DNA of 63,439 bases, counting the filler, from Reticulomyxa filosa (lineage: Eukaryota; Protista; Foraminifera), in the NCBI GenBank assembly GCA_000512085.1. It is 22 parts of 22 records of this genome, joined end to end, with 100 filler letters (N's around TTAATTAATTAA, not from the genome) between each part and the next. Parts side by side here need not be neighbours in the genome. Positions count along the whole stretch, not along the records: positions 1 to 3,908 come from ASPP01016975.1; 21 more parts are not named here. One strand, written 5' to 3'. The translations under genes and the position numbers were made by a program. How positions within the stretch are numbered: position 1 is the first letter of the stretch; each line of letters opens with the position of its first letter. Shown in pieces: positions 1 to 63,439 of the stretch. The notes below the pieces were generated by a model. It worked only from the letters and a program-made list of their open reading frames with translations. It was not told where the DNA came from and made no database searches.

Positions 1-17
1 AAAAAAAAAAAAAAAAG

Positions 18-438
18 AGATGTTTGGAAATAGCGAAAGACGACAAAAAGATGACATGGTGTCCAAAAGACTCCAATGATGCAAATTTTTGTGATGAAAT
101 GGAGCGAAAAGATTGGAGGGAGTATTTTGAAGACTTAAAACAATTGATTGGAGGACTGCCGAAGAATGGATATTTGAAAGACGAATATCAAAATAACAAA
201 ATACAGACTGCGGATGACTTAAAATGTATTTGGGCTGATCGATATGACGAAGATAACAGCAATACGTGGCTTTTGAAACTTCGAGTGATCTGTTCAGATT
301 CGTTCAAGCAAAACCCATGCAGCCAAGAGTTGAGAAATCCATATCTGCACGAATGCGTGGGAAAAAAATGAAGACAGTGAACAAGATAATGAGAATTACA
401 AATCAATCCAAAAAAAAGAATATTTCAACATAAGATTA
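18..438 (+). CDS. 5'-partial exon segment of the GTPase-caspase gene (PB1-like region), joined to 439 via a probable 1-nt homopolymer frameshift
   Basis: ORF 24-371 follows a poly-A...AG acceptor. The frame of the 439 ORF is open back to 334. Removing one A from the A-run at 362-368 gives ...HECVGKNEDSEQDNENYKSIQKKEYFNIRLMLELIKK. Confidence 0.6.
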
Positions 439-1770
439 ATGCTGGAGTTAATAAAAAAGGCAGAGGAAGCAGCATATGTAATGAAAGATCAAAATGTGAT
501 ACTGTTGTTGGGAGCCAGTGGAGCTGGGAAGTCCACCTTACTCCATTTCTTGGCTGGATCGACTATGGAGGAACAAATTGTAGACGGAGTATCCCATATA
601 GCCCCAGTGAAAATCAAAAATAAAGCATTGGCTAATGTTCGTGTAAGTGCAGGTGTAGAACCTGAGACACGATATATTACAGCTGTTCCCATCAATTTTA
701 AAGGGATGCCTATACTTGTAGACCTAGACAGTGTTGTCATTTGTGACAGTGTTGTCATTTGTGACACTCCTGAATTTGGAGATACGAGTGGTCCTGAAGT
801 TGATGTTGCCAATGGCCTTGGAATCATTCGAGCATTGCAAAATTGTAAAAGTGTTAAACCTGTAGTGTTGATTAGTTACACTGCCTTGGGCAATCGAATG
901 AACTGTGTCAAAGATTTAGCTCGTACGCTCGTATCTATTATTCCGTTCAGCGAAAATAATCTCTATGCATTCTCATATGTGTTTACCAAAATGCCTAAAG
1001 ATCAAAAACGATATATGCATGCATTTGCGAAGGACGCTTGCAATACATTTAAAAAAGAAGGAGATGAAACGATGGAACTTATTTTCGCAGATATTGCTAA
1101 AAAAACAAGAAAAAGAGTGATTGCACCGGATTTACTGAAAGATTCACCAAATGATTTGTTGAAGGAACTTTCCTATACAAATGATTTCATTCAAGAACCC
1201 AGAGAGGTCTTTCAACCCTTTGTTTCCGAAAGTTCTAAAGCAGCAGTTTATATACAAGTGCAAAAGCACAAAGAAGATATTTGGCTGGCTTATCAAAATG
1301 GAGATTATCGTGTCGCTAAAATAAAGTTAGATGAACTTACAGACCTGAATAATGTGTTGACACTTTCAACAATTGAAAATGAATACGATGATTGTGTGAC
1401 AAAATTGGCCAATGAATGGAATCAAAAATGTGAACGTGCCATGTCAATATTCAATCAACAAATTGCATCTCCACATCCGATAAGCGTATATGACGTATCA
1501 ATTTATCAGAAAGCTGTAAAGAAACTTATCTCTGCAGATGAACTACGAGTACATTTGAGGGATGCACTTTGTAGTGATGCTTTGATTAAAAACATCAAGG
1601 AACAAATCGAGCGTTTGATTCATGCAATTGAAAATGAGGATGAAAGTACATTACAAGTTTATTTGGATAAAATTGCACGAGTGCAAGACTGTTTCCCTGA
1701 ATTTTGTGATTATTACAGAGAAGCTTGTCAAAAGGTGAAAAAGAGATTAGGAAAAAAAGAGGATGTAAAA
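439..1770 (+). CDS. P-loop (TRAFAC, AIG1/septin-like) GTPase domain plus helical region; exon of the GTPase-caspase fusion gene
   Basis: G1 GASGAGKST, G2 Thr (PETR), G3-like DTPEFGDT and G4-like VFTK, followed by a long helical/coiled region. GT donor at 1771 is phase 0. Confidence 0.8.
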
Positions 1771-1840
1771 GTTGAGTATTGAATTTTAATTGTAATTATA
1801 TGCAATGATAGTTGATTTGTAACTATACAAATGAAAACAG

Positions 1841-2324
1841 AAATGGACGAAATGGTGGAAAGAAAAAAATGAAAAAGACAAAGAGGAAATTATTTCAAAA
1901 TTTGAACAATTATCAACTGATGATTTTGCAGTATGGTTGTTACAGCAAAGCAAATGGAAACTTGACTTAAACAATATAAACATATTATTAATTTATGGTG
2001 CAATTGGATCTTATATTGATTACCATTTTGCTGATAAAGTTTTGTTCTTTTTTTTTGTAAAAAGGCTCAATTACGAAAAGTTACTATCAAAAATAGGAAA
2101 AAAACAAAAAATGGATGAAATGGTGGAATCAAAGAGAACAAAAAGATAAAACAGAGATAATTGAAAAGTTTAAAACAATGACAAATGAACAATTTGGAGT
2201 ATGGTTATTAAATGAGTGCAAATGGAAGAATGGAATCACAGGAGATGATATCAATTCTATTCGTTTTTCCATTAACACTTATCTTGACTTTTTTATACCC
2301 GATCAAGACACAAAAGAAGATAAA
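1841..2324 (+). CDS. Two exons (1841-2038, 2097-2324), each encoding one copy of a ~65-aa Trp-rich repeat
   Basis: KWTKWWKEKNEKDKEEIISKFEQLSTDDFAVWLLQQSKWK aligns with KWMKWWNQREQKDKTEIIEKFKTMTNEQFGVWLLNECKWK. GT-AG introns 1771-1840, 2039-2096 and 2325-2389 are all phase 0 and preserve the frame. Confidence 0.75.
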
Positions 2325-2389
2325 GTTAAATATTGTGCAGTCTTTCAATCTTATTTTTGATAGAATAATGATAACAAAATATAAAATAG

Positions 2390-3364
2390 TTGACAGCATA
2401 TGTGATAGTGGATGAAAGAAAAAAATTGATAAAAATGAAAGAATTAACATTTAAAGAACTTCTTTGTCAAAGCTATTATTGCTTAGAACCAAAAGATTTC
2501 CAAAAAATGAATGATGAAAATTTAAAACTGCAATTGGTTGATATGAAAGATAATATGGTTGGATCTGATGAATCTGTGACGAAAGAATTTGAAGATAATG
2601 AACCCACATTTAAAATTATTTGGGCTCCGTTTCAACAATTTATAAAAATTGGAAAAACAAAAGTCATAAAAAATGCATTGGTGATAATGATTGCTATAAG
2701 TGAATATGATAATATAACATGGAATAATCTTCCTGGTGTAAAAGAAAATGATGTCACAAATTTCAAAAAATTATTCGAGCAAGAATTAAAGTATGATGTT
2801 GTATGTAATCAATCACCAAAAATGACAAAACAAGATGTACAAGCACTTTTGGTCAAAGTAATTGCAAATTATGAACTTCATCAAAACACACACAAATATG
2901 ATGGATTGATTATAATTATTTGTGGACATGGCAAGGACGGTAATATGTTGGTGGCAAGTGATGGAAAAGATGTGTCAATTGATAAAATACAATCGTCTTT
3001 CAATTGTAACGAAATGGAATCATTCAAAGATTTACCTAAGATTTTTATTATTGACGCCTGTCGCGGTGAAAATGCACCAAAATCGTATGAACATACAATG
3101 CGAGGAAAAGAATCTTTATGGGGCCATCAAGATGATGGATTTTTAATTATTTGGTCAACTACAAAAGGACACAGAGTAGTTGATTTGTCCTTGTTTAGCA
3201 AAAGTATGAATAAAATTGTCACGTCAAAATATAAAATTGGTTATCCGTTTAAACAAATGTTATATGATATTAGGACAGATATCCGTAGCAACAAAAGTGG
3301 CGAATGGTATTGTGTGGAAAGTCAAGACACAACGGATTATGACATCATCTTTCAACAAAAATAA
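2390..3364 (+). CDS. Caspase-like peptidase C14 domain with an N-terminal PB1-like segment; last exon of the fusion gene
   Basis: NALVIMIAISEY...LPGVKEND, catalytic ICGHG (His 2927-2929), IIDACRG (Cys 3059-3061) and p10-like FLIIWSTTKG. The ORF begins with TTG directly after an AG acceptor at 2389. Confidence 0.9.
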   Translation: MTAYVIVDERKKLIKMKELTFKELLCQSYYCLEPKDFQKMNDENLKLQLVDMKDNMVGSDESVTKEFEDNEPTFKIIWAPFQQFIKIGKTKVIKNALVIMIAISEYDNITWNNLPGVKENDVTNFKKLFEQELKYDVVCNQSPKMTKQDVQALLVKVIANYELHQNTHKYDGLIIIICGHGKDGNMLVASDGKDVSIDKIQSSFNCNEMESFKDLPKIFIIDACRGENAPKSYEHTMRGKESLWGHQDDGFLIIWSTTKGHRVVDLSLFSKSMNKIVTSKYKIGYPFKQMLYDIRTDIRSNKSGEWYCVESQDTTDYDIIFQQK

Positions 3365-3908
3365 AATGTTATTTTTCTTTTTTTACAAGAAATAAGCAAG
3401 CGTTCACTTGAAACTTTTGTCTTTTTTCTTCATTAAATTATTTTTCTTTGTAAAGTTGCAATTTGGTTTTGGATAATTATCAAAACAAAAGAACAAAATC
3501 TTCCGAAAATCTATATTAACTACTTGTTTTAAGAGCTGCAATATTTAAAGATTCTTTTAATAGTAATAGAGATGACCAAACCAAAGGTTTCAACAGCCAC
3601 AAATCACATTGACACTTTTAAACTTGTGAATATGCAGTGATTTTTGAATATCGCCTTTACATTTGTTGACACCTAATCCTGGTGTCTGTTCCAACAATAT
3701 TCTTTTGACTAATTTCAACAAAAATTAAGAATCAAATTATTTGTCCATTGCTTGTATTATTTTTCAAAACGTGCACATTTGTTAAGAAATGCAAAATTGT
3801 CAATAGATACGTATATTCAATTATCTCATTTCACAATTGATAGCCAAGCACTGAACAAATTGTGAAACATTGCCACAGCTTCATCAAAATATGACAGTTA
3901 AAAAAAAA

Positions 3909-4008
3909 NNNNNNNNNNNNNNNNNNNNNNNNNNNNNNNNNNNNNNNNNNNNTTAATTAATTAANNNNNNNNNNNNNNNNNNNNNNNNNNNNNNNNNNNN
4001 NNNNNNNN
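3909..4008. other. Artificial contig spacer (N44-TTAATTAATTAA-N44); first of 21 identical spacers
   Basis: The same 100-bp spacer starts at about 3909, 9467, 11890, 15072, 19166, 21599, 27041, 28332, 29946, 31319, 35133, 37282, 38475, 39575, 42406, 46296, 53330, 55165, 58399, 60539 and 62084. TTAATTAATTAA gives stops in all six frames, and genes are truncated at these points. Confidence 0.97.
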
Positions 4009-4009
4009 C

Positions 4010-6186
4010 AATGGCAATGGCAACAAGGTCGACTATGACAATGGCGGAAGAGAGCAGAAGAACGAGGAGAACGTGGATAGTGTAAGAAAGAGAATTGAGA
4101 ACGTTTCGATTGACGACGTGCGAGGAAAAGGAAAAGGAAAAGGAAAAAGAAAGGACATAGGATACGACGAGTTTGAAGAGGTGAATGTATTGCCTAAGTG
4201 GGTCGATAAAGAATTGGAATGGTATCGAATGGAGAGTATCGATACAGAGTATCAGGCTGCGATAATGGCGGAAACAGCAACAACGACAATGACAACGACA
4301 ACGACAACGACAACGACAACATTGACATTGGATCATCGCAAAGGAGTGAAAAGAGAGAAAGACTTGCTTACGCAAAAGTGCAGCTTTGTCGTGGACGAAC
4401 TCATCCGTGGCGAGTTGTACAACGTGCATCGATTCAAGTTGGAAAAGCATCACTTCAAATCGTATAGTTTGTGGCTGCTGAGTGACCCCTTTCCGCAGTT
4501 GCCATGGGAAAACATTTTACGTATTATTGTTCGCAGCTATTTTCACAGCACCTTTCGCTGTCCCATTTGCTTGTCCCAAGACTTTTTCATCCCCTTTATG
4601 ACCCCTTGTGGACACATCTTTTGTGGTAATTGCGTGTTGCATTGTCTGCACGAATACACTGTTTCCTTTTCGCACGTGCACACTCCTGACAAAGAGGCCA
4701 ACGCCGTCGACTTTTGGAAGTACGTTTGCGGCCCTTGTCCTTTGTGTCACACGCAGTTCCACTTCCAACAAGCGAGAATGGTGCTTCTGCACAAAGTGCA
4801 CAAATACAAGTCGGGCGATTTCATCGACTTTGTTTTATTGGAAAGAGAACATGGCACTGAGCATATTCAACCTGCTGGCCTTGTCGATACGCTTTCTGAT
4901 GCGGAAAAAGAACAAGAACACAAAGAGAAGATGACATACGATACAACAAACATAAAACATACAAAAAAGGACAAGAAAACAAACAACAAACACGAACAAG
5001 AAGACATGCACACGACGACGACAACGACGACAACGACAACGACGACAACGACATGTGAGAATGATGAATCGTCGTGGATTTGGAAATTCCGACGATTTGA
5101 TGTGATCGATGTTGAAAAAGAGAGCGCTTTTATACACGACAAATTACTGGAAATTGAACGATATAAGAAATCACTGTCTTCCCATGATTTCTTTGATGTC
5201 CCCTATCTCCTTTCTTTGGCCAATTATTTGGAACAACTCCAAGCTCATATCTTGCAATCTCATAAAGAAGCCCACAAATATGGTATTTTATATATTATAT
5301 GTAATGTATGACAATAATACGTGCATAATATGTATACATATATATATATATAATACCATATTATATACCCACGTGTAAATAATGTCGTTGTAATGACACA
5401 CTGTGCTTTGACATGTGTTTACATGGTATGGCGTTGAAAGATTTGACAGCTCAAGTCAAAATGGACAAAGTGATCGAAAACGAACGGATGGGCAAGAACC
5501 ATCAAATGGAAGAATTGTCGCAGTCGAAATCACGATACAGCTACGTGTATCAATCGATGGAAGGACAGTACATGTTGTTAGATCCTTTGAACTGGCAAAT
5601 GCTACGCTCAGAATATATGTCTTCGTCCCATCAAAAAAATACGATATCCTCCGATTTGCTGGAACAAAGGCTGCCACGCTATTTAAAGCACTGCAAAATA
5701 TTGCAAATTGAAAAGTTTACATTCACTCCACAGCTGAAACAACGATTCAAATGGCTGAGTTCTATTCTGCCTTTCAACGCCGATTTTGGATTGGTGGAAA
5801 TTGATATGACGAATCTTGTTTCCAAACAGGTGTATCAGCAATACCAACACGAAATTGAAAAAAAGGAACGCTTTCGACAACGAATGCAACAAGAGAAAGA
5901 GGCGTATGACAAGTTGCAAAAAGAGCGCCTTGAACGGCAACAACAAGAACAAAAACAAAAGCATGAACAGCAACAGTTGCTATTGCTTCACCAACAGATC
6001 AATGACTTATATGATCAGGGTTCTACTCTCATTGCCGACACTTTTTCTTCGGGCAATGTTTCATCTGATTTGAAGCAAGATCTTCTCTCCGCACAGCCGC
6101 TACTATCTACTACTACTGCCACTTCTACCAAACGCTCATCAGATAAAACTTGGTCAGACTTGCTCAAACAGCCAAAAAAGCATTAA
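4010..6186 (+). CDS. RNF10: RING finger E3 ligase, RNF10/Mag2 family (5'-partial; intron ~5283-5440)
   Basis: C3HC4 RING CPICL...PCGHIFCGNC...CPLC. The C-terminal motifs YVYQSMEGQYMLLDPLNWQMLRSEY and RFKWLSSILP match the RNF10/Mag2 conserved block. A phase-1 intron joins the two ORFs in frame. Confidence 0.8.
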
Positions 6187-7328
6187 AACTTCGGAATCAT
6201 CCATTCACGAGAAACAAAAAAACAATGATGGACAGCAACATCATTCGATTAATCCCAAACAACTCGCTCAATCAAAGACAAACAATGGGAAACAAAATGG
6301 AAATTAATATGGTAGTAACTATTATTGTTTTACTATTATTTTTTATTGGATATCTAATACTAACTTATAACAAAATAATAAGTCTTTGAAAAATACTTTT
6401 AAACAACTAGGAGGAAAATTGTTTTTCGGTTTAATTGTTCGAAATTTATTTCGAGATGCGCCTTTTATCTTGCCTTCAAGGAAAACAGCGCTGATTTTTC
6501 ATTTTTGTTTCTTCAAAGTCATTGATTTCCGTTCAACAGATTCTTCTTGCAAGATTTTTAATTGTCAAATGCTCTTTGAAACCAAAGAATTAGCTAATCC
6601 TGCCAAAGAAATTTTGAAGAATATCTTTAAAGATTTATAATGATTTTCGTTGCAATAAAGTTTAGCGGAAACAGTAAACAAACTTCAAAGAAAGAGTTTT
6701 TAAAAAATTCTGATAAAATATTTTATAGTACAATATATGTTAAATATCTAGGAAAAATTGATAACATTGCTTTCAAATAATCAACAATGCAACTTCGACT
6801 TTACATAATCTCGATTGTAACATATCAATAAAAACTAATTGAAGTATCACAATCTGATATTTCAAAATTAAGGACTCATGAATGTACATGATAAGCATGT
6901 TAACGAACACGATATGGAGTGCCAGAGTCTATCTGATTGCATTTTTGATCGTGCTGCGTCGCCAATAATTTCGTTATTTTCATTGACAATTATCACTTTT
7001 TCTTGATCTGATTTTTGAAATAATCTGCGTAATTTAAGTTTTTTATGTTACCTTTCGAAATTTTTTCATACACTTGAATTATTTTATTTTTTTTAAAAGT
7101 TGGCAGCTACGATTTTCTCGTCTTCTCGAAATTTGCATTTTTTTAAAACATTTTCTAAAAGGTCTTATAAAAAGATATTTCGTTTTTTAAACGATCATTT
7201 AACAAAATAATTTGGTTGCGCCTTGGAACCCAAAACAAAAAGGAGCTTATCCGATAATTCTTTAAACGTTTTTCATCCAAAACATGATATGTTAATTTTA
7301 ACAAACCCAACTAAGGGTTATTTGCACC

Positions 7329-8959
7329 TCAAAAACTAATTTTAAGACACAGAACCAACATTACTAACGAAACGAGACCAGTAGACATCATAGTAGCTGA
7401 GCTTGCTTCTGTTGCTGCTGTTGTGGTTGTGGTTGTGGTTGTGGTTGTGGTTGTTTGCTTTTTATGATAACACTTTTCACTCGCGGAACAATAATTGTCA
7501 GTGCCTATATTGTTAATATTTTTTGTGCACATTAAAAACAAGTAATTACGTAATTTTTTTTATAAACATACCGCAAAAACTCGAGTTGTAGCATTTAAAG
7601 TACGTGCAATTCCAGCACACCACCGCGTCGGTCTCGTCGATATAAGACCAAGTGACATTACCGAGGGCCTTGATTGATTTTGCATTTTTCTTATCCTCCC
7701 AAACGGTGCAATGTTGTAAGTTCAACTACAAAAAAGTAAGATTTCACAAAACAAAAAAAAATGGGGCATTACATTGCATACAAATTTTTTTTGCAACTCA
7801 CTGAAAAGTTTTTATCCACGATATTGTCAACGGTAACCGTCGCAAACGGAAATATGTCAGTATACATTTGTTGATAATCGATCGTTTGGTCCACCTTCAA
7901 AAGAGTGACATTACTTGAATAGTCTGTCAGAGGACTGGAACATCGTTGTGTTGTACTGTCTGATACACAGCTGAGTTTCTATCCAAACAAGTTACATATC
8001 ATCACTCACACTTGCAATTGCAGTCATCAAACATCGTACATAACAACACAGGCTTACACGAAAAAGCCTAATGAACTTAACAGCAGTGTAAACAGGGTAT
8101 CCCGTGCTGACACCAAGACGCCGGCAGCCGTTGTCTGCTACTTGGATGGTGAGTTGATTAGTACAGCTGTTGTCGGAATAAGTTGTTGTCACGTAGCCAT
8201 CCCCAGTGCAATTTGTTCTGTTCAAAGTTGTACATAAAACAAATAATTAATTAGTCACTTGTTTTGAAAATTAGGCCCCTTCTTGAAGCCTTATTTTAAA
8301 ACAAAACAAAAAAAAATGTATTTGTTTTTTTACTTGCTATAAATTGCTGTGCCATTTACTGAATTGCTATAAACACACACATCTTGTGAAATTAATGTGA
8401 TGGCTAAGGGGTCCGAACCACTCGCCCATCCATTACAAGAAACCAAATATTGAGCCATTTCAATGTAGTTCGTGGTGCCATCGCAAACTGCATAGCCCCC
8501 CATTCCGGGCGTATTTTTTATTGTAAACGACTTGCTTGTGGCAGTTCCACTGCATTTATTCGTCGTAACGGGACTGTCACAAGCGCTAGCCGCATAGCTC
8601 TAATTCAAAATAAAATAAAAAAATGGGTCGGAAGAGGGAGGCCAGAAGAACGAAAAAATTTTAATGTATACGTTCTTTCAAACTTACGTGTCGAGTTATT
8701 GTGTTGTTCGAGCAAGTGAATATCGCATAACCACAGCCATCTGCTGCCCCAACTGGAACACAGGTGTCCAAGGGATATGGGACTAATGCGTTATTACCAA
8801 GGGCGGTATAGTTCCCAATGAAGTATTTGCTTCCAGCGGAAGCAAGAGTCTTTCATTGTTGTTTATTTTTAAGAAAAATTCATGCCATGAAAGTCCTTTT
8901 GCTAGATAAGACTAATGAAAACCTACCGTAGTCAAAGCTAAGCCGAGAAGAGAAATCAT
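7329..8959 (-). CDS. Multi-exon Cys-rich secreted, probably GPI-anchored surface protein
   Basis: Starts MISLLGLALTT|TLASAGSKYF (signal peptide split by an intron). Cys/Thr/Asn-rich exons include YPLDTCVPVG and TTTYSDNSCT. It ends in a poly-Thr stalk, ASSA and a hydrophobic tail LVSLVMLVLCLKISF-stop. Confidence 0.7.
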
Positions 8960-9568
8960 GGTGATAAATCTAGCAACAACAAAAACACAAAACAAAGGAG
9001 TGCTCCTAACGTTCAAAAAAAACAGTAGGCTTCGCGATAAAGTTGGCATTATGTCAAAACAACGAAAACATAGTTATTATTTTGATCAAAATAACATTTA
9101 AAACAGTAAGTAAAAGATTGCCACACTTGTTTTGAGGAAAATGTTTAAGTTTGCTTTGGGTCCGTTTACATTAAAATGTAAAACGTTAAAAGATGAAGTG
9201 AAACAAAATTTTTGTTTAAACCTCTTTTAGATATGCCAGTAGGAACGTGTCTTAAAATTGTGGTCTGAGCTTTTTCAGACACCTTTTTAGTTGTTAATTT
9301 TTTTTACTTTTTAATGTTTGCTGCTTTTCGTTTTTGTCTTTCTACTGTGGCTTATCTCTGGCTTTTACGGCTTCTCCTGTTGAATTTTTCTGAATGTGCC
9401 ACACTTTTCGCTTGTTCGCGAAATTTCGTAGTGCAACAGGTTCTTGAGAAAATTAATTTTTAAAGTNNNNNNNNNNNNNNNNNNNNNNNNNNNNNNNNNN
9501 NNNNNNNNNNTTAATTAATTAANNNNNNNNNNNNNNNNNNNNNNNNNNNNNNNNNNNNNNNNNNNNCC

Positions 9569-11870
9569 TTGGCAAAGATAAATGGATGGGATTACGTCCG
9601 TGGCTTGTCCGGCAAAATCATGGAGCTGATGCCTTCCCCCTTGCCAGGCTACGACAAACAAATGAACAGAATGGAGTTGGTGCAACAGTGTCTGTTCTTG
9701 GCGTGTTCTCCAAGACTGGTCGAATCTGATGGCGGCGCGCTGCTCTTGAACGTGTTGTTTGACAAATTCGTCCGCAATCTGTGCATCTCCTTCAATCTGC
9801 AGAACATATTGCAAGGGCAATCCTTTCGTACCTTTGCCGAAGAAAAAGATTGTAAAACTGAAGATTTCGAAACAAAGCAATGTAAAAAAAAAAATTGTTT
9901 TGTTTATATATATGCATATACACATATATAAACAAAACAACTTTTTTTTGTTTTGATATGTATACGTCGTTTGTATGCTCATCTTCCTCTTTTGAATATA
10001 TTAAAAAAAAAAAAGACGAACGAATGGGATGCAATCTATGGCTTTTTAAACTCTTTGAATGAGTTGCTGTCCTCACATATCACGATGATATCGGAGACAC
10101 CGTTTCATTTACGCTACAAATCGCCCAAAGATCGCATCCACGGTTTCCTGACGTTTTTGCGCCAAGTGTTGCCGCAGTTGAAATTGCGAGACGTTTGGAA
10201 CAGTAATCAGTGGACCGTGGAAAAGAAGGCACAGTGGGGAGAATTGCTCCGTCGCTTGCTGGAAAATGTACTTCAAATTGGGCACTTGTCATTGGAGCTG
10301 CACACCAGAGGTATTCCAAGCAAACATATATCATATAAACATATGTACATATATATTTACATATATATGATATATGTTTGTATATATAATGGAAAATCAG
10401 ACCCGACAAAGAAGTCAATAGAGGTAACGAGAGACCAGAATGACGAAATAGTCGAAGAGGACAACGGAGGCGTGCAAATGTTAGGAGTGGACTGTCGAGG
10501 CCACATGCAGTTTTCAGGGCTGACTGATTACAGTGACCAGCAGAGTGAGCAGATCATTGTGGTGAGCTCGTGGCTCGGTGTCAAAGAGGCGTGCTGGTGT
10601 CTGGCCCAGTTTGTGGAGACTTGTCCATTGCCGAAGCACGACACCACCGAAAAACACATCTTTTATCCAATGGAGAAAAAGCATGTTGTCGACGTTGGAA
10701 AGTTCTTCTTGCAGACACTCCAAACTACTTGTCACAGTGGAGTCATTGAAAAGAGTCACATCGGTTTTACCTTGGTATGCAAAGAGTTACTCGACTCAGG
10801 TAAAATCTCCTTTGCACTTTTTTTTTTGGGAAAAAAAAAAAATTAGAAAAACAATGAGCGGACTTTGTTCTGTTTGTGTGTCGGGAAAAAAAAGGTATTC
10901 CAATGCTAATTGAATTGGTCCACTCATGGCTAAATGATAGTCTTCGCTTCATTCACAATGAAGGAGAGCATCATTGGATTCGACGATCTGCCGGCTTCCC
11001 TTTTATTTTCATTTCCATTTTAAAAGTTTTTTCAATATGTGTTTGTATATATATGTATGTGTATATGTACATATTTTTGTGTTTATTTTTTTTTTTTAAA
11101 AAAAAAAGGCTGAGTCCAAAGTATTGTCAAGTGAGCTGAGGCTGTTAAAACGAACGATGGAGGAGTTGCTAGACATTGCTCGAGACGATAAGCAATGGGC
11201 GTCAAAAGTTGTCGCGTTGAATGTGTTAACTTTTATCTTTAAAAACGCATCGTTTGGAAAGTCTGTCGTCGCTTACATCGCAGAAGCATTTCAAATCGCG
11301 TTGCCAGGCAATGTCACTTCTTTTTCTTTTTTTTTTTCCTTTAAAAGCGACAGAAGAACATTTATTATATATGTATACATATACATATATATAGGCTTTG
11401 CTCATAATGAATGGGCTGTACGTAATTCATGCATGCTCTGTTTCAGTGCGATATTGTCTCGAGCAATTCTTCGCACGGAAACATTGACGACTATGGAGAA
11501 AGAGAACCGATCTGGTGCAAACGAATTGGCTGCCACCAACGAGGAGATGAATTTGTCGCTGGCCTTCAATGGCGAAGCCGGCGACGAAGAAGAGAGGTCA
11601 CAGCATACATTAATCCCGGTAAAATTCTTGCATCCATCAAAGATCACTGCAGACACGAATTCCGGCGTTGGCCATTCCGAAACCGCATTGTGGCTATTGG
11701 AACAGAGTCAGGCAATGTCCTCGCTCCAAAACATTGGCACTACAGCGTCGTCGTTTTTTATCCAATTCCCGACTCTGCACCCTTTTCTTTTGGAACATTT
11801 GCAATACTCTACACATAGTGATTCACATTTACATCCGTGTTTATTCCCTCTGCTGTTGCTGTTGTCAGTT
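9569..11870 (+). CDS. THADA: THADA/Trm732 (DUF2428) family protein, internal multi-exon fragment
   Basis: Motifs ESDGGALLL, SWLGVKEA, CHSGVIEK, IRRSAGFP, WAVRNSCMLCFSAIL, FFIQFPTLHPFLL and LHPCLFPLLLLLS. Confidence 0.85.
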
Positions 11871-12661
11871 ACGAAACTCATACCTTTTTNNNNNNNNNNN
11901 NNNNNNNNNNNNNNNNNNNNNNNNNNNNNNNNNTTAATTAATTAANNNNNNNNNNNNNNNNNNNNNNNNNNNNNNNNNNNNNNNNNNNNATAACTAATTA
12001 TTTTACAATTATTTTATCATAATTTTACTTTGGAACTGTCAGTGTTGTTGATTTCTTGTACTGTACATTTAATAATTATCAATTAACTGTTCAAAATACT
12101 TCGACTGAACTTATGCAATACCATACTAAAGAATTGTTACTGTCAATGAAAATTGTGTTAGTGGTCACTTATCAATTGATGCAGTGTATCAATGTAACAA
12201 AGTAAAAATTGATACAAAAAAAACTAAAATCAAACAAAGGCAAAACTAAAAAGAGAACTTTTAACATAATCACTTCAATGGGTGGCATTTTAGGCATGCA
12301 GTTTTTTTTCCAACTTTAGCACGCATTCCAAACACAATCAAGTTTCATTTACACTGTTGAAAAAAAGAAAAAAATAACGATGTTCCAATTTATTTGTTTG
12401 TAGCAGTTCTATGGACGTGAATCAAAAAAATCTTCGATTATCATCAATATCCAAGACTTTAGAAATGATACAACATATTTTTCATTTGAATGTGACATAA
12501 ACAAATCTTCATTGTAATTGCAAAACATTAGCAGGTGAGCATATAATGTAATGTTCAAACTGAAGAACGAATGATATTTTTCATTCAATTTTTTGGCTAG
12601 TATCTAGGAGTGGAAGTGGCTCTGCACGGGGAGAACGAAGTCTAGATTCACTTCCCATGAA

Positions 12662-13876
12662 ATGGCAATGAGGTCAGTTGTTTATATTTTTTTGCTTTTC
12701 TTCTGGGACATTTCTCATTGCACCTCCATTTGCAATCCGGCAAGAGGAGCATTGAAGATAAGCGGTGGGTTGTCGTTATTGACGAACGGAAGAGAAAGCG
12801 AAGAGGGCACAAGTTATATTGAGTGTGTATCTTGGATAGACGGCATCGCTTCAGTGAAATATGAGTATCAGCCGAAACATGGAGTGCCAAACAAAGTAAA
12901 ATTATTTCCATGCATTTCTACAATATGGAATTCTAGTTTTGTGAGAAAACAAGTGTGCAAAGAGTAAAACGACGACAAAACAAAAGAATGATTTGATTTG
13001 AATGCAACCAATAGAAAATGAACATGCAAATGAAAGTTCCAGTCTGCAATTACCATTTGACATATGGAATAACCGCAACGGACATGTGTTTAGCAATTGG
13101 AAAATAGTGCATAGCAATGAAAGTGAAGATGACAATTACAGAGTGGGATATCGACTACTGTTGAATGACAGGCCAAAGACCAATGCAAATGAGTCAGAAG
13201 ATATGGAGATAATGATATGGTTGATCTATCAAAACGAATACCCAAATGAATGGGGAACCGAAATAAAGAGGGGTATTGAATTGTGTGGGTATTGTTGGAA
13301 TTTGTATGTGAGCGATGATCACAACGAAACAAAGCCAAATGAATGGACATTTCAAAGTTGCACGAATTACACAAGGTCTGTGAATGACTTTGATATCAAT
13401 GTGTTTTTGCAGTGGTTGTATACGTTTACGGATCGCTCGTCGTATATCTCAATCCCTCGGTACTTGATCGCAATTCAATTCGGACAAGAGATAGCAGAAG
13501 GGAAGGGAATGTTCCGAATCACTTCTTTTGACGTTGTGGTTTACACGGAAGTGTCTGGGAACACGACATCACTTCCGTCATCCACTCGGGTTACACCTTC
13601 TGCTGGACAAAAGGGACAAATATCTTTTAGTTAATTTGGTTGTACGTCATACAAGCAATTGCAATTTTTGCTCTACAACACGTATATCTTGAATGTGACG
13701 ATATAGTGTTGATTTGCTTGGGATAGGTATAGCGACAGTCGGTGTCATTGTGGTAGTTCTTTTGACTATTGTTTGTGTTATCGCTATCTACTTGCGCTAT
13801 AGAATTGGTCAGATGATGAAGAACGCAACACCCGTTGAAAGTACTGTGTTGTCAAAAAGTGACAATGTAAATACAG
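12662..13876 (+). CDS. Signal peptide, GH12-like (jelly-roll glycoside hydrolase) ectodomain, S/T linker and TM helix
   Basis: Hydrophobic N-terminus. GH12-like motifs KVKLFP, EIMIWL (Glu 13206) and YLIAIQFGQE (Glu 13488). Predicted introns 12936-13014 and 13630-13726. TM segment IATVGVIVVVLLTIVCVIAIYL is followed by RYR. Confidence 0.75.
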
Positions 13877-13964
13877 GTTGTGAATGTATCTGATTGTCTG
13901 TCCCCAACAAGCAACGAACAAATAGACAAATAAAACAAAATAATTTGTGAATTGACTCTGACAG

Positions 13965-15048
13965 AGAGATATGTTAGTTTTGCTCTTCAGCTGTTCAATC
14001 AGGTATGAGTTTGTTCAATTGGAGAGGTTACAACAACATGTATTCAAAAAAAAAATAATTGATAATAATTTAAAAAAAAAAAATAACAATAATAAATAGT
14101 TCAATCGTGATAATGAAGAAAATAGCCTTTTTAGTTAAGAAAATATATGTCTGCGTATTAAACAGACACTAAGAGCACAAATAGAAACACAAACCCAAAA
14201 CATACAAACTTGATGATGCAACAGCAATAACCGCGTGGTTGGAACCAGCAGCAAAACAGTTGCAAAAGGAAAACGACTTGAATGACAATGAGAGAGACAT
14301 AATTGAAGGAATTTTTTTAGTAATTCTCAAGTACGAAAATCTACGCAGCGAGGTACAAACAAATCCAGCGACAATAAAGACGCCTAATTTTTGTCGTCGA
14401 GTCACGGAAACGAAACAAAGTGCGCACATTACAAAAGTAGGGGAAGTGATCACACCATCGAATTCTCTGGGCCGCACCTTGCAGCAAAATCTTGGCTCGG
14501 AATTGGACAATGAAAAATATTGCTCTGACAGCGAGATCGTTCTCTCCAAAAAAAGGGAGCAGCACTATTACATCGGTTATTATATCTATAACATGAAACA
14601 TACAATGACACACACAATATTAAAATAATGTTGACTTGCGTTATATAATAGTTGTCTCATTCCTTAGACATGCCAAACAACTTGGACATTGCATTGCTGT
14701 CGACGAATCCAATTGTGAATTACGGCGAAAATGACTTGGACGGGGCGGCAAAGGAGGAAACATTGTTGAATAAGATATTAAACAAAGCGGACAAGCAGAT
14801 ACATGTGTTTTGCAGTGTGTTGACCAAAAACTCGCTATTGCATTGTCTTCGCAATGCGCAAATTGTACACATCAGTGGCCACGGAGTCGCAAATAACGAG
14901 TTGTACGTCGAAGACGGGTTCGGAGGTGTCACGGTTATTTCTGGGGATGACATTCAGAGTGCATTGGCGCAAGGTCCAAAGGTTGTCAAATTGGTGTTTT
15001 TGTCATTGTGTTACTCGGGTCGATTATCCAAGGCTTTGATCAATGCAG
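13965..15048 (+). CDS. Cytoplasmic region with CHAT (caspase HetF-associated) protease domain, 3'-partial; probably the same gene as the GH12-TM
   Basis: LDIALLSTNP, AQIVHISGHG (His 14880), LYVEDGFG and VKLVFLSLCYSG (Cys 15009). Exons 13965-14002, 14185-14575 and 14668-15048 join in frame through GT-AG introns. Confidence 0.8.
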
Positions 15049-15171
15049 GTACACACACACACACACACACANNNNNNNNNNNNNNNNNNNNNNNNNNNNN
15101 NNNNNNNNNNNNNNNTTAATTAATTAANNNNNNNNNNNNNNNNNNNNNNNNNNNNNNNNNNNNNNNNNNNN

Positions 15172-15211
<40 letters not shown>

Positions 15212-15214
15212 CAG

Positions 15215-15365
15215 ATTGCTCATGTTGCTCGGTGATTTGGTAGTTTGCTCCAATCAAGCACAATTTGACAGGGAAGTCTTAGGGAAATCACTCAACGAAG
15301 GAGTTATCTCCTTTTCTGGGCTCATTAGTGCTGCCATTGGTGTTTACACTGCATTTCCAAAGTAA
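15215..15365 (+). CDS. Last exon of a probable peroxisomal PEX11-family protein
   Basis: After the poly-A...CAG acceptor it reads LLMLLGDLVVCSN...LNEGVISFSGLISAAIGVYTAFPK-stop, resembling the PEX11 C-terminal D...GxxGxISxxIG helix. Confidence 0.5.
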
Positions 15366-16736
15366 AAATTTGTTTTCTTTTTCTCACAGTACTTGATGTT
15401 GCTTTGGAGGAAAAGAAATTTCTTTTAACAGACTTTTTTTTTTTTTTTTTTAGCTCGCATTTTAAAAATTTTCAACAATTGGTTTGATCTTGCACTTTTC
15501 TCTCCCCTTCCTTCCCATCCCCCCCCCCTTGCTCCTTTTTTCGATCTTCCAATACCGAAATTTAATCTCGTCATTCAGCTTTGTAGACAACTCCTTTTTT
15601 TTTCCTCCTCGTCAAGTCGTCTTTAATGTAGCACGTTGAAACTAATAAATTAGGAAGTGGAGGAAGGAGAGAAGAAAAATAAATAAATAAAGAGTATTTC
15701 ACTATCGTAATAGCAATTAATAGTTTTGATTTGGTACACATCAGATCAAAACTCTTGTAGTGCCCCATGAGCTTGGGTCTCACTTCTTTGATTTCAAACA
15801 CAAGAAAAATACAAGTTGATCGGTAAATGAACGTTACTTATAAGAAAGCAGAAAAAAAACTTAATTCTGGGGACAAACAGATCAATCATGTGCCATTTGC
15901 AATTGAAAATACCCGCATGTTAGCTAATAAAAATGATATATTGATAAGGAAGTAACAAGCAGCTCACAGTAACAGGATTTCTTGATATAGTCAATTTGAT
16001 TAATACCAGTCAAACGTTGACCAAAGTCAAAGAAGAAAAACTTTTCAAAACATTTCGTTGATAGTCGGGCAGTATAATGTAGTGTTTTTTTGGCTTTTTC
16101 ATCTTTTCAACTGTGGTTTTTGAGGAAAAGTCACAATGAAGAAAGCAGTCTTATATTTTTTGCAAAAAGCGGTAATCTGAAACCAATATAAGTATAACTG
16201 GACAACTGAAACCTACTGTGATAAGGCTAAAAAATAGTTGCAATTTTGATTATAAAGCAATGCACATGCAGGGGAGACAAAGGATATTGCAAATCAGAGG
16301 AAAAAACAATAGTACAAAGTATTTACTATGTCACCGTTTTAAACATAGAAAAAAAGTTACCATTGGATCAACACTATTCCAAATTTAAAGCGACTGACAG
16401 GTGAAACGAAACAAAATAGATAGTAATATTACGCTAAACTTTTATATTTGTCCTATGTAATTTTAACAGCTAAGTATAACGATATAACTATAGCAAACCT
16501 TCTTTTTCCTATTTGTAGTAACTCAATTCAAACAACTCTTGACAACCAATTTAAAAAGAAGCAATTTAGTGCATTGTCACTCTGCAAAAGCCTATTTGTG
16601 CACAGTCTGTTAGAATAACATAACAATAATAACAAAAGATTCAGTTTCTTTTCTACTGCCAACGAAACTGTTTGTTCCCCTTTTCAAGTTAAAAAAAAAG
16701 GGGGAAAAGAATAGTTTGAAAGGATTAAAAGCGGAA

Positions 16737-18063
16737 ATGTCCTTGACTGAGGCTTCTGTGACAATTGGCTCAAGGGACTATGCCTTACATTTGACGAACT
16801 TGACGTTTGACGACTTGAAAGAACAAGTTGTGAAAGCAAGTGAAGAAGACGAGCGAGGAAAGGTTTTAACGAAAATAACTGACTTGAATGGTCATGACAT
16901 TGAAACTGATAAACAGCTTCAAAATACTTCTCCACTCCATTTTTATGCTTATTTCCAATCAAGTTTATTTTTTATTTTTTTTTTTTCAATATTTATCATT
17001 CAAATGACACATAACAAAAAAAAGATGATCAAGAAAAAAAAGAGACAAATTCAGCGGAAATCCAAATAGAAACTTTGGATATTGGAAAACATTGGAATAA
17101 AAATTGGCGACACTCGAATGCAATAGCAGCCAAATGTGTGATGAAAATGCTTAACAACAATGAACAGGGATTGATTATTGTTGCTAATAATACTAATTTA
17201 TGGCAAATGGCGATAAGTAAGGCATCTATTGCAACGAATGATGGTACTTTTTCATTTCGTGTGTTAATAAATAATGAAAAACTGGAAACAAAGGTATTTG
17301 GGGAATATTGTTTATATGTGATAAAGAGTAAAATAATACTATTCAACGAAATAACCATTGATGGAAATGTGTATGCTGTGAATTGTGAAATTCAATGCAA
17401 AGGGAACAATGTGAATATTACAACCCAATTATTTGTAACAAGTCATGTCATTATCCCTCAATCATTGACAAAATCTATTTCGCCGATTCAATGGGATACC
17501 AAAATACACTATGACATCTTTGTGCCAATTCAAGATCTTGCAGATGCATCAGAGCAATATGTTGACAAAAGGAATTATTCTGAGTCTATCAATTGTTTGC
17601 AACAAGCCTTACACCGTTCAATTAAGGCATTTGGTTTAGACCATCCATATACTGCCCTGCTATATAAATCGATGGGAACTTCGTATAAAGAGGCTGAAGA
17701 GTATGACAAAGCAGTTGAATATGATGAAAAGGCGCTGCAAATTCTTTCGAAGGCTTTGGGACTACACATTTGCATATAGGTAGTCTATATTATAATTTAG
17801 GGAATATCTACTTAAGAAAAAGAGATTATACCAAATCTATTGAATGTTATGAACATTCGTTGAAAATAAGAAAAGAAATACTGGGAATTAGCAGTAGAAA
17901 TATTGGTGACTCATGCTGGAATTTGGCAATGGCACTTGAACAAAACGGGGAAAAAAACAAAGCGTGTCAATATTTTGAAGAATCGTGGAAAACATACACC
18001 GTGCTATATGGGGAATGGAATATTGAAACCTTACGGGCAAGGAAAGTATCAGAGAAGCAATAA
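16737..18063 (+). pseudogene. PB1-like N-domain plus kinesin-light-chain-type TPR repeat protein with a 1-nt frameshift near 17766
   Basis: Exon 16737-16962, intron 16963-17024, then TPR repeats (FGLDHPYTALLYKSMGTSY, IGSLYYNLGNIY, IGDSCWNLAMAL). The frame changes inside a TPR, which could be a pseudogene lesion or a sequencing error. Confidence 0.7.
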
Positions 18064-19265
18064 AACAATAAAAACTAGTTGTTAGTGAATTGAGGTGTAA
18101 ATGCAACTTTTTATTAATGCTGAAATAAAAAAAATGAAAAATAAAATGTTGTCCTTTGAATGGCTGACAAAGAAAATATTATTTTTTATTAATGTAAAAA
18201 CTACTTTATGTTAGGTGATCAATTTCGTAGCATTTCCACAATCACAAAAACTGAACAGGATATCATTATGATCAACAAATAATCGAAGATGCTTTTGGTT
18301 TGTTGTACATATAAAAAACATTTTGAAATTGATAACTTGAATTTAATCATACATTGATTGAATCGTTTAATTTTTACATATGCACATTTTTCATCTTGAA
18401 TGGCTCAAATTTTGCGTTAAAAGATTTATAACACATTTTAAAGTGTTATTACTGCTTTATTCAACAACAAATATTTGATATGCATTGAATCACAATTTTA
18501 TTTTCTTTGTCTCTTTTTAATTCGGAAAATGTATAAACGCCAATGCTACCATTATCTGAACCATAATACAAGCTGAGGCCATAATCATTGTCATTTTCTC
18601 TTTTTTGATAGTACAAATTTAAGACAGATTACTTTAATATTTCCATTGATCACATGCAGTTTTTTGTTTAATGGAATATCCCAAAAACAAATTGTACGGT
18701 CTAATGACCCAGAACACGCAGTACTCCAACTACATAATCTACTACTTATAAAAGATGAATATTCAATCGCATGAACAGATCACATTATTTTGAATTAATT
18801 ACGAGCAATACTGTGCAAAAGCAAAAGCCACAAAATAACTCAACTTTGGAAACCTGTCCATTGAAAAGGCATTTGCCAGTGATAATATCAAAGAGAAAAA
18901 GAACTCAGATCGAGAGAATGCATATAAACAGTGTATTCGATGATAGATGCCATAGAAAGAATGTAGTCATTTGAATCTTGAAATGGAATTTCAGCTTGTA
19001 CTTTATGAGATGATATATTTTCACTTCCAACTTCCGTTTGAATAACTTTGTTATATTCTACATCCAAACATGTTACAAAATATACAGTAGAATGCAAAGT
19101 AAAGTTGACCCTAAAACTGATCTTATATAGATGATTGATTTTTTACATGAAAAAACAACATTCAGNNNNNNNNNNNNNNNNNNNNNNNNNNNNNNNNNNN
19201 NNNNNNNNNTTAATTAATTAANNNNNNNNNNNNNNNNNNNNNNNNNNNNNNNNNNNNNNNNNNNN

Positions 19266-20636
19266 GCAAGAAACTTGTTGGCAACGACGGCATTTTCAGT
19301 GAACCAAATCGCAGACATCACAGGAGTGTCTGTGGAAAAGCTGCAAAAGCTCGAGGACGACGAGCAGCCAGAAAGCGAAGAGGAAGAAGAAACCACCGTC
19401 ATCAGCGAAGAAAGTCGAGTCGCTGCATCCATCGAAACGCCTAACGAATCCGTTGTCAATCATCAAAAGCAAATCACTATCACTTCCGAGCAATTCAACA
19501 AAGCTTTGGCAGTTTTGTATTTCGTGCATACACATACATATATATGCACATATACATATATGTATATATGTATACGTAAATAGCTGACAAATACGGAGAT
19601 GCAAAATCTCGATGCGTTGATAGTGGGAGGAGAAAAGGAAGTAGCCAGCCGAAGTGGAGAGGCATTGGAATTGTTGAAGAAGTTGAAAATGGCAGTGGGA
19701 TTATCTCCTGGAGGTATTTTGTGTGTTTTTTTTTGGATTGATGTTTCAAATGAATAAATAAATAAAAAATAAAAAAATAAAAAAAAAAAAGGGGTGAAAA
19801 AATTAAAGACGTTACGACAGTTTCGAAGCGACTTGCTAACAACGACATTTACTGACAAAGAAAAACAACAATTGGCAAATGAAGTGCAAAAGGCAACCGA
19901 GGAGAAGGAGAAGGAAACAAAGTTCCCATGCAAATACCGCGTAGTGATCCATCCCGGAGCAATGGCAAAGGAAAAGGTGGAATTGACTTCAAATGCCGTC
20001 GGCAAAATCCATATCGGCACGTGTGTCACTGTCGAGGAAATCCAAGGACGACGTGCTCGCATCAGCGAACCTTTGGTCGGCTGTTTGTCCGTGCACACCG
20101 ATGGCGAAAAGAGTCGAATCATTTTGCAAAAAGAAGGCACCAAATCGCCCGAAATGGAAGCGGCATTGCAAGCTGAAAGAGGAAGACAAACCAAAGTACT
20201 CATTTTGAAATCCATTACCACCTTAAGCGATGCCACTGTTGAACGGTTACTTGAAAAGTCTGATTGGAATCTCAGAAATGCCATTGATGCCTTTTACACT
20301 GCTAAATATAAGGTTTTTTTTTAAAACTTGTTTTAAACAAATAAACAAACAAATAAATATATATGTGTATATACATACTATATATGATATGTAAACGTGT
20401 TTTTTTTTAAATGTGAAAATCAATAATAGACACTCGAATACGTAATGAAAGCACAGCAACAACCTCAACAACAAATGGGAACTACAACTGAAACTGAAAA
20501 GACCAACTCGTCCAGCACCTTGTCCATCCCAAAAGAAAATAAACCCTCCACTGCCAACCCTACCGGCCGCAGACAGTCCAAATTGCTGTTTTGGAAATCT
20601 TGGAAAAAATTTACTGTTGAAAATGGAGGACAGTAA
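19266..20636 (+). CDS. 5'-partial multi-exon protein with SH3b-like and UBA-like domains
   Basis: YRVVIHPGAMAKEKVELTSNAVGKIHIGTCVTVEEIQGRRARISEPLVGCLS is SH3b-like. ITTLSDATVERLLEKSDWNLRNAIDAFY is UBA-like (TAP-C/DCN1 type). Confidence 0.6.
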
Positions 20637-21058
20637 TTGAGCTTTATTGCCACAAAAAAAAAAAAAAAGAAGGATACCAGGTGGTCGTTGTAAATAAATT
20701 TTTACTTGTGGTCCATTATTCACACAACATCGTATGTCAACTTTGTTCATTAAAAAAAAACAAACACGATTTAGCTTCTTTTAATTCAAAATACTTGCAA
20801 GCGTATTCATGTTTTTGTGTGCAACAATACGATTTTTTTTTCAATAATCCTTTTGCAATTATCACAAAAAATGATTATAGGTTCTTTTTCTGATTTTAGC
20901 AGGATACTCTAAAGAAAACAAAAATCAAATAATTTGGCTGCAATTTTAATGCCCTTAATCTTAGAGGAAAAAAATCAAAACAGCTTTATTTTGAAAATAT
21001 TTGACGACAAAACTCGTGAGGTGGAGAGGGGAGTAACGTTCGTCAGACAAAAAACAAA

Positions 21059-21502
21059 ATGGGTAATTGTTTTGGGCTTTCTTCGTCGGATCCAATTAAA
21101 CTACGGTTGAATTTTTACCGCGAAGGCTTAGATGAATGTGGTGACAAGTCCTATCACAAGCGTCTTCCCCTTCCACATTGGTCCGCCACAGTGACAGTTC
21201 CGCTGGGCACGACGTATTACGAGTTGATTGACAAGCTCCAAAACCTTTTATTGAATATTCTCTCGTTTAAGCCCGATCGAGTCCAAAGCGTCCTTTTCTA
21301 CGAGACGAAAGTGGGACTAAAGCGTTTCTACTTCCCATTGGACCGACCTCCGGAGAAAATAACCTTGCAATGGATCATGTCTAAGCTGTCCTATGTCGAC
21401 TGGTCCACCGGTTACAGTATTGTCCTATGTTTCGACGAGTCCATGTTTGACACGGTGTTGGACACCGCGTTGGCGACGTATAACTACGACTATACGAAAC
21501 AA
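21059..21502 (+). CDS. Hypothetical protein, first exon, probably N-myristoylated/palmitoylated
   Basis: MGNCFG N-terminus and coding-like composition, ending at a GT donor followed by poly-T. Confidence 0.55.
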
Positions 21503-21962
21503 GTAGTCTTTTTTTTTTTTTTATACTTCCAAAAAAAGGGGACATTACATACACACACGTAAAATCATTTTTTTGATTGGTTGCAAAAAAATGTGTCGNN
21601 NNNNNNNNNNNNNNNNNNNNNNNNNNNNNNNNNNNNNNNNNNTTAATTAATTAANNNNNNNNNNNNNNNNNNNNNNNNNNNNNNNNNNNNNNNNNNNNAG
21701 TGCCATTTAGGTATGGCAGTTCTTTTTGCAATCTACTGTAGTTGTCCTACCAGAGTTCCTACTAATTACGTATTCGCTTTTTCCTTTTCAATCAAACAAA
21801 TTTCTAACTTATTTTTATGTGAACATAGACAAAATATATCACCAACCAGACGTCAACAAATATTCCAACTAGACCTATATTAATTTAGTCTTTTTTTTCT
21901 TTTAATTCTCACAAATTTATAAGATATTTTTATGAACATGACAAAATAGAATCAAAACAAAA

Positions 21963-22241
21963 ATGACAACAAGATCTCATACAAAAGTTCAGACAAAGAA
22001 GCCTACTCGTCCTCCAACAAAAGTTTATATAAATGCTCCAACTTTGTTACTAACACTCTTACCAACAAAAGTAACAACTAATGTTCCAACAATAGTACCA
22101 ACCAAAAAACAAACACATCATCTAAATAAAAGGCATATGAAAGGAATGAAAGAATTACAACATGTTGGAATTACAGTACAATTGAAAAGATTAAAAAAAA
22201 GTTTCCAGATTTTATGGTTGATTCTAGTTGCAACATTGTGA
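21963..22241 (+). pseudogene. Degenerate Pro/Thr-repeat (mucin-like) coding remnant
   Basis: TKKPTRPPTKV...LPTKVTTNVPTIVPTKK resembles the PT repeats at 62335-62975. It is flanked by AT-rich decayed sequence. Confidence 0.35.
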
Positions 22242-23155
22242 AGTTTTCGATTTAATGAAATGGTTTAAAGATATATATTCAAGATAATTACAAAGAAATT
22301 AGTTTATTCATTTTAAATAAATATGGCATAAACACATAATTAAGTCCAAATGAATATATGGAAAAATTTTGTTTATTATATTATATATATAATTTTTAGT
22401 CATTGTTTTTACATATACAGTAAAATGTACTAATAAATGTGTGTTGTTATTATTGATAGATTTTGACAATTTAGACAAGTTAGTAATGTATCGTAGTAGC
22501 GTGATAATATATCATAATCGATATATATTCTATCTTTATATATAAATCGATCATTTAATGCTTCAAGATTTTATCATATGATTTGAAAAATATATCGAAC
22601 AATGCAAAACTTAAATAACAAGAAGAAAAACAATGAGATGATAATATGATTACAATAATAATAATATAATAATATTGTGACAGGCAAAGCAATCACAAAA
22701 TATTTGTGAAATTAATATTCACAATATGTATAATTTTTGAATGATTGCACACAATCAAATAATTAAAAAAATTGCTATAAATTTTATTGGGCAAGAAATA
22801 AATTAAATATAACAAATAATTATCATAAATTGTTATCGACTTGTTTGAAAAAAATTACACACTATCGATATTAAAAAATACAATAAAGATCATTGTTAAC
22901 AAAATAATGTTGATGGTTTGCAGAAAATGATCTAGATAAAATAGTATAGACTTAGATAGATATAGAAAGAAAGTCAATTGAAAACAAGAAATTGAAAATA
23001 TGCTTGTTTATGGAGTTTGTTTTTTTGTTCTTTTTATCAATCGTTTAGGTTGACATTAAAACCAAAAACGTTTGTTAGAATATATTTTTAAGTTTTTTAA
23101 TTGAGTTCAATTGAAAAAACTAAAGCAACTATCTTTCGTTCAGATTGACATCAAT

Positions 23156-25039
23156 TTACCAGTGACTGATCTTTAGTGCTTTCATATATTGTATGTGGAA
23201 AATAGTAACATCATGTTTGACATTGGCAATTATATCTTGGAATTTATACTTAAAGCTTTGCTGTTTCCATTTCAACTCTTTCCAAAGCACTCCCAATACG
23301 GGTGTGGAATATGGATACTCCAAAAAGATTCCATCGCAAATGGGACACTTGGCAGTGGTCGAAAAAAAGGCCAAGTTAAGCCATAGCAATACATGAAAGT
23401 GTCGAACTCCACAAATGGCAAGGACGTTCCAACCAATATGCAATGTGTAAATGGACAAAATGACAATAGAGAAATAGATGAAATACACAATGATAGTTGG
23501 TAACAAAAATGTCAAAATCGTAAACATAACAACACCAAGCAGCAGTTGACCACTGTCAAATGTTTGATGATCCAAGCGTTTCTTCAATTGATTATACTTT
23601 TGTCCACGCAAGACTTTGCCAAATGTGTACAAACTTTTTGTCTCAATTACATAACAAAAGCAAAACAATTTGGCCAAAATATGACAGGGTGCACAGAAGA
23701 CGCTACACCATACGCGATACATTTACATACATACACATATATCATCCAAGAGTAGCCCATTGTTATTCAGTATAGATATATGCATGACAGTTTAAAAAAA
23801 CAATATTTTTGTATTCTTATTATATTATATACATGTATGTATATATAACTGAAAGACATCGAGGATAAGAGCAAAAGTATGACCAGGCCCACAGAAAATG
23901 GTACCAAAGAAAAGGATAGAATTGAGTAAAGTAATAACATATGGAGAGAAGATACATCTTGCGATAATATGTTCGTGCCACGTGTCGAGCACAATAAGAG
24001 AGATATTTCCAAGCAATTGGTTCAATGCATGATTCAACTTTAATCCCGCCGGAATACCCATTAGCCAATGAATATCTTGCTTAATTCGTTGATGATAAAA
24101 GGCGTCTTGCTTCATTATGTAATTCCAATATCCACAAAAGTAGTGGTCACTGTCGTTGCCTTGCATTTGACAAGAAAACAATGTCAACGGCGACAAGTGC
24201 CCGCAACCAAACCAAAATACCGCAGTGCACACACTTATAATCACAAACAAATGGACAAATATGTGATGCTGCATTTGTGAGCGCATCTGGGAATGTTGTA
24301 AATGCAGGTGATGTGGATGAATAGGATGTCTCGGAAATTTCGAGAAATTTCGGGACGACAGAAACTGATAGCAGTTGTGATATGTCTGCTGATCGAAAAG
24401 AAGCTGCTTATATATCATGGTGTGTCCCAATAATGTGCCAAGCAATGGAACCATTTTCGACAATACCCAAGTGATGATAGCACAAATAATATAGCGCCCA
24501 TAGAAATAATAGGATAGAATAGTGTCCAATTCAAACGTCTTTTTTTGTGATTTCGTCATTCCTTTTTTTAAGTTTTCAAAATTCAATTCGATTAGCTTTG
24601 TATTGTTACAATAAAATAGTACACTGCTTAACAATGGATTGTGGTCTGCCTTCATATCTGACATATTATAATAGCCTGATTGTTCATTTTCATAAGGCGT
24701 AAATAGTATCCATTGGCTTTGTGATATGTCAATAGATATCAGACCTCCCAATACAAATCCACTCGTTCTCGAGTATTTACCTACGTATCCATACTCAAAC
24801 GATTCTACACCTTTCACATCTACTCGATACGTATTGTTGATGTCTTCACACACTTGTTTTATCTCCGCTTCGTCATGTTGCTTTACTTCATCTTGCACGC
24901 CGTTCGTTACCACAAACGTTGGAACATTGAAATGTCGCCAACCATATAACTCCATGCATTGACCATCACTTCCTTCTAGTAATTTTTTTAGCAACGTTGT
25001 GGAGAAATATATATTGGCCGGAATAGATGCCGCTTTCAT
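23156..25039 (-). CDS. PIGQ: GPI-GlcNAc transferase subunit PIG-Q/Gpi1 (one intron ~23703-23849)
   Basis: WLMGIPAGLKLNHAL, LRGQKYNQLKKRLD and QLLLGVVMFTILTFLLPT are Gpi1 signature motifs. Confidence 0.9.
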
Positions 25040-25952
25040 AATTAATTTAAGAACGTTTGCAATCCCGTCCTAAAAAAAAACACTTGGTCAGAATTTTTTG
25101 GTTTAAAACGATCGTAACTCAAACATCTAATTCCAAGATGATGCATGCTCGCCTTCTTTTACTTCAATAGATGTTTCTCTCTCACGTAAAATAGTAAATT
25201 TTAGGACTTAAGTAAAAACAATTATATTCTCACGTTAAATCAGAGAAAGCACATTTCACAACAATTGCAAACATAAGCCGGTGAGAAAATTGGTGTACTT
25301 TGCCCAAGAAAAGAGTTCAAGTTTGTTTTTTGAGGAGTCACGCAGTTTTTGTTGTTTCGGTGTGCTTTTTTTCAAATTTATTGTTGTGAAAAGAAACCAT
25401 GTGCACCGGTGTATCAGGCGACGAATACCCGTATAAATATAAATCCGCAAGTGGATCGGTCATGACTAGACAAACCGCCTTTCCTTTGACACAGTCCTCC
25501 TTCGGCGTTCATTCACAAATAGAGCCGGTTCTAGTTTACAAGCAGTATGCACCACGCGCAACAAGTCCAAGGACAAATTTTTTACATTGCCAGAGCACCA
25601 ACAACAATCAAAACCAAGCAATAACATGGTGCAACTCAAGAAATCAAACCATTTGTGGTTCAGTGTACAGACCTTCAACTATTTGCAGCACAACGAGCCA
25701 AAGCAGAGTCGACCATGTGTCTTGCCACGAAACAGCAACCAATGAAGTTGTTTCCACTCATAGTTCCAAAAACGTTGCAATGGAGAATCAAAGTTCTTGT
25801 CAACACCTCCGCATTGTGATTGTCTTTTTAATAGTTTCTTCCCCTTTTTTTTCCCCACGCCACCCCCCCCCCTACTTTTTAAAAAAAATACCCCTTGCTA
25901 AAAAAAAAGGGCATATGTGACACATACGAATATTTCAAAAAATAAAAGATTA

Positions 25953-26925
25953 TGGATGCTCATTGGATAAACACTACGCAGCACGTTACAAAAATGTGAC
26001 GTGGCTGGGTAAAGGTGCTTATGGCATGGTGTGGGAAGCAATCGCATTGAGTGACGTTAACCAACATGTGAAAAAAGGTGATCGCGTTGCTATTAAAACA
26101 GTGGCTCGTATTTTCAGCAACGTTTTGGAAGCGAAGCGTTTGTTACGAGAACTGAACATGCTAAAAATATTTCGTGGTCATGGTACTATTGTACAATTAT
26201 TGGACATTGTTCCTGTGTTCCCGGACGGCACGTCCTTCACATATTTGTTTCGTAGAACGATATACACTTTTTTTTTTTTTTTTTGTGAGAAAAGTATATA
26301 CGTATTTCCTTTCTTTTTTTTTTTGTGCAAAAAGGGGAAAAAAAATACAAACAAAAACACATGTTGCTCATTAATCATAATTTCAGCATTTGTACGTATT
26401 TTTATTTATTCCAACAACAAAAAAAGTTTGTTGGTTTGTTGTCGATGTTATTTTCGAGCTGTACTGTTTTCAAATGCAATTCACACAACCAAAAAAAAAA
26501 AAAAGATCACTGGTATTTGAACGTGCCGACACTGACTTAAAAACAGTTCTTCTTTCCAACCAGAAATTCACGTATGTGCAATTACCAATTTTTTAAAACA
26601 TTTTTTTTTTTTATAATTTCTTGAACAACTACTTGAAAATGGGCCTTGTTTGATTTGTACACTCTTTTTAAAAATTTTTTGTGTCCTTGTAATCTTTAAG
26701 ATGGAAAAGGGAAAAACTGGCCAGCAAAATATTTAAAAAAATTTTTTTTTTTTTGAATAAGGACAAATCCAAATAAGTGTACAAAAAAATTATGACAGAT
26801 CGTTACACATTGAATCAATCATGTATCAATTATTATTGGCGGCGATGTACATGCACTCTGCAGGTATCGTACACAGAGACCTAAAGCCAGCGAATATTTT
26901 GATTAATGTCAATTGTACCATTAAG
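25953..26925 (+). CDS. MAP kinase (CMGC), multi-exon, 3'-partial; may begin in upstream ORF 25399/25462
   Basis: GKGAYGMV, VAIK, AKRLLREL, LVFERADTDL and MHSAGIVHRDLKPANILINVNCTIK. Confidence 0.9.
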
Positions 26926-27140
26926 GTTTGTTCCGAGAATGGTGTACGTCTTCACGGCCTTGTTTTACTTTTTTTTTTTTTTTTTTTCAATTGTCCTTCA
27001 TTTGTTTCCTTTTTCGCATTAATCTTTTTTTTTTTTTTTTNNNNNNNNNNNNNNNNNNNNNNNNNNNNNNNNNNNNNNNNNNNNTTAATTAATTAANNNN
27101 NNNNNNNNNNNNNNNNNNNNNNNNNNNNNNNNNNNNNNNN

Positions 27141-27177
<37 letters not shown>

Positions 27178-27199
27178 TGCGTATGTATATGTACAAAAC

Positions 27200-28206
27200 T
27201 TAAGGATTTTGGATAGTCTTGCATCATGGACTCTAATCTGCAGGTGACTTGAAGGTGGTCTTGGTTTGATCAGCGTATTTGGGATTGACAAACTCGGCGA
27301 CACAGCCTTTTGTTCGTGACAATACGGCGAGATACGTTTGCATTTGGAGAATCAAAGTGTTGCAATTGCCAGGGAACTTGCTATATCCAGTCTGTCCATC
27401 AGCGACGTCACTTTGCGGAATAGAGCCGGAGCCACCACAATATTGCAGCAACGACTCCAATTGGTTGTATTCCACATTGATGGTTAGCGTGTCTCCGGTC
27501 GTGGCGTTTGTCAATTTAGTAATTGCGCCGAGGGATTGCTTTGGTTTGCGAGGGATTGTTATTGAGTTCATTATGTAGTTTTTGATGGCACTTACACCTA
27601 TCGCACTTACCACACTGCGCACTGCCACTCCATTCGTGTCTTGAAGAAACACCACCCAACGTATCCCCATGTCCGTCCATATCCTGGCCGTCCCTGTCGA
27701 GTGCATCAGTGAATGCACCACTCCATGTCCTCCTGGCTTCGATGATAAGCTATATTTCCCTTCCATTGCAAAGTCCGCACGATTGTTCTTACATACACAC
27801 ACATGCATACATGCATACATGCACACATGCATTTATGTATGTGTATAATGTATATAAATATGCATGTACGTGTGCGAACGTATCATATAGCTTGGTAAGT
27901 CACCTTCAATCCCGCATTTTTGGTTTGTTTCATCCAAACAATTTGGGCATTATCCATTCCAAAATTATTGTTTCTTTTCATCAATTCCTGCATTTTGTGG
28001 TGAGTGTCGTCACTCACCATAATCGCCAAAGGCACTTTAATCTGTCTGTCCGGGTGGCTTCGCTGCGCACGTGCTTGAAAGGCGAGCAGCGTGGATACGT
28101 ACAATTCCATGAAACTTGTTTCGGTGGTGATTTCCGATGGTAGCTCAGGCTTCACTCCATCATAGCCCAGTCTTTCGCCTAAGCCGCCTGCCACTAAGAC
28201 AAAACC
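27200..28206 (-). CDS. USP: UDP-sugar pyrophosphorylase, internal fragment
   Basis: AGGLGERLGY, KPGGHG, INVEYNQL, FPGNCN and EFVNPKYAD..TFKSP. The following RLESMMQDYPK lies in a shifted frame, indicating a 1-nt indel near 27241. Confidence 0.9.
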
Positions 28207-28298
28207 AGTATACGCTATCTTTTGTTGTTTGTTTTCAATTCAAATCTTTAAAAAGAAAAGGTCTTTTTCAATTACGTATACATACACACATATATATA

Positions 28299-28331
<33 letters not shown>

Positions 28332-28921
28332 NNNNNNNNNNNNNNNNNNNNNNNNNNNNNNNNNNNNNNNNNNNNTTAATTAATTAANNNNNNNNNNNNN
28401 NNNNNNNNNNNNNNNNNNNNNNNNNNNNNNNCTTCTGTTGCGTCTTTCTGTATGTGCGAATTATTTTTTTATCAATTAGCAATGTGTGCTTTGATGTTGT
28501 TTTTTCACATTACAAAACGAAGTCTCTCTCTTGGCCTTCTGGATTATTGTTGTCGATCATCCACATTATACTTTTTTTACCTTATGTCAATGCCCCTTCA
28601 AAAACCAGATTTTGAAGTTGAACTACTAAAGAAAACAGTCAGTCCTACGTTAGCAACGCTAATGTACTAAGAAGAAGTTGTTACTTGTAAAAATTGAATA
28701 ATATCGAAGCGACATCAATGTAAAGTGTTTCATCATTTTGCTATAGCAAGTGTTTGAGAATTTTGTTATGCGATGTATGTTAATGATTTTTTTCTTTTAC
28801 TGTTTAGCTTGACTTTGTGTGACTTGCAAGAACTAAAATTAAAACATCGTGTGACATAATTCATCACAGAAAAACCAGCATTGAACGACCTTTTTAGGCC
28901 TACAAAAAGAAAAAGATGAGT

Positions 28922-29227
28922 TTATGTATTGGACTGAACGTGCTGGAAATGACAGTCGGCGCCGTATCTGCATTTTCCTTGTTGAAAATGGAAGCAAGGT
29001 TTTTTTTGCACATTTTGAATGTCTCTTTTGGCATACATTTGTTTGGCACTGCCAGGGCCCCATCCACGTGGAGCAGCTTTCCACAATTGAGAATGTAGTG
29101 CAGAAGGTTGTAATTTGAAATTGACAGTATGCGTAATTTTGGTTCTCAAAATGATGGATTTGCTTTCTGCGCCTGCCTGTCGTTTTGCGTTACGTTTTTC
29201 AAGTCTATCACTGGCTTTATCATTGCT

Positions 29228-29262
<35 letters not shown>

Positions 29263-29888
29263 CATTATTATTACCATTATCGCTGTCACTATTACTATCG
29301 TTGTCTTTGCCATCACCGATATGGTCACTGTGAACTGGTTTGTCAGGATCAATTCCCACGCCCACTTGATCGAGAGGCACAATGGGATTGTGGGGGGGAT
29401 GTTGCTTGTACCAAACGCGAATGACATCCCAAACGAACGAAGACGGCGCAGTAGTTTTGATGGCCGACGGAGTGAGATGGACAACGGACTGTCGATACCC
29501 GGCGTTGATAAGAGCACTGCGAAAGATTTTCAAAGGTATGTCCTGGCAGCCCATCCCTTTGATCATGTCTTTGGGACAATAGAATAGCGGACACATACCG
29601 CGCACTTTGCCAGTGCAGCCATCCATATCTCCAAACGCGTCGAAATCGAGGGCGCTTTCGTGAGTCACGGCCATTAGTTTTTGTTTCAAGCGAGTTCTGG
29701 TGGGGAGCCACGTGCCAACCTCGTCGACAAACTTGGCACATTCGAGTACAAACGCATACTTATGCAAAGGTCCGAGCCAAGCGGGGCCATACAAATGGAC
29801 TGATTTTCTGCACGCATTACAAGTGTCTATCTTTGATTGAATATTTATCGAGGGTTGTTTATTTTTTATTTTCTTTTGTTGCACATTA

Positions 29889-29943
<55 letters not shown>

Positions 29944-29945
29944 TT
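28922..29945 (-). CDS. TRM1: tRNA (guanine26-N2,N2)-dimethyltransferase TRM1, C-terminal part with CCCH zinc finger
   Basis: GPAWLGPLH, PLFY, FRSALINAGY, AIKTTAP..VWDVIRVW and WGP, ending in CFHFQQGKCRYGADCHFQH. Confidence 0.9.
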
Positions 29946-30045
29946 NNNNNNNNNNNNNNNNNNNNNNNNNNNNNNNNNNNNNNNNNNNNTTAATTAATTA
30001 ANNNNNNNNNNNNNNNNNNNNNNNNNNNNNNNNNNNNNNNNNNNN

Positions 30046-30089
<44 letters not shown>

Positions 30090-30093
30090 ACAA

Positions 30094-31260
30094 ACCATTC
30101 GGAAGCGTGGATGTGTGGAGCACATGCTTTAATGACAATGTATTTTTTGTAATCCATAAAAAAAGTACTCTTTTGGAACAAAAGCGACCATTGTTCAATG
30201 CCCATGTATGTGACGCTATTGGACAAGTGAAACCCTCGTGCAAATTCTCTCTTCAATACTTCGTAAGTAGACTTGGAGACATTGTACGTGGAGTTCATCG
30301 CTGGATACGAAGGCGTGATGATGTGCATCCACACTTTCTTGTGTGAGTTGGTGCGATCGTTGGGACTCCACACTTTGATATGTGGCATATCGTTGTGTTC
30401 AATGGGCTCGCACAATGAAATGGCATGGCTCACTTGAACAAAGTCCCACAAGTGATAAAACATAAAAAACTGTTTCACTATTTGGCATGCGTTGTACTTG
30501 GGATACAACTGACACATTTTCGCCGTCAATATACCACAGCTCACACCGGCCAAATATCCCATTTTATTCGAATAGATTGCTCGTCCTGGCATATCAAAAG
30601 TATATATATATACATATACATATATATATGTATATGGTATATGTATATGTATATGTATTTATTTATGTATCAAAAAAAAACAAAACGTTTTGCCCAATAT
30701 CGTATTGCTCTTAAAGCCAAACGGAATGTGTCTCGATTGGGAACGAGCAACAAAAACTTTTCGGCTAGCCTGACTCCGTTCAAAGCCAGAATGGAGGCAT
30801 GATCCAGATGTTCCAAGTTGTAATCGTCCAGAATGTCCCAGTTTTTATCTATCGAAGGTATATCCAATCGTCCGTACGTCAAGTCGATATCCACGCCATT
30901 GTATTCGAATGACATGACTGGCACATATGCATTTCGAACACACTATTGTAGTCCACGCATATATACATGCATACAAGCCCATACAAATTTATTTATTTAT
31001 TTATTTTTGAACTTGAAAGAGAAGAGTGTACCCCTCCTCCCCTCCTTCTTCTTTTTCATTCCCTTGTCTGTATACAGAGTAGCATACCCTTAGCTTTTTT
31101 ACGCGCGAGTTTTGGGATAACATTTGGCCCAGTTCGTCGAAGAAATGATCAAATGTCAAAAAATTGGGGCCCACACATACGACGTCAATATCATCTCCAC
31201 TGCTATGAACTCCCCAACGGTATGAGCCATATGCATATAATCGACACTTCGAGTCGCTTG
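30094..31260 (-). CDS. PAP: Canonical nuclear poly(A) polymerase, multi-exon internal fragment
   Basis: YGSYRWGVHSSGDDIDVVCVGP, VPVMSFEYNGVDIDL, LNGVR, FRLALRAIRYWAKR, IYSNKMGYLAG and IITPSYPAMNSTYNVS. Confidence 0.93.
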
Positions 31261-33088
31261 GAAACCCCTTTCCATTTTTTTTTTTTTTTAAAAAAAAAAA
31301 AAAATTTTTTTTTTTTTTNNNNNNNNNNNNNNNNNNNNNNNNNNNNNNNNNNNNNNNNNNNNTTAATTAATTAANNNNNNNNNNNNNNNNNNNNNNNNNN
31401 NNNNNNNNNNNNNNNNNNATTCACCTTTACTCTCCTGCATTTTTGTCACAATTTTTCAAAAAAAAAAAGCAGATTGTTGTTATGATATTTGTCAATGTCT
31501 TTATCATTATATTCATAAAAATAAAACAATGACCACAACAAAAAGAATTTTCTTGTCGAATTGTTAAAAAAAAATCAAACATGACTTTTCAACAATCTTC
31601 TTTCACAGCAACATTTTCTTTCAGATTTTTTTATTCATAAGTTTGCTAATTTTTTAGCGATAATTTTTTTACTAAGTATTTATCGAAACAACAAATACCA
31701 AGTGGAAAAGATTAGAAATTGACCACGCTCTTAGTTAAAACGGGAAAAACAGACTGTATACTATTTGCAAATGGAGTTTCGGTCAGATCGATTATAGAAT
31801 AAATAAATTACAAAAAAAACAAACATAAAACTAGAAAACAATATTTTGGATAAAATCGACCAATTGTTGTTCTTCCCTATTCTGTAGTCAAATTATTTCC
31901 ATACAGTACATGTTCAACTTGGCGGTATCAAAAACGAATTGATTTTTATGAAGACCCAACGACAAAAAAAAAAGTTCTAGTTTTATTTACTTTCATAACA
32001 AGATAAGATCAATTAATTCATCTTTACTAATACTATAAAGTTAATATATTTCTTTTTTGTACAGAAGAAAACATGTTGCAATGGTAAATGTCTATATTTT
32101 TTTTTAGAGTTGCGAATTCACGAAGCGGTTAAAGATAACTTGTCTTCAACTTTTGCTACGTCCTCTTGATTAGTTCATAGCGTAAAAAAAAAGCAATAAA
32201 CTACTGGCTTGCGAAATTATTGTTTTTTTACACTTTGCCTTTGTTTGAAAGGATAAAAATAACTATCTGACAAGAATTATCTTTTGTCTAGTTAGTTACA
32301 TGAGTTCACAGCAGAAAGAATTTTGTCCACTCGTGCCTAAGTTTTTTTATTATAAAAAAAATTCTTGGTGGGTTTTTTCCACATTATAATCTTAAAAAAA
32401 GAAGTGCGATATGTAAAAACCATAATTAACAAAACATCAAAAACATTACATTATGCAATTATTCCATATCAAATCTTGATTTTGAATAAAAAAAATTCTT
32501 TAGAATAAAAAATCATCTATTTTGATTTTAAACAAAAAGGTTCTGTTTGTTTACTTGCCCTGGTGAATATGAATTTCATACAAATAGCAATTTTAAATTT
32601 AATATATCTTCAATGTCCAAATATTCTAAAAATGAAACATTATGTTAACGATAGATTTTCTTGCTTGTACATATTTATTCCCATCAAAGTAAGTAATTAC
32701 GTGAAAAAATATGATTGTTTTCTTTGCTGCATCGTGAAACAAAACTTCAAATTATCAAATCAAGTTTACTCAACCAAGTAACATTAAATTTTGAGGAAAT
32801 TAAAAGTGAATTATGCCTGTGCAAGACCGAGAACGAAATAAACTTAGGTTGGTCATTTCATTTCGTCCAAAATGTTCAACCAAAGTCGCAACTATCGCAG
32901 TTCAGCAATGAGAAAGATAAACAAAACAGAAAGGATGGTCCATTTCAGTAAAAAATAAATAGCAAAAATATGGTGAACATGATCGTAGCTGCTACATGTA
33001 CTCAAGCGAAAAAAAAGACTCTCAACGCCAGAGAAGGAACTAGAAGGGGCTTTCCATCGGTTCATTTTACAAAAAAATCATTAACGTA

Positions 33089-34455
33089 ATGTTTTCTGTG
33101 TACAAAATGCTCACGGCCAAATCGGTGAACATGTCGTTGATCACAAATCCAAATCGCCATGTCCATGACCGAAACAAGGGCAATGCCATTCACTTGCTCG
33201 ACCGACAAAAATTCGCACTCAAATTCATCATCCAACGCGAAAGGAACAGCAAGCTCAAACCGACCAACATTCACATGAATTTGGACGACATGAATATCTT
33301 CCTCACGCCCGGCGGCTATTTCGAGGTTCATTACTTTTTGGCATCACTCTTTTATGTCCAATCTTTGAAATGGAATGAAGGAGACAATGTATATGTATAT
33401 GTGTTGCATTTGTTTACACTCATTTTAAAAAAAAAACACACATCTTTTAGAAACCCTCGAATTATGTGACGATTGGGATTTTAATCAATCGATTGGCAAT
33501 TGATATAATGTCGAATAACCACGTGGAATTGATTCGCCAAATTCACAGAGAATCCTCTGCAATGCTCGCACAAGATGAGGTTGCATCTAACTCCGTGCTG
33601 GTGTCTGCAATGGCCGCAGTGACCAATGGCAACGCCAGCGCGATTACCCATAATAACAACAACAACACCACATCGACACTGTTCGTCGTCAATTCCAATC
33701 GCAATACCAACATCCACAGCAATTGCAGTTACTCCAATGCAAATCTTCAAAACCAATGACAACATCACGAGCAAGTTGGAGCTAGCTGCCAATGAAAAAA
33801 ATAATAAATATATATATGTATATATGTACATGTTTTGGTGTGCACATGCTCAGCGAAACGCTCTTCGCTATCCTTATCTGGAGTATTTGGAAACAATGAC
33901 CTATCGGAAACAAATGGATCGAAAAAGACTAAAACTCAAGAAAGGGCCAGCACAACTTCGTTCAGTTCACATGAAAACGGAAGTGATGAAGGGGCCCACG
34001 AAAGACTCGGCAGTGAAGAAACAAAAAGGAGAAGAGACTACGGATGTGGAAGGAGAGGAAGAAAGAACAACACCGTTCACGATCCAATTGCCTACGAAAA
34101 TCAAGTATTCACAGAAATTGATCGAACTGATACCTGCTACTGATAATGAGTTGATAGACTTTCCCTTGGATTGGTCGATCATTGACGAAAAAAAAAATTG
34201 TTGAAACCGTGGATGCGTGATTAAATCAACGCTTTGCACACCAAATTTATTGTCGGGTTGCTCAATAATCACTTCTATTCTCAACAAATTGCAAGTCAAC
34301 TTAAAATGGTTTTGGAAAAGGGACACAAGCATTCATGGTCAAAATGTGGTCTTCGAATATTGAAAGCAAAATATCATATATCTGAAAAAACATTTTTCAA
34401 GTCACAGATATCATTTGTTTGTTTTTTCATTCTTTCTCTTCAAAGCTGCAGTTGA
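33089..34455 (+). CDS. Hypothetical multi-exon protein
   Basis: Consecutive coding-like ORFs separated by intron-like (TA)n and poly-A tracts. No recognisable motif. Confidence 0.4.
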
Positions 34456-35323
34456 AAATCCTTTTTTTTCGTTTTGTTAGTCGATTGGGAAAAAAAAACT
34501 AATGCAAATGAAGCAACAGTTTGAGTAACCTCAAACAGCAATACTGTGAATTTTATTTTTTGGAACACAAATCAATTTTACATCGTAAGTTGTGTTCAGT
34601 TTGCTCTTGTTTTTTTTTTCTCTTCTAAATCAAAATTTCAAGACAATAGCTTCACGTGTCAATCTCTTCATAATTTAAATAAAAAAATTTGAATTGAACT
34701 TTTTGAGTTAAGTGTTTACCTCTTTCATTGATTGATTACGTATTGTTTTTTTTTTTTTTTAAAAAAAGGAAATAACAACGCCGAGAATATTAATTATAAC
34801 AGGTCTTAGTTAGTTATTTCACAACAAGGAAAAATTACTATTTTTTTTTTCTTTTATTAAAAAAAAAAAACTTGAGCAGTTTTTCGTAAGTTGTTTAATT
34901 TAAAAAAAAACCAAAAATAAGGACTCTTTTTGTTTTGTTTAGATTTAGAAAAATTTGTCATAACAAATTGCAAAACATCACTTAATCATATGTAATAACT
35001 TTGTTTGCATAAGTTGTCTGTTTGATAGAATTTGGAGTGTTCCATGCAAACAAGAATTTAAAAACATAAATCGCATTAAAAAAAACTCTTGTCGACTCTG
35101 AAAAAAAGTTGTTTCACGAGTCTTTTTTTTTTNNNNNNNNNNNNNNNNNNNNNNNNNNNNNNNNNNNNNNNNNNNNTTAATTAATTAANNNNNNNNNNNN
35201 NNNNNNNNNNNNNNNNNNNNNNNNNNNNNNNNAAAAAAAAAAAAAAAAGAAAAAATTATGTTATGTAAGAGTACGCTATAAATACATAGAAGCAAACACA
35301 AACATATGCACATCAATTTGATA

Positions 35324-36311
35324 GGTATAATGGCAAACACTGAATACACCCTGTCAAAGGACGGACTTGAGACACAATTTGCGACGAACCATTTAGGTCA
35401 TTACTACTTGACACGCCTGCTGATTCCGACAATGTTGAAAACAACAGGTAAGTCTCGCGTGGTGCAAGTGGCATCGGGTGCTCATAATAGATCGCCAAAC
35501 CCACTCACGACGGTTATTAATGATCTTGTGAAGCGCAAAGATGGCCCACCAAAGGAAGGATATGAAGGATGGCGCAATTATGGCATTTCCAAAGCTTGCA
35601 ACATATTACATGCCAGACAAGTCAATTCCCTGTACAGCCAACAAGAAAATGGGATTTATGGTGTGTCGTTGCATCCAGGAGTTATTGTCACCGATCTGTG
35701 GAAGAATGTACCTGGAGGCGTCCAATGGATCGTTAAAAACTTGGGAAAAGCTTTTTATTAAAAATGTTCAACAAGGTGATGGATATTTTGGATGGACGAG
35801 AGAGGAGCGGGAAGGGGGGGGAAAAAATATATTTGAGTTTTTTATTTAAATTTGAAAAAAAAAAATTAAATATATGAATAATATTTTGTGTGAATATAAT
35901 ATTAAAGGAGCTGCCACAACGGTGAGATGCGTGAGTATGAGCGATGAGGAATTAAAAGAGGGCGGGCAATATTATGTAGACTGCAATTCGCATAACGACA
36001 AACTCAGGGCAGATTTGAGACCATCCAATACTCCGAGTGGTCAATCAATGGACTCTTTGTTATGGACTTTGTCTGAGGAATTAATTGTTGCCAAAGGCTT
36101 TTCATTGAACTTGGAGGAAGAATCCAAACAAAACGACTCCGCTGACGCAAAGCAGAGCGAAGCAGACCAGGACCAAGAAAAGCAGTTGGTTATATTAAAC
36201 GATGAAACCACCACAACCAGTAGCGTGCCACAAATCCCATCGGAACAACAGAACAACGAAACCACAACAAACACTGGAACAGACGCAAACCCTTCTGATG
36301 CTCAAAATTGA
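35324..36311 (+). CDS. Short-chain dehydrogenase/reductase, retinol-DH/WWOX-like, 5'-partial
   Basis: GLETQFATNHLGHYYLTRLL, catalytic YGISK, SLHPGVIVTDL and QQ|GAATTV across an intron at ~35776-35908. Confidence 0.9.
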
Positions 36312-36901
36312 GTGAATATGTCAGCTTTTTTTTCTAGAGATGCGATATAATAACAAACTACACTGCACATTGCACTAGATTTTAAAAACTATTGTTAATT
36401 ATTTTCTAAAATGAATATTCTCTTGAAATTTCCTTTCTAGTATTCGTCTAACACTATAATAACTTTTGCTATGCTAGGACACTTGACAAAACCATGTTTT
36501 TCGCGATATTTTAAGAGTCTAAAAAAAGTACCACTATAAGTTAGTAGAATTAATAGAAGTAGCTATGAGTTTATTTTAGCATTACAATAATCGAAGTTGT
36601 AGTGCAAACATTTGGAACGTGAAAAGAAAGAGCCAGAAGAGGGGGGAGTGGTGTAGGAAAAAAACAAAACAAAAACTTTGTAAAATGCAGAAATTTGCAA
36701 ACAACGGACGGCAGAATGTTGTAACTGTTCAGGTAATTGTTTTCTCACTTTCAATTAAATCTATACATGTAAAAGTCAAACAAGACCCCTCTACTCCAAA
36801 AGCAGAAACCACTAATTAAAAATCAAAAATGTAGATCAATGAAGAAAACGACGATAAAGAGGAAGAAAAAAAAAGAAGAAGAAGAGGAAAAAAAGGTAGA
36901 A

Positions 36902-37180
36902 ATGGAGAGATTTGACACAAGGACAGAGCAAGAACTAATGGAAGAAGAGAAAGCGAGAGAAATGAAAAGAGAAAGAAACGATCCGGCAAAGCAAAGCAGA
37001 AGCACATTGCAAGTCGAGACGAACATGCTAAGAGTGAACAGAAGAACAATGTCAAGCGGGACAATTGAACATCTGCGAACGCCTACGGAAGGTTCGACCC
37101 TGTCCAATATTAATCCCAATCTGGACGAGTCTTCCGAGCCAATGTGCTGTCGAATTTGTTGTGTATGCATTGCAGATCAG
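36902..37180 (+). CDS. Hypothetical protein, first exon
   Basis: Coding-like ORF MERFDTR...PMCCRICCVCIADQ ending at CAG|GT. It is truncated by the contig end. Confidence 0.4.
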
Positions 37181-37381
37181 GTGCAATCCCCATTATATCA
37201 ACAAATAGAGAGAGGAGAGAAAGAGGAAAGCAAGAGTCTATGGATAGCAATTGATGCAATTTTTTTTTTTTTTTTTTTTTTNNNNNNNNNNNNNNNNNNN
37301 NNNNNNNNNNNNNNNNNNNNNNNNNTTAATTAATTAANNNNNNNNNNNNNNNNNNNNNNNNNNNNNNNNNNNNNNNNNNNN

Positions 37382-38249
37382 CGCGCCACCGCTCCTTTGA
37401 GGTGCGATTTTCGTCTTCGTCTTGCTCATCTTCTGTTGCTGCTTCGTACCACAGCATGATCAGGGCATGGCCCTTCTGCTGGAGATACACCTGCTCATAC
37501 ATCTCCGGCGCCTGCTGACCTCGCTCGATGTCGATCCATAGGCCTGGCACAACGTCGACAAGCCCGCTTGCGACACCGACCTTGTGTTGGCCTCGGTTGA
37601 AGAACGAGCCACCCGGTATGGGGGAACCCTTTTCCACGGTAAGAGCGGGAAAATTCCGATTCCGGTAAACTCGCAGAACGGTTCCCTGGTCCACCAAGAC
37701 AAAGGCAATGGCCTCCGAATGGTACTCTGAGTACGCCCGCGCCATCGCCTCCTTGCTGACCTGGAAATCTCTGGCAAGGCGCGTCATGTGCTCGAGATCA
37801 GGATCTCTGTTAAGATTTTGACGGAGCGCCGGCGGCGGCATCAGCATGAGCGCTGAGAAGCGACTCGCTTCGGCCTCCCTCCGCATCCGAGGATCGTCAT
37901 GCTTCAGTGATCGCCGGCTTATGTCCTGGGAGGTACACCAAAAGCCACCCCCGCCGTCGAGAGCATGCGCCAAAATCAAAGAATGACCGAGTTCATGCCC
38001 GATCGTGAACCGGCGCCGCTCTCGGCTAAGCCCCTTTTTGACGATGATGACGCCTCGGCTTCGGGCTGCATCTGTGATGAGCGCGCCAATAAAGCCGTCC
38101 GTTTCGCGCGTCTCAATCGTCAGCTCAAGCTGGGTGCAAAGCTCTTCGATCGGCACAGCGATAGGTAGATTAGGTTCATGCTTTAGGATTGTGCTGACCA
38201 GTTTCTCCGGCGAGCCACAGTCAGCGAGATCCATTCGAGTTACTGGCAT
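37382..38249 (-). CDS. Bacterial ImmA/IrrE-family Zn metallopeptidase (3'-partial)
   Basis: Intronless and GC-rich. RRRFTIGHELGH (HExxH), REAEASRFSALMLMP, HTH-like LARDFQVSKEAMAR and a C-terminal extension. AGGA lies just upstream of the ATG. Confidence 0.92.
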
Positions 38250-38297
38250 GATCCTGCTTATCCAACTCTCCGCGGCGCTAGCGGTCGATCAATCATG

Positions 38298-38321
38298 ATC
38301 GTACGATACGAATAATCGTAC
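38298..38321. promoter_or_regulatory. Palindromic operator-like site upstream of the ImmA/IrrE gene
   Basis: Perfect inverted repeat GTACGAT-N7-ATCGTAC (38301-38321) overlapping the palindrome ATCGTACGAT (38298-38307), about 50 bp upstream of the start codon. Confidence 0.4.
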
Positions 38322-40859
38322 TTCTTCTCAATTCGCGTATTTTCACATTGTACCACAACCCGTCAATGACGCGTTTGAAGTGCGAGAGCTCCCAATAGCG
38401 TTTAGATGCGCATTCGCCCCTCCTGGCCGTGCCGACTGACCTCGTGGCGCCTGGAAGACTCGGTCGAGCACGCTNNNNNNNNNNNNNNNNNNNNNNNNNN
38501 NNNNNNNNNNNNNNNNNNTTAATTAATTAANNNNNNNNNNNNNNNNNNNNNNNNNNNNNNNNNNNNNNNNNNNNATTTCATCCCACAAATCGGTCATGAT
38601 CACAAAACAAGTTAATTATAAATAATAATAAGTGTAAATATAAACATGTGCATATATATTTATTTGTTTGTTTATTATTACAGACAAGAAACAACACAAA
38701 CCAAATGCCAATAATTTCCTAGTATCAGTTGCATAGCTATTCCAATGAAACGCAACTCCAGTCTTTGTCTACATGGTGATCGTTGCAGTGATGACGGAAA
38801 TTCGTGATAGCGAGTGTGAACAGCATGTGCACTTTCTGGTCGAACAAAGAATCCGGACCTTTGCCAGCGTTAAAATATCTCATTGCTACTAATCCAAAAT
38901 CTTTTCCTTACATTGACATAACATCAATATCCTTCAGGTGCCAAGTACTTTTCTCCACTCAAGTTACCGCTGATAGTCGAAGGTCAAACGCAATTTCTTT
39001 GGATGAAGACTTTACATTGCCAATGAATACCGCTTTTCCTGTTTGCTGTCATGTGGTCACGTAATCTTGCTCTTCCAAATTGGCCACGTCAAATTTTTCA
39101 ACTATTGCCATCATCTTCATTGGCTGCCTTCAATTCAACTTACTTCAGGCGACAGCCAATTATTAAATAAAATAATAAAAATGTTCAGGTCGCCAAAGCT
39201 GACCAACACAAAAATATAATATTACAAATGTCGTCTCCTTGTCGAGAACGGCATCACATTCTTTGAACAGCGCTAATGCGCATCTCCAATTTTTTTTTTT
39301 TTCCTACACTTTTTTTATCTTTTTAATTTTTCTTTTTTTTTCACTAATTTTTTCTTCATTTTTTCTTTTCTTTTTCAAGCATTTTTTGATTTTTTTTTTT
39401 TCTCATTTTTTTTTTTTCATTTTTCTTAAATAAAATTTTGCGCCCCCCCTTTTTTTCATCCCTTTTTTCACTTTATTTTTTCCCCCCCTCCAAACTTTCA
39501 CTATCCCTCTCACCTTAAGTAGAAATAAAAAATAAAAATATAAAAACTTCCCAATATCGTCTTGATCTTTTCTANNNNNNNNNNNNNNNNNNNNNNNNNN
39601 NNNNNNNNNNNNNNNNNNTTAATTAATTAANNNNNNNNNNNNNNNNNNNNNNNNNNNNNNNNNNNNNNNNNNNNTATTGTCATTATATTACTCTTGCAAA
39701 TAACACCAAAAAAAAATCTTGTTCTTTCACTTCTGCAAGATTCAATGTTAAAAAAAAGCCAATAATAACAACACAACGTGTTACAACAAGCACACAAAAA
39801 CGTAGATTATTATTTTACTTTCATGCCAATAATTACAGCATCTCTCATCTTCTCAGTTGCCTAAAGTTAATCTTTTTTACTTCTTTGACTTAAATAAGAC
39901 AAGAAAACAAAAAAGGAACGTCTTTGTTGATATTTTCAAACGCAAATTTTACAGTCTCTTTTAAAACATTACTTTGCGTGCTGTACTTAAAACTTGGTCT
40001 TTTTAAATTAGTTGAATTAAAAAAAAATATATGACTCTTAAAAAATGTGTCTGAATGTACTTCTTTTTGAACATATGTTTATTTATTTGAAATAAATAGA
40101 TCATTCATGTAAAAACATAAATGTTGATGAAAATGCAAGTTTGATAATATTCAGATTTACATGTAAACTACTTCATTGAAGAAAGAAAATAAATTTATTT
40201 GGATGAATTTTTATGCAATGTTAGCAGTATTGGTTGGAATGATATACAGATAAAGATTGTTATATTCAATTTGTTTTATATAACAACAATCTTTGTTACA
40301 AAAAACAGTTTTGTTCAAAATAAAAGAAAAAATAAAGACTATTGAATAAAAGATTTTTAAAAACGTGTTTTCGAGCGTGGTGTTCATCTTCTTGCATAAT
40401 TAAACAATCATTATCTCAAAAAAAAAGGAAGACAGTTGATTTGAAGCAGTAAAACAACTAAATTGTTACATGGTATCATCGACATCTATTTACATCATTT
40501 GTTGCAATGCATTTCAGAGAAATTATAACTGTTATTTTTCTTTAAAAAATATGATTTAGACTTGTGGTTTTGTTTTGTGATACCAAAAACTTTCATTTAC
40601 ATATTCTCTTTCATGACATAAGTTTAAACTTGTTTAAATTATAAAAAAATTATCATGTATATAAAATGTGCTATATTCAAAAATAAGTACATGAACAACA
40701 CTTTTTTAAAAATTTTTCAACAACTTTTTTTGAACAGAATTGTCTTTTGCAATAAAGGTTTGATGCTTATTACGAAATTTGAACATTGTTCATGCAAATA
40801 ACAAAGAAGACAAGTCATTTTGTTAAATATCATTCCAACATCTTTCATATCATCAAATT

Positions 40860-41060
40860 TATATCTGTATGTGTTAATGTATTGTGTATATCTCAATCGT
40901 TTTACATTTATTTATTTTTGATTGGGTGAGAAAAGATTATCTGAAAAAAAAGATTGGACGCTTTTGATTTGTAGATAAGTAAACAAGGTGAGAAACCTCT
41001 CCAAAAAAAGATACTTTTGCAACTCTAATTACTTGTAAATATGCTTGTTGTCGTCTCATG
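40860..41060 (-). repeat. Dispersed repeat or decayed paralogous exon, copy 1
   Basis: Aligns by eye with 51105-51310 (ttgggtgagaaaaga; tttgatttgtaga.aagtaaacaag; caaaaaa.gatac...caactctaa). Confidence 0.7.
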
Positions 41061-43126
41061 GATTCCAGCAAACTGTCATTTGATATCGTTCTTTCATAAA
41101 TATAATCGGGTTGAAACAAGCCTCGCAACGAGGAAGAGTGTTCTTTCAACCAAATGATAATTGCCCGAAACTTCGACATGCTCATCAAGGTTTCTCAAAA
41201 AAGTAAAAAACTCGATATGCCTTTTCGAATGTTATTATTATTATTTAAGCGACCAAATCAAATGGTGGTCATGATTTCGATAAAATGATGGTCCATGAAT
41301 TTGGTGATCGAAATCCCATTTCTCATTGACCTTTTCAGTAATGCATTCCAAATTGCTATCGACTATTGCAATGATCAGTTCCTCCTTGGAAAAGTATTTG
41401 AGCTGGTCACGTCCATCGGGCACGATCAAGATGTTGTCGGGATGAGTGTCCCTATTAAACCCCTCGTGTTTGAAAATTTGATACTCGTGCACCAAGAGCG
41501 CATCATACAAGAGACAGAGCACTGACGCTGACAAGCTGTCAGGCTACGTCAGCAGTATAAACAGTAGGTCAAGCATATAATTGAGCAAAACGTTAGTGAG
41601 TTGTACTAATATCAGCTTCTTTATTGTATAAGAGAACAGCTTCTCATGCAACAAGCATGAAGGGGGAGTTCGTCAAAGAAACAAAAGTGTGTACACTGGA
41701 AGCACAAATTGTAATACTTGAAGTTAGCAATTTCAAAAAATAAAATAAAAAGTTTAGAATTTTGGTAAATAAAAATTGAAAAGTCAGTTTTTTTTATTTA
41801 GTAAGTCAAACAAACACAGCTGAACGAGTCATGAGAACGGAAAAAAGTTTTTTTTGTTGTAATCAATGATCTTTTAAAGCGCAGACAGCTATTGAAGAAT
41901 CAATAACAAAAAAAATGACGAAAAAGAGCGTGTCATTATGGTGGATGTTATGGTGTAGCACTTCGGTTGTGTGGACGACATTGGTAACGACTGGCGACAC
42001 GAGCGCATGTCCATCGGACGACCATTGCATTGGGTGCAATCAAATGCTAAACTGTTCAACAGAAGGCTGGGTGTGTATTGCATTGCCAGCAAACGGACAC
42101 AGCGTGGACGCACACGACGAAGAGTTATTAGTAGAGAACGAACTGAATGGATTACGAACACAATCACACTCAAATATTGCGTAGTGTTCAATACAACAAC
42201 AACAACACACTGATTTATCCTTGCGGCATCAACACATGATACTCGAGCACAACCAAGTTGTTTGGATTTTTGCGAGGCTTTATTCTGGTCATGCACATAT
42301 CACATGCATTTTTGCGTGGCGTAAATGATTCCCCGATCAGCAAGTATACGTAGATCAAAAATGATACAATCGCGTCATCGACGAATACGAATAGAAGAAC
42401 TGTCANNNNNNNNNNNNNNNNNNNNNNNNNNNNNNNNNNNNNNNNNNNNTTAATTAATTAANNNNNNNNNNNNNNNNNNNNNNNNNNNNNNNNNNNNNNN
42501 NNNNNATGTATATGTATATGTTTTGATAGTTTGATGTAACTCGAAGAGCATCAGTAGTACTTTCCGTTTCTAAAAACTAGAACAAATTTCAACCTGGTTT
42601 CGTGAGATTAAGCAAATGGATACAACAAAATACTTGAATTATCAAAGCATTTTGACAAAATTTTTAGTAATGGTTGGTCTTTTGCGCAGTGGGTTAACAA
42701 AACAAGGTTTTTGTTTTTAAAACAAATTTTTGATACTTTGAAATACTTGCCATTGCAAGTGTTTAGTATATTTCTTTCATTCTGTAAGTGAATATTAATT
42801 AAAATTAAGCACTAATCACAAAATCACTTATCTTAAATTAACTTTTTTTTTTTTTTTGTTGAAAAGCAAGAAAAACTGCAACAAATAAAATGTGTTTCAA
42901 AATCAAATCAAAAGACAATTTGCAAAAGTTCCACTAAAATCTGAAAACAAGTCCAAGTGGGTTTCAACAAAATTACTTGCACGTTCTTTTTTTTAAAAAA
43001 AAGGTCCTTCGCTTCTTCCTTGACGTTGTTGGCTTTGGTGTAAGTGGAGGAACAGTGTTTGGAGTTTAAGCTTGAATACTTTCCAGACGAGTAAAAAAAA
43101 AAAAAAAAGCAAGCAAAAGACAAAAG

Positions 43127-44249
43127 ATGTTCTTAGACGCACATAAAGCAGGATTTAAATCAGAGTGGTCATTTGTGGTGACGATGGTGATAAATTTAAT
43201 TTGTGGTTTGTATTGCTTGGGACTGTTGTTTTTATCGTGGTGGTACATGTGGCAGAAGGCAACACCAAGATCACGAAATGTGTCTATGAATAGCGATGCG
43301 CAAAGCACTTCACAAATAGAAATGAGAGAGTTAAATGTGAATGATATCTCCAACGTCGATCCTCGTCCGACCAATGTTCACAAACACCTAAAACTAGTGG
43401 TAATTTTGTATATTACAAGTTGCATCTTGAATTGTATTGGGACTATTTGCGAACGCTTCGCGTACGCGGCACCTAGTGTTTCTGCAAGTGCATGCAATGA
43501 AACATTATACGTATTTTATGTGAGAGTAGTGACCGATAGTTTGTTCTTTTTGTTTTACGTTATCCGAGTTCTCATTATACTTCGGGGAAGTGTATTCGAG
43601 TTGCCCAAATGGCGCCAATGGTTTTTCATGACCGCTCCTAGTGTCACTTTTGGCACACTTTTTGTGTCATCCCAAATAAGGGCTGAAAGTAGAAATTGCC
43701 ATTCGGATCCCCAAGAAGTATGGTATTTGACCGCTCTTATTTGTTGCCAATTTTTTTGGAATGTTGTCTTATTTGTGTTTTTGGTTTATTATCTGTACCA
43801 AGTTGGGTGCTACTCGCGATACAAATATTACACCTTTTTTTTATTCGCCCCTTTTTTTTTCAAGTTTTTTATTTCAGCACTAACACTGTCTTTATTTTTT
43901 CGAATGTTTTTTTTGTTACTACCCCCTCCCCCCCCTTTCAACGGAAAAGAGAACAAAATTTACTGTCAGCTTATCCAAAAAAAAAAAAAAAAAGGTTGCG
44001 AATGACAAACTTATTTCTGATAAATCATGTCGAAAGGGCTTAAAAGAGTATTTGAAGAGATTGTTGCGGCTATTTTTGATTACCGAGTTGTTTGATTTTG
44101 TGACGTACACATGTATTTTGGTGACATCGTTACATGAGATGGTGTGGTCGGTCATGGCGATTGAACTTTGTTTAAATTGCACGAGTATGGTTTTGTCCTT
44201 TGCTTTTGCAAAGTCGATTTTTGATTTTGTTTGTTTATGTAAAAGGTGA
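43127..44249 (+). CDS. Seven-transmembrane (GPCR-like) protein (intron ~43802-43994)
   Basis: Five hydrophobic helices in the first exon and two in the second. Cys residues in predicted extracellular loops and FYVIR at the end of TM3. Confidence 0.6.
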
Positions 44250-45387
44250 TATTTTTCTATTGTTGTCAAGAAGCGGGAGGGACAGATCGTTTTGGTGGTT
44301 TTTTTTTTTGTTGTTTTCTGGTTGTTTTTTTTTTTGTTGTTTTCTGGTTGTTTTTTTTTTTTGTCCCCAATTGCTGAAATATTATGATTTTAGTTTCCAA
44401 TGGCTTTGGTCTTTGATGGGAAATGCATAGCAAATTTTTTAAAAAATCTTACATAGGTTGTGAATACACTTTGTTTTGAGAAGAGGGAGAAAATTGTATC
44501 GCTTATGGATTGTTGGAGAAAATATAAAAATTTTATCTGTTTTGTTTATTTTTTTTTATGCCAAGAATAATTTTTCAAAATTTTTTATTATTTTTCTCAC
44601 CTGGCGATTGCGGTCATTATTCGAACGAGAACAATACAAGATATAACCCACATGAATTTTTCTCATCTTAACGATCAAAAATCTACTGTAGAGAAACATT
44701 TTACCTCTTCAAAAGCTATGACGAAACACGTGTGAAACAAAATCAGCTATAGCTCACAAAAAAGAGAGTATTCAGTGCCAATTTATAACGTCAGAGCAAT
44801 TAGCCACATTTTTTCCACAAACAAATGCTCCAGCAAAGACATACAAGACTTCAGTGTGTTTCAGAAAACCACATGATAAGGATTTCAAAAATATTTTTGA
44901 TTACACTTAGTGTTTCAAGAGAACTAATCATGTAATGCTGATTTTGGTTGTGCTGCGTTGCCGTTCCCACTACAACTTTGAAATTGCAACTAAATTTTCG
45001 TTTAATAGTAAGAAGATAAAGCAAGTGAAATTGCTGCTGATAATACAAACAAATTATAGCGTTTTCAAACCAGCGTAGAAGACCGAGGTCAGAATATAAA
45101 CTCTTCCCAAGGGTTTACCTCATCACATTTAGCCTTCCCTTTAGTAGCTTCAACAGAAATAATAAATATACAAAAACTAAAAATCAAAAAGGTTATATTG
45201 CACGAAAGTTTAGAATCTGAGTATTCACTCCGTTTTTCAAAATACTATTATTGAATAAATTAAGCATAAAACAAGTAAAGAAGAGAGCAGTAGTTATATT
45301 TGAAGTGTAACCAACCTGAAATTCGATGCGATTTCACGAATTCAATAAACTTGAACTAAGAGATAATAACGTTTAGCCCAAGTTTGG

Positions 45388-46295
45388 TCATTCGTGAGGA
45401 ATGTGGACAAATAATTGTTTAAACTGAAAAAGATAGTAACCCAAACAAACTTGTCCAATTGACCCGGAGCTAAACGTTTTTTTGTGGTCAGTTTCAAATT
45501 TGTGTTTTTTTTTATTTTTAACGCTCATGTTCTCCCCTTCTTCCCTCTTCAAAGCCTGAACCACAATTTCTTTCTTCATTATTTACCAACAAATCGAAAA
45601 AAAAATCACAATTTTACAAGCGAGTAAAGAAACAACCACAAAAACAAAACGCAATTTAAAATTGGAAAGTATTACTTTTTTTTGATAACTTGTTCAATTC
45701 TCTCTTTCTTAGTATCTAAAAATGCTATTAAGACAAAAACAAAGCAAAAAAAAAAAGAAAAGCAAGCAAACAATCAAGGCAAAACCACACATAACATTAC
45801 AATATATACAGTCCCCATCCACCCATCCCAATCCCCCCCCATTCGCACAACTATGTTTATGTAACCTTTTTGATAAATACAATATAAGTCCGAAGAAAAT
45901 AATTAAAAAAAAAAATAGATCGTAACAATCATCCAAAGTTCTTGTGTAAAGAAACTTTTTCTCTGGGTCTCGTTCAGCAATATCCCTTTTGAAAGTTTCT
46001 TTCAAATCGTTAATGGTAGGTAATTTGGACATTAATTTTTGCAATTCGTCAGATTCTTCTTTGGCGGACTTGAAGAGGTCAGAAACGATATCTTGTATTT
46101 TCTTTGCCTTTGCACGCGTCTCCAAGCCAAAGTTTGAGCAATTTAAGCAGAGTTTCCACAATTTGCCCTGTCGATCCAGCAAAAAGCGATACACGTATAT
46201 CAGCCACAGCATCGGTTCACAAACAATGCGACGGCTGCTAATGTATTTGGGATTTCGATCATCCATCAAATTGGCCAAGCTGTCTACCCTGTTTG
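45388..46295 (-). CDS. Hypothetical protein, 5'-partial, multi-exon
   Basis: Coding-like ORF (LANLMDDRNPKY...RDPEKKFLYTRTLDDC) followed by an intron-like tract and a probable last exon. Confidence 0.45.
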
Positions 46296-47699
46296 NNNNN
46301 NNNNNNNNNNNNNNNNNNNNNNNNNNNNNNNNNNNNNNNTTAATTAATTAANNNNNNNNNNNNNNNNNNNNNNNNNNNNNNNNNNNNNNNNNNNNGCACC
46401 AATCACGACCCCAAGATTAGGCCATAATATCAACGTTATCTCAAATGCCCATGATAAAATAGCGACGAAACGGAGCCAATAGCAATAACAACCAATTGGA
46501 AGGCAGCATTCATGGCTTTGATATATTCACATTTAATACAATGCTTTGATCATTGTATAATGTGTTGATCCGTTGCTTTGTCTCCGGATATGAATGAAGG
46601 CAAATGGAACACCATTGCTTCGACGCGGAATTGTTAGTTGTGTTCATGTTTGTAATGACATGAATGTTCACATACTTGGCAAAACGGAGTGGCTCTTAAA
46701 AACGCAGGTATTACTACAATGATGAGATATGGTGTTGAGAGAGTGTGTATTGTGATAGAGACGACTATTACTTTCTTGAATCGGATGTCGCCTTAGAGAG
46801 ATTCACCAAATTTGTATTTGATTACGTGCAAATGATACTTCCAATATTGTAGATAAACCAATATTGTTTCCCGAACCAATTTCTTCATATATCTTTTGTA
46901 TTGCCACTATTCACTGTTGTTTGTACTATTTGTCATGGAGGGGTCACTATATTATTCTTTTCTGGATATCTTTTGCATACCAAATTTTTCTTTGTTGTTT
47001 TTGTGACTTCCACTCTCACCAAGACAGTAGTATTTGCCTCAGCGTGTCTCCTTCTTCTTCTTTACTTGCGGTTCCATTATCTCCACTTCTTGTGGACTTA
47101 GCATATTCTAGTTATTGTAAAAACAAAAATAACAAACAACAAATCAATTCAAATTGTTTAGATATAAAGACACAAATAATAAATATTTTTTTAACTTCAA
47201 TCTTTTTTCAAAAGCATTCAAATCAACGAGGATGATTATTTCCTTCCAATTTACTTGACGGGCGGCATACTATGATTTAATATTTTTCACCGAATCAACA
47301 CCAATTGTATCTTGGGAATGTTCGATGTATCTTTGGTGTGTCGATATGGGGGAGAGGGGTCATAAATAGCATAACTATAAATACATGTAAAGGGCGGAGA
47401 TTGTATTTGGTTGATCATGCTAATTGTTGAGTTGGAGTGAATTGAATGAACGTATTGCATGATAATATGAGTGTTGTTATGCAATTGTAAGTGCATAGCA
47501 TTTCATTTTCATTTCCATAAATATAATCCATAATCACTTGTAGTCTTGGTGAAACACACGTCAGCACCTTTTAGGGATTTGTTGTGTTGACCATATTCAT
47601 CCACTTTATCTCCTTTCTTCTTTCGATCAATTTATCCATCGCTACTTGTTATATTCTTGAAGTGACCAATATGCCACTAATACTATTGATGCATATTTT

Positions 47700-48040
47700 G
47701 CTACTTTTTTTTTCTCTTTCATTAATATACTCGTTTTCTTTTTCTAATTCTTTTTGTTCTTTTTCATATTTTTCTTCATATCATTCTTTTCTGTTTCTTC
47801 TTCTTCTTATCATTCTTCTTTTTCTTGTTATTGTTCTTCATGTTCTTCTTCGTGTCCTTCTTATTATTATTATTTTTGTTCTTGTCTTGTTCTTGTTCTT
47901 CCCGTTTTTCTTCATGTCTTTATCCTTCTGCTTCTTCTTGTTCTTGTTCTTATTGTCCTTGTTCTTATTCTCCTTGTCCTTGTTATTCTTCTTCTTGTTC
48001 TTCTTCTTCTTGTTCTTCTTCTTTTTCTTTCTTTCATTTC
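47700..48040. repeat. Low-complexity (TTC/TTG)n tract, decayed Glu/Gln/Lys-rich coding remnant on the minus strand
   Basis: GAAGAAGAACAA-type repeats on the minus strand, interrupted by stops. Confidence 0.6.
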
Positions 48041-49240
48041 AAATCTATATTCACATTATTTTGAGTAAGACATATCACAACAGCTTACTGTTTTAAGATT
48101 TGTTTTTTTAAACAAACATAAAAAAAAGGATAATATTTAACTGTTTATATCCACAAACTGGATACCAATTTTTTTTTAAATAAAATTCAATTTTCTTTTT
48201 TTCATTTCTTATTCTCTTTTTTCTTTCATTATTACTTTTTCTTTTTTTTTTCTTTTTTCAATATTCTTTTTTCAATATTCTTTTTTCTATTTTCTTTTTT
48301 TTTTCCCTTTTTTCTTTTTATTATCATCTTTTTTTTTTCTTCTAATTTTTAATAATTTCTCCATTTTTTTTCTAACTTATTAATACATTTTTTTTTTATC
48401 TCACTTATGATTTTTTCATTATCTTCCCCAAATCCCCTTCAGAGAACAAACACACAATCAAACTTTGGGACATATATACACAAATACACAAACAAAGTTA
48501 TATTTTATAATTTTTTAAGGACAAGCAAAAAAATATATTTAACTGTGACCGATGGACCATGATTGCAAATTTCAATTCCTTTTTTACTGTGGTAAACACT
48601 TCAAAATTTTTTTAAGGGGGAGGGGCATAAATAAATATATGTACATATATTTTTTTTTGAAGGGGAAATTCCTGCTTCCTATATGTTCACAAACACAACT
48701 ACATTATTTACTAACATCATATATAAATATAAATATAGACATAATCATACTTTTTTTACTCCTTTCGGAGACAGGGTGGATTTCAACCCCGATTTTCTTT
48801 TTCATTTTTTTTTGTGTGGAGATTTGGACCAATTGAACAATCTTTACCAGGCGGGGGAACCTATATTACAAAGCATACAACAGTTAAATATATTCAAAAA
48901 AGAAAGTAATAAAACAAACCTGATGTTTTCCTTTCGGAGACGGAGGTGGTTTCTACCCCATATTTTTTTTTTCTATCAGCGTGATATTCTATTTTGCACA
49001 AACACACAATATATAGCTTAAGTTAGACATATACAAAAAGATTTTACCTTATATAGTGCCAAAGTCTTGCAATGCATCGCTAATCTTGTTTGCCACGTGA
49101 GTGCAATTTGTTCTTTGATGACATCCAATTTAACATCATTTTGCCACATTGTTCCATACGTACTCCTATACACAAGTCACAAAAAAAAAGATGGATATTA
49201 TCTCAACAACAATAAAAAAAACAAAGTTAACTTTGCAATG

Positions 49241-50661
49241 TTACAAATATCGCCGGTGTTTGGATGGTAACTTGGAAATGTTTGTGTGTAATGGAATATC
49301 TACATTAATGTTATCATCGCTATGGAATTGTTCGATGTAGACGACAATACTTGGAAGATTAGTGGTAATGTTTGGATGAGTAATTGCAATGGTCGGATGA
49401 GTGACAATGTTTGGATGATAGTGGTATGCTTGGAGGAGTATTGGCATTTTGTTGAGAAAATAGCGCTTGCATACAAGTCGACTTTACACATGTTGCGCAG
49501 ATTGCATAAGCGCAATTGAACACAACGCCTTTGCGGAAGGAGTGCTTCTTTGCACAGCAGATGGTGGGCATTACGACTGACTTGCTCGTCAGATGCGTTA
49601 TGTACCATCCATCCCACTTGCGTCAAAAGCGCCTCATTCATTTCAAAGGCATGTGCCAGACAATTGGACAAAGACGACTGACTTTCAGTCACACTTTGTG
49701 CCAGCAAATGCAGCCGGTTGGACAGTATGTAAAAATCAGTGTCGTCGTTTGTCCACGTCTCGTTTACCAATGGCATTGCAAAACCGCGCCAATCCTTTCC
49801 TGCGTTATCGTTTGGTCTATACAATTTTTTTGTTTTTTTTTTAAAAAAAAAAGAAGAAAAAAAACAACTTAACATTGCAGAATTGGACAATATTGTAAAA
49901 TTGCCGGCGAAGTTGTGAAAGTCGATGTTAAGCTTTTTGATTTGACGCCGGACTTTGTGATCTGTAAATGCAATTCTGTTTTTATTTTTAAAAATTTTTA
50001 ATCAAATACATCGTATATGCAATTACTTATCTAACTCACTATCTCCTGATAGAAGTAAACATCCTTTTTTTTTTCTCATGTACATATTTTTTTTTCATTT
50101 GATCTTTATATCTATGTTGTTTACCTTTGTGATATTACTTTGAGTGTCAATTTGAAAAAAGTCGACGAGGCACCTGAAATTGATTGGCACATATTCATGA
50201 CAGTCATTTTGATATATGGACTATTCTCGCAACGCTTTGTATTGATCAATAGCGTGCTAGGGGGAAAACGTATACTTTCGTTTTCTAATAACATCGACCC
50301 ATTGTTGAAAATTCCCACAAATGATAAAATTGTCAATTTGTAGCTTTGTGGGCATTGTACACACTTCAATGTTTTCGATATCCAAACGTATTTGATATAG
50401 TAGCTGACAAATGTATTCAATGATGTTGACAATATGCACATGTTGTTGTGATTTGAGTGTGTTCGTCCGTTCGTCACGTTCTTGCTTGAATGAAATGTAT
50501 TCGCATTCGACACAACTAAAAGTGCATTTAATACATGCATTGTCACCAATATAAGCGAAAATTTCATACCTCTGCAAAATAACCAAAGCTGTTGACTCAT
50601 CTTTTTTCTTACGTTTGCCCCCTCCACTCGTACTAGACACAATGAAACGGAAGGACATCAA
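49241..50661 (-). pseudogene. Multi-exon gene remnant of unknown family with in-frame stops
   Basis: Exon-like blocks (IAFTDHKVRRQIKKLNIDFHNF|RPNDNAGKDWRGF) are bounded by GT-AG. The upstream exon 50121-50661 carries stops. Confidence 0.35.
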
Positions 50662-51104
50662 ATGAGGAAAATAAAAAAAAAGTTTGTGGCAAACGATTTG
50701 TAGAAATACCGAGTTTATTGATCATGTAATTTGTTGTACTTGTTTATATACATTTAACATAGTTCAAGACAGATAAAAAAGTTAGTTTTTTCATTTTAAA
50801 ATTCTTTTCAAGTTAACTGCAGCCTGATCACATAAAAAGGCTGAACGGATAAAAAAATCTCCAATAAAAAAAGTCAAATGAAAGCAAGAACAAATGTTTC
50901 GTTGCCTCTTGGCATGAAAAATTTCATATTTCATGCAATCATTGTAGTGCCATCGTATGGGTTGCCTTATTGTCTGATCATGTAAGGCAATGGCAAATAT
51001 TGATAAAAACTTCTTTGCATTCATTCGATGTGTCAATATCATTATGCCAAAAGTGCATATGGTACAAAACATATAATTTCTTGGCTTATTTTTATTTGAT
51101 AAAT

Positions 51105-51310
51105 CGCAATATCTGTCTGCGTCTTTGTGTATTGTGTACATCGCAATTGTTTTACACTTTGTTTTTTTTTTGGTTGGGTGAGAAAAGAGATCATCTCAAA
51201 AAAATTGATTGGGTGCTCTTTGATTTGTAGACAAGTAAACAAGATGTGAAGTCTTTTCAAAAAAGATACCTGAACAACTCTAAGCACTTGAAAAAGCGCT
51301 TGTCATCTCA
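51105..51310 (-). repeat. Dispersed repeat or decayed paralogous exon, copy 2
   Basis: Homologous to 40860-41060. Peptides QVLRVVQVSFL and QVIRVAKVSFF correspond. Confidence 0.7.
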
Positions 51311-54300
51311 TTGCGCGTTCCAGCAGGACTGCCATTTGAGGTGGTTTTTTTGTGCGGGCGTGATGATATTATGCATGCATTAAGGGGAAGTTGTCCCAAG
51401 ATTGCATTGACACAAACTCTTCACAACGGGCATGTGCGTGTATGTATACCATGGAGCCATTGATATTTGTTTCAGTGACGATCACTTGTTCATCCTATCG
51501 AAAGCGTTCGCTTTGATGTTTGATTTGACAATGTTCTCAAAACAACATGATACCTTCTGTTTATTTCAAGAGCAAATCGATGTCATCATGGTCTTAATTT
51601 TTTTTTAATTTTAGTAGTAATGAAATTTGCGCTTGTTTAAATTGTGCAAAAACTTCAACAGAATGTATATTATAAAATAATGCCTTAAAAAAAGATTATA
51701 AAATTTACTTTAGAAATGATTGTATTTACTTTATTCTGAAAATAGCAACGAAAGTGTTTCTAAATAGGGTCTAGTTCCTTTTTTGTTTCTTATCTTTTAT
51801 GTTCATACTTAAGTTAAAACTTGGAAGAAATGCTGGTTTTATACAAAAGTGAAAGAATAATCGAATCTGCATGGCATACTTTCTGCGAGACATCTTCAAG
51901 AAATTTTTTTAAAAAAACAAAGTTAAGAAAATAAACAGTCTTTTCACTGTTGCATTCCTCTTTGAAATCTCCACATTTAATTCAAAGCAACCAACCACTG
52001 CGAAGATGATATTCAAATGCAGAAATTGGTGTGCATACGCCACAAACCTTTGCAAATATCTGAATCTCTTCCTTATAGTCATTATAGCAATCTCACGTTG
52101 TCTTTGATATATCTTTTGCCCAACTCACCAACATTTTAATATTGTATCTGATAAAAATCTCCCTTTGATCTGCTTATCGTCACATGTGTACATGTATATA
52201 TACATAATGAAATAAGCAAAGAGAAATTTAACAATATGATAATCATCAAGTGTTTGGAAAAGTAAGCGAACATTGCACGAGTATCTTGTTTTCTATTGTT
52301 CCAAATACGCTTTTCCAAAAGCAAACATATGAATAGCATGATCTGTATACAAAATGAACAAATATAATCCATAAACCCAGTTGATATTTTTTTCCTTGAA
52401 TACATCATATTGTTTTGTTTAACATAATCAATTGTAAAATCAACTGTTTCTCCAATCTTTTTGCACCAAATGACGTATAACTTATTAGCATATTTTTTGC
52501 ATACATTTTACTTGAATTTTATGTCTTTTTATTTGCGTAATGAGCCAGTCATTAGTTGCACATTATCCTAAAATGAATAACCGTGCAGTTGACCATCTTA
52601 TGGAAAAATAAAAAGAAATTGGACATGAAGTAATCCAAAGATAAAGTATTGATGCATAATGAAAAAAGAAACGTGATTCAATTTGACTTACTTAGAAGGT
52701 ATTAGTAAATAAAATTCAGACAAAATTAAAATAACTTATTTTGTTTTTTTAACAACAATATTATCTTTTGCTCAAAATTATTTGGGAATTGGAGTTGTAT
52801 CATCATCAGATATAAGATCGATGCAATTACCCAAGGCAAATAATAACGTTGCTTGAAGTGAATGTTGAACAAATCAATTTGATCTGTCAAAAAAAATCAC
52901 ACATTGACAATGAAATATTAAGTAAGTGGAAGCAATAATCATTTATCATTTATCACTTCTCTATTGGCAATGTTGATGTATTTTAATTAGGTCAATTTCA
53001 ATTTATTAAACACGCCATTTTATTGGTTATGTAGTATAAATTTTCTTGATTTGTATTCAAATCTGAAATATGGTAAAAGAGATGATCAAAATAAAAAAAG
53101 AAAAGAGAAATGAATGCTGCTGTTTCATAACAATTGAAGATTTTATATTGGATATATGAAAATGATAATGCGTTTGAATCTCTGAAATTGTATGCATTTT
53201 ATATAAGCAAACACTCCGTTTTTTATTTTGAGTTTGTGCTGAGTGCTATGATACATTATTTCAAACTTCAATGAAAAATTTGTCAAAAATCTCTTTTGGT
53301 CATCTTTTCTTTATCTGATGACAAACTATNNNNNNNNNNNNNNNNNNNNNNNNNNNNNNNNNNNNNNNNNNNNTTAATTAATTAANNNNNNNNNNNNNNN
53401 NNNNNNNNNNNNNNNNNNNNNNNNNNNNNGATCGACTATCTGCATGACTTTATTCCATATTGGTGAATAGCACTGTGTCTACCTTTCATTGCCAAACTGC
53501 TATTTATTACCCCAATGATTCCTGACGCATCCAAAGAGGTGAGAATTGCACGAATTTTATTCAAAGACTCAAAGCTAATGTATGCAGAATTGAATGCAGT
53601 TTAGTGCAAACAAAAAAAAATATAAATATATCCTTGACGATACAATGCTTTAAATTTTTCATAGAAATCTTTAATCCACAAACGAATGGCAATGTTCAAT
53701 AGCACTTCATTTAAACCTTTTGGTAGACGTATAATATCTCCTCAATATAAACCAAATACTCTTTGTGGTATTTCATTCCTCAATTTGGGTGATGATTTAA
53801 TAGTGCATGCTCTTTCTATGTGTACGTTACATTTTGTAGCTTGAAGCATGAATCAAAAATGGGTGATTATGCAAACAATAATGACTTTCAAATGTTCATT
53901 TGGATTTGATTTATGGCAAGAACAAATTGAACTAAGCAAATAGATGTCGGAACATGTTGCATTTTCACAAATTGGAGAATTGAAATAAAATGGAAGCACA
54001 ATCTAATCACGAGCAAGTCAAGCGTGCCTTTGATAAGACAGTTGGATACCCTTTGGAGGTCATATTAAATGCGTGAAGATCCGATCTTTGGATAATATTC
54101 GCACAAGTAATTGCTTTGTTCTTTACCGTTTATTTATTTACAAATTAAAAATTAATATATATAAAAATTGTTAAGAATTTTTTCAAATCTTTTCTATTCT
54201 TATTCACTTGTCTATCCAAAAAGTAGTAATTCTAAACGGTAACTCACTTCAATAGCCGCAATCTATAATTTCTTGCACAAAGGGCACAAGAATATTCTGT

Positions 54301-55264
54301 AAGGTATCCTGTTGATCTGAAGCGGTTTGCACTGAATATGATGAGTCCCAACTGTTAAATGATCGCCCTCAATTGGTATTTGCTCCAAATATTATCGCGC
54401 ACGATGCAGAACCATTGTGCGAAAAATCTGAACGGATAAACGCAAAGACTAAAAGAAAGCGAGAACTGATTGTGCAATGCCTTTTCAAATAGCTCTGGAT
54501 GCAATCGAATCTCTTTTCTTTCTTGCTATCAATATTTCTTTTCATTTTTGTGTTGGCATATAAGTTTACATAAGTATATACATACTTATGTAAGTATGCA
54601 AATGAGATTTGAAAAAACTGCAAAATTACCATTTTAATAAATGATAAATAGCACATTGACATATTTATGTTTTCAAAAAAGGATAATTTCCTACTGTTCT
54701 CGTTTATTTTCAAGTTGTGTAAAATTCTTTTGACAATTGAACCTTCTGCAGCTGGGGATAAGAGTTCTTTCAATCGCCTTACAAGCATGTCTATACACGT
54801 CTTGAATTACTCGTTCTCAATAACAAGCGCAGTAACTTTTTTTCATCCAATGCATCAAACAAATAAAAAAAATGTAACATTCCAAATTTCCGATATGCAA
54901 AACTGAATAATGTCTTCAAACACAACACATACAAAAGTTTTCTTTTTTTTTATTGAAATATACGTAGAAAAAACGTATACCTGCATCTACTGTTTTGACG
55001 ACAATATCTGTCACTGATTTCTTCAAATTATTTTGGAATGGCATTGCGCTTGTAGATAGAAAATAATCAGCTTACACAATTTTCTACTTTCTATTTTTTG
55101 TTTTGTTTCATCCAATTGCATGATCGTTGCTTATGTCTGCTATTTTTTTTGTCGTACTGACATANNNNNNNNNNNNNNNNNNNNNNNNNNNNNNNNNNNN
55201 NNNNNNNNTTAATTAATTAANNNNNNNNNNNNNNNNNNNNNNNNNNNNNNNNNNNNNNNNNNNN

Positions 55265-58200
55265 TTTAATCTCAATGCTATCATTTCAAGTCCTTTCGCA
55301 CATGAAGCACAAAGATTAGATCTATTATTAAGCTTATTCAATAAAAATTCAAATATATCATCCACTTGTTGTTTACTCAAGTTCTTTGATATTATTTGAA
55401 GTATTTTTTCACATGAATATCGAATATTGTAATCAGAACTACTGAATCCAGATTTTAAAAATTGGATTATGTTGTCGAGTTGTTGATCAGTTAACACAGG
55501 TGATATTGTTGTAAATATTTTTAAACATGAATCCTGAAGTTGATTGTCATTGTCCTTGTAACCTTTTATTAAACATTGAAGTAGATTATTCAATTGTGTT
55601 TCATTTAGTCTCAATTCTATCATTTCAAGTCCTTTCGCACAGGAAGCACGAAGATTATGGTATTTATTATTAAGCTTATTCAATAAAAATTCAAATATAT
55701 CATTCACTTGTTGTTTACTCAAATTCTTTGATATTATTTGCAGTATTTTTTCACATGAATATCCAATATTGTAATCAGTATTACTGAATCCAGATTTTAA
55801 AAATTGGATTATGCTGTCAAGTTGTTGATCAGTTAACACAGGTGATATTGTTGTAAGTATTTTTAAACATGAATCCTGAAGTTGAAGGTTGTCCTTGTAA
55901 ATTTTTATTAACCATTGAAGTAAATTATTCAATCGTGTTTCATTCAGTCTCAATACTATTCTTCGGAATGTTTCTTTATAATAACAATTTTTAGCATCCA
56001 ATTGTTTTTTATTTAACTTTGTCAAGAGATTTGTAAGTGATTTTATATAATGATGGTAAATAACTTTGTCTCTATTTTTAAGTCCATCAATCAAACAGGA
56101 TATTATATTATCGAATTGCTTTTCTTTGTGTTTTATTACCATTTCAAGTGATTGAATAGATAACTTGTGAGTAAGTTCATTTACACCTCGTTTATGTAAT
56201 TTTAATAAAACTCTTTCAAATGAATATACACAATATTTCTGCACAAATGTATTTTCATTATCATCATTTATTCCATTCATCAAACATTCCAAAGTATTAT
56301 CCAATTGTTGTTTATTCAATTTCATTGCTATTCTTCCAAGAAATTCTGCACATGATATTCGAACTAACATATCTTTATTCTTATCATTCAATCTATTCTT
56401 CGAACATTTCCAAGCAATATTCAATTGTTTTTTATTTAATTTCATTGATATTTTTCCAATTGATTCTGCGCATGAATATTGGACATTTTTACTTGGATCA
56501 TTTTTGAATCCATTCATTAAATAGTTAACAACATCATTACTCAATTGTTTTTCATTCAATTTCAGTTTTTGAATTGTTTGTGCACATAAATAACGAACAT
56601 AATTATTCTTATACTTGAAACTATTCTTAATCAAATACATAACAAAATTATCTAATTGTATTGGATTCCATTTCTTTGACAGTGTTGCAAGCAGATCGAT
56701 ACATAATTTATGGATACGCTTTTTCTTACATTTCAAACCCTTTATCAAATATTTGAAAGCAGTATCTAAATGTATTTCATTTGAATCAACTAAAATTTCC
56801 ATATACAATTTCCTACGCAGCCAATATCCACTCTTATCATTATTGTTGATCAATTTTTTCAATAAATTCTTAAAATTAACACTTGATTGTTCTTGATTCC
56901 ATTTCTTCAAAAGTGTTCTAATCAATTGTACACAGTATTGATGAACAAATTTTCGTTTATCTTGCAATCCATCTATCAAATGTCGAAATACATTGTTCTG
57001 TTGTTTTTCATTCAATATCAATAAAATTCTTTTAAGTAGATCTGCAGATGATCGATGATAGGATTCATTTGTACTATCTAATGCATTTAAAAAAGATTTA
57101 CAAATACTACTTAATTGTTTCACATCCAATTTCATCACAATTGTTTCAAGTACTACTGCGCAAGAATTAAAAATATCTTTATCTTTAGTTTCAAATTCTG
57201 AAATTACATATTTTAAAATATAGTCCATTTGCTCTTTATCCAATTTTATCACAAATGTTGTGATTACTCTTGCACATGAATCACAGAGATGAATGCTTTT
57301 ATTGTTAAATGTATCTATCATACGTTTAAAAGCGCTACTCAATTGCTCCGTATTCATGTTCAATAATATTTTTTCAATTAATTTGGCACATATTTCATGT
57401 AAATCAATCCTCTTTTGGAATCCACCCAATAAAATGTCAAAAATATCCACTTGTTTTTCATCTAATTTTGTTGCAATTGCCTCAAATATATCTGCGTATA
57501 CATCAAGAGGAATGTATTCTTCGGCGAATATATCTGCGTATTCATCAAGAGGAATGTATTTTTTGTTGAATATATCCATCAACCATCTAAAAGTGTTATA
57601 CAATTGTTCCTTATTCATATTCCGTGATATTTTTTCAATGAATCTGGCACATTTTCCATGACTATCTCTGTCACAGATTCCACCCAATAAAGTTTCAATA
57701 ACATCACTCAGTTGTATTTCACTCACTTTTAATGCTATTGCTTCAAGTGTATCCATAAGCATCACGTTACATTGAGAGGATGGACGGAACCATCTCGTTA
57801 TCCTGTTTTGTTTTTTTGGTATGATAAGATATTCTCGTTGATTTAATTGTTTTGGAACTGGCTTGAATTGATCTATGATACATGAGTAAATATCTGGATG
57901 AACAAGAACATGTGACAAATTGGAAAAATTTAGTCCTATCACTTTATGGAGTGGTAGATGTGCAGTTCTGTATTTATTATCGTTTTCGTGTATGTCAAAA
58001 TTGATCCAAGCAATCAGAAATGATTTGAATAAATCAATCAGATTCTTGTGACAATTTCGAAGTTGAGATGGAAGAAATTGACTCTCTGTATCTGCTTTGC
58101 AAGAATCCAGACAACGCATACTTAATATTATTTGATAAATGGGAGATAGCTGACAAATTGATGGAGCATGTAATAATTTCCAAAAATACAATAAACGAGA

Positions 58201-58398
58201 TCCATCAGGATCTTTTCCATTTTCAATATAATCATACAATATTCCAGCCATAAATGGAATAATCATTGAATATTTGGGATTGAGTTGTTCATTAATCAAA
58301 ATAGAACAAACTTGTTTATGATCATCTGATTCAGTTGGTTGATATAAACAATGAACCAAATAATAAGCAGCAAACCATTCTTGAAATGTCAAATGAGG
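55265..58398 (-). CDS. NACHT (STAND NTPase) protein C-terminal part: winged-helix/HD2 plus a long HEAT/ARM-repeat array; partial at both ends
   Basis: HLTFQEWFAAYYL is the NACHT winged-helix motif, followed by IPFMAGIL. About 20 repeats of ~38 aa follow (LNKKQLDNTLECLMNGIND...SCA). Confidence 0.85.
55270..55947 (-). repeat. Two near-identical 339-bp tandem units (three HEAT repeats each)
   Basis: Units 55947-55609 and 55608-55270 both read LNET.LNNLLQ.LIK...SCAKGLEMI.LR. A third unit begins at the contig break. Confidence 0.9.
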
Positions 58399-58540
58399 NN
58401 NNNNNNNNNNNNNNNNNNNNNNNNNNNNNNNNNNNNNNNNNNTTAATTAATTAANNNNNNNNNNNNNNNNNNNNNNNNNNNNNNNNNNNNNNNNNNNNAA
58501 AAAAAAAAAAAAAAAAAAGATAAAAAAAAAAAAAACAAAC

Positions 58541-60440
58541 CTCTTAATTTAATATTGATTGCGGATCTTCTCAATGGAGTAGTACTAACCTGATCTTGTT
58601 GAGCCTGTTGTTTAGCGGTGGCGGCATCTCGTTGCGATCTCCATTCTTCCCTCGCTTGTTTTTCTTGTTCGGTCAAATGGGTCTCACCTCGGTCGTCCTG
58701 ATAAACATCGCGATATACTTTTTCCACAATGCCTGCCCTTTTTTTGAGCAGGTCGACATTGTACTCCAATGCGGACTTGCCGTAGAGATTGAGTTCCATT
58801 TGTTCCTTGACAGCATCATCGCCGACCAAAGGAGGATAGATGGTCAATTCCGAATCGCGAAAGGTGAGTGACTTTTTGAACTCCTCGCTGTCGAACAGTT
58901 CGTTGAGTTGTCTCTTCACCATCATTTCTTCGTGCGCATAATAGCGGATCAAGGAATACCTCCGGAACTTCATCAGCTGCGCGCTGTGATAGCGTCGAAT
59001 GTCGCTATTTTCCTTCCAATACTGATAGAGCTTCAAGAATCGATGATATTCATTGCTGTGTAGGATTTTGATTTGGAAGTCGATGACGAGCAGCAAAACG
59101 ATATAAAAAATGATCGACGTATCGCTGAAGGGATTTTTGCAATCATTTTTAGGAGGACAATAGCCATTGCCATTGCTATTCAATTTTTCCATGCCAACCA
59201 CACTCGGCCAAGATACAAAGCCATGTTTCTTTTCATGATCGTGAGGAAGCCATGGCAGTTGATATAGTATCGATAGGGACAAGATACCCCACGTGTAGAT
59301 TTCGACCATTCCCCACCAACGGATGAGCTTGCGATGCTCCGAAGGCTTGGCAAAGAACAGCTGCCAGAATGGGAACATCAAAAATACAGTACTCAAAATC
59401 GTCACTGTGCGAATGCCAAAGGCGAACATTATAATCAGCAACACCTTGTCGCAATACAATAGTGTGTGCGCTTTCCACTGCTCCCATAACACGTCCGCTT
59501 GGCGGTCCATCTTTGTCCTTATCTTCAATCCCTTGTTGCTATCCGTTAATCCGAGTCGCTTGCGCCAAGGCTCTTCTTGCCAGTCCCATACCTTGCCTAC
59601 ACTTTGCAACAGCGCTTTGTGAACCCCTAATTTGCCTTCTTCGTCCTTATTGTCTTTCATCGTCGCTGTTTCCTGTTGCGTCTGCTGCTCTCGATCTTGA
59701 TCGTCTGGAGGTGGTGTTGGTGGTGTTGGTGGTGTTGGTAGTGGCGGTGGTTGTTGCTTTTGTTCTGGTGATAGCTCTTGATCATGATCATGATCATGAT
59801 CTTGATCTTGATCTTCTCCTTTGGTCTTTGCTCTTTTTCTCAGTTTGTGCTCTCGCAAAATATCCCACGCGAAATAACAATATTGCAACGACACCATCAG
59901 GTATGCAAAAAAGTCAAAGTACAGGTCTCTCGCAGTATAGTGCACCGTCGGCAGAAACGCCCAGTACTCGGCGTCATGGCCAGTAAAGTTACGGCCGAAA
60001 TGAAAGCAGTCTTTCCATCTCGTCGTCATGTTGTACGACGACTGAGTTATTATATACAAAGAACATAGGGGGTATTTCGTTTGTGTGCAAATGCACAATG
60101 TATTCATTTATTTCATGTTATATATATATATATATATGTATATATATACATATATATGTATATATATATGTATATGTACATATATGCACATATATAACAC
60201 GAAGAAATAAAAACTTTGATTCGTAACTAATTCGTAAGGAATGACGATCCAATATTGCAATAGCAACCACAACATCATAATGACGACCAACGGAGTCCAT
60301 ATTCTTTCCGTATACACGTGAGGGTCGTGATGCAACGTGGCTCCAAAAACATAGCATCCACACACGACTATCACATAAAGCAAGTTCATTGAATTTTTGC
60401 TATAGAACGCACAAAATAGCAATAGAATTGTGCTAATTTC
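58541..60440 (-). CDS. PIEZO: Piezo-family mechanosensitive channel, internal fragment
   Basis: TM units MNLLYV...IWTPLVV..LLLQY, DFFAYLMVSLQYCYF, TILSTVFL...W..VEIYT...SILYQLP and IIFYIVLLLVIDFQIKILHSNEY, followed by a charged beam-like helix. Confidence 0.75.
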
Positions 60441-60751
60441 TAATCCCCGATTCTGTTCATTTTATTGTGCGATTTCGCGCGCGCGTGTGTGTGTGTGTGT
60501 GTGTGCATTTCATTTAAGTTTACAATACATAAAACAAANNNNNNNNNNNNNNNNNNNNNNNNNNNNNNNNNNNNNNNNNNNNTTAATTAATTAANNNNNN
60601 NNNNNNNNNNNNNNNNNNNNNNNNNNNNNNNNNNNNNNTTGTTGTTATTGTTATTGAAGAAAATTCGCATCATGTGTATGTATACGTTGTGGGAAAAAAA
60701 AGGAAATTGTTTTACAAAAAATTTTTTGTAAGAGCTCTCGTTGTTGTATTT

Positions 60752-61138
60752 AACCCGATCGCCCTCGACCACGTACACTTTCTTGATGTTTTCGGCGCGG
60801 AATATGATAAATTCATAAATACAATCCGATGGGGCAATTGCCTGATCTCCTGAACGGCGACCTTCCGTCCCCATGCATTGCACTGTCAAATGTGTACATT
60901 TTTTTTTTTAATGGCAAACATTTTCTTTCAATTCCTATCAAGTTGGTGTTATTGACGTGCAGTTTTTTTTTTTTTTAGTGTTGCTGTGTTTCTGAGCTCA
61001 AACTGTACCGTGCTGAAGAGCCAAAGTCTTTTCGTCATGATCAATAATATACAGACGTCCATCATACCGGACATCACTTGTTGACAACAGCGAAACTTGC
61101 TTAAACAAGAATGGATTGGTCTCTCTATCAGTAGTCAT
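60752..61138 (-). CDS. LSM14: LSM14/Scd6/RAP55 N-terminal Lsm domain, 3'-partial (intron ~60885-61008)
   Basis: FLFKQVSLLSTSDVRYDGRLYIIDHDEKTLALQH|VQCMGTEGRR...IYEFIIFRAENIK. Confidence 0.9.
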
Positions 61139-62183
61139 AGTAACCGTTGTTGATTGAAGAAACTAAATCAAAAGACCCTCTTTATTCTGGCTCGTTTTCA
61201 CTGACATTTGTCAAATCATTCGATTTCTTGACGTAACTTAAGCATACTCCTCTAAGGAATTTTATAGATATCATCTTCTGTGATCAATTTACATTTTTTT
61301 ATTAAAAGCAAAATATAAAAATCGGTGTCTTAACGCGGTTATACACTCCTACAAGATTTTGCAATTTATAGAAAAGCTGTTGTACAAGTTGATCACATAA
61401 AACAGTTCGTAGATTTAAGTGTAATAATAACCTTTACCATTTTTAGACACTACAACATAAAATGAAATATAATTATGTAGATATACAATTGAAAATTGAT
61501 CTTTCAATGTAATATTTTTCCTAAAACATACTCGCATATAAGCTATTCTAAGTTTTTTTGATATAATAGCATACAGTAATTGGATAAATAAAATTATATG
61601 GTATTATATTATTTTTCCTTCGATTGTTGAGGTTAACTAGTATATATAATATTGTATCTATTAATAATCATTGTTTTGGAAGATAACGTTTTTGTCGTTG
61701 TCATTTAATACATAAAGGTTTATGTTTTGTTATCGATTTGGATATCTCAAATTTGTACAATACAACTCTTTGTTAGATTCATAACAATAAATATCCTTTA
61801 ATTATTGAAAATTGATTAAAAGGATTGCCTTAAATATATGAAATATTGTTGTTAATTATCTTTACAAACACACAAAAGCCTGACGTTGTTTCAATTTCAA
61901 TATCTAAATAATCTAAAGTTGATTATAACTATTCATAATCATATTGAATAAAGTAAATCTTTTTAAATAATGGTATGAATAATCTGTATTCAGCGATGAT
62001 ATTTTCAGTTGTTGTAAAAAGAAACAAATAGCTCTGAGTAAGATTATAAAGGTGATATTACTTTTTTCTATAAGCTGATCTTANNNNNNNNNNNNNNNNN
62101 NNNNNNNNNNNNNNNNNNNNNNNNNNNTTAATTAATTAANNNNNNNNNNNNNNNNNNNNNNNNNNNNNNNNNNNNNNNNNNNN

Positions 62184-63061
62184 CCATTGCCATTGTAGCC
62201 ATCGCAATAAGCAGCTGTACAATTTTTGTTTGGTTTTGTTTTTGTGTAAAGATTTAGGTATTTGACTAAGGGGAGGAGGAAAAAAAAAAAGGACACTAGA
62301 AATAATGTATCTAAACAGCTGGCTATGTTATCACACGGCAAAGTCAAAGTCTTGGTCGGGGGCAAAGTCAACGTTTTGGTCGGAGGTAAAGTCAAAACCT
62401 TAGTCGGGGGTAACGTCAACGCTTTAGTCGGGGGTAACGTCAAAGTCTTAGTCGGGGGCAACGTCAAGGCTTTAGTAGGTGGCAAGGTGAGCGTTTTCGT
62501 CGGCGCCAAGGTCAGTGTCTTGGTTGGGGGTTGTGTCAAAGTCTTGGTTGGGGGCTGCGTCAATGTCTTGGTTGGGGGTTGCGTCAATGTCTTGGTTGGG
62601 GGTTGCGTCAATGTCTTGGTTGGGGGCTGCGTCAATGTCTTGGTTGGAGCCTGCGTCAATGTCTTGGTTGGAGGTTGCGTGAATGCCTTGGTTGGAGGCT
62701 GTGTTAATGCCTTTGTTGGGGCTTGCGTCAATGCTTTCGTTGGTGACTTGGTAACTGCTCTCGTCGGGGACTGCGTGATTGTCTTTGTCGGCGGCTGTGT
62801 CACTGTTTTCGTTGGTGGTTGCGTCACTGCTTTCGTTGGTGGCTGCGTCACTGCTTTCGTGGGTGGTTGCGTCAATGTTTTCGTTGGAAAATTGGAGGGT
62901 CTCTTCGTTGGGGCTTGCGTTGTATACTTTGTTGGCGCTAGCGTTACCACGTGCTTTGTTGGTGGTTGGGTCACTCCGTGAGTGGGCAAAGGCCCTTGCG
63001 CATCTCCAATGCTTGCTAGCAGTAGCAACAACACCAAAACACAAAAGCGCAAAGAAATCAT
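62184..63061 (-). CDS. Secreted mucin-like Pro/Thr-repeat protein, 3'-partial
   Basis: Signal peptide MISLRFCVLVLLLLLASIGDA, roughly 26 octapeptide repeats TQPPTKTL, then Cys-containing exons. Confidence 0.85.
62335..62975 (-). repeat. 24-bp coding tandem repeat (TQPPTKxx / TLPPTKxL)
   Basis: Clear 24-nt periodicity, e.g. gcgtcaatgtcttggttgggggtt repeated. Confidence 0.95.
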
Positions 63062-63439
63062 TTCAATACTGATTAAACCAGCACAAAACAAACAAAAACA
63101 ACAAAAAAAGAAGAAAAAAAAAAGGCGTGTGCGGTTGGTCACACAGCTTTTCACTGTTATGCTACAATATGTCGTCTTAAGAAAGCAGAAAAGAAAAGAA
63201 AAATGCTTGGACAAATAGGAATCAGCAATGAATAACTCAAAACACTAAATATCCAATAAACTTCTTCTTAATTATTCAAAATTATGCTGGCAAGCACAAT
63301 AAGAGCTCTTTTTTGTGAACATAAAAGTTTAGAAGGCACTGATTGTTTTACATACGCATATGCTTGGAACTGAAAACAAAGTTAAAAAAAAAAGCAAGGG
63401 TCCAAATTAAGACATATTATCTCGAATTCTGTTTGTGGT

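Follow-up and report, generated by a model that had tools for sequence, protein, structure and literature searches.

A probable young chimeric gene joining a giant-GTPase head to a caspase-like protease cassette in the foraminiferan Reticulomyxa filosa

Metazoan initiator caspases act on NTPase platforms, with the caspase-fold protease being activated by proximity. Few caspase-type proteases are known from organisms other than animals. The exception cited is R. filosa, so far only as an outgroup in trees; Klim et al. 2018 (PMC5982838) place its proteins with the caspases of animals. With respect to nucleotide-dependent partners, portions of Kaur et al. 2020 (PMC7159879) and 2021 (PMC8195603) deal with STAND ATPases, AP-GTPases and DO-GTPases, and also with AIG-type GTPases, which appear there in the role of effector or partner domains.

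Two protein families represented in R. filosa are closest to the gene described here. In the first, an N-terminal domain, one or two Trp-rich (W) modules, a PB1-like domain and a caspase domain form a single annotated polypeptide, and the order of W module(s), PB1-like domain and C14 domain is shared by 40+ paralogs (profile matches). P0231 and P0233-P0237 have Kelch as their N-terminal partner; P0232 has a Ras-like GTPase instead (Pfam Ras 5.5e-22, C14 3.4e-18). The second is a giant GTPase family found in R. filosa, bdelloid rotifers (Rotaria), ciliates (Blepharisma) and a Chlamydiota bacterium (e.g. RFI_21122, RFI_03864), canonical members of which run to 1,000-3,400 aa and often end in SecA_DEAD. 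Part of the paralog evidence used below consists of automatic gene models from a fragmented assembly.

We analysed a window of 63,439 nucleotides (filler included) made of 22 parts of the R. filosa assembly GCA_000512085.1; the gene lies in the first part (ASPP01016975.1, window positions 1-3,908). The first-pass annotation had proposed a protist gene hidden by introns, and the best matches of the encoded protein segments are indeed all from R. filosa. An Rfam search found no RNA genes in the window. We regard the locus as a young chimeric gene that is probably real. Our preferred explanation, to which we assign a probability of roughly 0.55, is that a single gene was formed by exon shuffling from the head of a giant GIMAP-like GTPase and a W-W-PB1-caspase cassette, and that its product acts in the manner of the other cassette proteins. 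The gene model is as follows.

439-1770, plus strand: exon 1, open; encodes the G domain (about 487-1218) followed by the initial ~180 aa of a helical stalk (about 1219-1770)
1771-1840, plus strand: intron 1, 70 nt, phase 0, GTTGAGT...AACAG, with an in-frame TGA at 1780-1782
1841-2038, plus strand: exon 2, Trp-rich module type A, without an in-frame ATG of its own
2039-2096, plus strand: intron 2, 58 nt, phase 0, GTTTTG...AATAG; read-through shifts the frame
2097-2324, plus strand: exon 3, Trp-rich module type B; an ATG lies within it, at 2115
2325-2389, plus strand: intron 3, 65 nt, phase 0, GTTAAA...AATAG
2390-3364, plus strand: exon 4, PB1-like beta-grasp and Peptidase_C14 domain
3362-3364, plus strand: stop codon TAA; homology to contigs L002 and L008 extends ~20-30 nt beyond it

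The four open exons, the three GT-AG introns and the 910-aa product (444+66+76+324) of the first-pass annotation all held, and every junction is in phase 0. If left unspliced, intron 1 brings a stop after 3 codons and intron 3 after 11; with intron 2, a stop follows after 36 codons, in a frame other than that of exon 3. Since every intron holds a stop or a frame shift, the predicted removal of all three is required. At the local composition (about 0.10 stops per codon), frames as long as those of exons 2 and 3 would be open by chance with P ~1e-3 (66 codons) and P ~3e-4 (76 codons).

Comparison with paralogs bears out the predicted introns. From its GT donor onwards, intron 1 is homologous to the intron ahead of the W exon in L008 (81%), and also to a 79-nt intron of L006 that joins a Kelch ORF in frame to a W exon. 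The acceptor of intron 2 has the position of an annotated intron of P0029 (L001, 3896/3897). That of intron 3 (ATAG/TTGACA) has the position of annotated introns at L001 4241/4242 and L002 1600/1601, and its predicted junction (...TKEDK/LTAYVIV) agrees with the paralog proteins.

The two Trp-rich repeats of the original description are 41% identical to each other (E 3e-19). Exon 2 has 77% aa identity to the W exon of L008 and a dN/dS of 0.36 against L006, while exon 3 has 89% aa identity to L008; in an alignment of 21 copies of the module, a W, K, W and K are invariant. The folds of this module and of the region that follows it were read from a model of a natural paralog (P0034:1-161, 67% identical to the window there). 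In that model, the Trp-rich module is predicted to form a four-helix bundle. The module has no match in Pfam and no usable match in the protein atlas, and the results of the fold search with the paralog were filled by the beta-grasp. Translation could also begin at the ATG at 2115 and give a separate W-PB1-caspase protein; the equivalent MKWW/MEWW is the annotated start of P0030 and P0034.

These observations bear on an unlikely alternative, in which the locus comprises two units: a decaying giant-GTPase fragment ending at the TGA at 1780-1782, and a separate W-PB1-caspase gene that starts at the ATG at 2115, exon 2 being untranslated sequence or a relic. The annotated starts of P0030 and P0034 fit this division, as does the automatic annotation of L006 and L008, in which a stop within the homologous intron, or immediately ahead of it, closes the upstream gene. 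However, exon 2 is open for its full 66 codons and conserved yet contains no in-frame ATG, so it needs a coding exon upstream. In addition, donor, acceptor and frame are intact over 1770/1841, and longer annotated paralogs carry a sensor domain before the W module in the same protein. Further points on both sides come from the GTPase half and are given with it below.

Ahead of the protease, exon 4 encodes a further domain.

2390-2644, plus strand: PB1-like beta-grasp, from the fold search with the paralog model, with a conserved acidic ESDE cluster

A PB1-type beta-grasp fold is seen in the paralog model, which confirms the PB1-like segment that had been noticed in front of the protease. Pfam PB1 gives no match to this region; its acidic cluster, IIESDE (Asp more than 90% conserved), lies at the position expected for an OPCA motif. 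No Pfam match to a death-fold prodomain (CARD/DED) was found, the region before the protease being occupied by the Trp-rich module and the PB1-like beta-grasp. These two modules run through the entire caspase family and do not depend on the N-terminal partner, which makes them a plausible assembly device, at least as likely as the GTPase.

The remainder of exon 4 is the protease.

2681-3322, plus strand: Peptidase_C14 domain (Pfam score 73.3 bits, gathering cut-off 21.4; E 3.1e-20; aligned to 4-225 of the 233 profile positions)
2927-2929, plus strand: catalytic His in CGHG, aligned to caspase-3 SHG
3059-3061, plus strand: catalytic Cys in DACRG, aligned to caspase-3 QACRG

The His and Cys of the GHG/DACRG dyad are intact, as first described. 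By sequence, the domain is closer to animal caspases than to metacaspases: its best PDB matches are caspase-3/6/7 and caspase-8, with caspase-3 matched at 3e-6 by the single sequence and at 1.7e-10 by the family profile. Judging from the alignments, the S1 residues that accommodate a P1 Asp appear to be missing: caspase-3 Arg64 is replaced by Pro (NLPxVK), the Gln of QACRG is replaced by Asp, and the SWR loop falls in a gap. In caspase-1 numbering, the Arg179 position would be Pro, the Gln283 position Asp, and Arg341 unmatched. An ungapped reading that aligned Arg341 to Asp was dropped, as the family-profile alignment has a gap there. As the Arg/Gln/Arg set for P1 Asp is missing, we refer to the protease as caspase-like and not as a strict caspase.

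The GTPase half of the gene begins upstream of exon 1 and contains the following features.

3-368, plus strand: upstream coding part, read in frame 3 and made up of the tail of a linker between domains, the second 'TWCPK' N-terminal domain and the first part of a low-complexity linker
362-368, plus strand: A7 run where frame 3 passes to frame 1 (L007 alignment); a genuine lesion or a sequencing error in the homopolymer
511-537, plus strand: G1/Walker A GASGAGKST, read directly; family consensus GxTGxGKST
727-766, plus strand: perfect 18-nt tandem duplication, 2.2 copies (TRF, 100% matches), inserting VVICDS in the strand before G3
763-774, plus strand: G3/switch II DTPE, Glu codon at 772-774 (alignment); the family, including P0083 and P0126, has DTPG

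The upstream part is homologous to the N-terminal part of the R. filosa GTPase paralogs P0083, P0003, P0012 and P0018. Its 'TWCPK' domain gives HMM matches of 1e-39 to 1e-44, and the match to the N-terminal domain of the giant GTPase family is at about 1e-37; in the protein atlas it retrieves only unnamed clusters with low recognition. Kinship of this domain to the PB1-like domain was considered and rejected as unsupported (hhalign probability 1%, E 0.055, 15 columns). Frame 3 is open from base 3 to a TGA at 369-371 and frame 1 from ~340 to 439; in the L007 alignment, homology follows frame 3 as far as GKK and resumes in frame 1 at EDSEQD, leaving the window net 1 nt short. Correction of this deficit at the A7 run adds ~145 aa upstream of the ATG at 439, close to the ~140 aa put forward at first, and that ATG is an internal Met in the paralogs. 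A short intron in place of the frame shift was rejected, as no GT...AG pair of plausible length mends the frame. The 5' end of the gene is cut off, since the frame is still open at the edge of the contig.

Exon 1 is 66% identical to P0083 over 438 aa (E 5.9e-170), and the N-terminal domain, G domain and proximal stalk of the giant GTPase family all have homologous counterparts in the window. This homology stops at 1746, and the long distal stalk and the SecA_DEAD-like C-terminal ATPase are absent. The first-pass annotation had drawn a comparison with TRAFAC GTPases of the GIMAP/GBP/septin-like groups. A fold search with the G-domain model ranks GIMAP first, followed by GBP and atlastin, but with Era, HflX and other TRAFAC structures within 1-2 Z units and sequence identity to GIMAP-type structures at 13-16%. 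At the level of profiles, of the domains named for checking, Peptidase_C14 is recovered as described above, whereas Pfam AIG1 has no match to the G domain at E up to 1, and only P-loop-level matches to ABC_tran, RsgA_GTPase and MMR_HSR1 (0.066) are found.

The P-loop GTPase and helical stalk of the first-pass annotation are present (Walker A, G domain and stalk), but the set of functional TRAFAC switch motifs is incomplete: G1 is in place, G3 reads DTPE and not DxxG, and G4 is TKMP (family TKxP) and not [NT]KxD. The 18-nt duplication is private to this copy, being absent from L007, L005, L009 and all family members, and the pLDDT of the model is low at the VVICDS insertion. With the switch-II glycine gone and six residues duplicated just before it, the suggestion that GTP drives oligomerisation of this protein is weakened, and such oligomerisation is doubtful for this copy.

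The GTPase half thus carries three lesions (the frame shift at 362-368, the duplication at 727-766 and the Gly to Glu change in G3), all of which would suit the division into two units. On the branch leading to the window, dN/dS is 0.14 for the PB1 and caspase portion versus 0.43 for GTPase and stalk, the latter being above that of the paralogs (0.30 and 0.34). This far tighter constraint on the caspase half also favours two units, although the ratio on the GTPase branch is still well under 1. These ratios show the gene to be under purifying selection. The PB1-caspase exon has a dS of 0.41 on the window branch, and its 324 codons contain no stop or indel.

The same lesions raise the question of whether the whole locus is a recent chimeric pseudogene, with a product that is not made or not functional and a caspase half too young to have decayed; we hold this to be somewhat less probable again than two units. 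The frame shift at 362-368 would block translation from a native start upstream of the contig, and the G3 glycine is lost. Dead copies of the cassette do exist, since L008, the nearest cassette paralog (collinear with the window, 84% nt identity), is broken by four frame-breaking indels. Moreover, the architecture is unique for this GTPase family: when 177 members (150 best representatives and 27 first matches) were searched with caspase, W and PB1 profiles, none matched. The proposed combination of GTPase and C14 is seen elsewhere with the Ras-like domain of P0232, but in 0 of 177 cases with a member of the window's own GTPase family. Against decay, the low dN/dS of the PB1-caspase exon at a dS of 0.41, and its 324 clean codons, are to be set beside the four indels of L008. 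Frame shifts at A runs also seem to be common in the assembly (an A10 run in L005; A6 versus A7 in L008), which points to homopolymer errors.

The two halves of the gene meet at a mapped position.

1746-1753, plus strand: recombination breakpoint with micro-homology ATTAG, from a three-way alignment of the window, L007 and L008

By BLAST, homology to L007 ends at 1746 and homology to L008 starts at 1753, ~20 nt upstream of the conserved donor, so that the breakpoint separates the GTPase-family exon from the last ~20 nt of the exon preceding the W cassette. No second contig with this junction was found: the GTPase contigs L003, L004, L005, L007 and L009 contain no W or caspase sequence, and the caspase paralog contigs L001, L002, L006 and L008 contain no GTPase sequence. 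This result is also what would be expected if two unrelated loci had been joined by an assembly or library artefact, at an A-rich place in a short contig of low coverage. The contig, just 3.9 kb long, finishes in A runs; the sequence around the junction is rich in A and of low complexity; and the perfect 18-nt duplication could itself be an artefact. Nevertheless, we consider this the least likely of the explanations: the source families have only ~5 nt in common at the junction, much less than an overlap assembler would need to join them, and the join keeps both the reading frame and the splice donor. Both halves also differ by 16-24% from every other contig seen, and thus are not simply known loci stuck together.

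Under the preferred explanation of one young chimeric gene, the head of a giant GTPase gene ('TWCPK' domain, G domain and ~180 aa of stalk) would have recombined at ~1746-1753, through a micro-homology of a few bases, with the final ~20 nt of the exon ahead of a W-W-PB1-caspase cassette, keeping the phase-0 donor and the frame. If the locus is transcribed as one unit, removal of its three introns, all of them short, would yield a product no shorter than 910 aa; were the frame shift at the A7 run a sequencing error, the length would come to ~1,055 aa. The variable N-terminal domain (the GTPase head here, Kelch or Ras-like elsewhere) may serve as a sensor or switch, and the Trp-rich modules and PB1-like domain as a prodomain that draws molecules together, upon which the caspase-like domain would be activated by proximity. 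From its predicted S1 pocket, the protease would probably cleave after a non-Asp residue, perhaps one that is basic.

Caspase-type proteases of R. filosa are thus multi-domain proteins with a sensor, Trp-rich module, PB1-like domain and protease, and one cassette member has probably acquired the head of a GIMAP-like GTPase. Proteolysis activated by proximity can thus be tested directly in a protist. The locus also offers a clear case of exon shuffling that can be dated and whose breakpoint is mapped, although the damaged GTPase switch limits its significance as a single locus. More speculatively, and in our view less likely than not, Reticulomyxa, a giant multinucleate cell, may possess a lineage-specific cell-death or immune system of caspase-like proteases, with a new prodomain of W module and polymerising PB1-like domain, swappable sensors in cis and non-Asp cleavage. 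The gene would then represent a sensor swap in the act, and a one-chain counterpart of the GBP-caspase system or apoptosome that arose independently of animals.

Among known systems, the R. filosa W-PB1-caspase proteins, with Kelch (RFI_04124, RFI_31453, RFI_12261 and others) or Ras-like partners (P0232, 'ras-related protein Rap-1A'), have the same cassette as the window: the CGHG and D[AV]CRG motifs and the intron positions are the same, and identity is 50-80%. The gene differs from them in its partner, a giant GIMAP-like GTPase head unseen in the other members examined, and in its recent intra-exon join. Identity of exon 1 and the upstream ORF to the N-terminal domains, G domain and proximal stalk of the giant GTPases is 50-66%. 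Canonical giant GTPases extend through a further 1,000-3,000 aa of helical stalk, whereas the window sequence stops at ACQKVKKR, continues into the caspase cassette, and has DTPE for DTPG and the 6-aa duplication. Compared with GIMAP/AIG1 proteins (GIMAP2, GIMAP7) and, more loosely, GBP and atlastin, the head has no AIG1 match and a G4 of TKxP in place of [NT]KxD.

By analogy, the metazoan pairs Apaf-1/caspase-9, NLR inflammasome/caspase-1 and GBP1/caspase-4 follow a similar logic of NTPase or sensor, prodomain and protease. In the window, all of these lie on one predicted polypeptide, the prodomain is a W module with a PB1-like domain instead of CARD/DED/PYD, and the Asp S1 residues are absent. 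In the portions of PMC7159879 and PMC8195603 that concern prokaryotic and fungal STAND NTPase-C14 fusions, an NTPase switch is combined with a caspase-superfamily effector and small adaptors, and sensors and effectors are swapped. Compared with the conflict systems in those portions, the gene described here has a GIMAP-like TRAFAC GTPase head in cis with a caspase-like domain, in a eukaryote, and by way of exon shuffling.

The gene in the first part of the stretch (ASPP01016975.1) is probably, judging from its sequence and that of its paralogs, a young product of exon shuffling that belongs to a modular caspase-like family and has a GTPase head as its new partner. The four exons proposed in the first-pass annotation (439-1770, 1841-2038, 2097-2324 and 2390-3364) are all open when read from the sequence, and are separated by three introns:

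1771-1840, plus strand: intron 1, 70 nt, starting GTTGAGT and ending AACAG, phase 0
2039-2096, plus strand: intron 2, 58 nt, starting GTTTTG and ending AATAG, phase 0
2325-2389, plus strand: intron 3, 65 nt, starting GTTAAA and ending AATAG, phase 0

The predicted spliced product would be 910 aa long (444+66+76+324). The locus is AT-rich (25-41% GC); a random codon of such composition carries approximately 0.10 stops, and the probability of a chance open frame is then approximately 1e-3 for the 66-codon exon and 3e-4 for the 76-codon exon. If unspliced, introns 1 and 3 bring stops after 3 and 11 codons, respectively, and intron 2 changes the frame, with a stop after 36 codons. Two candidate phase-0 donors lie 6 nt apart at 1765-1772 (GTAAAAG at 1765 and GTTGAGT at 1771): the frame is kept with either, and the products differ by Val-Lys. 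Comparison with paralogs supports the predicted gene model and domain calls.

Upstream, frame 3 runs without a stop between base 3 and a TGA at 369-371, and frame 1 does so from approximately 340 into the ATG at 439. When aligned with the GTPase paralog on contig L007, frame 3 matches up to GKK and frame 1 from EDSEQD onward, the locus being a net 1 nt shorter at an A7 run (362-368). As A-run frame shifts recur in this assembly (an A10 run in L005, a second contig with a GTPase paralog; A6 versus A7 in L008, which carries a caspase-family paralog), the shift at 362-368 may be a sequencing error. No stop closes the frame before the contig edge, so the 5' end of the gene is missing. There are A runs at both contig ends (1-16 and 3901-3908), which fits assembly breaking at homopolymers in an AT-rich genome. 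The L005 paralog (1-3214) has several frame shifts, including that at its A10 run (1029-1038), and L005 also carries the stalk region a second time, inverted (2577-3200, minus strand).

In exon 1, Pfam recognizes the P-loop of the proposed GTPase and nothing beyond it. An AlphaFold2 model (26 homologs in the input, pLDDT 88) bears out a G domain that leads into a long helical stalk; Foldseek places GIMAP7 at the top (1.3e-6), followed by GBP5, GBP2, GBP1, GIMAP1, GIMAP2, Toc34 and atlastin. An exhaustive HMMER search gave 1,132 relatives (174 below 1e-30) from R. filosa, Rotaria and Logan assemblies, many of them 1,000-3,400 aa in length, and a word search added Blepharisma and a Chlamydiota bacterium. 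In P0083, the canonical R. filosa member of this giant GTPase family, two 'TWCPK' domains at the N terminus are followed by a low-complexity linker, the G domain and a stalk of great length; P0084, P0092 and P0098 (the last two from Logan assemblies) have a SecA_DEAD-like domain in the C-terminal part. The G4 motif of the family is TKxP instead of [NT]KxD, so its guanine specificity is only putative. The locus retains the head only: homology to L007 stops at 1746, and that to L005 at 1742-1754. Private to the locus are a perfect 18-nt tandem duplication at 727-766, which adds VVICDS, and DTPE at 763-774 where the family has DTPG.

In other lineages the giant-GTPase head may be combined with other kinds of enzymatic domain. 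In P0008, a family member from Rotaria sp. Silwood2, Pfam gives a weak match to a RickCE-like domain (CE-clan protease) on the N-terminal side of the G domain (E 2.6e-5, under the curated cut-off), and P0020 and P0026 from the same source align with it across this region. In R. filosa, contig L004 (2033-11406) has three successive annotated plus-strand genes of 508, 910 and 1,418 aa, with SecA_DEAD in the third; the trio resembles one giant GTPase gene in pieces, and exon 1 homology crosses the first gene boundary.

Exons 2 and 3 are indeed two Trp-rich repeats (41% identity, E 3e-19). W, K, W and K are invariant across 21 copies of this module (W), for which Pfam and the protein atlas gave no assignment to known families or folds. 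In the PB1-like domain, an ESDE cluster is conserved at the place expected for the OPCA motif. The C14 domain of exon 4 is recovered as a Peptidase_C14 match (3.1e-20), and its His/Cys dyad is intact: CGHG aligns with SHG, and DACRG with QACRG, of caspase-3. Exon 4 has more than 50 paralogs in R. filosa (40-79% identity). In caspases, P1 Asp is bound by caspase-1 Arg179 (caspase-3 Arg64), Gln283 and the SWR loop. The Arg179 position is here Pro and the Gln283 position Asp, so these residues are not kept, and the SWR loop falls in a gap of the family-profile alignment; we infer that the protease prefers a P1 residue different from Asp, perhaps basic. A further family member, P0070 (RFI_22594), joins a Kelch propeller straight to C14 without a W or PB1 module; the prodomain is therefore not obligatory.

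Searching from the caspase side for longer proteins, we found [N-terminal domain]-W(1-2)-PB1-caspase to be the standard architecture in single annotated polypeptides, the partner being Kelch in P0231 and P0233-P0237 and a Ras-like GTPase in P0232 (Pfam Ras 5.5e-22, C14 3.4e-18). Annotated proteins mapped back to their contigs place acceptors immediately 5' of the W exon in L001 (3896|3897), the position of intron 2, and of the LTAYV exon in L001 (4241|4242) and L002 (1600|1601), the position of intron 3; the spliced junction TKEDK|LTAYVIV agrees with paralog proteins. From its donor on, intron 1 is homologous to the intron before the W exon in L008 (81%) and L006, and a 79-nt intron in L006 (9898-9976) would connect a 392-codon Kelch ORF in frame with the W exon. 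In L006 (8722-11742), a single gene probably comprises both the annotated Kelch gene (405 aa) and P0058, the W-W'-PB1-caspase gene, linked by this GT-AG intron, within which the annotated Kelch stop falls; P0058 seemingly reads through the equivalent of intron 2.

Two separate units instead of a fusion are unlikely: an ATG at 2115 could begin an independent W-PB1-caspase protein, but exon 2, open and constrained (dN/dS 0.36) yet without an in-frame ATG (the paralogs' Met codon is ACG here), needs an upstream coding exon. Counted against the fusion is that the architecture is unique as seen from the GTPase side: caspase, W and PB1 profiles had no match in the best 150 representatives and 27 first hits of the giant GTPase family, and no second contig with the same junction was found. 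All three lesions (the frame shift at 362-368, the duplication and DTPE) being located in the GTPase half also counts against it. A recent pseudogene is more unlikely still. A rough three-taxon split puts dN/dS on the locus's own branch at 0.14 across PB1 and caspase and at 0.43 across GTPase and stalk.

The locus tracks L007 up to approximately 1746-1750 and L008 from approximately 1746-1753 in a three-way alignment, placing the breakpoint within the exon, approximately 20 nt 5' of the conserved donor. L007 and L008 have only ATTAG in common there. An assembly chimera is very unlikely, since an overlap assembler would not unite reads sharing 5 bases, although a chimeric read is possible. The junction retains the reading frame and splice donor and is, at the sequence level, a signature of exon shuffling by illegitimate recombination. 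L008 (RFI_04718 and RFI_04717) is collinear with 1753-3384 at 84% nucleotide identity including introns; in L008 the upstream partner, a helical protein, is unrelated. This nearest paralog of the cassette (1550-3187 in L008), annotated as those two genes, has a PB1-caspase exon disrupted by indels of 1, 2 and 1 nt and a 3-nt insertion, and its A6 run sets a TAA just 5' of the conserved donor; it may be either a dead copy or a product of homopolymer errors. All close relatives of exons 1 and 4 are R. filosa proteins (GCA_000512085.1), and none of those searched is identical to the locus products; accordingly, the contig is one of that genome (or of a very close relative) that has no annotation or has been annotated differently. 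The nearest contigs are as far away (dS approximately 0.4-0.6) as R. filosa paralogs are from one another.

Going by the rest of the cassette family and by how caspases work, the predicted role of the N-terminal domain is that of a sensor or switch; molecules would be gathered by the W and PB1-like prodomain, and the protease would then be proximity-activated. PB1 and CIDE-N domains form head-to-tail polymers. GTP-driven activation, as originally proposed, is unsupported for the locus sequence: because the switch-II glycine is lost, its G domain may be a nucleotide-independent or locked dimerisation/binding module and not a GTP switch. An ancestral or intact version of the gene could fit the GTP-driven model.

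The caspase-cassette neighbourhoods in L001, L002 and L006 look immune-like. Large STAND-type NTPase genes adjoin the cassettes in L006 (12442-17829, minus strand; a 1,795-aa NACHT-HEAT protein) and L001 (108-3181, minus strand; 873 aa, weak nSTAND3 match), and WD40 repeat genes are also nearby in L001 and L002. R. filosa caspase homologues are already known, one serving as an outgroup (Klim et al. 2018, PMC5982838; PMC10959488; PMC10565124); the literature searched did not describe their Kelch, Ras or W-PB1 architectures, or any fusion of a GIMAP-like GTPase with a caspase. Kaur et al. (PMC7159879, PMC8195603) describe NTPase-caspase logic and AIG-type GTPases in conflict systems.

Follow-up and report, generated by a model that had tools for sequence, protein, structure and literature searches.

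Does the DNA between positions 12662 and 15048 of this stretch from Reticulomyxa filosa, a freshwater, phagotrophic foraminiferan, hold one spliced gene that joins a GH12 ectodomain through a transmembrane helix to a cytoplasmic CHAT protease, or two neighbouring genes? We know of no surface receptor in which a glycoside hydrolase domain is coupled to a caspase-like protease inside the cell, and the fusion, if true, would be the first to our knowledge. We examined the entire contig ASPP01023042.1 (3,082 bp; assembly GCA_000512085.1), with profile and homology searches made exon by exon. Positions count along the window, the whole 63,439-nucleotide stretch, filler included, in which the contig was presented (window position = contig position + 11989), and all features described below lie on the plus strand. 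The public annotation places two models on this contig, both on the plus strand, and an Rfam scan of the 3,082-bp piece gave zero matches.

The first-pass annotation had proposed that five GT-AG introns join the region into one uninterrupted frame, and all of its coordinates and phases proved correct, as did the peptides that it quoted, the TGA at 13891-13893, the histidine at 14880 and the cysteine at 15009. The five introns measure 79, 97, 88, 182 and 92 nt (range 79-182 nt), they are poorer in GC (0.24-0.35) than the exons (0.37-0.45), and the exon phases fit together into a stop-free frame that runs from the ATG at 12662 to 15048. The mean intron in the R. filosa annotation is 87 nt (Table 1, PMC13746701).

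The GH12 and transmembrane exons

Exon 1 (12662..12935) supplies the start codon, a signal-peptide-like N-terminus, in which a short basic start, a hydrophobic run and a small polar stretch can be picked out by eye, and a divergent N-terminal ectodomain that falls outside the Pfam match; it is also part of the public glucanase protein P0001. Intron 1 (12936..13014; 79 nt, GTTTTG...ATAG) is common to the public model. It leads to exon 2 (13015..13629), which encodes the GH12 catalytic core with both catalytic glutamates and several N-x-S/T sequons, followed by a Ser/Thr-rich stalk. The earlier GH12 call is borne out by a match to Pfam Glyco_hydro_12 (PF01670) that scores 42.6 bits (cut-off 27; E 9.5e-11); the match covers profile positions 83-204 of 207 and leaves 1-82 unmatched, so that only the C-terminal 60% of the profile is represented. 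Among solved structures, exon 2 comes nearest to a GH12 xyloglucanase from Bacillus licheniformis (2jem/2jen, E 1.5e-6). Against its deposited sequences the first catalytic glutamate, in E-I-M-I-W-L, aligns to Q or A, a position that we take to be the engineered nucleophile, and the second, in F-G-Q-E, aligns to F-G-T-E. A protein search with exon 2 returned P0001 as its sole match, identical to the query, and an AF2 single-sequence model of P0001 had a pLDDT of 32. Because both catalytic residues are kept, the domain reads as an enzyme and not as a pure sensor. The R. filosa protein thus has the Pfam match and the two catalytic Glu motifs in common with GH12 endoglucanases/xyloglucanases such as B. 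licheniformis XG12 (2jem/2jen), but in its N-terminal half it has diverged beyond what Pfam recognises, and it adds the Ser/Thr stalk and a C-terminal transmembrane anchor to the XG12-type plan. Characterised GH12 enzymes are mostly soluble and secreted.

The public model for this part (12662-13634; P0001, 'endo-1,4-beta-D-glucanase', 297 aa; span 973 nt, CDS 894 nt) splices intron 1, continues past the intron 2 donor to a TAA at 13632-13634 and leaves out the membrane anchor. Intron 2 (13630..13726; 97 nt, GTTAAT...ATAG) is not in that model; its GTTAA- donor type is verified by homology in paralogs. Exon 3 (13727..13893) encodes the transmembrane helix, R-Y-R and a short cytoplasmic tail, and ends either at the donor CAG/GTTGTG (13876/13877; the slash marks the splice junction) or at the TGA at 13891-13893. 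Directly after the Ser/Thr-rich stalk, in the frame reached through the GTTAAT...ATAG intron, a 19-residue window has a Kyte-Doolittle value of 3.12, with R-Y-R next to it. Of 500 first-order Markov simulations of the piece, 3 (0.6%) produced a window that hydrophobic anywhere in the six frames. We therefore take the transmembrane exon to be real, in agreement with the first-pass call; its addition to the glucanase gene appears well founded, and the public model of that gene appears truncated. The order of a signal peptide (by eye) and then one transmembrane helix fits a single-pass receptor layout.

These three exons (12662-13893), which we call unit 1, would encode a type I membrane protein consisting of a signal peptide, GH12 domain, Ser/Thr stalk, transmembrane helix and short tail. 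Such a protein would probably be an active GH12 endo-beta-1,4-glucanase/xyloglucanase on the cell surface or in the lumen of food vacuoles, and may serve to cut the beta-1,4-glucan of algal or plant prey walls.

The CHAT exons and their relatives

Exon 5 (14185..14575; 130 codons) is part of the second public protein, P0002, and is presumably a linker ahead of the CHAT core. Its frame opens right at the acceptor, the stop TAG at 14182-14184 being the acceptor itself, and no ATG occurs in its 130 codons. No relatives of exon 5 were found by Pfam, BLASTP against paralog N-termini, tblastn, a family N-terminal HMM, hhalign or the ESM Atlas. Intron 5 (14576..14667; 92 nt, GTTATT...TTAG), which is common to the P0002 model, precedes exon 6 (14668..15048), which encodes the N-terminal two thirds of a CHAT/caspase-like domain, including the histidine at 14880 and the cysteine at 15009, before the contig end truncates it. 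A possible donor, GCAG/GTAC, is followed by (AC)10 (15049..15071), and the assembly stops in this microsatellite.

The Pfam CHAT profile (PF12770) matches exon 6 with a score of 27.7 bits (cut-off 24; E 2.3e-6), as a truncated domain over profile positions 101-201 of 289. When exon 6 is aligned with nine relatives, His 71 (14880) and Cys 114 (15009) occupy invariant columns. An AF2 model of exon 6 on a 10-row alignment reached a pLDDT of 80.4, and a Foldseek search of the PDB with this model gave SAVED-CHAT (8tl0, E 8.6e-6) as the top match, followed by the large subunits of caspase-2, -7 and -3. By profile, alignment and predicted fold, then, exon 6 is a CHAT/caspase-fold protease domain with a His-Cys dyad, as the first-pass annotation had called it. 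Over exons 5 and 6, about 257 codons stay open and the dyad is kept although the paralogs are only about 40% identical, a pattern that argues for purifying selection; exons under such selection would have to be expressed from some start.

An exhaustive HMMER search of 1.84 billion representatives with exon 6 gave 45 matches. P0002 aside, the nearest are the R. filosa proteins RFI_33557/RFI_40350, RFI_21070 and RFI_10942, a radiolarian fragment and metagenomic proteins of 725-1,092 aa, and identity to exon 6 over the CHAT core is 35-38% for eight CHAT-NTPase relatives and 26-32% for two more distant ones. The motifs H-I-S-G-H-G and C-Y-S are in common with the R. filosa paralogs RFI_40350 (P0047) and RFI_21070 (P0004), the metagenomic P0005-P0009 and the Astrolonche serrata (Radiolaria) fragment P0010, and the start of exon 6 falls at the same point of the fold as in the CHAT-NTPase paralogs and relatives. 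The near relatives have a soluble N-terminal region, ARM-like or other, a low-complexity linker, CHAT, a Cys/His-rich stretch and a P-loop NTPase (AAA_16, nSTAND1, NACHT-like), whereas the copy on this contig is without those N-terminal exons. Farther matches are ARM-UBA-SAM-CHAT-NACHT/NB-ARC(-TPR) proteins. Judged by their sequences, the CHAT relatives are cytosolic, NLR-like (STAND-type NTPase) proteins.

The 45 CHAT relatives are all without a GH12 match, and no segment of comparable hydrophobicity precedes CHAT in any of them. At the three paralogous R. filosa loci (L002-L004), exons 1-5 have no counterpart, exon 6 alone matches, and in no case does a GH12 or transmembrane exon lie upstream of CHAT. 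The architecture put forward in the first-pass annotation was thus not found in the 45 relatives or at the three paralog loci, and among the recorded proteins matched there is no longer protein that contains exon 6. The ARM-like/helical N-terminal region of the family, sought by tblastn with the N-termini of P0006, P0007, P0008, P0047 and P0048, matched L002 and L003 but not ASPP01023042.1 (L001); a word-based search with the P0047 N-terminus gave zero matches, and profile and profile-profile comparisons of exon 5 with the family N-terminal region were negative. A likeness, seen by eye, of the micro-exon/exon 5 start to the family motif A-L-x-L-A-I-W was supported by no test and was dropped.

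The public annotation treats this family poorly. The starts that it assigns to two paralogs are wrong or truncated, and one paralog is broken up into four models: at L003, four consecutive public models all match the single paralog P0047, and the P0047 model leaves out four or more upstream exons with matches in the N-termini of P0007 and P0048.

One gene or two

How unit 1 is related to the CHAT exons (unit 2, from 14185 on) turns on the stretch between the transmembrane exon and exon 5. We place about even confidence in two neighbouring genes, as the public annotation has them, with the transmembrane exon added to unit 1. The TGA at 13891-13893 lies five codons past the proposed exon-3 donor, and an AATAAA follows 36 nt further downstream (13929-13934); if there are two genes, the hypothetical intron 3 (13877..13964; 88 nt, GT-AG) is 3' UTR with this signal. 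The lowest GC content of the piece, 0.21, is found at 14015-14164 and is like that of the 5' flank. It falls within the hypothetical intron 4, or intergenic spacer (14003..14184; 182 nt, GC 0.24, with poly-A runs), which encloses the first exon (14113-14133) and first intron (14134-14184) of the second public model. That model (14113-14993; P0002 = ETO10870.1, RFI_26508, hypothetical, partial, 246 aa) is built from a 21-nt exon with ATG 14113, the 51-nt intron, exon 5, intron 5 and most of exon 6. Its donor, TTA/GTTAAG, is of a normal type for the R. filosa genome; its 7-codon first exon and 51-nt intron are unsupported. In all, six ATG-started first exons can reach the acceptor at 14184, among them those from ATG 13971 (a 42-nt exon) and ATG 14113.

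These routes bear on the hypothetical micro-exon (13965..14002; 38 nt, 12 codons plus a split codon, donor CAG/GTATGA), which shows no significant similarity to relatives and whose frame is open only over 13934-14005. The first-pass annotation had noted that it contains no in-frame ATG and had taken this to argue against a separate CHAT gene. The first point stands, but the argument does not hold, because both ATG 14113 and ATG 13971 can splice into 14184.

We counted for two genes the relatives free of GH12 and transmembrane segments, the stop and AATAAA after exon 3, the ATG-started routes and the GC minimum; counted against them were the ATG-less exon 5, the over-splitting annotation, the gap of only 219 bp from TGA 13893 to ATG 14113, the normal splice sites and the missing family N-terminal exons. 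Since exon 5 is without an ATG, unit 2 requires an upstream exon. Since the annotation fragments the CHAT family, a split on this contig would be no surprise. And since the family N-terminal exons are absent from the contig, the CHAT copy must have gained some new 5' end. Should there be two genes, the locus would yield a corrected rhizarian glucanase model, membrane-anchored rather than secreted, a further member of a little-studied foraminiferal/radiolarian CHAT-NTPase family, and a documented case of bad fragmentation of the CHAT family in the R. filosa annotation.

A single fused gene is the principal alternative, one that we hold only tentatively. It would encode a signal peptide, GH12 ectodomain, transmembrane helix, a cytoplasmic linker of ~190 residues made up of the tail, the micro-exon and exon 5, then CHAT and, off the contig, probably the family NTPase. 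It could have arisen when a 5'-truncated CHAT-NTPase copy was captured by the upstream glucanase gene, and engagement of the ectodomain with beta-glucan, or its clustering on a particle, would then control the cytoplasmic caspase-like protease. The unbroken frame across five GT-AG introns speaks for it, as do the exon 5 frame that opens at its acceptor with no ATG, the family's over-split annotation and missing N-terminal exons, and exons 5 and 6 that, if selected, must be expressed. So do the splice sites. Three paralog introns are verified by homology, one of 80 nt with donor GTATGG, one of 200 nt with donor GTTAAG, a GC content of 0.17 and much poly-A and (AAT)n, and one of 85 nt with donor CAG/GTTTGC; the sites CAG/GTTGTG, CAG/GTATGA and AAATAG, and an AT-rich intron 4 of 182 nt, are therefore normal for this genome. 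Both donors of the fusion have CAG/GT, which one verified paralog donor has too, and L003 carries the identical acceptor, AAATAG. The DNA similarity between intron 4 and the paralogs' homologous intron was set aside because it consists only of low-complexity poly-A/(AAT)n, present on both strands.

The frame itself is a poor witness, however. The transmembrane exon can be linked to exon 5 by way of a single internal exon in 111 ways that keep the frame and meet no stop, the proposed micro-exon being one of them, and by several direct routes, for example from the donor AAT/GTAAAT at 13867 to the acceptor at 14184 (a 318-nt intron). Because these also fit the frame, in-frame joinability at 13876/13965 and 14002/14185 is expected by chance and carries no weight for the fusion. 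The fusion is further opposed by the absence of its architecture among the 45 CHAT relatives and of any longer recorded protein with exon 6, by the cytosolic nature predicted for those relatives, and by a GH12 domain that, with its catalytic residues, need not be a sensor. The domains of the one-gene receptor-protease proposed in the first-pass annotation are thus upheld, but its single splicing rests on joinability at chance level and draws no support from relatives or paralogs. We regard as somewhat unlikely a eukaryotic single-pass protein from one gene with a catalytically competent GH12 domain outside, a caspase-like CHAT domain inside and possibly a STAND NTPase after it.

Were the fusion to hold, the GH12 ectodomain would tether, and putatively regulate, the CHAT protease at the membrane. 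An NLR-like cell-death or signalling module would then have been re-wired, in a foraminiferan, to a cell-surface glycan-binding enzyme, which would tie recognition of prey or pathogen walls to proteolytic signalling in a protist.

It is unlikely that a CHAT-NTPase duplicate left the CHAT part behind as a 5'-truncated remnant, either non-functional or read-through-only, or that the contig misassembles two unrelated loci. The absent N-terminal exons, the highly fragmented R. filosa assembly (N50 3.6 kb, 30% repeats) and the microsatellite at the contig end would suit such readings, but about 257 open codons, an invariant His-Cys dyad and a fold predicted with confidence, despite a paralog identity of only about 40%, speak against a remnant, and the sequence bears no sign of a junction artefact.

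Unit 2 and other CHAT systems

Under our preferred reading of two genes, unit 2 (14185 to the contig end, plus strand) would be the 5' part of a CHAT-protease family member whose remainder, the region where relatives have the NTPase, lies beyond the contig end. Its product may be a cytosolic, NTPase-controlled caspase-like protease with CHAT as the effector, as its relatives suggest. NLR-like (STAND) proteins with a CHAT effector occur in fungi and bacteria, and some of them control gasdermins (PMC12881547); the ARM-UBA-SAM-CHAT-NACHT/NB-ARC(-TPR) layouts of the distant exon 6 relatives resemble these proteins (PMC12881547). By analogy, the exon 6 family may work like cytosolic sensor-proteases. 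The 3-kb R. filosa contig, in contrast to the NLR-like CHAT proteins, shows no NTPase, repeat sensor or gasdermin partner.

The best structural match to exon 6, SAVED-CHAT (PDB 8tl0, E 8.6e-6, TM 0.68 by query), belongs to type III CRISPR/CBASS-type defence. It differs from the R. filosa domain in being bacterial, in sharing 26% identity with it and in its activation by a cyclic oligonucleotide sensor domain, which is absent from the contig.

A precedent for a CHAT domain in a membrane protein comes from Myxococcus xanthus, whose transmembrane anti-sigma factor DdvA carries TPR-CHAT and for which autoproteolytic signalling has been proposed (PMC11506125). DdvA is like the receptor-protease model in being a single-pass membrane protein that contains CHAT (PMC11506125), but it is bacterial, with CHAT in the periplasm and a sigma-factor-binding part in the cytoplasm (PMC11506125). 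The receptor-protease model would have the opposite topology, with a glycoside hydrolase outside the cell, and would place it in a eukaryote.

Split and truncated models of CHAT-NTPase paralogs

At L003 (R. filosa ASPP01018417.1, region 3916-8385), four consecutive public models (4017-4568, 4661-5461, 5601-6724 and 7636-8385) all match a single paralog, P0047, and they almost certainly represent one CHAT-NTPase gene that was split by annotation. One of these models contains a 21-nt 'intron', the sole effect of which is to skip an in-frame stop.

The public model of P0047 itself (RFI_40350) is N-terminally truncated at L002:1665-2935 (R. filosa ASPP01050566.1). Exons at approximately 1665-1823, 2206-2316, 2484-2544 and 2625-2706, upstream of the model, match the N-termini of P0007 and P0048. 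Three introns of 80, 200 and 85 nt, with the donors GTATGG, GTTAAG and GTTTGC, respectively, were verified by homology in this upstream region. Further downstream (L002:4290-4420), P0047 and its 90%-identity cluster mate P0003 part after N-L-L-G-Q-K-K, continuing as W-F-W-K-H... in P0047 but as M-V-L-E-A-F-K-N-A... in P0003, and this departure suggests a frameshift or mis-set intron in the P0047 model.

Flanks of the window contig

The window contig ends at 15049-15071 with (AC)10 immediately after GCAG|GTAC, a point at which the paralogs read on without an intron (D-A-G-V-P-H). The break in the assembly probably lies at a microsatellite within an intron peculiar to this CHAT copy. In the 5' flank of the glucanase gene (12532-12600), a canonical donor, CAG|GTGAGC, is followed approximately 65 nt 3' by a T-rich run ending in TAG, just upstream of the start-codon region; the two may delimit a 5'-UTR intron of this gene.

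A Cys/His-rich stretch and the origin of P0007

In P0005-P0009, P0047 and P0048, all relatives of the CHAT exon (exon 6) of the window contig, the CHAT domain is separated from a P-loop NTPase by a conserved stretch rich in Cys and His (C-C-C-x-H-x-G-H ... C-x-C ... C-C). The stretch has no Pfam match and possibly represents a zinc-binding module of this protist CHAT-NTPase family that has yet to be described. The metagenome scaffold encoding P0007 (L005:3547-5212) also carries split adaptor-complex subunit genes, and the source of P0007 is therefore an intron-bearing eukaryote from an environmental sample, not a bacterium.
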